From: Octopus vulgaris
Lineage: Eukaryota
DNA: 64,000 bases
Assembly (NCBI GenBank): GCA_951406725.2
Contig: OX597828.1
Span: forward strand, 62,001 to 126,000
Reading direction: 5' to 3'
Every line of letters begins with the position of its first letter. Position 1 is the first letter of the stretch. The notes under the pieces are model-generated. The model was given only the letters and a program-made list of their open reading frames with translations, was not told where the DNA came from and did not search any database. A program made the translations under genes and the position numbers. This document shows, in pieces, positions 1 to 64,000 of the stretch.

Positions 1-255
1 ATCCTACCGTTACCTCAGCTCCTCATGATGCACAATACTACCACCTCATCACACGGGACTACCACACCACACGAGACTACTGCCACCACACCACATGAAC
101 ACGCCGTCACTGTTGCACGAGAAACTGAGACGCTACGAGTCCGGACAAAAAAACACAAATGCTTTCCACTATCAAAATACCAAATACCAAAATAAACATT
201 ACATACATACATGTATATACACACACACACACACACATATATGGACTTTTTCTAT

Positions 256-290
256 ATTTCTGCTGAAGAGTTCCGCTCGAAATGTGAAAT
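256..290 (+). ncRNA. Degenerate minimal type I hammerhead-like motif in a Penelope-like tail (~243-392)
   Basis: ATTT-CTGCTGA-A-GAG(ttccg)CTC-GAAA-TGT-G-AAAT. Helices I and II pair, but A6 is C and the cleavage nucleotide is G. The downstream T-rich tail resembles that at 45880-45976. Confidence 0.5.
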
Positions 291-408
291 CCTCTTTCTT
301 TTCTTTCCTTTCCTGAGCGTCCAATAACACTGTACTTATTCCACGTCCTTGCATTGTTGTCTTTTCTTGCGTATTCATATTTGGATTAACTCTGTCTGTC
401 TGTCTATA

Positions 409-1650
409 CGAAGTCTGATCAATAAGCATCCGGATTGGTGCTATAGAAACAAAACCACAACGCATACCAATTTAGCATTATATCTCCTTCGGAGCCGCAC
501 ACTTAATCCACCGTTGTTTCCGTTGATGGAAGCATTTCTGGAACTCATTTTCTGGGATAACCAGCAGCTGCCTCGGCACATTTGATTTTTGGAAAGAGGA
601 AAAAGTCGCAAGGGGCGAGATCTGGGGAATACAGTGGCTGTTGGACCTGGGGAATGCTGTGACTGGCCCAAAACTCCTACACACGCTGCACTGAATGGGC
701 AGGTACGCTGTCACGGTGTAGTTGCCACCCACCTGACGCATCAAATTGTGACTTTTTCCAACGAACAGCATCCCACAAACGCCGCAAAACGTCACCGTAG
801 TACTCCTTATTTACTGTCTGACCAGGTGGAACATTCTCATGATGAACAATCCCCTTGTAGTCGAAGAAAACAGTCAACGGTGGCTTCATATTGCTTCAAC
901 TCAGTCGTGCTTTCTTCGGTCTAGGGGAGGTTGAGGTTGAGGTCTTCCACTGCGAAGACCGATCCTTTGTTTCGGGGTCATAGCCATAGACCCACGATTC
1001 GTCACCCGTTATGACCATTTTTAAAAGTTTTCACCGTTCTCGACATAATCAAGATCTTGTGCAACTGACTCCTGAGTGTCTTTTTGGTCAGCTGAAAGCA
1101 GTTTTGGAAAAAAATGAGCAGACACGCGACTTATACCCAAATCTTCAGTGATAATGGACTGAACTGAACCGTAATTAATCTGCACATCCTCTGATAACTC
1201 ACGGATGATGATTCGACGATTTCCCTCACAGTTGCACGCACATCTGCAATATTTTCCTCAGTTCTGCTGGCTGCGGGTCTTCCAGAACGTTCGTCAATAT
1301 CGACATTTTTTCGGCTATCTAGTAAACGTCTCAACCACTCGTACACTTGTGTGCGGCTCATACACTTTCTGCAAATTTGTGTAGGCCTCTGATCAGGTAT
1401 CGTCAAGCTTTTGGCAAAATTTGATGCAGATTCTCTGCTCAACTTTTTCTGTCATGGTCAATGCGATGATCACATGCTACACACGTTCCTTCCAAGCGCT
1501 GTAGTAAATAGTGGAAGTGAGCTACAAAAGTTAAAACTTAGTGCGCATGCACAGCAGAGTTCAAGGTCAATCTGTGTCAAGCGTCGTCACTCTGCGTGCT
1601 TTAGCTTCGTTACTATGGCAGCACTCCGGATACTTATTGGCCAGACCACT
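409..1650 (-). mobile_element. Full-length decayed mariner DNA transposon (~1.24 kb)
   Basis: Imperfect TIRs (gtctgatcaataagcatccgga / tccggatacttattggccagac) flanked by TA. Minus-strand fragments VYEWLRR..DDERSGRP-like (1131-1442) and VFFDYKGIVHHENVPPGQTVNKEYY..WQLHRDSVPAH (677-889) are typical of mariner transposase; the frame is broken. Confidence 0.92.
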
Positions 1651-1681
1651 TATATACATACATGCATATACGCATGTATGT

Positions 1682-1996
1682 AGCACGCCGGGCGAAATGC
1701 TTACGTTCTGAGTTCAAATTCCGCCGGGGTCGATAAATTAAGTACCAGTTACGCACTGGGGCCGATGTAATCGACTTAATCCGTTCGTCTGTCCTTGTTT
1801 GTCCCCTCTATGTTTAGCCCCTTGAGGGTAATAAAGAAATAGGTATTTCGTCTGTCTTTATGTTCTGAGTTCAAATTCCGCCGAGGTCGACTTTGCCTTT
1901 CATCCTTTCGGGGTCGATAAATTAAGTACCTGTTGCGTACTGGGGTCGATCTAATCGATTGCCCCCCCTCCCCAAAATTCCGGGCTTGTGCCTATA
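1682..1996 (+). mobile_element. tRNA-derived SINE family A, partial tandem form
   Basis: B-box-like gagttcaaattcc and central gtcgactttgcctttcatcctttcggggtcgataaattaagtacc (Meta-domain-like). Matches copies at 6792-7195, 19176-19403 and 25700-25985. Confidence 0.85.
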
Positions 1997-2484
1997 AGTT
2001 ATTCTCTGACTAAACAGCTGACCCCTCAATATTTGTAATAGACTAGATTCCGCTGATGACAATCGAAGAGTAGACGCTGGTGCTAAACAAGGAGACGCTT
2101 CACGTCTACCAACATATGTTGTATGACATTTACATCCGATTAGTTATGACTAAATTATATGGTCAACGTCTTTCTTACTGTTGCTGCTGTTGATGTTGAT
2201 GACGACGATGATGATGCTGTTGTTGACGATGACCAAATCACTCGCATCTGGGCAGCAAACAAGAAACAAAACCGAAAAACCTTTCTGAACTCCACTGCAA
2301 GTCAATAAGATGCCGACGTTTGATTGGTTGACACGTCTCACACGTGATGTCGTCTTCTTATTCGGATGAAAAGACATCTCTCATGTCGATAAGTGAATAT
2401 AATATATACACCTATTGCTAGGTGTATATATAACTAGAAATTACATGGACATTTGTACATAGGTTCACACATACATACGCACAT

Positions 2485-2645
2485 ATCTTTTACTTGTTTC
2501 AGTCATTAGACTGCGGTCGTACTGGGGCACCGCCATAAAGAATTTTAGTCGAACGTATCAACCTTTGTACTTATTTTTTAAGAGTCTGCTACATTTTCTG
2601 TCGGTCTCTTTTGTTGAACGGTTATGTTACAGGAATATAAACACA
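2485..2645 (-). mobile_element. SINE family B, 3' fragment
   Basis: Reverse complement matches the 3' half of the full copy at 39315-39750 (tactTgtttcagtcatt..gactgc..). Confidence 0.7.
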
Positions 2646-2783
2646 TCACACAGCAACGCCTGCACTTGTACACGCTTCTATACGTAGCTTTATTACGTTC
2701 TGTACTCGACGAACGCTTCTTTCCGAAACATAAGTAAAGTCAGTTCAAACGCCAGGTTGTTAGTATTGCTATATCGAAACAAA

Positions 2784-2845
<62 letters not shown>

Positions 2846-2972
2846 CATACATACATACATGTATACATACATAGATACACACACATATACATACACACAC
2901 ATATACATACACACATATACATACATACATTACATTATACACACAAACGGACACACAGACACACGCTTATAT

Positions 2973-3416
2973 TCTCCATGACAAAACACAGTGAATTGTT
3001 CTCTTACGGGTTCGAATATGCCTCAAGCATATTTGAACCGGTAACAAGTTTATATTTATCCACCTCACTGGTTCGTTATTCTCTTTATGGCAATCCGCCT
3101 GAATAGCGCAACCAGTCACTGAACGATGACGGGAATATCATAAGAGAGAGTTGTCTCTCTTGTCAGTTCGCAGCATCCGACTTTCCGGTATCTGTTGCTG
3201 AAGAGGAACTAACCTCTCTGAAAAGCTGCATCCCACAGTCTGGGGAGGGTGTGTGTGTGTGACTCGGTGATCTATCTCGGTGTATTTACACTTTAACTTT
3301 ACAGCGAGAAATTTCTTCCATGAGAAAAATACAGTGTATGGCTTTTCATGGGTTCGAATATGCCTCAAGCATATTTTAAACTGGTAATAGCTTTGTATTT
3401 ATACACATCACTGCTT
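2973..3416. repeat. ~343-bp-period unit with ~100-bp terminal direct repeats, each carrying a hairpin
   Basis: ccatga.aaaa.acagtg...gggttcgaatatgcctcaagcatattt.aac.ggtaa...tttat.cac.tcactg.tt occurs at 2973-3072 and 3316-3416, between two microsatellites. Confidence 0.7.
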
Positions 3417-3432
3417 AACGCTGCCACCTTGC

Positions 3433-3433
<1 letters not shown>

Positions 3434-3463
<30 letters not shown>

Positions 3464-3577
3464 TGTATGTATGTATGTATGTATGTATGTATGTATGTAT
3501 GTATGTATGTATGTATGTATGTATGTGTGTATGCATGTATGTATGTATGTATGCATGCATGCATGCATGTATGTATG

Positions 3578-3613
<36 letters not shown>

Positions 3614-3680
3614 TGTATGTATGCATACATGTATGTATGTATGTATGTATGTATGTATGTATGTATGTATGTGTGTATGT
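3434..3680. repeat. (TATG)n microsatellite
   Basis: Direct inspection; one of many such tracts. Confidence 0.98.
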
Positions 3681-4982
3681 AATGATAGCCAGAATGATAG
3701 CCTTAAACTGCTTCAATGCAAGTTACTTGAGGTTCGATGAATAATTTAATGGACGTCTCGCTTCTCCCTTTCTCTTTATCCCTCTCCTTCCTAACATCTC
3801 TCCATTGCATTCATCATGTGCACCCGACTCCAGTCCCTTTCTATTAACTGTTATGGCTCAGGGGTTACAGAATAGCTATGCTACTCTCCTGCAGTTCACC
3901 AGCCTCTCCGATCACCTTGGACTGTTGAAGTAGCCGTAAGAAGGTGTTTCTTATGGCCAGATCACATTTTCACTGCATTGTCCTAGGAACAGATGTTCGT
4001 TAGATTTGAGATAAGATCTCCAAAGTGACCAAAGACTCGGAAGACCTGACCATATCGAACGATCTGAAAATCAATTAGATCTGTTTCCTATTTTATTTCA
4101 ACCACAAAAATAGAAAACCTCCTTCACCCAGTTTCCTCATCAGCTCCAATTAGGATGACTGGGTAGTTTTTTTTTTATTCCTTCTTTTATCTGGATGTTC
4201 CCAAATTGTCACAGGCATTAGTATCCTTAGAGTTACCTGGCCATTTGAGCAGAATCTTGCGCTGTTGTTACCTCCCACCTCAGCACGTAGCCTCAATCAT
4301 CACACACGAGCCTCCAGTGTACACATTTTCACCAAGCGCCTTCTAGATCCTCAAACTCACTACCTTCTCTGTTTATCTGTCACCGCAACATCTCTCCTTC
4401 CCTTACACCATGTCTTCAGTCCGGTGTTAAGTTCCATTTTTTTTGTACACCCAGATAGATATAGACAGTCTCTACCCTCATGCACTCAACCCAGAGGAAC
4501 TTTTAGGTTGTGATAATTGGCTAGACAGGGTACCACATCCATTTAACTTAAAGATGGAAGATTTACAGCCACAGCACATCGATATCACCGGTTCTCGCCG
4601 CCATATCATCGACGTTCAGCAACATCGAGCTTAATAAGTACTTAAATGGGTAACCAATGGGAAATCTAGGGGTTGCAAGCATGCCCTTTTCCATTTTGTA
4701 GAGTTGTACAGCAGCAGGAGACGTCCAAGAATGATGTATGATAGAACGGCCTCTAAATATAGAGGGTAACCGCAACTAAACTAGCTTCATGATTAATAAA
4801 CAGTGAAAGCCGAACAATGGCAGAGATGACCAAGAAGTAGTCATCAGGAAGTTGATACTGAAGGATCTACAGACAACTGTTTATAACATGTGATGTTGTC
4901 CTGTAACAGGGTGGGAAATAGTTGCCTTAAAATAAATGAGTAAATATATAAATATGTATACACACACACAAATATATGTATG

Positions 4983-5056
4983 TATGTGTGCATATATGTA
5001 CGTACGTATTGTTTATATGGTTGGAATTATAGGAAATAATGGTGTTTTATGGGAAG

Positions 5057-5096
<40 letters not shown>

Positions 5097-5169
5097 TTCC
5101 CATAAAACACCATTATTTCCTATAATTCCAACCATATAAACAATACATACGTACATATATGCACACATA
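4983..5169. repeat. Near-perfect palindrome centred on a (TA)n tract
   Basis: Arms 4983-5057 and 5095-5169 are reverse complements with one visible mismatch. Confidence 0.92.
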
Positions 5170-5173
5170 TATA

Positions 5174-5331
<158 letters not shown>

Positions 5332-6620
5332 CATGTATATGTATATACACATACACTTAAATGCGTGTGTACGTATACCTTACAAAGCTAAACGACTGAG
5401 ACACCTTTGATGTCTTGTCTTTTTAGGTGAAACTGTGAAACCCACACCGACATACAAATAGAGGTGTGTATGTGTACACACACATACACATACCTGTATA
5501 CATGAATATAATACATACCACGGTACTGTTTTCTTCTTCTTCTTTCTCCTTTGTCCATTATATGTGTGTGAGAGTGTTGGGCGCAGCTCATTTTCTTCAA
5601 CCCAAGCTCTCATAATTCTCTTCCTGTTTAATGAAGTGTTACATTACTTACAACAGATCATTCCTATCTTCCCACAAACACACCCATTATTTCAGTTGTT
5701 AGAAATAGCAGCCATAATTTCCTGAAATCACACACAATACTCTCTTAAAGAGCATTACGGAGTCACTGTATAGTGGCTTGATTCTCTGGAAATAGACAAA
5801 TCTGCCTGGAAACACGTTATTGTCTTAAATTATATAGAATAATATAAAGTAAAAGAAATTGAATAAAGTAGATCTTGATATTTATGAAAAAGGGATAGTC
5901 ATGGCTGGAGAACCTTTGATTATCAGTTTACTGGAAGAAAGGAGACGCTGATTTGGAGATAAACAGCAAAAACCACCAATAACTACGAGAAGAAGAAATA
6001 TCAGAAACTGACTTTCAGCACTTTCTTCAATACGAGGGTGGTATTGCGGTCAACGAAACATAAAAGTTAAAAGCAATATTATCACAAAGTATGCGGCAAC
6101 CCTTTAGGTCAGTGACCCTTAAATTAGGGGTTAAAGTAAAATTCTGAAAAGGTCATAAAAACAAAATCTGTTAATTTTAAGATATTTAATAACATTTCAA
6201 AAGTTTCGAGATGCTTTTATGTTAGGGAGGGTAAAGAGGAATACAACGAAGGTTTTTGTGTATGATATTGTTGTGTGGTGCTACAGGAAAAAAAAAACGT
6301 ACTCAATTGTGGAAACAAACAGGACTCTCCAGACACCACTGGTGTTAGAAAAGTACAGAAGAAATAGGACATCTCTGGACCATTGATAAGGAGTTTGAAA
6401 ACCGAGAACCCAAGACACGCATTCAGTTTCATACCTATTATTATTGAGATAAGTTATGCGAACATACCTGGAACAAAGTGCGTTTGAATTTGTGTTCTTG
6501 GGGAGAGAATGCAATTCCCTAACTCGAACACTTACAAATGATAAAATGATCAGGATATCTGGGAGTAAAAAGTCTGCAACTTAAAGAATGATGAGGAAAA
6601 TACACACACACACACACACA

Positions 6621-6663
<43 letters not shown>

Positions 6664-6791
6664 CCCCCCACACCCCCCACAGAAAGGTGCAGGACTGATT
6701 GTGTAGTAAGAAGCTTGCTTTCCAACCATATGGTTCCGGGTTCATATGAATGGCACGTTGGGCAAGTATCTTCTGCTGTAGACCAAGCCTT

Positions 6792-7195
6792 TATTTCTTT
6801 ACTACCCACATGGGGCTATACACAGAGGGGACAAACAAGGACAGACAAACGGATTAAGTCGATTACATCGACCCCAGTGCGTAACTGGTACTTAATTTAT
6901 CGACCCCGAAAGGAGGAAAGGCGAAGTCGACCTCGGCGGAATTTGAACTCAGAACGTAGCGACAGACGAAATACCTATTTCTTTACTACCCACATGAGGC
7001 TAAACACAAAGGGGACAAACAAGGACAGACAAACGGATTAAGTCGATTACATCGACCCCAGTGCGTAACTGGTACTTAATTTATCGACCCCGAAAGGAGG
7101 AAAGGCAAAGTCGACCTCGGCGGAATTTGAACTCAGAACGTAGCGGCAGACGAAATACCGCTAAGCATTTCGCCCGGCATGCTAACAATTCTGCC
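6792..7195 (-). mobile_element. SINE family A, dimeric copy (184-bp internal repeat)
   Basis: tatttctttactacccaca recurs at 6792 and 6976; tRNA-like head at the right end. Inserted within a family B SINE (6685-6790 and ~7280-7550). Confidence 0.88.
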
Positions 7196-7279
7196 ATTTT
7201 GCGGCTTATCCTTGTGAATGGATTTGGTTGACCAATCCTTGTGATTGGGGCCGATCAATGAATGGGCCCATTCAATCCT

Positions 7280-7550
7280 TGTGAATGGGGTCTTCTGCTG
7301 TAGACTCGGGGGCCGACCAATCCCTGTGAATGGATTTGGTTGACGGAAACTGACATAAGCTCGTCGCATGCGCATATGTATTTAACTATGTGTGTGTATC
7401 TTTGAATCTGTGTTTGTCTGCCACCACCGCTTGTCAACCGGTGTTGGTGTGTTTACGTCTCCGCAACTTTTGTTCGGCTAAACCCTTCAAGGTGGTGCTC
7501 CAGCATGGCAGCAGTCAAATGAATGAAGCAAGTAAATAGATAAAAGTAAA
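7280..7550 (+). mobile_element. SINE family B, 3' portion
   Basis: gaatggatttggt.gacggaaactga...ggtgctccagcatggc.gcagtcaaatga matches 39315-39750. Confidence 0.8.
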
Positions 7551-7619
7551 ATATGTATATATATGTATATATGTGTGTGTGTGTGTGCATATATATATAT
7601 ATATATGGAGAGAGGAAGG

Positions 7620-7714
<95 letters not shown>

Positions 7715-8417
7715 CCGTCAGTGATTTCTTCATGAAATTGAAGATGAATTCCCTGACAGTGACAGGGAGATAATCCATGAAAGTTAAAGTAAATTTCCAG
7801 AATGTACGAGTTACTTCCCATGCCACATATTTTAATCCAATCGCGTTTAACTAAGTTAATCATGATCGAACCAACGAATGATCAAAGACTTTCCAGCCAT
7901 GACTCACTTCTCTATTTTAGGACCAGTATAACTACTGTACTAAATGTAGTCCTTTTTTATTTCTCAAGTCAGTGTTTGAATTTAGGTGCATTTCGCCGCT
8001 ATTGTTAGCAGAGAGAATAGCCATGTAGAGTCACCGTCGTGGGTTCGATAGTAAATGAATACAAAGTACATTAAGTTCCAGTTGTATACGGGTGGGTGTG
8101 GTCCAATTGACTACAAATCTAGGCTTGTATGATATCACATAAAAATAACGATTACTATTGTTGTCGCCGCCGCCACCGCCGTTGTCGTTGTTATTGTTGT
8201 TGTTGTTTGTCTAATTTCAGGTCAGCTCTCAATGATCAAATCTAGAATTTAGAAACGTTCCTTTCATAGCCATTTTGTCTTATGAATGGAGGATGTGATT
8301 CTTTGAAGTGAGATCCATCCACCCATCCATCGATCTCCTCCCTCCCTCCATCCACCCATCCATCTACCCATCCATCCATCCATCCATCCATCCATCCATC
8401 CATCCATCCATCCATCC

Positions 8418-8492
<75 letters not shown>

Positions 8493-8529
8493 CATCCATC
8501 GTGTATAAGGTATTTGAGGACAGTTATAC

Positions 8530-9805
8530 ACTTACACAAAAATGACTCTTAGATACAGACAATAATGGTTTCTTACTAAAAAAATGGTTTTGAAGATAAG
8601 AATAAACATATTGATTCGACATTTTATTCAATAAAATATCCTTCAGCTTCAATAACGGCTTCTATGCGAAGTCTGAATCGCCTAGATGCCAGGATCGAGT
8701 GGTCTGTGTTCATATTGGACATATCTGACTATGGAGGCTTTTAGGGATTCTTTGGTGTTATGAGGGTGCTCATTAACCTCTTTCTCAACTATGCTTCTTG
8801 CATAGTAGTCCAATGGATTGAGATCTGGGGGAGCTAGGAGGCCAAATGTTGGGGGTTATGTGGTCATGAATATTTTCCGCCATTCTTTCCTGCGTTGCTG
8901 TAGCCTTGTGTGATGGTATCGAATCTTGTTGAATCGCATAAGGCCTTCCATTGCGTACATTAGTGATCCATGGCTTAACCACTGGATTCAGAACATCTAT
9001 GTAGGCAGCAGATTTTACTCGAAGACCTTGTGGAAAGAGGTGAGGAGGCATCACATGTCCTTCATTGTTGACAACCCCCCCACCAAAAAAAAAAACCATG
9101 GGGGTTGCAGGGAATTTTGTATGCATTACTCTTGGAACTCCTGAAGGGTCTGTACATAGCCATCTGTCATTTCTTCTGTTTACTTTCTGATCTTGATCAA
9201 AGATTTTCTCGTCTGAGAAGAACCAAAGGACATATTTCTCTTCTGGGTTTTTAAGTTTGTTCAGGGGTCTTTTAAGCGATTTTCCTTCACTGTTTCTGAC
9301 ATGAAATGACCTTTTCTCATCGTATAAGATTTGTATCTGATGTCTTTGTGGACAACATTTCGGATTGTTCCTTCTGACACATGGTGTTCTTTTGCAACCA
9401 ACGTTCATGGATCTTCTGAGATTGTCATTAATGGTCAGCTTTTCTTGTTGAATAAATTCTGGTGCTCTAATAGTATCAGTGTGCCTACAATGTTTCTTGC
9501 GTTTTGATACTGGCGATACACTTCCGTCTTTAGCTTCTAACTCTTTGCGAATTTTGTAGATTAAGGGTCTAGTGACTTTTAAAAATCGTGCTATCTCTAG
9601 ATTGCTATGTTCAGCCTTTATAGTCACGATGACTGCGTGCCTTTTCATTTCTTGTGTAATCATAGGGTCTGGCATTGATAATTCTGACATATAGAAAATA
9701 TTGATAAATATGAGAGTCAAGACTATTGAAAAGGTTGCAAGACGCAACGAAAATTTTAGGAAAATAAAAATAAGAAAAAAGTGGAAATTTTACCGGTGAG
9801 TGTGT
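8530..9805 (-). mobile_element. Decayed Tc1/mariner transposon (maT/DD37D-like) with transposase pseudogene
   Basis: ORF 8785-9747 contains HTH-like LEIARFLKV, FFSDEKIF, QQDSIPSH and WPPSSP motifs; internal frameshifts; termini approximate. Confidence 0.85.
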
Positions 9806-9976
9806 TACATTATAAGGCACAAAAAGAAAATGACTGTCCCCAGACACAACAGAATATGTTTCAACACACGAACTCATATAAAGAACCTTGCAAACCAAAT
9901 ACAAAAGCGAAAAATAAATATGATGTTACAGTAAAATTAACATATGTCCTTAACTACCTTACGCATCCCACGTGTG

Positions 9977-10067
<91 letters not shown>

Positions 10068-10259
10068 TGACACACATTCTCACACACATCACGCACAAAC
10101 ATATACTCTGGCCAATTATGCACTCTCTTTGCCTTCAAGAATCACACAATTTTTATCACTCTCCACTTCCGGTTAGTAATCCTTGGGCCATGTAACGACT
10201 CAGTTGCTTTCTCTCAGCTTCTTCCTTTTTAGCCACTTCTGTCGACTGTTTTCCTCAAC

Positions 10260-10286
10260 CCGACGAAGAGCCATGCTCAACATGTA
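10260..10286 (+). ncRNA. Degenerate hammerhead-like motif
   Basis: CCGACGA-A-GAGC(cat)GCTC-AACATGTA. GA of GAAA is deleted and there is no clear helix I; palindromic ACATGT stem III; same layout as 45847. Confidence 0.4.
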
Positions 10287-10459
10287 ATATTTTTTATTCC
10301 TATTTTTCTTATCTAAAATTTTCACTATATTCACTGTGTGCGTCTGACTGACTATTGTTCTTTTTTGCTTCCCTTCGTTCTTGGATTTGCCGATATTATG
10401 GACTCTCTCGTCGGTTTCGAAGTATGAGTATCCGAGAACCCACTCTTTCTTTGTCAGTC

Positions 10460-11220
10460 ATAATGCTTATATCGAATGTGACATTTAAGTCCCGCCAACG
10501 ATTTACAAAAAAGCTCGCGGATCCTGCAGGTATGAGGATTACAGGTCAATGCAGGTGGTATATTCGCTTCCGTTTTCCTCCTTTGCAGGTATGAGGATTA
10601 CAGGTCAATGCAGGTGGTATATTCGCTTCCGTTTTCCTCCTTTGCCCTGCACTCCGAAGCCCTATAATGTTGGTTGCAACAAAGTTTCTAATACCGTTTT
10701 AACACAATGATCTCCATTTTCTTCGCCCCAAGGCCGTTCGCTCAGATTTGTTGTGAGCTAGCTTCATTTCTAAGAGTTTACTCATCAGCTTGTCCTTATA
10801 TCTGAGCCATGGTCGACCGATATTCCTGTACCGACTCTCAAGCTTTGGGTATTCTTTCATCACTCATTCTGACCAGCCGAGCACAATTGTGATTCCATAA
10901 GGAAGCTCTCGATTCCACCAATCTTACACTTAGTAAATAGGTCGGCATTAAAAACTCTGTCTTTTAGTGAATGGCCGCAGATTGTCCTCAGACAGTCTTT
11001 GTGCAAGATATCTAGTTGGTTGATGTGTCATCTGTAGGGTATCCACGATGATTCTGAGCCATACAAGAGAGTAGTGAGAATGGCAGCTTTATGGACCTGC
11101 ATTTTGGTGTCAAGTTTGATGTCCCTTTCCTTCCATAGCCGATGATGGAGTTTGCCAAATGCGTTGGTTGCCTTTGCAAGACGGTTGATGATTTCATCAT
11201 CAAGAGAAGCGATCGAATTC
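10460..11220 (-). pseudogene. RTE-clade LINE ORF2 C-terminal remnant
   Basis: SLDDEIINRLAKATNAFGKLHHRLWKERDIKLDTKMQVHKAAILTTLLYGSESSW is the typical RTE post-RT region. A 59-bp tandem duplication lies at ~10525-10642. Confidence 0.85.
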
Positions 11221-11239
11221 ACTTTACTAACAAGATATG

Positions 11240-11487
11240 TAACGCACTTTCTGCAAATTTGCCTAGGTCTCTGAGCAGGTAACATCATGATAACTTTCAT
11301 GCGACGATCACGCGCTACATACCTTCTTTTCAAGCACTGTTGTAAACAGCGGAAGTGAGCTAGAACGTTAAAACTTAGTGCGCATGTACAGCAGAGTTCA
11401 AGGTCTATCTTTGCCAAGCGGTTTTACTCTGCGTGTTTTAGCTTCGTTACTATGGCAACAGTCCTGATACTTATTGATCATACCTCG
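11240..11487 (-). mobile_element. Mariner 5'-end fragment, same family as 409-1650
   Basis: Matches 1360-1650, including the TIR gatacttattgatcatacctcg-TA. Confidence 0.85.
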
Positions 11488-11784
11488 TAGTTTAAAGCAC
11501 TCAAGTATAATGGATTAACACGCAACACAGACACGAGAGAGGTAGAGAGAGGGGAGAGAAAGAAAGACAGTGTGTGTTAGGGATGTTCGCAAGTCTGTAT
11601 TCGTTTAAATAAACATATGGAAGATTTCAATAACGCATCCATCCTTTCACATTCTTGGAACTAGTTCTGTGACGTCACTCTTCTTGCACTTCCGTAGGAG
11701 TGGCGAGGTGAGTAAACTAGACTCTTAAAGGTTTATAGATGCTTCCTCTGGCCCCATTTTTACATGTACACAAACAAACACACA

Positions 11785-11818
<34 letters not shown>

Positions 11819-11840
11819 TTCTCCACTAAAATATTTTCTA

Positions 11841-11890
<50 letters not shown>

Positions 11891-11911
11891 CATACACACA
11901 CACATACGTAC

Positions 11912-11983
<72 letters not shown>

Positions 11984-11988
11984 TTACA

Positions 11989-12228
11989 CAGGTTTGGCCA
12001 AAAGTTACCCGACAGTAAGTCAACATTACATAAATAATTAATACTCAATTTCATTTATTCATTCCAATTATGAATGCTTAATAATTGAATGGTCTGAGTT
12101 AAAAATCATTGTTTTTTTTTTCAACATTTGTCTATTTATTAGCGAAGTCTCATATAAAATAATTTTTTGCTTTAATCTTGGAATTAAATGGTTTTGATTT
12201 ACTATCAAGAAACTTTTGGCTAACCCTT
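11989..12228. mobile_element. Tc1/mariner-type MITE
   Basis: Imperfect ~35-bp TIRs caggtttggccaaaagttacccgacagtaagtcaa / ttgatttactatcaagaaacttttggctaaccct, TA context, non-coding. Confidence 0.75.
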
Positions 12229-12458
12229 TATATATACATGCGTACATACTTACATTCATATGTATGTATATAATTAAAAAGTCAATAAAAGAAAATGGAG
12301 AGGAAAAATTAAAAAGATGCTTGGTTCATCTTATTTGTATTACAATTGAAAAAGTAATGCAAATTAAAATATTAAGAGACATAGCTGTAAGGACAAGAAT
12401 AAAAGGAACCGGAACAAGTATAAAAGGAACTGCATCAGCAAAATAACCCCAAAATATA

Positions 12459-12555
12459 TTCCACATATGTTTCAATATAACATTATTGGAGAATCATCAA
12501 TAATTGTAACTTTTAAAGATGTAATAAGCGGTATATTGTTAGATCTCTTCAGGAA
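12459..12555 (-). ncRNA. Hammerhead-like motif with long helix II in a Penelope-like tail (~12272-12600)
   Basis: Minus strand: TTC-CTGAAGA-gatctaaca...tgttatatt-GAAAC-ATAT-GT-G-GAA. Palindromic ACATATGT; the cleavage nucleotide is G, so probably inactive. Confidence 0.6.
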
Positions 12556-12597
12556 AAATAAGCACATTTTAATCTTTAGTCTGAGTCCTCAACTAAG

Positions 12598-12663
<66 letters not shown>

Positions 12664-12902
12664 ATTTGGTTGAATTCTGTACTTCAACTGAAGTGCCTAG
12701 TTAGGTCGATCTAATCTGCCAACCCAAACAATATCTGGTGAATATCAGACTCTGTGCAGAAGTGATATTCTTGCAGTGTATGCAGTTAATACGACCCAAC
12801 TTAGGGAAGGGACCCGCTCTTGTACACCTTTGTTACTCATTTATAGTACACATACACACATATATATACATACGTACATTTATACATACATACATACATA
12901 CA

Positions 12903-12993
<91 letters not shown>

Positions 12994-13202
12994 TACATAA
13001 ATACATAAATATATATACATAAATACATACACATATGTATATATATATATATATATGTATAATTAAAAATGAAGGTGTCTGAGAGACACCACCATGCCGA
13101 AATAGCAGTCGAAACTCTGACTATAAAAGCTACGTTAAATGTTCATATCGTACCATGAGATAAGACAGAGGGACAAAGTAGACAAGCAAAAGTTATTGAA
13201 TA

Positions 13203-13261
13203 ATTCAAGATCCAGGATTTCTGGTTTTGCTTTAAATAAGCTTTACCGTCATCGGTTGAAT
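13203..13261 (-). ncRNA. Type I hammerhead-like motif (U4C core), copy 1
   Basis: Reverse complement of 13874-13932. Confidence 0.72.
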
Positions 13262-13873
13262 ATATCAAGAGTACATAAATACAGATATATATATGCAGAA
13301 CAAACGATATACTTACATATACGAACGTCCATACATACATACATACATATGTACGTATGCACACGGCCAGTTAAATCGCCCGCCAAAACACCCCATAAGC
13401 ACGATATGGTTAAAATAAACACCGCAGTGAATATAATAACGAATTATATAAATTTATAAATGAGGATAATATCGATATTTAAATATCGATATTATCAAGT
13501 GGCCAGCATGGGAAAAAATACCGTACAAAGGTAATAATTTTTTACAATTAAAAATGAGGGTGTCTGAGAGACACCACCATGCCGAAATAGCAGTCGAAAC
13601 TCTGACTATAAAAGCCACGTTAAATGTTCATATCGTACCATGAGATAAGACAGAGGGACATATCGATATTATCCTCATTTATAAATTTATATAATTCGTT
13701 ATTATATAACACTGCGGTGTTTATTTTAACCATATCGTGCTTATGGGGTGTTTTGGCGGGCAATTTAACTGGCCTTGTGCATACGTACATATGTATGTAT
13801 GTATGGACGTTCGTATATGTAAGTATATCGTTTGTTCTGCATATATATATCTGTATTTATGTACTCTTGATAT

Positions 13874-13932
13874 ATTCAACCGATGACGGTAAAGCTTATT
13901 TAAAGCAAAACCAGAAATCCTGGATCTTGAAT
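13874..13932 (+). ncRNA. Type I hammerhead-like motif (U4C core), copy 2
   Basis: ATTCAA-CCGATGA-cGGT..gctt..aagc..ACCa-GAAA-TCC(T)GGA-TC-TTGAAT: 6-bp helix I, near-palindromic stem III, predicted cleavage after AUC at 13926. Confidence 0.72.
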
Positions 13933-14722
13933 TATTCAATAACTTTTGCTTGTCTACTTTGTCCCTCTGTCTTATCTCATGGTACGATATGAACATTTAA
14001 CGTGGCTTTTATAGTCAGAGTTTCGACTGCTATTTCGGCATGGTGGTGTCTCTCAGACACCTTCATTTTTAATTGTAAAAAATTATTACCTTTGTACGGT
14101 ATTTTTTCCCTTGCTGGCCACTTGATAATATCGATATTTAAATATCGATATTATCCTCATTTATAAATTTATATATATGTATATATATACGTACATACAT
14201 ACATATATACATTCATACATACACACAAACACGCACACACATGTACAGCTTTCCCCCTTCATATACATACACTACACGTGCTATCAACCACTGGTCAACT
14301 TCATGTAAGAGTACATTAAGGCATGGTGTGTCATGAACAGGAAGTAGAAAATGAGAAGCTGTTTCGTCCTAGAACGACCCTTATATTCTATTCTATTTCA
14401 ATTTGTTTTATTTGCTGGGTTTGAATTAAGGGACAAGGTGCATGGTCTTCACAAACTCTGAAATTGATGTTATTATTTTTCCGGTTGCATCTTTATAGGT
14501 AAAAACATGAGGAGTGGGGTGGATAAAGTTGTGGAGGATCGATGGGAGGAAGTGGTGGGTGTAGAAATGAGTGTGGATCTGAGGAGCAGGACACTGCACA
14601 ACACGAATTATCAGAAGGGAACTTAGAAGTGAACCAAGAGTATCTGAGGGTTAGTGGCACGAGATCAATCAACCCTGAGGAACAGAACCCGTTATAGTAC
14701 CGGTAAAAAAAAAATGACGGAA

Positions 14723-14789
<67 letters not shown>

Positions 14790-14791
<2 letters not shown>

Positions 14792-15050
14792 TCTATGGAG
14801 CAGAATCCGGTGCATATCAGTGAGTGGCTTTCTCTAAATCAGTCGAGTAGCCCTTCTCTGGATGTGATCCAAGATATGAAACATCCGGAGTATCGTCCCA
14901 GATGTGATATTCCATTAAGGCTTTCATCTGAATGTCGATAACTGTTGGAACTTGAAAAGAAAGGTCATTTGGAGAGATCATGAGTGTTTTGGTTGAGTGC
15001 TGCTCATGTTTAGTGGTTGAGTGATACTTGAGTTGAAAGCGGGCGACATT
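14790..15050 (-). pseudogene. Highly decayed CR1/L2-like LINE fragment
   Basis: Across frameshifts: MKALMEYHIWD..ILDHIQRRATRLI, resembling the CR1 RPxLEY..W..LExVQRRATRLI region. Confidence 0.5.
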
Positions 15051-18000
15051 ACACAATGATTTCGAAGTCTCTTTTCATGGAATCAATACAGGTTTGATAT
15101 AGGACGTGAAAGAGTGGATGGTGCATAGTTGGGAAAATCAAGGGAGCATGAAGAGGAATGTTATCTGTGTAAAACGGTGGTGCTAAATGTGACGGCAAAT
15201 AAGTGATTATGTTTAGAGAAAGAGGCCTGGAGGCAAAAACCGAATCTAGACACACACACACACACACCAGAGTTGGTAGGGTGTGAGACAGAAAATGCTC
15301 CGTCAGCACGTTATCCTAATGAAAGCTGATAAGAAGCTTCTTGAATAAGAGACGAAATGACAGATGGAGTCCATAGGCGGAAGATTCCAAAGGCAGACAC
15401 TCACGCCAGACATAAGTGAAAGCTTTCTTGATGAAGATGTTAACATTACTTTTACCAAATTTCCCGAAGATGAGAGTTCATTCGTGACTGAGAAAGGAGA
15501 GTATATTCCCAGTAGATTTGACTTCACACTAGTGACGGTGAAGAGAGAAAAATACCTTAAATTCTATCCGCCCTCATCGTCACCAAAATCTGTTACTCCA
15601 GTAACTTCAATTGGTGCCTGAAACGACGTGAGATATAATTTCTAAATAAAAACCTCAACCCTCATAATCCATTCCAATCCATAAATCATTCAGACCATTG
15701 CACCAAATACATTTTCTCTATATTCTTACGGCAACTCATGAAAACTCCCAACTGCCCTGGCTCAGTACACTCGGTTGAAGCAATGACTTGTCCCATTTAT
15801 TTCACTTTCACATTCTGTAAACCCTTCATATTTACTATCTTAGACAATTGTTCAGCTTCTTCTCTAAACCCCAAATTTGGAACTTCAGACGATGCCATTC
15901 TTAATCGCACAACATCCCTTCCCCCGCTGCCGCCTGAAAAAACCGCAACCGTTCTTTTTGGTTTCTTACCAAAAGTGTTGTTTCTTATTTTAGCACGAAG
16001 CCAGCAATTTTGAGTAGGAAGAAAAGTCAATTCCAACGGCCCCAGTGCTCAGCTGCTACTTATTTCATCGACCCCGAAAGGATGAAAGCCAAATCTCGAT
16101 CTTACTGGAATATAAATTCAGAGCATAAATAACCGGAAGAAATGTCGCGAAGTATTTTGTCCGGTGTGCAAATACTTCAGCCAGGGCGTCACATTTACTT
16201 TGGTTCCTTAGCAAAAGAAGCTCGATCAATTTCACAGTTTCCTTTCTTTCGACATCAATAGTATTTCTACGAGCAACGACACCCCCATCACCCCATCCCT
16301 GCAACCTCCCCCAATCCCCCTATCCCCCATCCCTGCAACCTCCCATCCTTGCTATCCGCTTTACATCCGACTCTTCACTGCACATTCTCGGTCGGTATAT
16401 ATCCTCCAAATGTATCTTTCTCTTACCATGGCTACCACTCTTGAATACATACGGTAAGTGCCAAAATAGCCCCGGTTGCTTTAAATCGACATGGCCACCA
16501 CTCCCGACACTGTCACTTCTATTAAATTACTCTCAAACACTTCGCCTCAAACTTAACCCTTAAACTCACCAAACCCTTTAACTTCTCTGTCTTTGCAGGG
16601 TTACACCCCGATGTTTTGGAAACCCTAATATTGGGTCTTGCTCTCAAGAGGGTTACCCTTTCTGAATTTGTAACTATTGTTGTCTCTACCAAGGGAATTT
16701 CTATGTGGTTGTCAGTAATAGCAACTAAATCTCCCTCCAATTCCTTCGTGCGGTCTTAAAAACAATAATATATTGGAGAACGAAAGTCTGGATTCCTTGC
16801 ACAAATGAAAGACTTTGATGGGCATGGTAGGAACGCCTTGAATTGTAAGTTTGTAAGATTAGGGGAGAGCTGAGATTAAAAACAAGAACAACAACACCAC
16901 CAACACCACCTCTGCCACTTCCATCCTCCATCTCCCCATCACCGCACCACTACCAATAAGAACCTTCTACCACGACTAAATCCACTGATGTGAGCACCAC
17001 ATCTAATATCAACGCCACCGCCAACATTAATACTAGATAAAACAAACATCACCACCGTTACCACTGCGCCACCGCCGCCACCACCACCACCACCACCATC
17101 TCCACCATCATCATAATCATCATTATCACAATCACCACCCCAACACACCACCACAACTGGTACATCCAACACCACGACCACCGCTCCTAACACCAGACAT
17201 CTGCTAACCACCACAACTCCCCACCCCTGTTGGAATGACATTCCTCCCCCCCTCACCGTTTGTACTCTCTGCTTTCACTGCTCCCCAACCCAGCCACACA
17301 ACTACCCAGACACACGACACACAGAAAGGCATACCACCAAACACATCTTGTTAGTCCAGTCTGGCATTCTCCCCCCACACCTACGACATTGCCCAGCAAC
17401 CACCACCATATCTGCGACTACCACCACCACCGCCGCCGCCGTCGCTGTCACCACCACCACCACCACCTTGTTCAAATCCACGCAGATTATCGACTGTAAT
17501 GTGAGGCTTTAGTGTTGAAGGCCCTGTGTATAGGGTCAGCTGGTGTAAGCAGGAAGGCCCCTACTATTCTGGGGGCGAGGGATCAAATACAATGAACGGA
17601 GCAGGGCTCATCTGGGATCAACTCACAGCACGGAATGTCAACAAATCACACGTCACGTCTCCAGCTTTTTAGTTTTGCGCGCGCGTGCGTGCATGTGTGC
17701 GAGTGAGGCTTTAAGAGTGTTTATGTTAGTGTGTCAGTGTGTCGTGTGTGCGTTAGTATATGTTGCACAACCTAACTACTATCACACACACACAAATATA
17801 TGCATGTATATGTATGCGTGTGCTTGTGTGAGTGTGCATACGTAGGTGCGTGTATATAAAGCTGGTTTCAATCATTGGATTGCAGCCATCTTGGGAGACT
17901 TCCTTGAAAGGCCTTAGTCGAACAGTTTAACACATGGTTCCGCGTCGGGTTCTACTGCATGGCACATTGGGCAAGTATCCTCAGGTCGACCAAAGCTTTG

Positions 18001-18396
18001 TGACAGGGATTTGGTAGACAGAAACCGAGAAAAGCACGTTCTATGCACACACACACACACACACATATATATATCAGGTATGTATGTATATGTGTGTGTG
18101 TGTGTGTAGTTGTGAATATATTCTCGACTTGTAATGAGCAATGAGGGGAGAGAGGTGAAGAGCAAGAAGGAAAAGGATGAAGAAAAAGAGGTGTAGTAGA
18201 GGGAGGTGGTGAAGGGAAGGAAGAAATATTTGTTCCCCTTCAAAACCATTCTTAACACCGTCTTTGGTTAGATTTAACACACGTTTCTGCTGTTCAGTTA
18301 TTTTTCATTTTTTCTTTCAAGATGGTGGCAGTGGTAGCGGTGTGATGTTGGAATTATCATTTAGTCTCAGGTCAGCCCTGACAGAGTAGATTTACG

Positions 18397-18469
<73 letters not shown>

Positions 18470-18470
<1 letters not shown>

Positions 18471-18770
18471 AGTTTGCTTCTCAACCACATGGTTCCGGGT
18501 TCAGTCACACAGGTGGCACTTTGGGCGAGTGCCTTCTACTATAGCCTCAGGCTATGAATGGATTTGGTAGACGGAAACTGAAAGAAACCCGTCATATATA
18601 TGTGTGTGTGTCTCTGTGTTTGTCTCTCCCTATCACCGCTTGACAACCTGTAACAGCGGTTCGGTTCGTTTTGATAGAATAAGTACGAGGCTTAAAAGGA
18701 AGAATCGGTTTGTCCGACTAAAAGTCTACAAAGCGGCGCTCCAACATGGCTGAAATAAGTAAAAGATAAA
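18470..18770 (+). mobile_element. SINE family B copy
   Basis: caaccacatggttccgggttcagtc...ctatagcctc...ggatttggtagacggaaactgaaaga matches 39315-39750. Confidence 0.82.
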
Positions 18771-18780
18771 AGATATATGT

Positions 18781-18851
18781 TTAAGTTTAATTTGTCAAAA
18801 TATTTTCGTCGCTAAAATCCGCGACCTGTTCACTGACAAAGTCCGTGCTGC
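18781..18851 (-). mobile_element. 71-bp insertion with 15-bp target-site duplication
   Basis: ATAAAAGATATATGT at 18766-18780 and 18852-18866 flanks the insert exactly. Confidence 0.8.
18791..18840 (-). ncRNA. Minimal type I hammerhead-like motif with G3-C8 swapped core
   Basis: Minus strand: TTTGTCA-GTGAACA-G-GTCGC(ggatttta)GCGAC-GAAA-ATAT-T-T-TGACAAA. 7-bp helix I, 5-bp helix II, palindromic stem III. Confidence 0.72.
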
Positions 18852-19175
18852 ATAAAAGATATATGTATATATAAAAACCTCTCTCTCTCATACAAGAGTT
18901 AAGGAATGGGATGGATAAAATCGGGGCTACATATGTTTCATAGCGAGCAGAACCTCAGAAGTGGTAAATATTCAAGCGAGGTGTGTACTGCAGACTACTC
19001 TTCAGGCCAGGGATATCTTGATTAAATGAAAGTTTACATTGTGGCAAGGTGGTACGTGTTAATGCATGGTGTAAAACAATGTAATCTTCTCTTCAGGGAA
19101 GTGAAGAAATGAAACTCGTCAATCAGACATTTTAACAGAAAATGATGGATGTGTATAGTGATTTATATCATAAAA

Positions 19176-19403
19176 GGCGGCGAGCTGGCAGAATCGTTAG
19201 CACGCCGGGCGAAATGCTTAGCAGTATTTCGTCTGTCGCTATGTTCTGAGTTCAAATTCCGCCGAGGTCGACTTTGCCTTTCATCCTTTCGGGGTCGATT
19301 AAATAAATACCAATTACACACTGGGATCGACATAATCGATTTAGTCCCTTTGTCTGTCTTTGTTTGTCACCTCTATGTTTAGCCCCTTGTGGGCAATAAA
19401 GAA
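19176..19403 (+). mobile_element. SINE family A, full monomer
   Basis: ggcggcgagctggcagaatcg (A-box-like), gagttcaaattcc (B-box-like), Meta-like core and tail gccccttgtgggcaataaagaa. Confidence 0.88.
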
Positions 19404-20019
19404 TTAGATATAACGTCAGAGGCAGCCTATAGAAAGAGGAGGAATAAAGTAAGGAAAAGTTAAATAAATGAGAAGTATATGACTATTTATATTAAATAAA
19501 ACCTTATAAACTAGGAAAATATACATTTTTTTAGCGAATGTTAAATATAAAAAGAAAATTAATGTTTAAATTATATATAAGGATAGAGATTACTTATATG
19601 AACTAAAGGTGTGTTCTTGCCAATGTTTACATCGGTATGCACGCTCTACATGTGTTGGAAAAACCAATCCTAACCGTATGTGAGTTGATAATAGAGTAAT
19701 ACCTATAAGGAAAATTCCAAAACGGGAATTGGTTGGGCAATAAGAAAAGCGAACCAGGTGCCTTATGGTATTTTTACCAGCTTCTTTTCGTTGAAATCAC
19801 GCCATGACCTGCTTGAACGCTTGTCTTAACCCGTTGCTTGGTTTAGCACCGTAACCTAGCAATTAGTGGACCAGGTCTTCGATTTGATGACACCTCTTCG
19901 TCTTTCACCCATCTACCGTGCCAGGGATCCACTAAAGGGTCACAAGAACTTCTTGCCTGATTAAAAGATAAAAAAAAAACGACGATAAAGTGACTGAGTA
20001 GAGCATCCACGTTGGCGCC

Positions 20020-20862
20020 AAGGTAGATGAAAGTATGAGGGTGGTGGTTGTGAGTGAAGGGGCCAAGGATGATGAAGGTATGGTGGTGGTGATGGTTGTG
20101 AGTGAAAGGGCCAAGAGAGATGAAGGTATGAGGGTGGTGGTAGTGGTGGTGCTTGTGAGTGAAGGGGCAAGAGAGATGAAGTTATGAGATGATGGTGATG
20201 GTTGTGAGTGAAGGGGTCAAGGGAGATGAAGGTATGAGAGTGGTGGTGGTTGTGAGTGAAGGGGCCAAGAGAGATGAAGGTATGAGATGATGGTGGTGGT
20301 TGTGAGTGGCCAAGGGAGATGAAAGTATGAGGGTGGTGGAGGTGGTGGTTGTGAGTGAAGGGGCCAAGGGAGATGAAGGTATGAGGGTGGTGGAGGTGGT
20401 GGTTGTGAGTGATGGGGCCAAGGGTGATGAAGGTATGAGGATGGTTGTGAGTGAAGGAGCCAAGGGGGATGAAGGTATTAGATGATGGTGGTGGTTGTGA
20501 GTGAAGGGGGCCAAGGGAGATGAAAGTATGAGGGTGGTGGAGGTGGTGGTTGTGAGTGAAGGGGCCAAGGGTGATGAAGGTATGAGGATGGTTGAGTGAA
20601 GGGGCCAAGGGAGATGAAGGTATGAAGGTTTTGGAGGTGGTGGTTGTGAGTGAAGGAGCCAAGGGAGATGAAGGTATGAGTGGTGGTGATGGTGGTTGTG
20701 AGTGAGGGGACCAAGGGAGATGAAGGTATGAAGGTTTTGGAGGTGGTGGATGTGGGTGAAGGGACCAAGGGAGATGAAGGTATGAGGATGGTGGTGTTAG
20801 TGGTGGTTGTGAGGGAAGGGGCAAGGGAGATGAAGGTATGAGGATGGTGGTCGTGGTGGTGC
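20020..20862. repeat. G-rich minisatellite with variable ~42-60-bp unit
   Basis: About 15 copies of ggtggttgtgagtgaaggggccaagggagatgaaggtatga with a variable (GGT)n spacer. Confidence 0.95.
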
Positions 20863-21460
20863 AAATGTCCCAATACCTTCTGGTGTCTGTGCAAGAGAGA
20901 TGAAATAACATCAAGTCTGTAAAAATCCACTCATAGAATTATTAGCAATCAATCGTTTTACCTATCGATTCAGTATTTAGCAATGATCAATAAGTATGTC
21001 TGTTCGGTTTGCAAGTTTTCTTCGCAACAATGTCATTTGTTTCTCGGTTCGATTTCTACAGTAGCATCGGCCCCATTTTCCGAAGAAGAAATTGGCGAAG
21101 CTATGTACAATCCCTCCAAATGGAGTATTGCCGTTGTTTAGTGAGGCACATAATAGATTGCTTTGGTTTAAAACGGCGCCAAAACCACCAACACTAAAAG
21201 CGTCACCACTGCCGTAACCGTCACCGCCGCCGCCGCCACCACCACCACCACCAACACAAATCCCTACCCTTTGAATCTGTTTACTGGACTCCATTTACAT
21301 GAAAATGTATCATTATGTAAATGTATATTTTTTTATATGTGTAGGAGTGTGAGTATATGCACTCATATGTATATATATATGTTGTATTGTGGGTACGCAC
21401 CCACACCCATGTGGGTATATGTGTAGACTGTGTTATATTATATGTGTAGACTGTGTTATA

Positions 21461-21587
21461 ATCTCCGAAGAGGCCTTGTGATATTTGTCTTAATGTCTCA
21501 TTTATATCTATATATTGACCAACCATAAAGGGCTAATATTGGTAAAATGAGACATAATTATCGACATGGCCGAAACAGCTGTAAGAT
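21461..21587 (+). ncRNA. Type I hammerhead-like motif (U4C core) with extended helix II, in a Penelope-like tail ending at (TA)n near 22004
   Basis: ATCT-CCGAAGA-GGCC...(atgtctcattt/aaatgagacat)...GGCC-GAAAC-AGCT-GTA-AGAT. Palindromic ACAGCTGT; predicted cleavage after GUA at 21583. Confidence 0.75.
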
Positions 21588-22232
21588 CTAATTTATACTT
21601 ATATTTATATTTACTTGTATTTATATTCTTTTTTATATATATTCTAATTATTATACAACATTACTCTTTTATGTACACTTTTTTATGTACACTCCTTTAT
21701 GTACACTGATTTGTTCTGCTTTTTATATTTAACCCTACAGTCTCTTATGTGGTGGTTTAATAAAGTATGTGATTATCTGGTAATTGATATTTGATTTAGA
21801 TGTATTTCTCTATTTTCTTATCTTGTGGTAAATTCTTATCTTTGTGGTAAATCATTTTACCTTTGCCCATATAATACAGTAAATGAATTGATTGCATCGC
21901 AATCATTAACATTTATGTATTAACTTTGTTGGGTACTTCACTAGCAGTATATTGGATATACGTTATCCCATAGAGGTTGCATTTACAACCCCTATCTCAA
22001 TTTGTATATATATATATATATATATATTGAAATGGATAAATGAATTATCTTGTTACGGATTATTCAAAATTTAACCGATACCTGGGTAGCAAAAATCACA
22101 ACAGAAAAAACACGGTTGAGGTTACGACCATGGGGTGTCGCAACCGTGCCTTAGCGCGGATAATTGAAGTTTTATATATTTAGTGAAGGGAAGAAATGGA
22201 GCTGAACGAAGATTCTACAAAATTCCTTTATA

Positions 22233-23405
22233 TCTCTTATTATAAAGGGCAGATTTTATCTGCCTCCCTTTGTAAGTTATAGAAATCTACAATATTGAAT
22301 TTCTTCAATTACAATTTACCTAGCATTTTTAAGAGTAGAATGCATCGGGTTTTGCCAAGTCCAGTTTTTAAAATTTAAACTCCAATTAAGCAAAATTTAC
22401 AGAAAACTCACATTCTGGTGTGTATGTCAAATGCTTTTCTTAGTCTGGTTTACAGCACACGCAAACGCACACACACAGTGTGCAACGAATAAAGTGAAAC
22501 TAGATGTAATATTTGTTTCTGTCTATCACGCTGATAGATACATGAGTAAAATGTATGGCAAGCTAACATATAAGAGTGAGTGAAAATGTTCTTGGAAGAG
22601 AGTAAATAGCGACAGAGTGATTTGAGGAAGACTAAACTGAAAGTATGAAACAGTGTTTATGTATAAACAGACGACACTTATATAAACCCTTTCGTTACCA
22701 AACCGCCGGAATTTACCTATTCATATTTAAATGAGAATATCAGAGTAAATCTCTTTAGTACATTCGTGAAAACACGTATTATACTTCGTAAACACTTCAA
22801 ATACAGTTTTGTACAAAAAATCGAAGTGTAATTTTAATTCCGTGAATTATGGGAGATTTTTTTCCGAAATTTGTTCCTATTGTGTTTTCAAAATTTGTAA
22901 TTCTGACAAAAAATGGATACGAATTTCATTATATCAAGCAGCGAGTCAGAATTCGAAGGATTTTCTACTGAAGACCTTCATAAATCTAACTCTATGACTG
23001 AAAAAAAAAGCATCTTTATATAAGAGTGAAGTTGTGTGTCTGTCTCCTACGATTTAGATTCGTAACTACTCCCACATTTTGCGGTGCAGTTTAACCAAAA
23101 GCAGGTATCTTATAGTCGTGATTCATATCGAGCCCTTCTGGGTATTAGCGCGCGTCTACGATGAGTCTACGATTTTAAAAAAATTACCATCATATTTTTC
23201 CATTTTAATGCATTTTTTTCGCTTTTATATAAGGGAAGTAACTCTCTAAAAATATCTACGATGTGTCAACGATTAAAAAAAAAATTTACCTTAATTTTTT
23301 TTCAATTTTTAATGCATTTATTTGCTATTTTTTGGCTATAACTCTCTAAAATGCTTATATAGTTATTTCCCTTACAACCCGAGCAACGCCGGGCGATACT
23401 GCTAG
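22233..23405 (+). mobile_element. Non-autonomous Helitron, copy 1
   Basis: 5' A|TCTCTTATTATAAA, 3' hairpin cccgagcaacgccggg then CTAG|T, no TSD; second 5'-end-like motif at 23013. Confidence 0.88.
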
Positions 23406-23509
23406 TATATATATATAGGGAGGGAGAGAGAGAGAGAGAGAAAGGTGTCTATCTTCCTATCTATCTAACTATGCGTGTGTGCATGTATATATGTATATAT
23501 ATACTCACA

Positions 23510-24685
23510 TCTCTTATTATAAAAGGCAGATTTTATCTGCCTCCCTTTGTAAGTTATAGAAATCTACAATATAGGATTTCTTCAATTACAATTTACCTAG
23601 CATTTTTAAGAGTAGAATGCATCGGGTTTTGCCAAGTCCAGTTTTTAAAATTTAAACTCCAATTAAGCAAAATTTACAGAAAACTCACATTCTGGTGTGT
23701 ATGTCAAATGCTTTTCTTAGTCTGGTTTACAGCACACGCAAACGCACACACACAGTGTGCAACGAATAAAGTGAAACTAGATGTAATATTTGTTTCTGTC
23801 TATCACGCTGATAGATACATGAGTAAAATGTATGGCAAGCTAACATATAAGAGTGAGTGAAAATGTTCTTGGAAGAGAGTAAATTAGCGACAGAGTGATT
23901 TGAAGAAGACTAAACTGAAAGTATGAAACAGTGTTTATGTATAAACAGACGACACTTATATAAACCCTTTCGTTACCAAACCGCCGGAATTTACCTATTC
24001 ATATTTAAATGAGAATATCAGAGTAAATCTCTTTTGTACATTCGTGAAAACACGTATTATACTTCGTAAACACTTCAAATACAGTTTTGTACAAAAATCG
24101 AAGTGTAATTTTAATTCCGTGAATTATGGGAGATTTTTTTCCGAAATTTGTTCCTATTGTGTTTTCAAAATTTGTAATTCTGACAAAAAATGGATACGAA
24201 TTTCATTATATCAAGCAGCGAGTCAGAATTCGAAGGATTTTCTACTGAAGACCTTCATAAATCTAACTCTATGACTGAAAAAAAAAGCATCTTTATATAA
24301 GAGTGAAGTTGTGTGTCTGTCTCCTACGATTTAGATTCGTAACTACTCCCACATTTTGCGGTGCAGTTTAACCAAAAGCGGGTATCTTATAGTCGTGATT
24401 CATATCGAGCCCTTCTGGGTATTAGCGCGCGTCTACGATGAGTCTACGATTTAAAAAAAATTTACCATCATATTTTTCCATTTTAATGCATTTTTTCGCT
24501 TTTATATAAGGGAAGTAACTCTCTAAAAATATCTACGATGTGTCAACGATTTAAAAAAAAAATTTACCTTAATTTTTTTTTCAATTTTTAATGCATTTAT
24601 TTGCTATTTTTTGGCTATAACTCTCTAAAAATGCTTATATAGTTATTTCCCTTACAACCCGAGCAACGCCGGGCGATACTGCTAG
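23510..24685 (+). mobile_element. Non-autonomous Helitron, copy 2 (near identical to copy 1)
   Basis: Same termini and internal sequence with few differences, 104 bp downstream of copy 1. Confidence 0.88.
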
Positions 24686-25081
24686 TATGTATATATTTGT
24701 ATCTATGCACACACAGTTATATATATATATGTATGTATATATATATGTGTATGTATGTATATATATATATATATGTATATATATGAGTGTATGCACATAT
24801 GTTGGTATATATATGTTTGTATGTATATATATATATACATGCATGTATATTTGTGTGTATGTATATATATATTTGTATGTAAATGTATATGTATATATGT
24901 CTGTATATACATATGTATATATATGTCTGTATATATATCTATGTATATATTTTTGTGCGTATATATATATATGTGTATGTATATATGTATGTATATATAT
25001 ATATGTATGAATATATGTATGTATGTATATGTGTGTATGTATATATGTGTATGTATACACAAATGTATATATGCGTGTATT

Positions 25082-25114
<33 letters not shown>

Positions 25115-25159
25115 ATGTGTGTGTGTGTGTATGTATGTGTGTATGTATATATACATATA

Positions 25160-25594
25160 CTAGGTCTGATCAATAAGTATCCGGACTGTCCCCATAGTAA
25201 CGAAGCTAAAGCACGCAGAGTGAAGCCGCCTAACAAAGAATAGACCTTGACTACTGCTGTTCATGCGCACTAAGTTTTTACATTCTAGCTCACTTCCGCT
25301 CGTTACGGTTCAATTCAGTCCATTATCACTGAAGATTTGGGTATGAGACGCATGTCTGCTAAGTTTGTACCCAATGCTTTCAGCTGACCAAAAGGACACT
25401 CGGGTTTCAGTTGCGCAATATCTCATTGATTGCGTCGAGAACGATGAAAATGGTTTGGAAACTTTGCGGAGGTCTCTGAGCAGGTATCGCCAAGCTTTTG
25501 GCAAAACTTGAGGCAGGTTCTCTGCTCATCTTTCTCTGCCATGGTCAAGGCGACGATCACCCGCTACGGTAAACAGCGGAAGTGATCTAGAATG

Positions 25595-25597
<3 letters not shown>
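25160..25597. mobile_element. Rearranged mariner derivative
   Basis: TIR and 5' region in + orientation, an internal transposase piece, then an inverted segment matching 1385-1535. Confidence 0.8.
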
Positions 25598-25682
<85 letters not shown>

Positions 25683-25699
25683 TGTATGTATGTATATAT

Positions 25700-25985
25700 A
25701 ACGAAATTTTTGTGGAGGTGGCCAGTCGATTAGATCGTCCCCAGTACATAACTGGTACTTAATTTATTGACCTCGAAAGGATGAAAGGCAAAGTCGACCT
25801 CGGCGGAATTTGAACTCAGAACGTAAAAACATACGAAATACCTACTTCTTTATTACCCACAATGGGCTAAACACAGAGAGGACAAACAAGGACAGACAAA
25901 CGGATTAAGTCGATTATATCGCTCCCAGTACGTAACTGGTACTTATTTAATCGACCCCAAAAGGATGAAAGGCAAAGTCGACCTC
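25700..25985 (-). mobile_element. SINE family A, partial tandem form
   Basis: Two Meta-like cores joined by the same tail junction seen at 1840 and 6970. Confidence 0.82.
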
Positions 25986-26324
25986 GCGAGTGTGTACGCG
26001 AGCGCGCATGTATAGCTAGCTAGACAGATATATAGATAAATAAACAAATAAATAGATGTCTATATACATACTTAGAAATGACAGTGGAAGTGGCCTAACG
26101 CCTCTTCACATTCCCATAGACATTCCTCATTGGACTATCGATCGAATAAATATTAATGCTTTCTTCGATGTAACGAGAGTGATGTGACTCAAGCACCACG
26201 TTTCAAGTCAAACGACTTCCTTGCCTAAAATTTTTTAAGTACATTTTGCAAGTCGGTCATAAAAGACTATGGCTGGAAATATTTCTTCATGTTATATGAA
26301 TGTACATATATGTATGTAAATATC

Positions 26325-26730
26325 ATCATCATCGTAATCATCATCATTTAACGTCTGCTTACCAAGTTGTTACGGGTTAAACCGTTCGACTCGGACCGGT
26401 AAGTCGGAGACCTGCACCAGTTTCCACACGTTTGCTGAGGTGTGGTTTGTTTGGCTGGATGCCCTTCCTAACGCCAACCACTTTACAGAGTGTGGACTGG
26501 GTGCTTTTACGTGTCAATAGCACTGGCAATGACCACGAATCACTTAGCAAATCTCCAAAAACCTCAGTCACTTATGGACTCCGTGAGATTCAACAACCGA
26601 AGATCATATTTCACCATGTCCAACGTCCTCCTGGGTCCACCCATTACACAGGTTCACTCTACAATTAAAGATCGACACTTCTTTACGAAGCTGTCCTCAA
26701 CCATACGCATCACATGACCATACCAGCGCC
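26325..26730 (-). mobile_element. RTE-type LINE 3' remnant
   Basis: Minus strand encodes RWYGHVMR; (GAT)n tail; ggatgcccttcctaacgccaacc segment in the 3' region. Confidence 0.6.
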
Positions 26731-26759
26731 GTCATTGCACGGCATTGCACGGCGCTTGA

Positions 26760-27903
26760 CGGAAGGACAGGTTAAATTGCTTGGAGTCTGGTTCGGTCTG
26801 AACTTCAAGGTGGATAAGAATTAGGTGATGAGCAGGGTGGCCAATCTCACCCAGAGAGGAAGCTGTCCCTGAAGGGTTAGGCGGAGGTGGCAGTTGCGTA
26901 CATCGCTTTGGTCATCTAGTACCGCCTAACCGTCGTCTCATGCTCTGCTTCGTGGCTGATCAAGCTGGAGCACTTGCTCTTACAATTTCTATAGAAAGGA
27001 CGAATTCTGCTCATCAGACTGTCCATCTGTTTGTAATCAACCGCTGAGTGGAGGACCGGGCATGCCGTGGCTAATGATGCGCAGACACGTACTGATTCTG
27101 CTACATCTCCAGCGTTTTCTGAATGGTGAGTGGGTGTGGTCGCCGTTTGTCAGACAGGATTTTCCGCAGCTCATCACATTGACGGCGCTACAGTCCTGGA
27201 TAGGACAAGAAAAGTATTTGACACCCGGAGTGTCGGCAAGCACCCACAGCCTTCTGCAAGTCGGGCAATGGGTTGGTGGAGATTCCACAATGGAATTCTA
27301 TAGGGGATTAATGGTGGGTAAGAACGACGTCCTCGGGTAACTTTAGGACAGATCCGGTTATCAGCCGAGTCCATCGTGAAGATTGTCCCATCGCCTTCCT
27401 TTGGCCGGGAAGGAACAGCAGTTTTCCTCTGTGTGGTGGCTATGGCGAAGGAGGTAGCGTGGTGGACGTGACTGAGCGGACTGAAGATAGATACTCTCCT
27501 CTTCGGCCAAGTCCTCATCGACTTTTTCAAGTTGCGCTTGAGAAGAGAAATGAGAATGGAGGGGGAAGAACTGCCTCACCCGCAGTATTTTTGTTGAAAG
27601 GTAAGTGAATGTAGTGAAGATGGCGCATGTGAAGGGGCCTACTCTGAACATTCGCTTGTAAACCAGAGGAGTTGAGAAAGAGAGAGGCCTCTGCTGAGAT
27701 GCACCTGGAGGTGGGGTTTACCAAGATGTGTGGGGTGTCTCGGTTGTCCCTATGACGAACTCCCCCTTTGGAGAAATTTTACTGTTTAATTTTATTGTCA
27801 TTATTATTCATTTTATACTCGACATTGTGCTAAATCCCACTTGTCCCTTGTTTTCTATTGTCCCTTTTGCTTTTTGTTCGCCTGTTGTGGCCAATAAAGA
27901 AAA

Positions 27904-27905
<2 letters not shown>
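26760..27905 (+). pseudogene. 5'-truncated Tx1/L1-like LINE remnant
   Basis: Translations KLLGVWFG..KN*, RKLSLKG*AEV and GGPGMPWL resemble L1/Tx1 post-RT motifs; many stops; ends in aataaa before (TTA)n. Confidence 0.7.
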
Positions 27906-27963
<58 letters not shown>

Positions 27964-27964
<1 letters not shown>

Positions 27965-28120
27965 GGCGGCGAATTGGCTGAACGCTAACATGCTGAGTAA
28001 AATGCTTAGCGGCATTTCGTCCGTTTTTACGTTCTGGGTTCAAATTCCGCCGAAGTCGACTTAGCCTTTTATTCTCAGAGAAATCTGGACTCAGAACGTG
28101 AAGACGGAAGAAATGCCTAT
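27964..28120 (+). mobile_element. SINE family A 5' part with inverted fragment
   Basis: ggcggcgaattggc...gttcaaattccgccgaagtcgac, followed by reverse-oriented actcagaacgt. Confidence 0.7.
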
Positions 28121-29510
28121 TGTTTGGTCGAAAATTGGATGTTGTGGTTTTTAGAATTATAGGTACAAACGAAAAGAATTATGCTTTTGTTTTTGTCTTC
28201 ACCTTCTTTGTGCTAGCTTCTCTGTGAGATAGAAACTGGAATCGCTTTTGATATTGTTATGGTATGTTTTATTAATTTTTTCTGGACGTGTTGTGTGAAA
28301 TAATTGAACAAGACAAAATCAAAAGCGAAACACAAAATTTCACTTACTACATCACGTGGCCAAAATGCAATGTGAATTATATTGGCCAAATGGGATCAAA
28401 ATGAATTGAACGGGTTTGAGTACATAAACAACAAATCAAAGATTCATCTCTTAGAATGGTTCCATGTAGTGAGTATATTTGTGCAGGCGGAAAATTTGAA
28501 ATACCTCCTTTTTAAAAATAAAGAAAAGAATCAGCTACGAAAGGCATAAGAATTGTAAATCAGAAACGAACACCGGAAATATTCATCAGTGCTACAAATA
28601 TCAACTTCCTCTATACAAAGTGCATCATAACACGTGTTTGCACAATACGAAGGTCTTCCAAAAGATTTTCTGAAGGTGGTAGAGGTGGTGATGGAGGTGG
28701 TGGCGGTGGTGGTGGTAATGAAGGTTGTAATGGTGATGGTGGTGATCTTGATGTTGGTGGTGGTGATGGCTGTGTGTGTGTGGGGGGGTGATGGAGGTTT
28801 TGAGGTTGGTGGTGTTGGTAGTAGAGGTAGTGTTGGTGGTAATGGAGGTGGTGGTGGCAGTATTGGTGTTGGTGGTAGTGGTGGTGATCTTGTTGGTGGT
28901 GGTGTTGGTGGCGGGGGTGATAGTGGTGGCGGTCTTGGTGTTGGTGCTAGAGCTGATGATGGTGGTGGTAATATAGTGTTGATGTTTTTGTTGTTGGTGG
29001 AGGTGGTAACGTTGATGTTGTTGTAGTGGGGTTCAAGGTGGTGCTGTTTAGCCCTAAGTCAGATGTAACAAACCAGAGTTATGATCAAAAGTGTTTTTGC
29101 TGTGATCTGAGCGTCTTTTATTCAGGCATAGTGCATCTAGAAGTAAATTAGTTGATGCGTCTCCAGCCGCGACCACCACTAACACCATTACAACAACTAT
29201 ACTACAACTACCACCACCCATTCAACCACGGCAACGACCATCACCATCACCTGTCTACTCCCACCCCGCCACCACTCACAACAACAACAACAACAATAAG
29301 AAAGAGAGAAAGAGAGTAAAGCCATTGTTGGTGTGTAGAGATGTCTTAGATAAATTCTTCACTGATTCTAAATCCAGGTGGAATTTGTTTAAAAGCTTCT
29401 GATGGTGGTAGTGGTGGTGGTAGTGGTGGTGGTTAGAGCTCGGTGGTGGTGGTGGTCGCGGGGACTGTCTAAATATCAGTGAGTTTATGCGTCTGAGTGG
29501 TTTGCATGTA

Positions 29511-29560
<50 letters not shown>

Positions 29561-31434
29561 CTAATGAAGTCCTTTACATTTGCCAGAGAAACAACAGCAA
29601 CTCGAATGAAATTCTCAAGGATTACGTAACGTCAGCTGAAGGAGAAAAAACATACCGTAACCTTGGCAACAGAAAGAGGGGCTGGAGGCAGGTCATGTTA
29701 ATGAAGCTGGTAGTGATGCAGTATTAATGAGAGTGGCGCTGGTTTGAGGCTAGTGCCAGATCAACCATAATTAAAGACGTTCCAGCTGTGACCACCCAGT
29801 CTTTTATTCAGTGTTTCTAGACCTACATTCTATCATATACCTTTTCTATTTTGAGACAGCAAAGAAGGGATTTGGTTGTTGTTTTTAGAAAATTGAGATG
29901 ACACGAACAAACTCTCATGGTGTCAGATCTTTACCTTTTTTTTTATCCGCTCAACCACAACCGCCGAGAGGATGAAATGCAGAGTTGACCTTAAAGATCC
30001 GAGACAAAACGCATTTTTACCAATGCTCTAATTCTGACAGCTCGTCGGTAGTTTTAATAATGGTGGCAATGGTGATGGTAGGACCTTGATAGTTTTTGAA
30101 ATGGCCGTCGTGTTCATGGTGGTGGTGGTGGTGGTGATGGTGGTGGTGGATTAGGAGTCATATATCTGTGAAAAGAGTGAGCAGGCGTTGTGAAATACTG
30201 GAATCTTGTATCAAATTGAAGTCATTGGATGACGACCAGGAAATGAAGGTCACAGGGTCAAAATATTGGAACGAAGGTGACAGTGTCAGGACCACGACTT
30301 ACAAAAAGAACTGAAAAACAGCAAATAATATCTCCAGTTCCTCACAGAACCAAAAGCAGTCAAAGATCAACAGTCAGGAAATCTTAGTCCTGCAACAGAA
30401 ACAAAATACATTTTTCTTTTTATGAGACAAGGGAGATTACCGAACAAGCTTCAACTGACACACAATAGGTAGACCTATTTTGCTTTCGTTTGATTTTATT
30501 TCAAACGATAGCAAAATATCAGAATTTCACAAAAATGAAACACTTAAATTTTACGGACAAAAATATCGTGAATAAAGAAAACATAATAAATTCTTGCTAA
30601 AATTTTATCGCAGAAAAATCAAGATTTTCCTTCCGACCAGTCTTCATACATATCGAAAATCTCATATACGAGTTTAATATTTTCCACAAAATATTTATGT
30701 AGAGGTGGCGAAAGAAATGTATGGAGGTGAGATGGTCTTTATAGATGTAGTGGAATCTCATATGAGATTTCCTGAAAAGATATTCTATAACAGACAAACA
30801 AGTAGAACCTTCATTGAATTAGTTAACTATTTAACCAATTGAATTGGTTAACTATTACCAATTAAATTTATTGCTTGCTTGGTTAGTCATTCAGTTAACT
30901 AATCAATCAATAAGTTATGTTTATCAAAGTCCTTTGATCGCTATTCGCAACACTTTTAATGACAAGCCATTCTCTAATCCAGATCAAGAACCTTGCAAAC
31001 GAAATATAAAAACGAAAATTGATTTATGGTTTTAGAAAATGTACAATCCTAACAGAATCATCTCTTTATACAACAGTTCGCGCAATGATATAGAATCTAT
31101 TTTACCCTGATATCAACTTAGCTTTATACAATAGCTCACTCAATACAGATTTACATTTTACCAATAAAATAATACTTTTGTATCGAGGGTATCCTTGTCT
31201 CGCATGTGCTTTCATCTGACACCATGTACTGAAAGTAAAGCAGTTACATCACAAAAAACACATATTGACCACACAAAGACTATTATTTGGCACCAAAACT
31301 GTCGTCGCCACAAAACTTTTGGCCCTATAACAATTCTTAAGTGAGGTTAACAGTACAGTTCTATATTTAAGAGATGAGGAATTATTTACGTTATTTGCAT
31401 TTGACCGATACTTGTCCTCCTCTTGTTTGTTGTT

Positions 31435-31480
31435 AACACAACGTTTCGACTGATATACCCTCTAGTCTTCATCAAGTGTC
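31435..31480 (-). ncRNA. Minimal type I hammerhead-like motif
   Basis: GACAC-TTGATGA-A-GACT..AGTC-GAAAC-GT-T-GTGTT; C3 is T. Confidence 0.7.
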
Positions 31481-31543
31481 TTGGGGAAATTTCGAACCTG
31501 AGTTCTCATTCCTAATTAGAACCCAGGTTCGAAATTTCTTCAA

Positions 31544-31583
31544 GACACCTGATGAAGGCTGGAGGGTATATCAGCCGAAACGT
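31544..31583 (+). ncRNA. Minimal hammerhead motif with canonical core, truncated at the cleavage site
   Basis: GACAC-CTGATGA-A-GGCTG(gagggtatat)CAGCC-GAAAC-GT; the 3' strand of helix I is absent. Confidence 0.75.
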
Positions 31584-31988
31584 AGAGGTTAACAGTATTT
31601 GTATTTTTGCCTGGTTAATGTGTTTTTCATGCTGTAATGTCTGTTAATTTTTAGTAATTTTTGATAAAAATGGTTCCTCAAACATCGTCAAATTAAAAGA
31701 GTGTTTTGGACTGAACAGTTTCCAGACCTAAATTCCTTTGAAAAATTATTGCAGGTCTTTTAGTCAACTGTGGAATAAATAAATAAACTTTTATAAATGA
31801 TGTAAGCCTCATGTCGACTGGCCGTTTATTTGATTTAATTAACAAAGGAGAGAATCTTCTTGTTAGGTATTTATTTTTTTCGCGTTAGTGAAGTGAAAAG
31901 GATAAAATATATAGTGTATATTTATGCGTTAATTTAATTTTCTTTTTCTTTTCTCTTTTCACTGCAGTTTTAGCGTTTTTAATATTCG

Positions 31989-32028
31989 TATACAGCCGCT
32001 GTTTCGGTGTGGTTGGATCTCTTCAGTA
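31989..32028 (-). ncRNA. Degenerate hammerhead-like motif
   Basis: TA-CTGAAGA-gat..acc-GAAAC-AGC(G)GCT-GTA-TA. Intact core and stem III; weak helices I and II. Confidence 0.5.
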
Positions 32029-33178
32029 AGGAGTAACGAAAAATATCAGTGTCTAATAATCAGCTGAAAGTAAATCTTTATTTGTGGCACTTCATACAAG
32101 TAGATGTTGTTGTTGATGATGATGTTGTTTAGCCCCAGTTATGTCCTACCCGAATAGATAAATGAACAAAGGCATTCCAGACATGATCGTCCCGTCTTAT
32201 TTCAGTCATATTGACTCTAAGGCTACATTTTCGAATAGATTCTTTATTCTTAAGAATTTACACTGTATTTTGGTAGAGATGTGGCAGCTATTTGTGACAG
32301 GATGACGGATTTTGTAGAATATTCTGTCTGGTACTATTGCAACAGTTACTAACAGTCAGGTCAAACTAAATAATTTTAATCATTAAAATAATTAATTTTA
32401 ACTGTAGTTACGGTAAATTAATTAATTTTAATCACACTCTCGCTAAATAAATTGATTTTAACAACAGTTGTTAAGTTTTATTGTAAAATACAATTAAGCA
32501 TGAGTTCTTAGCGTTTTAATGATTTCACTCATTGGAATGCGATCATGCTGGAGCACTGCCCTGTAGGGTTTTGTCGGTCATATATTGTTGCCAGTGCTTA
32601 TTCTATCGTTCGCCTTTTGTCGAATTGCTATGTTACGGGTACGTAAACAAACCAACACGAGCTTTCAGACGTGGAAGGAATTTAGCAATTTTCTGCCATA
32701 ATTTTGACTGCAGAGATTTAACAAAGATTTTATAAAAAGGATAATAAAAAAGTAATTTCAAATAATCAAAGTTTTCAATGTAATTACAATTAGAGGAATT
32801 GGCCGAAGATGGCTAGAATCCAACGGTTAAGTTCAGTAAAAGAATAAAAGAGTTAATATGAAAAGAAGTCTTTACCCGCGATGGTTGAAGTAAAGGGTAC
32901 AAAGAATTAAGCATCAGTGATAGAAAGCTTTAAATTAGCGGCGAGGAATTGATGTTGGAAACGGTGAATATGAAATTTTTATTCTATATCGAGAGAATTG
33001 CTTGGAAATAATCATCAATTTTGATTAGGTAAAATTTAAAAAATACTTTTTGATTGTTTAATATGTAATTAAGTTGTGGGGATATAAAGAAACCAACACA
33101 GGTTGTCAAAAGAGAGAAACATAAAAATTCACATATTACTCACACAGACCCACATGTATGTTTGTATTTATGTGTGAA

Positions 33179-33231
<53 letters not shown>

Positions 33232-33247
33232 TCACACACACATATTC

Positions 33248-33582
33248 TTTTATTCTTTTACTAGTTTCAATCATTTGACAGCGGCGATGCTGGAGCAAAT
33301 CGACCCCAGGACTTATTACTTGAAGCGTAGTACTTATTCTATCGGTTTTTTAAACGAACCGCTAAGTTACAGGGACGTAAACACCGGTCGTCAAGCAATG
33401 ATGTCGGGACAATCACAAACACAAGGACACTCAGATAGATATGTAAATACACACACACACACACACATATATATATACGGCGGGCTTCTTTCAGTTTCCG
33501 TCTACCTAATCTAGTCACGAGGCTTTGTTCGGCCTGAAACCATATGGCTGGGAAGCTTCTTTCTAAACAGCCACTCCTGCGC

Positions 33583-33585
<3 letters not shown>
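33248..33585 (-). mobile_element. SINE family B copy
   Basis: Reverse complement of 39315-39750 with internal deletions. Confidence 0.8.
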
Positions 33586-33656
<71 letters not shown>

Positions 33657-34529
33657 GATATCGTGTGTCTGAAAGGGAGGGTAGCAATTAAGAATCCATA
33701 GATTTATACATACACATGCACACACTCATACACACAGAAAGAGAGAGGGACTATAGAACACATACATACATGTACAATATACACACCCAAATATTCAATT
33801 TATACTTTCATATACATTTGTAAATAGTGAATTCGCTATTTATCTGATGATGATGATGATGATAATGATGATGATGATGATGTGTGTGTGTGTGTGTGTA
33901 GAAGCATTATAATTCTACAGATTTTGTTTTGTCAAAATTTGTTTCATGATCGTCAACTGGGACCAACCTTCTTTATACAGATACGTAATCATCATCACCA
34001 TCATCATTATCAACAACACAGCAACTACTAAAAAAACCTGTTGATTGAAGATAAACTCGTTTGACAAATAATATCAACAAAAATGATGATGATGATGATG
34101 ATGATGAGGAGGAGGAGGAGGAGGAAGAGGAGGGGGGTATAGAAAACTTATAATGTTGCTGATAGTGATGATGTTAATGATGATGTTGATGATGATTGGT
34201 GTTTAACTAACGGGTGGTTCAGCTATGATTAAATAATAATAATAATAATAATAATAATGACAATAATAATAATGGTGATAATAATTTTTTCTACCATAGG
34301 CAAGGAATTTGGTGTCTACTAACCTTAACGTTATCACTGCCATCATCACCATCACCACCACCACCACCACCACCACTACCACCACCGTTAATAACAACAA
34401 CAACAACAGCAACGTAATCATCATCGTTACCAACTACCCTGACACCGGCACGATTATGACTCCTCCTCCTATCGCCACCACAACTAACGCTCGTATCTCA
34501 ACACCGCCAGTGCCACTTAAACCACAACC

Positions 34530-34795
34530 ATCTTAGGCCTGTCCCGAGTCCCAGGACTCATAAAGCAGGGGATTAACCCGGCTTCCATGGCATATGATTA
34601 AGATTACAGCACATCCTCACCCTGGATGGGATGCTGATCCACCGCAGAGTTAACTTTCCGTCTATTACTGGAACTCATTTACGGGTGAGTGGAATGGAGC
34701 AACGTGAAATTGTTTTACCCAAGAACAGAATACACTGCTCGATTCGGGAATCGAAACCACAGTCTTATAGTCAGTAGGTCAACCGCCTCTCACCA
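34530..34795 (-). mobile_element. Diverged tRNA-derived SINE (V-domain-like)
   Basis: Minus strand has tggt..gaggcggttgac..gtggtttcgattcccg (B box), then tcttgggtaaaaca...gctccattccactcacc.gtaaatgagt. Confidence 0.55.
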
Positions 34796-37384
34796 ATATT
34801 AGCACCATTTAGCCCACCATTGCCATATCACACATTTCTAAAGACCATCCTCTACACAGCAAATAGACAATGGAGGTCCATCGGGACGTGTGTAAGTCAG
34901 CCTTTACTGCTGCAGCAAACATCCGCTTTCCCACAATCCCTGCCGCAAACAACACTTCCACAAGGCCATCTTAGCAACACTATTCCTCTCTAGATACACA
35001 CTGCTCTTATATAAACACTCACCTCCTCCCAAAACTCTCAATATACCGCAATAACATGATCCCGACATTTTCCCTGTCTCCACATCCCTCTCATCACATC
35101 CCTCTCATATTACTACAACAACATCCTAACAAGACAACAGATTCTACGCTGAATCGAGAGCAACAGATCAGTGAAATGAAAGTTAACATTTCTCCGTTTG
35201 ACCGGATACAGAAGACATATTGGTGGTCACTAAGAAAGGGTGGAAAGGTCACTGGTCAGTGAGATGAGACAGAACACGTCTTGTTTGATGTTGATCAACA
35301 GAGACGCATTGGTGGATAGGGAGGAGGAGGAGGAGGAGGAAAGAAAATTCAAGATGGTGAAAGAAGGTGTTTGCTTCTATTTTGTTTGAGATGTTGAAAG
35401 TGAGATGGTCAAACAAGAATCGAAACCGGACCGCTGTTTCGTTTACCTCATGTTCTATGCTATACATGATACAGTTTCAATAAATACTTTTTAAAAATTT
35501 TTCTTCCAAATTAAGAAACCCCTGCCCCACTACATTTGGCACAAAAATTGGAACACCTGACATTTAGCATGCATTCAAGAAACGTTCTATGAAGTGCATT
35601 CACGCAACAGTCAATGCCCATTCACGCAAAAACCCCGCGTTCATTGACGTTTATGCAACATTCCATGTGTTTGTGCATCTCCATAACATTTTATGTGCAT
35701 TCACATGGCAATGCTATGTACATTCACGTAGCAGTGTTTGTTTATTCTCATATGATTCTTCATTCATTCACATAACAGCCCATGTTTATTCACATAACAA
35801 TCTATGTGCTGCTCGAATCGTGTGGTATATTGCTTTCTTGAAACAACACTAAAGTTTTCAGTTATTCTGCCCAGAGTAATCAGGTAATCCCACTTTGCCA
35901 ACCTGAATCAAGAGAACAATCCTCAATTACCCAATATAAGCTATCGTTGTTTCCCCTGTTTCTTGTCCCCAAACATTGGTGTCTTTCACATCCCCGTCAG
36001 ACCTGTTTACAGTCTGCTACACGGTACATTCGAGTGGTACCCATTTACATCTAAATGGATTATGACTTCATACAGCTAGACTGGAGTACACCGACCCCCA
36101 TTTAATCTACTCACACTGAGAGTGGACAGCGCCATCACATGTTTATTTGAAAATGTGTTGGACTGTATCATCTCCAAATGGCTCTTATTTTCAGTTTCTT
36201 ATTCTCAGTTCAGTGACCACATTTACTGACAAGTTACTCTCACCCCAAATCTATAAATACATTCTACTAATTGCCTTGTAAGGAAAATCGATAACAAAAA
36301 TTAACGAATAACTAAGCACTTAGAAGTGGTGGTGGTGGGGATATTTTTTCTTATAATGTCGCCGCTGTCTTCCGTCTATCGGGAAATGTACAAATGTGTG
36401 GTGCCTAACTACAACCAGGTGAACTGAGCCGTCGACAGTTAAATTTGTGTTTTCACAGGAGCAAAGGTATTATCCAAAAACATTTTTTTAAGGTAGGAAT
36501 TCTCTGCGCGGTGAAGGAAAGGAGAACGTTATTGTCAGACTTTCAACAGAATGGATTCCGCTAGGGGACGGATGGGTAGGGGACGGATGGTGGATAACAG
36601 ATTAAATCTACCCTCCAAGAATAGGAATAGGATAGGAATCGCTCTATCTATAATCTGTATGCCTTCTTCTTTACGACCACCTCACTAATTTAGACCGTCC
36701 AATAAAGGGAGCCTCTACCTGGTCGAAAGATCTGCAGGAAATAGCAGTCAAATCTATCTCGTATCGTCCGCAATTTCGTAGCGAAATGGAAAATGTGGTG
36801 TTGGGTTCTTTGCACATAGGACAAATGACGGGATATTCATGGATGGAACGCCTTTAGACATAGGTCAGTCCAAAAAGAACTGACCTGAGAGTAAACAGCA
36901 AGAACGACAACAACAATAATTCATACTAACCAACAGAGAATTCCGCGTTCTTTTGTTTGAGCTGCTAGAAACAACAGCCAAATTTCTCTCAACTCACACA
37001 TCCTACCCCAACCCCACCTCATAAAGAAACGAAGAGATTAGATAACCTGATCCCAGACTTAATCCTAAGAAATAAAATTGACGAAAACAGTTTTCATAGT
37101 TCCCTGCCTGTAAGAAGGTAGGTTGGGCACGGTTGGACTTCATTTTCCCCATAAGTTTACTCGTTCAGAGATCACTTGGGGTTGGACAGCAACAGCTACC
37201 AGTTTAAACCAGTTTTATTTTTTTATATTGGACTTTTTAAAAAACATTTTTTAGTCTGATACACCAACGCCCTCACACCACCACCGCCAATAACAACAAC
37301 AATAGCAATAGTAAAAAGGTAAAGAGAATCCACCTTTCCTTCAACACCACACCCTTGGATCTCACCTACACCATTTCATAGAAG

Positions 37385-38226
<842 letters not shown>

Positions 38227-38443
38227 ATTTCGCTCTTTCATTAACTGTCAACTACCCCCCCTCTCTCTCTCCTTCCCCCTCTCTCTCTCCCTAATGTATA
38301 TCTCTTCCTCTTTATTTTTGCTCTTTCATTTTTCCCGTTATTTTCCTTTATAAATCAATGTTTATGAAAAAGATATAATTCTTCAGATGTGATTAAATAT
38401 TAAAATTTAATGATTTTATAATACATGTATATAAACCAACATA

Positions 38444-38550
<107 letters not shown>

Positions 38551-38869
38551 ATGTACACACATACATAACATTCATACATAAACAGACGCATTTTCTGTAT
38601 ATGTACGTACGTATGTATCTATGTATGTACGCATTAATGTATCATCTTTTCATATTTAAAATAAATTTACATTGTAAAAACAGCACGTGCAATTTCATTG
38701 TATCTGTGTGTGTGTAATAATTTGCTTTAATTATCATCCCTGACCCTCTGCCAAAATTTAAAAACAATATATATATACATACACACATATATGCATATAT
38801 ATACGAATTTGCACACACACACACATATATATGTATATATATATATACATATATGTGTGTATGTGCGTA

Positions 38870-39271
<402 letters not shown>

Positions 39272-39275
39272 ATAT

Positions 39276-39314
<39 letters not shown>

Positions 39315-39479
39315 GGCGCAGGAGTGACTGTGTGGTAAGTAGCTTGTTTACCAACCACATGGTTCCGGGTTCAGTCCCACTGCGTGGCACCTTGAGCAAA
39401 TATCTTCTACTATAGCCTCGGGCCGACCAAAGCCCTGTGAGTGGATTTGGTAGACGGAAACTGAAAGAAGCCCGTCGTA

Positions 39480-39537
<58 letters not shown>

Positions 39538-39750
39538 TGTGTGTGTGTCTGTGTTTGTCCCCCTAGCATTGCTTGACAACCGATGCTGGTGTGTTTATGT
39601 CCCCGTTACTTAGCGGTTCGGCAAAAGAGACCGATAGAATAAGTACTGGGCTTAGAAAAGAATAAGTCCCGGGATCGAGTTGCTCGATTAAAAGCGGTGC
39701 TCCAGCATGGCGGCAGTCAAATGACTGAAACAAGTAAAGAGTAAAAGAGT
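39315..39750 (+). mobile_element. SINE family B, full-length, with internal (TA)n(TG)n
   Basis: tRNA-like head (tgtgtggtaag...gggttcagtccc), caccttg.gcaa core and tail ending gtaaagagtaaaagag; about 10 related copies in the window. Confidence 0.88.
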
Positions 39751-39796
39751 ATATATATATATTGGCTAAACTGGCAAAATGACCATTCCGAAATAT

Positions 39797-39853
<57 letters not shown>

Positions 39854-40314
39854 TACATAAATATACATTTATATATAAATATATATAAATATATATATGC
39901 ATGTATATGTATATATATATGTATGTATGTATATATATATATATATACATATACATTTATATATATATATTTATACATATTTGTATATATATATATATAT
40001 ATATATACATATACATTTATATATATATATTTATACACGAGCGAGAAAGAAGCAACAAGAATGCATAGGTTTTTAGGACAATCGTTTTTGGTGCATCTAA
40101 GTTAGGTATCATATTCAAGTAAATTCATTTAAATTAACTTGAATCTTTATTGCTTTTTGTATATATTTATACATATATTTATATGTATGTATGTATACAC
40201 ACACACACACACATACACACACATATATATATATATATACATATACATTTATATGTAAATATATATATGCATGTATATGTATATATATATATGTATGTAT
40301 ACATATACATATAC

Positions 40315-40352
<38 letters not shown>

Positions 40353-40357
40353 GTAAG

Positions 40358-40397
<40 letters not shown>

Positions 40398-40433
40398 CAT
40401 ATATATTTATATGTAAATATATATTTATGCATG

Positions 40434-40469
<36 letters not shown>

Positions 40470-40543
40470 TGTATGTATGTATGTATATAGGTATACCTAT
40501 ATGGTCATACATAGAAGCATGAAGCCATCTATTTATAGACAGA

Positions 40544-42257
40544 CTAGCAGTATCGCCCGGCGTTGCTCGGGTTTGTTTCGACCCGCTGGAATTGGAATTT
40601 TTGAAAAGTAAAAATTTTGCATTATGTAGCTTGTTATTCTCTTCAAGTGAACATTTTTCTGGTTGAAATACACCGAAAAGTGGCGACACAAGTGAAAAAA
40701 TCGTAAAAAATAGGGATATTCATAGAAAAAAGCACCTTTTTGATGTAAATAATTTTTGGTGTTAACATGGCCCGATTTGAATTTTATCTTCTACGGAAGG
40801 AAGAGCAACCCTTCTTCTATCATACTCTCAATTTTGGTCAACTTGCGCCGCAGGGTCTCGGAAGAGATAGTGTTAGTTGAAGGTTACCAAACCTGGCGCA
40901 CAGACAACTTCAGCTTTATATAGAGAGAGATAACACACACACATACACATACACTTACACATACACACACACACACACACATGTATGTATGTATGGATTA
41001 TGTTTGTATATATGTACATCTGTCCACTTCTTGCCATATTTTTATCCTTCACTTCCTACACACACACACACTCACACACACACACACGCACGCACACACA
41101 CACCCACACACACACACCTTCTTAGCTTACAATTTCTTTCTTTCAACAATTGACAACTGAAGTACGCTCGCAAATTAATACTACCAAAACTTAGCGACAG
41201 AAAGTAAATTAAAAACCAATTTTAATTTATAAAATATAGAACAATAGCATCTACTCACTATATGTCAGTGAATTGTTGGTGTGTGTTTGCAAATGTGTTC
41301 GAATGAGAAAGTGAATTGTGTTTGGCGCCTTTTTTACTAATAACAAACACACACGTGTGTCTGTGTGTGCTTGAGTGTTTGTATGTAGTTGTTTTAAACG
41401 TTTGTGTTCGGCACTGTCATATATGTATATGTTTGCGTGTCTATATGTCTGTGTGAGAGGAGTAAATCGTTATGTATTTATTTCCTGTCTGTCTTTTTTA
41501 AATTTTTTTTGAGGAGTGGTTTAAGCATTAAAAAGAGAAAGTAGCAGAATGTGTGATGTTGAACAAGAGTGGTAGAAAGAGAATATGATAGTGGTATACA
41601 CTTGCAAAGAGAAAGTAGCAGAAAGTGTGGTAGGTTTAAGGTACACTTGCAAAGAGAAAGTAGGAGAAAGTGTGGTAATAGAAGGAGTAAAGCATTTGAA
41701 ATGAGTAGTGGTTTAAGGTACACTTGCAAAGAGAAAGTAGGAGAAAGTGTGGTAATAGAAGGAGTGAAGCATTTGAAATGAGAGAGGGAAATCGTAAAAT
41801 ATTGAGTTTTCTCGAATTTTTGCTTAATTGGGGGTCAAATTGAAATAAATTTATATGCCATGACCCAATGGAATGTACTTCGAAAAATCATAGGTAAATT
41901 CCAATTGAAGGAATTGTGTGATGAGTAAATCGTTATGTATTTATTTGTTTCTATTTCCTGTGTATTTTTTTTGAGTAGTGGTTGAAGGTACACTTGCAAA
42001 GAGAAAGTAGGAGAAAGTGTGGTAATAGAAGGAGTGAAGCAGTTGAAATTAGAGAGGCAAATTGTAAAATATTGAGTTTTCTCGAATTTTTGTTTAATTG
42101 GGGGTCAAATTGAAAAAAAATTATATGCCATGACCCAATCGAATCTACTTCGAAAAATCATAGGTAAATTCCAATTGAAGAAATTCTATATTGTACAATT
42201 GTATTAAAAAGAAACATAAGTCACAGGCAGAGAAAATCTGCTTTTTATCATAAGAGA
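40544..42257 (-). mobile_element. Composite non-autonomous Helitron related to 22233-23405
   Basis: Identical 3' hairpin and CTAG at 40544-40572; inner 5' end TCTCTCTCTATATAAAG at 40930; outer 5' end TCTCTTATGATAAAAAGCAGATTTT at 42257, with homology to 22233-22410; internal tandem repeats at 41570-42190. Confidence 0.75.
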
Positions 42258-42570
42258 TAGATAGGTTTGTGGGAGGGAGAAAGGAATGAAAGAAAGAAAG
42301 AAAAGAAGAAAGAAGAAAGAAACTGAGGGAAAGCGAAGAAGAAAGTGATCATCTGAATGAGTTAGAGTATTTAAATACCCGGTAAAGTACTCAATACATG
42401 GTGAAATCTTTGTTTGTCCATTCAACTTTTTCCATCGGCTTGAAAGGCATTTTTGAGTTTCAGGTCATGGGAAATATTCCAGGTGAGACGTTTAAATGTG
42501 GTGGGACGCACGTGACAAGGGCGGCAACGGAGTGAATTTTCAGTTATGTGCATGTGCGCACACACAGTAA

Positions 42571-42627
<57 letters not shown>

Positions 42628-45544
42628 TACACATACATACACACAGATTAGTAAGATCAACAACAACAAAAGAAAGAACTCCATCTGGTTAAGTGCTGGA
42701 TTTCCAGGGCCGCCAATTGATGTTTCTGTATTTGTTAACCGTCTTTAATAAAGTGGAATCTTCGATGGGTCTTAATCAAAAAACTTTATTCAATATACTG
42801 CAAACTGTAAATCCATTTATTATGAAATTAAGAAAATGAAAAATGAAAATGTAAATTTCTTTTCATACTTTTGGAACAATTTTGAAACAACAGAGTAACT
42901 TTAATAGAGTTTGATCTAAGCGGCCCCATGCCGACTCCATGCTGATTGCACGTTTAAGAAATGATTCTGTCTTTGGTTTTGTTGCATAAATTTATAGATA
43001 TTCATAACATTGCTTTATCATGGTGAAAATGTTATTGTAACTCTTTACGTTGTGAGTTCAAGTTCCGCCGAAGTCGACTTTGGTTTTATTTTTTGAGACC
43101 GATTAAAGTACTAGTCATGCACTGAGGTCGATACTACCACCTTAGCTCCTCCTCCTCATCCCTCAAAATTGTTCGCTTTGTACCTAAATCAGAACTCGTT
43201 CAGCTAAGGATTCCAATTCAGTTTTCCACAGATAAATGTTTCTTCAAAGTGAAATGCTTTCATTTATTTCACTCAGGATTTGATGGCGGTCAAGCTGGCA
43301 GAATTGGTAAAGCATCAAATAAAATAATTTGTGATTTTTGTTCCGTTTCTTTACATCCTGAGTTCAAATTCCTCCGAGGTCAACTTTGCTCTTCATCTCT
43401 CAGGGGTCGATAAAATTCAGAAGGCCATAACTAAGAGCCACACGGAGTACAGGGTCTACCATTCTCCACCATCCTAGGGTTGAACACGTTACCAGAATGT
43501 GTTACCGTGTGTCTTTGTCTTAGATGTCTATGTGTAGTTCAGACTGATATAATGTATGGAGCGCTGTATTATTGTATTATTGCGTTATCTCTTTTTACCA
43601 TCTGTTCAAATCCTGAAGTGATCAATTTCACTTTCATTCCCCACCCGGGGGTTCATGTTAACTTCTGTGATCGATGGAATCGAATATAGGTACAGTCCGT
43701 CACCCAATAGCCAATATGTGGTCCCGTGCTCTGTTAGGAAGCAATATTTATTAAGATAACCTTTAAGCTGTGGGTTCGATTCGAATCCAGCAACTTCGTG
43801 CAGAGTTAAGCGTGTGGGTAGAAAGTTTGCTTCGGAACTGCATGGTTTCGTGTTCAATCCTCCTTCGTGGCACATTGAACAAATGGCTTTGATAGTAGCT
43901 TAGAGTCGACCAGAACTCTGTGCGAAAAAAATTGGCCCACAGAAACCGTGTAAAAGCCTGTTGTGAGGTGGGACAGGACAGTTTCTGTCTCTGAGAGGTA
44001 GTCCTAAACCGTCACTCCGTTTAACTTCATCATCTGATTCTTAGGAATCTTAAACAAATCCCACCCATCCGATCTCAAGACAACTTAGCATTCACCTTTC
44101 TTCCACCAATCATAGAGGCCTTGATAAAGATTATGGCCACACTCCTTCCTCTTCTGAACACGTCACCATAAAGAAGTACCAGTGAAGTATTGGGATCTCT
44201 TCCATGAACTAAACTTTGTCTCTGACAAATATTTGGTTTTATGTCAATGAAGAAATCAATTATTTCTTTTAGATATTCTAGTCTTAGAGTATCATCTGAA
44301 TAGTTGGGACAGTGTGGTGTAAGACAAACAGATGAGCTTTCGACTATCATAATAGTGACAGTTTCTTTTTCTCATCTATGTAATAACATCCTTAGAGCAA
44401 TCACACTCGGCCAACAGAGTAACAACGATAACGGTCGACCAGCAATACACGTGATGAGCTCTCTCTGATGGTGTAAGCCAGTCTGAACTCGTCGCCAACC
44501 TCCCGATATCTCCTCAGTTAACCGCAGTAAAACTCAGAAGATATAAAGCGACGCACTACACATCATTAGCGAGTGTAGACAGACCACACCCTACAAACCA
44601 CACCTACATCATCTACACACAATGAAGCTAAAATTCATAGAAATGAAAGTCCACCTGCATTGTTGTGGTGGCTAGTTCTCAGCGAGGTGGGGACGGGGTA
44701 TATTTGTGAAAGTGGATCTGCGGGTCGCGACTCGTGGTTCGGCTGATTGCCAAATGTACCATGGGACTGATTGGTCAAAGTATCGTATTTCACAGCAAAA
44801 ACAACGACTGCCACTACAGTTTCCACTACTACCACCACCATTACAGTAACAACAACAACAACAGCAAGCGTTATCATCACCAAGCCCAACCGTGCAACCA
44901 CTAACGTTAACTCTACCACAACTACCATCCTCGCTTCCCCCGCCGCCAACATTGCCAACACCACCATCACAACCACTACTGCCTCTTCCCGATCATCATC
45001 CTTTCCCCATAACAACTATAAACGCCCCTCCAACGTCCCCCCCACCATCGCCACCACCACCGCTTATATCACCATCATCATCATCATTGTTATCGTCTCT
45101 TAGATCTCAGTAAAGTCAAGCCAACCATCTAACGCCCCTCCCGCCCCCCTTCTCATCAACTATGTACAATGTAAACTTGGCGGTGTTTGAAGGAAAATAA
45201 CCAGCTTGCCGTGTTTTCATAGTATTTACACGTGCAAATAACAAGGGTCACCTTAGGCAATGGCGGCGGCGGCGGTGGAGGTGGTCGTGTAGGCTCTGAA
45301 TCTTGTGTTACTCAGGATGGTCGGTGTGGTAGAAGGAGTATACATGAGTGTGTGTGTGTATATATATATATGAGTGCGTCTGTGTGTGCCTACGTGTATG
45401 TATGTATGTATGTATGTATGTATGTATGTATGTATGTATGTATGTATGTATGTATACATGCATTTATGTAATGTGACATTGTCTCAAAACAAATCAAAGA
45501 GCAGAAAGATGGCGTCGTCTTTAAACGGAATCTGGATATATTTC

Positions 45545-45732
45545 TTCAAGAGATCCCAGATAAGTCACCCATAACTGGATACAACTCACTCAACAAGAAC
45601 TCCCTACTCGAAAGGGCCATGATACCGCAAAATTTAATTTATGAAAGATTTAGCAAATCCTAACTGGTGGTGCTATTAAGTTCGATATGGCCTGGACCAT
45701 TCTCTGATCGAAACATATCCAAGCTTTATCTA

Positions 45733-45737
<5 letters not shown>
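45545..45737 (+). mobile_element. CR1-like LINE short 3' fragment
   Basis: Matches 47560-47800 (ggtggtgctattaagtt..atggcctggacca..tcgaaacatatc); ends at (TA)n. Confidence 0.8.
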
Positions 45738-45831
<94 letters not shown>

Positions 45832-45846
45832 TGTGTTTTTTTTTCT

Positions 45847-45879
45847 CTGTTGAAGAGCGTAGGCTCGAAACGTTAAAGA
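45847..45879 (+). ncRNA. Minimal hammerhead-like motif in a 147-bp insert (45830-45976) between (TA)n tracts
   Basis: CTGTTGA-A-GAGC(gtag)GCTC-GAAAC-GTT. A6 is T; palindromic AACGTT; helix I imperfect. Confidence 0.6.
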
Positions 45880-45972
45880 CTTGTTTTATTTATATTTCCT
45901 GAACGCCATACTAATACAATTGTTCGTTTGTTTTCCACCTGCCTTCGTCTTTTGTCTATTTTCATAAAGCCT

Positions 45973-46054
<82 letters not shown>

Positions 46055-46211
46055 CTATGTATTATACGTAAAGAATATATAATGTTGAAAACCTCATAAG
46101 CTGCAGTATTCGTCGCTAGAAAACATCTCTTTTAGACGTACAATGTTACAAAAAAAAAATACGGAAATATATCAGTAGTCGACAAAAATCATCGAACAGC
46201 GGTGGGTGGTG

Positions 46212-46252
46212 ACTAAATATATATTTCTAAGTCTTTGGGCTTCATCAATAAC
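46212..46252 (-). ncRNA. Degenerate hammerhead-like motif
   Basis: GTTA-TTGATGA-agcc(caaa)gactta-GAAA-TATATA-TT-TAGT; several mismatches. Confidence 0.35.
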
Positions 46253-46567
46253 AATATTCTTCTGGCAACCGCATGCTAAAATAAAGTCCGATGCTAAATG
46301 AATGATGCTTCTGCCGCCAACAGCGAGTTTTCATTGCACCTTAAGGTAAATTCGAGACCTGAAGCGTGGTGTGCCCTGCACCTATTCTTTGACAACGTCA
46401 ATTTGGAGGGAATAAGCTAACGTGCAGCACGAACACTTGACCACTGCAAACAAATTATTTGTGGAGGTCGTCCTGCAAAAAGCTGAACACGCCTACGTCA
46501 ATTTCGACGGGAGAGTCCATCATGTGTATATGTATATATACATACATACATATACATACATACATAA

Positions 46568-46658
<91 letters not shown>

Positions 46659-46664
46659 ATATAT

Positions 46665-46841
<177 letters not shown>

Positions 46842-46870
46842 ATATATATATACATAATATATATATATAC

Positions 46871-46944
<74 letters not shown>

Positions 46945-46974
46945 ATATATATATACATAATATATATTATTATT

Positions 46975-47804
46975 AACCGCTCACAGCCTCTAACAATATC
47001 AGAGACCTGGGTGTAATTGTTGATGACGATCTCAGTTGGAGTGCACACATCAACAAGAAGGTCGATATAGCTCGTAGGATGAGTTCCTGGATCTTAAGAA
47101 CTTTCCGGTCCAGAGAACAAGGTGTCATCATACCACTTTCTTCCTCCTTTGTACGGCCACACCTTGAATACTGCTGCCCACTGTGGTCTCCTCACACAAG
47201 ACAAAACATCTCCAGAATTGAGTCACCCCAGAGGGCACTCACTAAACAAATTGAAGGCATGGCTGCTCTCAAGCCTTGAAACTTTACTCCCTCCAGCGTC
47301 GCCGTGAGCGGTACATCATTTGTACGATGTGGAAAATATACCGCCAACTTTGCCCAAACGACCTAAACATTAGCTTCAAGGTTCATCCAAGACTTGGACC
47401 ACGGGCTATACGTCCCCTGCCCAATTCAAGATCACAACATACATGTACACTGCAACATAATTTCTTTTCCTCAACAGGCCCTGCCCTATTTAACATTGTC
47501 CCGAGGGAGATCAAAGAGGAAAAGGATCCCATCAACTTTAAACAGAGTCTGGATAGATTCCTTCAAAGAATACCAGATAATCCACCCATAATTGGATACA
47601 ACTCACCCAACAAAAACTCACTACTTGAACAAAACTGGATACAACTCACCCAACAAGAACTCACTACTTGAACAAAACTTGACTTAAACAAAACTTGACT
47701 TAAACAGGATTCGAATAATCCTATCAGGTGGTGCTATTAAGTTAGACATGGCCTGGACCAATCTTTGGTCGAAACATATCTAAGTTTATCTAAGTTTATG
47801 TAAG
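46975..47804 (+). pseudogene. 5'-truncated CR1-like LINE with 3' UTR
   Basis: [32 protein letters not shown] and LKLYSLQRRRER motifs; 3' stem-loop and (TAAGTTTATC)n tail. Confidence 0.92.
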
Positions 47805-48358
47805 CACGTATGTATACATATATGCTACACACGCGCAGACACAGATATGTATATGTGTGTGTATATGTTTGTGTGTACAGATATATATATATATATATAT
47901 ATATATGTACCTATGTATGCATTGTGTATGCATGCATCTGAGCATTTTTATTCTTATAGGTAATGGAATGTATTTAAGTCGGCAGAATTCTATTCGCCAC
48001 CGTGGATCATTTCAGTTGTTCTGAGTGACCGCTTCGCTCCTGTCGTCGTTCCTCGTCGATTTATATAGCAACCATTCACGACGTTAACAACTGCTTTAAA
48101 CTAGTAACTGTTTTTAAACCGCAGTACCTGAGGTATCGAGAAGTTATCGAAACATCCAGATCTTTTCAAGGTAGCTGTTCGCAAATATTCTATATTATCC
48201 TGGCGTAACATATATGCGAGTCATTCTTCCCGTATGGTAAATTTACATAAACAGAAAGTCAAAGCACCGCCTACTTGCTAGGTCATTGTGCACTCTCAGT
48301 GATTAATTAATTCAATTACATAAATAAGAATTGCATTGACCAGTTTCATGTGCATCTA

Positions 48359-48432
<74 letters not shown>

Positions 48433-48829
48433 CGTGCATGTATGAATGTTGAAATAGTTTTTACATTTGCATAAACATGGGAAACGAAATAGTTCGTTTG
48501 CGCACTCATACGAACGCAAACACAGATATACGTGTAATGTATATGTGCACACACACATATGTATTCGTATGCGTATGTGTGTGGGTATGTATGCATGCAT
48601 ATATATATGTATGTATCTATATCTATCTGTCTGTCTGTCTGTCTAGACAAACAGACAGACAGATAGATATGCATGTAAAAAATATAGATACGTGAGGTTT
48701 CGGGTTCAGTCCCCCTGCGTGGTACCTTGGGCAAGTATCTTCAGCTATAGACTCGGGCCAACCAAAGCCTTGTGAATGTGTGTATATATATATATACATA
48801 TATATATAATTTAATAAATAAAATATATG

Positions 48830-48860
<31 letters not shown>

Positions 48861-48894
48861 GTACGTACCTACATCTACATATATATACATGCAA

Positions 48895-48997
<103 letters not shown>

Positions 48998-49225
48998 TAC
49001 AGGACACCACAAATAGACGTAGAACTCAACGAGAAACGAAAACATAAAAACAAACTAGGAAACGGACTTTTTTAACAACGAAAAAACAGAGGTACAAGAC
49101 AAACAAAACAAGCTGTCCCTGGTTCGATTCAATGCGTGTTTCGAAGGTAAGGACAGAACAGGATCCGGTCGAATCAGTCCTTCCTGAAAAAGAATTAAAT
49201 AGACATACATACATACATACATACA

Positions 49226-49295
<70 letters not shown>

Positions 49296-49367
49296 ATGTA
49301 GAGATAGTAGTCCCCCTCATCACACCATATAAAAGAATTTTAATTTAATACTTACTACTCATTTCTC

Positions 49368-49463
49368 TGCTATACGTGTTTTTCTTGAGGTTCTTTTACG
49401 GTTCCTTAAGCACGCAGTGTTTTACACGAACATTTCTTAAAATGCAGCCCCAATCATCAGGCC
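49368..49463 (-). ncRNA. Hammerhead-like motif, mutated copy
   Basis: Inverted copy of 50024-50117 with extra A's in the GAAA run and a helix II mismatch. Confidence 0.55.
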
Positions 49464-50023
49464 TCTAAATAACTTTATCATAGTTCGATACCAAATATTA
49501 TATTTTAATTTTAACAGATAAGTATGCGTGTGTGTAAATAGATTCGTCGGACCTTATTGTGCAAGCCATAATTTAATTTAAATAAAAAATATAAAATAAA
49601 ATAGTAAAACAATTAAAAAATTACAAAAACTAAATTCTCACGTAAAAAAATTTAAAAATTACAAAAACTAAATTCTCACGTAACTTATGTTTGTAAACAT
49701 TCATATAAAATTAATGATCTGTAGGGATAAAAATAAAATATATACTTGTGATGATATAATAATGAAAGCAATGACAATATATTCGAATAAAAAACTATAG
49801 TTAAAAGTGGACATACGCATGTACGAATGACAAAATGCAAAAAGAAAATTTACAAATTGGTTTTGCAATTTTTTTTTTTACTTTTTTATTTAAAAATTTT
49901 TTTATTTGAATTAAATTATGGCTTGTACAATAAGGTCCGACGAATCTATTTACACACACGCATACTTATCTGTTAAAAGAAAAATATAATATTTGGTATC
50001 GAACTATGATAAAGTTATTTAGA

Positions 50024-50117
50024 TGCCTGATGATTGGGGCTGCATTTTAAGAAATGTTCGTGTAAAACACTGCGTGCTTAAGGAACCGTAAAAGAACCCC
50101 AAGAAACACGTATAGCA
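50024..50117 (+). ncRNA. Type I hammerhead-like motif with canonical core and long helix II
   Basis: TGC-CTGATGA-TTGGGG...CCCCAA-GAAAC-ACGT-ATA-GCA. Confidence 0.7.
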
Positions 50118-50732
50118 GAGAAATGAGTAGTAAATATTAAATTAAAATTCTTTTATATGGTGTGATGATGGGGACTACTATCTCTAAATAACATATATAT
50201 TTTCTCATTGAGAATAATTTGAACCCCTGTGATGCCGGAATTTCTATTCCCTAATAAATAAAATAATATATATATAGCGACACACACACTTTAGATTATA
50301 TATATATATATATAGTAGACCCTTGGAAGTTGTAATTATCCAAACGAGGCGTGATCTTCTAGCTACTCGTCAGGCCAAAGATATCTTTTTACAATTGAAT
50401 CTCCTGTGAGCCAACATAGGATCCTTTGACGATAGTGTTAACTTCTTTTGATTAAGGTATCTTTGGCGCAACGTGTAGCTAGCAAATGCTCCTGGTTTGG
50501 GTAGTCACTGCTTCCGTGGTTCTGTTAGCTATGAAGCATATATAGCCTGGATTTTGTCTACTCCATTCCTAAAATTTAGACTTTTATTCGCATATACAGC
50601 AACTCTTGCTGCTAATCGTAAGCTATAAAACAACTTTTTCACCTTTATCGAACTTCTTACACCTTGATCCTTGGATTTAACTTTACATATGTTATATTTT
50701 GTATATCACATATGTTATATTTTGTATATATA

Positions 50733-50799
<67 letters not shown>

Positions 50800-52210
50800 T
50801 ATTATTTATTGTATATATTATACATACATACAAACAAACATATATATATTACATTATATCATATATATATATGGATGTATATAATTGTATATATATTACA
50901 TTATATTATATAAATGCATATGGCAGTATGTTTTCTATTTTTAATTATTTGAAGTCTTACCTACAAGTAAGGAGCTGGTTTCTAACAAAGGTACAGGCAC
51001 CAGCTTTGCAATGTAGAAAACAGAAAAAAATTCCTCTTCTATACTTTACAAAATTCTTGCTCTTCCAAAAATCAATCAGATGATTGATCTCGTTTGCTGA
51101 AAACCCTAGCTTATCTTGCTTATCACTTGGGTGATTACTCACAAAACCAAGTGCAGCTGACCTCTATGATGGTACATACTTGTTTATTGTTTGTATGTTT
51201 TCAATTGTTAGAAAATTTGATGGGAATGTCCCGCCAGTATTCTTTGTGCTGATGTTTATGCGTATATTCAATCACTGTGGGTTTCTCTATACTTATCCCA
51301 GTGCAGTTTTTATCGTATAACATTGTATTTTGTTTATATAAATTGTATAGATGTTTGTACTTGTGTATGCATGTATGGCTGCATGTATGTCTGTGTGTAT
51401 CTGTGTGAATGTATTTTCTGTAGAGTTAATTCTGTCCAACGACCACCTGGTTGGTAAGAATATTCTGAAAGAGAGCATCTTGTTCCCTTCATCATCCTTT
51501 AAATCTTAAAAAGCCCTTGCAGATTTTTGTAGTCCCAGATATCACGATCATTTGTACTGTATAAATTCAGGAGTTGCATTCTCTCTCCAAGAACCGAACC
51601 TGAGCCATACTTTTCTCCAGATGGGTGGCGGGTTGGTACGTCATCTGTTGCTGCAATAATAATAGGTACGAAGCTGGATTGGGGACTGGATTCTCAAACT
51701 CCTTACTAGTGGTCCATTGGCGTTCCTTTTCTATATGTATGTATGCATGTAAATATGTGTATGTACGTATCCATATATATATGTGTGTGTAGGTACGAAT
51801 GTATGTATGTATGTATGTATGTATGTATGTATGTATGTATGTATGTATGTATGTATGTATGTATGTGTTTGTTTGTTTGTTTGTATGTGTGTGATCTATA
51901 ATGAATTTCTTCCTTCATCGTAACACGAGGTTCAGGATTGCGCCGCTCACAGAATGAAGAAAATGTAAGCTCAGACATTGGTATTTCCAGTTTGAAGCAG
52001 ATTAGAAAGAATGTTGTGGACATTCAACACATGCACGCATTAATACATAAACACATACACACACATGTACACTTATACATATATATATACACACACAAAT
52101 AAGACATGAGAATGTATTGCGTTTGTTTCCCATGCACTGTGTATGGCGAGGCATGTTCTCAAGACAATGGGAAACCTATGTTACTATTTATATATTCATA
52201 CACACACATA

Positions 52211-52280
<70 letters not shown>

Positions 52281-54134
52281 GTATATCTGCAAGGGTTGTT
52301 GCTGATTGTAATTTCATTGCCCAAAACGAGAATAGCACACGTATAACACCAATCGAACAAACTATTCGTATTGCTAAAAATAGAGCACACATGTCTAAAA
52401 CAAGGATGGAACCACGTGCCGTAAGCGACTGGTTTCAGTCAATCGTAGCCAATATGTAAAGGGATCTTAATAAAGAGGAACGTCCACGTGTTGTTGCTTG
52501 TCATCACAGCATCTTCCATATTAAAAAGTGTAGCATGATTGAGGAGAACAAAGCAGATAAATACTTGGTATTTTTAATGGTATGTTCCAAAGTTTCATGA
52601 AAAAATTTGGATACATTGTGTTAGATGTCTATTTGGCCATGTCGCTCCATTTTCCGAATTAAAATCTGCTTTCCGTGTTCTCGTCATTGCGGATCCAGCT
52701 AGGTTGACGGCTTATGTCGACCGATCACAAGTCACATGGTCACGACAGACGAGGAGGTATCTTGCGGAGATGGGAACGGACTGGCACTCTGCTTGACGAG
52801 TCACCTTGGAATATACCGAAAAATGGTGACTACCTTGACGCGCTGCAACAGCGCATGCCCCAACACCTGACCTGATGTGGAGTCCCCAAGCAGAGAGTTA
52901 ATACAAGGGCGATAATCATTCATCATATCTGACTGGATTAGAAAGTTGAATAAGGAATAAAATTCATAGATTACACATATTTATTTATTTATTGCCTACT
53001 TAGTAATTTCATAGGATTTCTAATCCGTGGTAATCGTGTACACCACTGTTTCGTACGTTTGGAAAATAAGCATCTGTTTATTTTCCTTTTCCCTCTCTGT
53101 TAAGCATTATCTTGGAAATACTAAAGAAGGAAAGAAGCAAAACCATAATAAATCTATCGTGTATTTGGAATACAAAAAAGATATTGTTGATCGACAGATC
53201 ATCTGCGATGTTTCGCTGACAAATAATACGCACACTTCTTGCCAACAGAACTAAATGGAAGATAAAATAGAAAAATTTTCCTATTGCGAAATGTGACATC
53301 AGAACAAAGGAACTGCAACATCAACAATTCAGTCAAAACCAGAGTTTATACAGAATGTAGAGGATATTCAATAAGAATCTCAGAAATTCTCTGCAAGGTA
53401 TGGGTTCATTCTGAAGGTAAATTGTAGTCAGTACAACGAATTTAACCAGGATGTAGTGTGGCTAGAAGAAATCCAAAAGAAAAATTGTTCTTGCATTACG
53501 CGAAAATCACGGAGTATCATTCTTGATAACACGGAAATTGTGACCGGAAAAGGTCAGGAAAGGGAAGCCCCAGGATGGGATTAATTGTTACGTTACCTAC
53601 TGTTGAATATCGATGATATCTTATCAACCTCTACAGCAAATTATAAATAGGTGTCAGTATTTGGTATATTCTTATTAAGTTTTAATATTTACAAGATATG
53701 CTTCTTCTTATACTTTATTTTAATCTCTACGTAATTCGACTCTAGTAACGTATAGAGTATTAGCTTTAGCTCCTTCCTTAACTAGAGAGTTTATAGTGAG
53801 GCTACATCTGGTAGACGTACTTTACAGTAGCAAGTCATTACACATATACATTGCGACGAATATCTTCTGTAAGAAGTGAAACTAGTTTGTATTTATTTAA
53901 TTCTGGACTCCAGAGTTTTTAATTATGTATTTTGAAATTATTTGCGTGTAAAAATACATGTTGCAATCGGTAATCTTGAAATCATTTGATTGTGATAGTC
54001 TATTTTGGATATGACATGAAATAACGTATTCTAAAGTTGGATTGTGATAATTTGTTCTTCAATGCATATGGTATTTTGAAATGATTTAGGGGTAGTAATA
54101 TACTTTGGAATTAATTAAAAAGGAAAAACGCATG

Positions 54135-55417
<1,283 letters not shown>

Positions 55418-55429
55418 CATTGTCATTTA

Positions 55430-56675
55430 CTTTTAAACTGCATGTTTGATGCAATCACCTGCCAGGGCACACCCAGCGCCCTAGGGCAAGTGAAGGTTAA
55501 GAGTTGTTGAAATATAGCTGAAAGCTTGTGGAGGGGAAGTAGAGATATATCTCCATGTAATGCAAACACAAACATTTACATTGATAGGGTTTTCTAAGGA
55601 TGTGGGCAGTACTTGTTAGCACAATCTTTTGGATTTCCTTGAGACATGGTTTTCCAGGGATATTGTCTAGGTGTTTCTGACATCCCTTTTTTATCATACC
55701 TAGGGCACCTACAATAACAGGAACAGTTTTTGTTTTAAGATTCACATCCTCTGTATTTCGATTTCCAGGTCCTTATATTTACTAAGTTTGTCAAATACCT
55801 TGACAGATACATTTTTATCAGTGGGGACGCTTACTTCTATTAGTCTGCAGGTATTTTCTTCCCTGTCTTTAACAATTATGTCTGGTCGATTAGCCTTGAT
55901 CGTTCTGTCAGTGTTGACTGGAAAATCCCAGAGGATGGTGACATCTTTACCTTCAACAACTGGCTGAGGATGGTGTTCATACCAGTTAGCAGGAGTGTCG
56001 GATTTGTAGTGTTTACATATCTTCCAATGTATATACTGTCCTACCCTATCGTGGCGATTTTTGTATTCGTTTGGTGTCAGCACAGGACATCCCGAAACGA
56101 GATGGTCTATCGTTTCGTCAAATGTGTCGCAGAATCTGCATTTAGGGTCAGTACCGTTTCGGAGAACGTTAGCCTGGTAATTTCTGGTAAACAAGCTTTG
56201 ATCTTGTGCTGCCATTATGAAACCTTCAGTCTCTGCTTTCAATCCAGAGCTCTTCAGCCACTGATGGGTTGTTGCTTGGTCTACATCAGCATTTTGGCTT
56301 CGGAGAATATATTGTCCATGCAGGGGCTTCTGGCTCCACCGCCTCTCAATTTGATTCTGCCCGTTCTTTTTTGCAGTCTGCTTGATTCGCTTTGCTTGCT
56401 TGGTAGCAGTGGTTTCCGGCTCTTCATCTGATTCAAGGTTAATGTCTAGTTCCCTTTCGAACTTATAAGCTTCCTTGACAATAGAATGTAGCTTTTTGCT
56501 GCTTTCGTGTTCGCACACAAGTCGCAGCATCCAGTCCTTTGTACTAGATAGGTACCTGTTCATTCCTACAGTAGAGGTCTTATAGCACATTAGGTACCTG
56601 TTCATTCCTACAGTAGAGGTCTTATAGCACATTAGGTACCTGTTCATTCCTACATTAGGTACCTGTTCATTCCTA

Positions 56676-56677
<2 letters not shown>
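55430..56677 (-). pseudogene. Second R4/Dong-like fragment (different subfamily)
   Basis: CRFCDTFDETIDHLVSGC, RHDRV, ANRPDII and DKLSKYKDL; tandem 42/23-bp repeats at the 5' junction; (TTA)n flanks. Confidence 0.93.
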
Positions 56678-56768
<91 letters not shown>

Positions 56769-56775
56769 CATTATC

Positions 56776-56868
<93 letters not shown>

Positions 56869-56869
56869 T

Positions 56870-57880
56870 CAATTTTACTTCTCAGTGTCCTCGAATTTAT
56901 TTGCTGTGGTTAATTCAATAAAAGCAACAGGTTACTACCTGTTGTCAAAGGTCTCACAGGATCTCCTTTAACGATACTTGACACCCAAGGACCAATCTCA
57001 AAATCCTCACTATCCTCAATGGAGAGTAGTTTTCTGAGCCTGTCCTACCCTCATGTCAATTCCAATTTCTCCAACATATTTCTCAAACCTGGCTGTTAAT
57101 GCTCCCAATGTCCCGACAACTGCTGGGAGGACACTTACTCTCTTCATTGCTCACATTCTTGTAATTTTCTCTTTTGGTAGCTTATATTTTATCATCTTTT
57201 CCAGCTCTTTATCACCTACGCATGTGTTCTCAAGTATGACAATATCTATGATCCGTTTCCTTCTTCCTTCCAATCCACTACAACAATGCCTAATCTCCGA
57301 TCACCAATTAGTGTATCACATTGGATGGTTCATGTTCCTACGATTTCCCTGTTCTTTCAAGACTATTTTGCTTCTATCTTTTCTATTCCTTTTCGCCCGG
57401 TTTGCTACACTTACTCACAATATGTAGATTGCTTCGTTTTTACTGCTACACATCTATTTGGAACTTGGCCTAATTAATTTTCTTGTTCTTGGGCGCTGCA
57501 TATCAATGCCTCAGTGCATCCTTTCATATCACTCTTCCTTAGCGACCTCCAGGCGTTTAGTTTAGTCTTGTCTTTCCCTTCAATTTCTCTGAGGGATTAC
57601 CCATGCATCGTTTTCACTTTTCAGATGTTTAACTGTTGCTCTCCATCTCGTCTCTTAAATGGTTTTGGTTGTGTCACACTTTCAGTATGTGACAAAGCGT
57701 TAATCTGCTAACAATCTTCTAATAGCGACAAAGCTCTTTTCCTCGTTGACAACACTGATTTGTATCTTATGAGGCTCTTCCTCCCTTCTATCTTGACACA
57801 TACAGTCTATCGGTGTTCTTCAACATTTGGTAGTTTGAGACAAATTTCTACTGCATCACCTGATACACCTCCGTGTTGTT
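56870..57880 (-). pseudogene. Old R4/Dong-like fragment
   Basis: Decayed minus-strand homology (LHG.SL, LICSAQEQ, EKMIKY, VVGTLG-like segments) next to (TTA)n. Confidence 0.6.
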
Positions 57881-57899
57881 GGGGTGTGTGCAGCATTAT

Positions 57900-58598
57900 G
57901 TTCTTTTCTGTTGGGAGTGCACAAACTCTTCCTGGTATTTTACTGTGTTAGTTTTTTTTGTCTTGTGGTGTTGTGCAGTCTTTTGTTGTTTTACTATATT
58001 GTGTGTTGAGTGTGTAATGCGTTGGTTTTCTAGCTTGCTGATGGAAGTTTATTTCACTGGATAATTGCTGTATAGAGTGGGTCTTGTATTTGTGGGTTGT
58101 TTTGTTTAGGTTGTATTATTGAATTGATAGTGTCTTGCGTAGGATGTGGAATGTTCCTAGCTGGGCTATTTTTTGAATGGTGTGTAGTGTTGAGGATCCA
58201 GGTACAGCCTCTACGTTTTTGTTCATGTGTTTTTATTATCAAACCCAATGCTCCAATTATTATTGGTATTGTTTTTACCTCCATGCCTCACATTTTGAAT
58301 ACTTTAATTTCGAGGTCTTTCTACTTTGGCAATTTCTCCACTTGGACAATATTTTGATCAGAAGGGACTGCAATGTCTATCAGTAAGCAGGTGTTTTTTC
58401 CCGGTACTTGACTATTATGTCTGGACGATGAGCTTTTATTTCTTTGCCAGTTTGAATCGCCATTTCACAGATGATTGTGGCCTGGTCGTTATCCTGTGCC
58501 TTGACTGGCACATGCTTATACCACTTATTATCAGTTTTGATGTTGTAATGTTGGCATATTGTCCAGTGGATATAACTGTTCACTTGGTCGTGTCTGCA
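57900..58598 (-). pseudogene. R4/Dong-like endonuclease fragment
   Basis: YIHWTICQHY..KWYKH..AHRPDIIV and IPIIIGALG; 5' junction at (TTA)n. Confidence 0.85.
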
Positions 58599-58659
<61 letters not shown>

Positions 58660-58662
<3 letters not shown>

Positions 58663-58767
58663 TAGTTTTATTTTTATAGCGTGCTTTCACTTCACTACCG
58701 AGCGCAGCTCTGTGTGCCTTGGGTATGTGCTGTGATTTGTTGTGATGCTCTGATGGTTATTGTATGG

Positions 58768-58768
<1 letters not shown>
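58660..58768 (-). mobile_element. ~100-bp extreme 5'-truncated copy of the 54325 element
   Basis: About 90 bp identical to 54331-54422, embedded in (TTA)n. Confidence 0.88.
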
Positions 58769-58821
<53 letters not shown>

Positions 58822-60349
58822 GCATATATATTTGTGTATATCAATGAGTGTGCCCGCACACATACTGTATATATAATTACATACATATATACATTACATT
58901 CCTACATAGTTTCACGTACGCACACCGATACAAATATATATATATGTATGTGTGTGTATGTGTGTGTGTATGTATATATGTATGTACGTGTGTGTGTATA
59001 GACACATATATATATATATATATGATATACATACATATATATATGTATGCATAAACACATAAATATATGTGTGTGCGTGTGTGCGCGTATGTGTGTGATC
59101 GTGCGTGTGTGCGAATACATATGTGTGTCTGTGTGTATGTGTGTAGACTGGATGTTTTTCCGTAATGTGAGAGAACTGTGCCCCGGGCCGTAGGAAAGCC
59201 GCCAAAGCATCAATGAAGTAATCTATGGAACAACATGAAAATTAAACAATTTGAAGTGATTGGGATATAATAAGCGGTGAGGAAGGGAATGGGGACGGAA
59301 TCCGTACAGGGTCACAAAAGATGAAAGCTTTCGGATACACGTGAATAAACACACTGATACACACTTTGATGTGTGTGTGTGTGTATAGGTAGATAGATAT
59401 AGATATGTTTATATATATATATATGTATGTGTGTACATATATGTATGTATATACATGCACAAACTAACTCTCTCACACACACATACATAATGTTGTTTTT
59501 TGTGTTTTTTCTTCGCTTTTTTTTCGGAGGGGGGGGATAAATTATATATATGTGTGTATGTGTATGTGTGTATGTATGTTTGTATTATAGTTTCAGTTTA
59601 ATGGTAGGAAACATAAAAGTAGTCCTTTAGTGCGAAAGTGTTTGTGTACGCGCATATCTGTGTGTGTGTGTGTCAGAGAGAGAGAGAGAGAGAAAGAAAA
59701 GGTAAGAGAGGGAAAGTGAAAGAGTAAGGGAGAGAGAGAAAGAGAGAGAGAGAAAGAGAGAGAGAAAGAGAGAGAAGATAAGAGAGTGAGAGAGAGGAAG
59801 AGAGAGTAAGGGAGAGAGGATAAGAGAGAGAGAGAGAGATATCATATTCGTGCATGTATGTAATTATTTGTTATTCTGTTCCAAGAATTATTGTTTCGGT
59901 CGGGATATTTGCTGAAATATAAATAATTCAATATTTATTCGGCAATAAGGTCACAGAGGGTCATTCGAAGTCTACAGGAATAAACTGCTGCTTCACTACA
60001 AACAGGAGGAGGAGGAACTCGAATCCTATGGTGCTGTCAATTTGACGCCAAAATAATTGCCGTTTTCAACCATTTGCTTTAAGTTATACTTACAATTTGA
60101 GAGCAAATAGAGAAATATAGAAATAAGTCTTTATGAATGATATGTGAGGAAGCGAGTTAAGTTATAAAAATATGACTTAAAATACATTCGATTAGAAACC
60201 CCTCGTTTAGAAACAAAAACGCCTTAAAACTGCCTCAGATTATAAACCATTGAAATCTACCCAGTTTCGTCAGCAAGAGAGAGAGAGAGAGAGAGACCTA
60301 TGGAATAAGTTGGCTATGATAAAGTTACGAAAGCCAGTTTCTTCCACAT

Positions 60350-60477
60350 CGAGCAAATCGATCCCAGAACTTATTCTTTGTAAGCTTAGTACTTATTCTA
60401 TCGGTCTCTTTTGCCGAATGGCGAAGTTACGGGGACGTAAACACACCAGCATCGGTTGTCAAGTGACGTCGGAGGGA

Positions 60478-60514
<37 letters not shown>

Positions 60515-60663
60515 GTACATATATACGAAGGGCTTCTTTCAGTTTCCCTCTACCAAATCCACTCACAAGGCTTTGGTCGGCCCAAGGTGAAACGCAGTGG
60601 GACTGAACCCGGAACCATGTGGTTGGTAAGCAAGCTACTTACCACACAGCCACTCCTACGCCT
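60350..60663 (-). mobile_element. SINE family B copy
   Basis: Reverse complement of 39315-39700. Confidence 0.85.
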
Positions 60664-61169
60664 ATATATACGTGCCGGCAGCTTCGAATGTGAATTTGCT
60701 CATATGTCTTTTGTTTTGACTAAGGCGAACAATATATTGTCTTTGAGACAATTTGTGTCTACGACAACACTAAATTCTTTGGCAGGTAAGGGAACTTTGA
60801 GAGACCACGGGGTTTAGATCTGGTTATGTCTTTTCAATCAAAGGTAAACCGGATCAATGAATTTGATCAATGAATGTGACAGTTGTTTATAGAAATTTCC
60901 AAACTAAATATTCGCTGACGTGTGCCAAACCATGAGAGTCCCATCATCTGAAGGAATTCTTCTTTGTGGACAAAATACAATATGAGTTAGTGTATTCGAT
61001 CTCCAACTAAGAATTAATGTGGATGACATCGCTTTGATTCTCGTCACCGAGTACATGACGATTTATTGTATACATACATACATACATACATACATACATA
61101 CATGTGTGTATGTGAATGCGAGTGTGTGTGTATCTGTGTGTGTAGCTTTGCGTGTAGGTATGTACATGT

Positions 61170-61243
<74 letters not shown>

Positions 61244-61579
61244 TACAGTGGGCAGAAGTAATTCTTTAATAGTTTCAGGTGACAATAGAGACAAGTTAAC
61301 GTTGTTGTTGCCGCCACCATTTATCTCCCACACAATAATAGTTATTAACTCCAAAACAATCCATCAACGGCTCGATTTAATGACCCAAACTTGTTAGTCT
61401 GCATCGTGGTTCACATCAATAATTGCTTGTCTTCCATTTAATTGCCTGGGAGACATATCTTGACAACACCTAAATTTCTTTCTTTCTTTTTTTTTTTACA
61501 CAAAATACAGAATAAAAATTCCAGTAATAAAAAGGAATAATACTATAAAAGTAACGAACTGACGCCTGAATAACAACAA

Positions 61580-63401
61580 CAACAATAAAGTATGCGATAA
61601 GGAAGAAAGAGAAGTCGATAAATATAACGGGTTAGCTTGGGAGGTCAAGATGTTGTGGTCGCTGAAAAAGGTGGTAGTAGTACCAATAATTGTCAGAGCC
61701 CTGGGAACAGTGAGTAAAAATCTTGAGAAGTACATGGAACAAATAAAGGTGGAGAACTTAAGAATGGATGGAAATTTGAGAAAGTTGGCAAGGAGTATGG
61801 TGTAGATACAAAAGGCTCGAATGTTGTAATTGTTGAGGAACTGAAGTAGCACATACATGCAAAAATAGCAAAGCTGACTGGGTTTGAACAACGGATTAAG
61901 CAATACTAGCAAAACAAATTGTTTAGAATAAACCAAAAAAGATTTTATTAAGAGATTAATGACAATAAAAAACGTGACAGATTAGTCCCTGATGCTGATG
62001 AAAGCCGACTTTTCTGGGGAAAGATATGGAGTAAGCAAGAACAACACAATACTAGAGCTGAAAGACTCTGCAGCCTGAAGTAAAAAGCTTCCTATCTCCA
62101 GCAAGAGGCTATCCACTTCACAGACGATAGTATTAGAAATATGAGTAAAAAGATAATCAAATGGAGAGCAGCAGGACCTGATGATGTACAAGGATTCTTG
62201 ATGAAAAAAAGTTTAATAGTTGCCATAAATTGATCGCAGAGCAATTTAATGTACAGATCAATGGAAGAAATCCCGGGATGGGTGACAAAAGGACGGTGTT
62301 TTGCCTGAAGGATGCATCAAAGGAAAATGCTGCTGACAATTACAGACCAATTTTCTGACTCCCATTAATGTGAATGCTACTGTCAGGAGGAATTGCAGAA
62401 CTGTAAAAATTTCTTGATGAGAACGATATATTATCGTCCGAACAAAAAGCTGTAGAAGGAGATGCAGAGGTACCAAAGATAAATTATCGGTTGACAAAAT
62501 GTTAATGCAAAATTGTAAACGAAGGAGAATAAACCTGGAAATGACCTGAATTGACTATCGCAAAGCTTATGATATGATTCCACATTCGTAGATCATCGAG
62601 TGCTTAGACCTGTTTGGAATTGTAAGGAATGTAACGTGTTTCCGAAATATGGTGGGATGGAAAATTGAACTGACATCTTACGGAAAAAGCTTGGAGACCC
62701 TCGGTATCAGAAGAGGGATTTTCCAGGTTGCTGCTTGTTCTCTGAATGATATCCCTGACCTTACTTATCCTATACTTAGGAAAATGATTTTGGGGTACCA
62801 ACTAAAGGAAAAATCCCAAACAATCAACTACCTCCTCTTCATGTATGATTTGAAACTGTATGGCAAGGTTGAGACACTAGTGAGTTCCTTGGAGAACACA
62901 GTCCACTGTTTTAGTACTGATATTAGAATGGAATTTGGACTCAAGAAGTGCGGAATAATCTCCCTAAAAAAAGGCAAGATACGGTCCATAGCAGAAATAG
63001 AATTACCGAACAGAGACCTGATTAAACAAATTGAGACGGAAGGATAGAAATACCTTGGTGTACTAGAGTGCAACGAGATAATGGAAAAGGAAATGAAAGA
63101 GCAACTGAGGATGAAATATTTCGGAAGACTGAGGTTGGTGTTGTGCTCAATGAAGAGAGTTGACTTGATACCCATAGTAATTGGTACACTTGGAAGTATC
63201 AGCACTCATCTACCAGCATGGCTGAAAGAGATTGGTGCAAGTGTGAAGGTAGACACCTACAAAAACCAACATTGCTTGGAACTGCGAGAATTCTTCGCAG
63301 GGTTCTTGAAGCATGATCAGTAAACAAATGAAGCCTTAGTCTGCTGGCTGTGGACAGCTGACGCTTGCCATCATACCCAGCAAAATAAGTTGTGAAGTTT
63401 C

Positions 63402-63403
<2 letters not shown>
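61580..63403 (+). pseudogene. Decayed R4/Dong-like LINE(s) including the RT domain
   Basis: NYRPI, IDYRKAYD.IPH, IRRGIFQ, YLLFMYDLKLY, MEFGLKKC, KYLGV and IPIVIGTLG motifs; large internal deletion; ends in (TAA)n at 63404. Confidence 0.88.
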
Positions 63404-63458
<55 letters not shown>

Positions 63459-64000
63459 TACCTGATAGTGGCTTTCATGACTTCTTATTTTAACTGATTA
63501 GAAGTGTTATTACGGCCATGTTTTGTCTTGGTGGTAAATTTTCTGCTCAATACGACAGATTTGCGTATCAGTTGCTTGACCATAATCGGTTGAGCATGTC
63601 CGTCAGTGGTTAACGATGTGCGCATGTTTGATGGCTAACAGGAGTAGTTGGGGAGCATCATAGGCATGTGTTGAGAGTATTCTTTGGGGTTTGAATAATT
63701 CACCTTTTGTAACATCTGGATTTCATTCATCATCCTTAAACAGCTCTTTTGAGCGGGCTGGGCTACCCGACCTGAAGAAAATTGTAACTGGGCCCCACCC
63801 GCAAGGTCTTGTGCTGTTTATCTTGATATGGAGTCATCATGTCATGCACATATCGTTGTGATGCATTTTCTTTGTGAACACTTATGGGACAAGTAGTCAT
63901 GATATGTATATTGGGCTTCGTTGCTGGCATACACTGCTCTCTCATTTAATAACAATAGAATACCAGGGAATGGCGAACCTTCAGGGTTGGCGAAAGTGAT

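Follow-up and report, generated by a model that had tools for sequence, protein, structure and literature searches.

Minimal type I hammerhead ribozymes are already known from the pLTRs of Penelope elements (Cervera and De la Pena 2014, PMC4209133). As described there, they carry an extra base between A9 and G10.1 and a G10.1-C11.1 pair, have a palindromic or absent stem III and an NUU triplet, and occur in inverted and tandem copies. The pair between core positions 3 and 8 is C3-G8 in 53 of the 56 representatives in the supplement text (our own count), U3-A8 in two, U3-G8 in one and G3-C8 in none, from a search that favoured CUGANGA. Natural covariation at 3-8 is represented by U3-A8 hammerheads (Perreault 2011, PMC3088659; Schistosoma Cercyon, PMC4209133), a pair that two transitions can produce via a wobble, whereas G3-C8 takes two transversions. 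The latter swap has been engineered as C3G/G8C double mutants, in which cleavage was partly rescued (PMC11167929; PMC9901934; reviewed in PMC8495972). A full double-mutant scan reported the C-G to G-C swap as the only strong rescue in the 3-8 region (PMC9901934), and the swap partly rescued a Penelope hammerhead that cleaves only with the element's protein present (PMC11167929).

Those mutants are laboratory constructs on other scaffolds. In Octopus vulgaris, by contrast, a high-copy family carries G3-C8 as its wild type, together with U17, as read from its sequence. The copy that drew attention to it lies in a 64,000-nucleotide stretch of contig OX597828.1 (the window). Neither a natural G3-C8 family nor an octopus Penelope hammerhead was found in our literature search, the coverage of which fell short of one likely relevant paper. 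It is well supported that the motif is a real natural variant of a known motif kind, within an ordinary fragment of a known element kind. With a probability of roughly 0.65, the insert is a 3'-short pLTR copy from a Penelope-like family carrying a G3-C8 minimal type I hammerhead motif, the swap being likely compensatory and maintained by selection for a fold that would cut slowly, and then only in dimeric form.

The window insert and its minus-strand motif

Identical 15-mers at 18766–18780 and 18852–18866 are separated by 71 bp, as the preliminary description had stated, and the match extends no further on either side. Two letters at the 5' end and one at the 3' end would also fit the element, so the insert may be 71–74 bp with a duplication of 12–15 bp. 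Sequence identity defines both duplication copies; for the left one there are also depth and loose ends at 18750–18779, and it is probably at the same time the (TA)n-tailed end of a host repeat of high copy number. The insert itself (18781–18851, minus strand) corresponds to the first 71 nt of a young Penelope-like pLTR, with a normal 5' boundary, an unusually short 3' end and no ORF start.

On the minus strand, the 5' strand of stem I (18834–18840) pairs over 7 bp with the 3' strand at 18797–18791. Between them, the core strand (18826–18833) reads G3 U4 G5 A6 A7 C8 A9 plus a bulged G, with G3 at 18833, C8 at 18828 and the bulged base at 18826. Helix II (18808–18825) has 5 bp, a G10.1-C11.1 closing pair and an 8-nt loop. 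G12 A13 A14 and the 6-nt palindrome AAUAUU of the putative stem III follow at 18799–18807 (palindrome 18804–18799), with pairing predicted only between two molecules. By analogy with hammerhead numbering, the predicted cleavage site is 3' of U17 (18797–18798, U17 at 18798). The three-way layout of a minimal type I hammerhead is present (stem I, helix II with G10.1-C11.1, GAAA and UH) and positions 3 and 8 form a Watson-Crick G-C pair, but the CUGANGA consensus letters are departed from at G3 and C8, with the remaining core letters in place. The motif can be likened to a Penelope minimal hammerhead, and strict membership would fail on those consensus letters.

The 7-bp helix I, 5-bp helix II and palindromic stem III of the preliminary description were all recovered. 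Its core letters, GUGAACA, were also correct, but the reading was one base short, omitting the G at 18826; the bulged base is G here and H in the consensus of PMC4209133. The UUU triplet, previously called suboptimal, does not count against this motif in particular, NUU being common among the published Penelope hammerheads (PMC4209133).

The 53-nt motif folds with z = −3.66, and none of 200 shuffles was equally good; for the whole 71-mer, z was −2.10 and 10 of 200 shuffles did as well. In the predicted monomer, stem I is extended by a G3-U17 pair, a fold preferred by 1.3 kcal/mol (−14.6 vs −13.3 kcal/mol). Stem III cannot close within one molecule, which is why a dimer through the AAUAUU palindrome is predicted, as has also been proposed for other minimal hammerheads (PMC4209133); the palindrome permits such a dimer, and its duplex by itself is predicted at only −0.2 kcal/mol. 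Rfam returned no hammerhead and one chance match in the 401-bp region around the insert. Over the whole window, microsatellite-driven miRNA matches appeared among the 150 listed of 321 matches.

An insert-free allele was looked for, as had been suggested. The joint 18780-to-18867 was absent among the 15 of 22 joints listed from assembled contigs. One contig from run X15 matches 18660–18780 with one difference and then has 6 further letters outside the alignment, which hints weakly at an insert-free version of the site. A joint 18775–18854 was rejected as an empty site because other letters lie between its two sides; it probably belongs to a further copy of the host repeat. Across four runs with four organism labels, no alternative letter reached at least 3% inside the 71-mer, in contigs, which drop rare variants. 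The duplication is atypical for the family: a non-simple duplication was seen at one of 39 other 5' ends, and seven more had one in (TA)n only.

Elsewhere in the window, 4561–4681 has a weak 5S rRNA match (36.3 vs the Rfam gathering score of 38 bits) and is possibly a 5S-derived repeat, 6792–7159 is a near-exact tandem of a 184-bp unit with 97% matches, and 20019–20860 is a G-rich minisatellite with periods of 54, 147 and 201.

The parent element

The genome searched comprises 2.8 Gb in 227 contigs. When 40 of 916 candidates for the 71-mer were scored, 51 matches were obtained, 41 of them full-length and 100% identical. All 30 loci fetched run on past nt 71 into a shared pLTR tail that mostly ends in (TA)n, and a tandem arrangement with a pLTR-ORF junction gives a unit of 4261 bp. 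The preliminary description had taken the insert for a 71-bp element made almost entirely of a hammerhead; it is instead a 3'-short piece of a pLTR end about 200 bp long, belonging to a Penelope-like element of 4.26 kb.

One locus, L087, retains a single open frame of 1025 aa encoding a reverse transcriptase (RT) followed by a C-terminal GIY-YIG endonuclease (EN). The GIY-YIG domain scores above the Pfam cut-off; Pfam RVT_1 gave no match in this ORF, where the RT motifs were recognised by eye, and Atlas neighbours carry RVT_1/GIY-YIG at 0.96. A PDB sequence search with the ORF returned 0 matches. A CX2-5CxxC linker (CQSNCAVC) lies between RT and EN. The hammerhead motif has the sense orientation and follows the ORF stop by about 1 kb; in the tandem copy it lies about 55 nt upstream of the ORF ATG (at +111). 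Simple repeats of the (TACA)n and CA types are abundant in the interval from ORF stop to motif (L087:2490-3460) and move with the element.

Tandem and 5'-inverted pLTR copies are found, as in Penelope elements, and inverted 5' partners are common. The 3' tail is also variable: its end falls at +135 to +145 (near +143) in 44 of 103 distinct fragments and at +194 to +208 (near +203) in 54, both within the ORF start. This resembles the anole Penelope element, in which reverse transcription begins at two internal sites (PMC11167929). None of the 103 fragments ends at +71, where the window copy stops while keeping the usual 5' boundary. The exact abutment of the duplication on both ends of the window copy is what a stand-alone 71-bp mini-retroelement or retrozyme would leave, as first proposed, yet such a retrozyme or SINE-like non-coding unit should have recurring ends of its own, and the copies instead continue into pLTR and ORF, with 98 of the 103 fragments ending near the two positions above. 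We consider that proposal highly improbable.

The parent of the insert is a young Penelope-like element with RT, GIY-YIG and a Neptune/Nematis-type linker. It resembles the EN+ Neptune/Nematis-type elements (PMC8557442) in its single ORF with RT before a C-terminal GIY-YIG, the CX2-5CxxC linker, pLTRs, 5' inversions, (TA)n targets and two preferred 3' ends inside the ORF start. Those ends are about 60 nt apart in the octopus family vs 30–40 in the Neptune/Nematis type, and the likeness is one of layout.

Element 5' ends cluster just upstream of the motif. At 23 of 54 junctions unlinked to the element body (overlapping loci retained), a G is found where the template has T, which we infer to be an added cap G. 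Branch-point-like and acceptor-like sequence sits directly at the pLTR 5' boundary in L087. A splice acceptor at this boundary was considered and set aside, since no common upstream exon was seen, and we prefer to read the boundary as a start site to which a G is added.

G3-C8 within the family and the 3-8 pair in its relatives

The genome was searched with a motif pattern left free at positions 3, 7 and 8, with the reversed pattern as control. It gave 5966 matches against 0 for the control; matches are not equivalent to insertions because inverted pairs are counted twice. G3 A7 C8 was present in 5299 of the 5966. C3 occurred in 47, three of which also had G8, and all three C3-G8 matches differ in their loop and flank sequences and come from a different family. 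The motif is therefore multi-copy with G3-C8 as its family consensus, as the preliminary description had anticipated, and is neither a single-copy sequence nor a CUGANGA family. Three young subfamilies with different loop II sequences (median divergence 0.8, 1.5 and 4.5%) all have G3-C8. An older, decayed family (52 matches, median divergence 22%) has C at N7; among its 29 homologous copies (30 loci, one unrelated and dropped), 23 have G3 and 25 have C8.

All families were found by patterns demanding most core letters, except for one set of the older family anchored on the tail and collected independently of the motif. For this set, 30 of 248 tail-stretch matches were fetched and the anchor copy was dropped; 14 of the remaining 29 copies had less than 60% identity at the other motif columns and were also dropped, leaving 15. 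Position 3 was G in eight, A in six, T in one and C in none, and position 8 was C in ten, T in four and G in one. The high A at position 3 calls for caution; C3-G8 was found in none of the copies.

The related families are tied together by homology at the start and the end of the ORF. A canonical pattern gave 1631 genome matches vs 161 for its control, and families A, B and C are among these matches. Their pair is C3-G8; they share the bulged G, helix II and the ORF start are homologous, and ORF remnants lie upstream, with 47.7% identity over 593 aa for family A. In family F (L243–L252, G000), 10 of 10 copies have U3-A8, as in the natural hammerheads cited above, with an AAUU palindrome and an ORF start homologous to that of the G3-C8 family. 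Family E (L253–L262 and L226–L234, G000) is old and mostly U3-G8, with C3-G8, U3-A8 and C3-A8 copies: ten copies unselected at position 3 comprised seven U3-G8, two U3-A8 and one G3-G8. Among loci selected for C3, 7 of 10 matches were C3-A8, and the pairing is imperfect. Classing this family as canonical was rejected as an artefact of the C3 search pattern. Family E may be a trace of a wobble intermediate between C-G and U-A.

Of 21 rows chosen by hand, ten have G-C at 3-8, nine have C-G, one has G-U and one is unpaired. Pairing in helix II reaches 99%, and in seven rows A-U takes the place of a G-C pair there. The rows are mutually related, and the counts are a description, not a probability. 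Stem I pair 6 shows a compensatory change from G-C to U-A. The stem III palindrome is AAUU in the old and F families and AAUAUU in the young one, and comparison of the sequences suggests that it grew from the shorter to the longer form. With C-G, U-A and U-G at the same positions in related families, the earlier proposal that the double change is natural covariation of the 3-8 pair is, for a comparison of sequences, well supported.

Other relatives were also noted. Window 31430–31590 contains an inverted pair of another Penelope-type minimal hammerhead, with a canonical CUGAUGAA core on the plus strand (C3 at about 31549–31550) and a more decayed U3-G8 copy on the minus strand (position 3 at 31475). 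At L273:791-864, an F-type terminal repeat is found some 800 bp behind the end of a young-type ORF, in the reverse orientation, and may stem from an independent insertion or from recombination.

From the predominance of C3-G8 in the published set (53/56; PMC4209133), G3-C8 is probably the derived state. Every route to G-C, whether from C-G, U-G or U-A, needs two transversions, which implies that an unpaired intermediate was tolerated. Such a survivor is also what would be expected if two unselected substitutions had arisen in one source element, complementary by chance, and spread because the element needs no ribozyme; all G3-C8 copies may stem from a single event, and by simple arithmetic four of the nine double changes from C-G still pair. 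This account fits poorly with the comparison of the old and young families, in which the core, G3-C8 included, remained constant while about 30% of flank sites changed, loop II was replaced and the stems changed in compensating ways. Between the two consensus sequences, 35 of 36 constrained positions are identical, the sole change being at the free N7, vs 48 of 69 in the non-coding flanks (Fisher p = 0.0007, weakening to p = 0.09 if four CpG or tied columns count as changes). We regard a chance origin as improbable.

An unrooted protein tree, from which the old and F families are absent, sets the young lineage apart from families A, B, C and E (support 100/100); on the young side, the hammerhead state was read for one of 12 rows. 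An ORF of the old G3-C8 family was looked for and not found. U17 accompanies G3 in all G3-C8 families and is already present in the C3-G8 family C. It may have permitted the swap, and G3-C8 is reported to work worse with C17 (PMC3884650).

Predicted cleavage and the life of the element

Under the compensatory reading, the RNA would start just before the motif, and two motifs, either the two pLTRs of a tandem transcript or those of two transcripts, would pair through the palindrome to form stem III. G3-C8 would hold the ribose at position 8 as C3-G8 does. The cut after U17 would be weak or protein-assisted, leaving most RNA to be reverse-transcribed uncut. Slow cutting would suit the element, in that cutting would leave the front copy without its cap and the rear copy without its priming sites. 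The window copy was likely inserted at a staggered nick in the AT-rich (TA)n tail of the host repeat, producing the 15-bp duplication, with priming earlier on the RNA than usual.

The inserted copies were inspected for ends at the predicted cut. None of the 103 fragments starts or ends there, and genome-wide there is no excess of copies beginning at it (14 vs 10 at a control offset); stem I microhomology accounts for 6 of the 14. This absence of ends indicates that the inserted DNA came from uncut RNA, which fits a slow and a dead ribozyme equally. The missing footprint is thus also expected of a hammerhead-derived motif whose fold is still selected but does not cut, serving as a dimerisation or element-protein binding site, in which G3-C8 would keep the fold and not catalysis. 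In the anole data of PMC11167929, hammerhead mutants had no effect on insertion in vitro and none of the RNA reads ended at the cleavage site, and metazoan minimal hammerheads are reported to cleave poorly (PMC4209133). This alternative has to explain why the core letters other than 3, 7 and 8 were kept (partly by construction of the pattern) across families with ORFs about 45–50% identical, and the 3-8 pair is an established part of the active conformation (PMC8495972). We consider a non-cutting fold rather unlikely and favour a compensatory swap in a slowly cleaving, dimeric hammerhead.

A further possibility, which we put forward tentatively, is that one Penelope-like clade walked the 3-8 pair through C-G, U-G, U-A and G-C, and that the G-C form, active and deliberately slow, won in the expanding family because it leaves most capped transcripts uncut, to be translated and reverse-transcribed. 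If true, G3-C8 hammerheads would be a recurring class missed by CUGANGA searches. The octopus family lends natural phylogenetic support to a swap of the core pair that is known chiefly from mutants made in the laboratory. Although its motif is present thousands of times in a single animal genome, it escapes both Rfam and the standard hammerhead searches. The natural 3-8 variants on one scaffold offer a ready set for asking what hammerheads do for Penelope-like elements.
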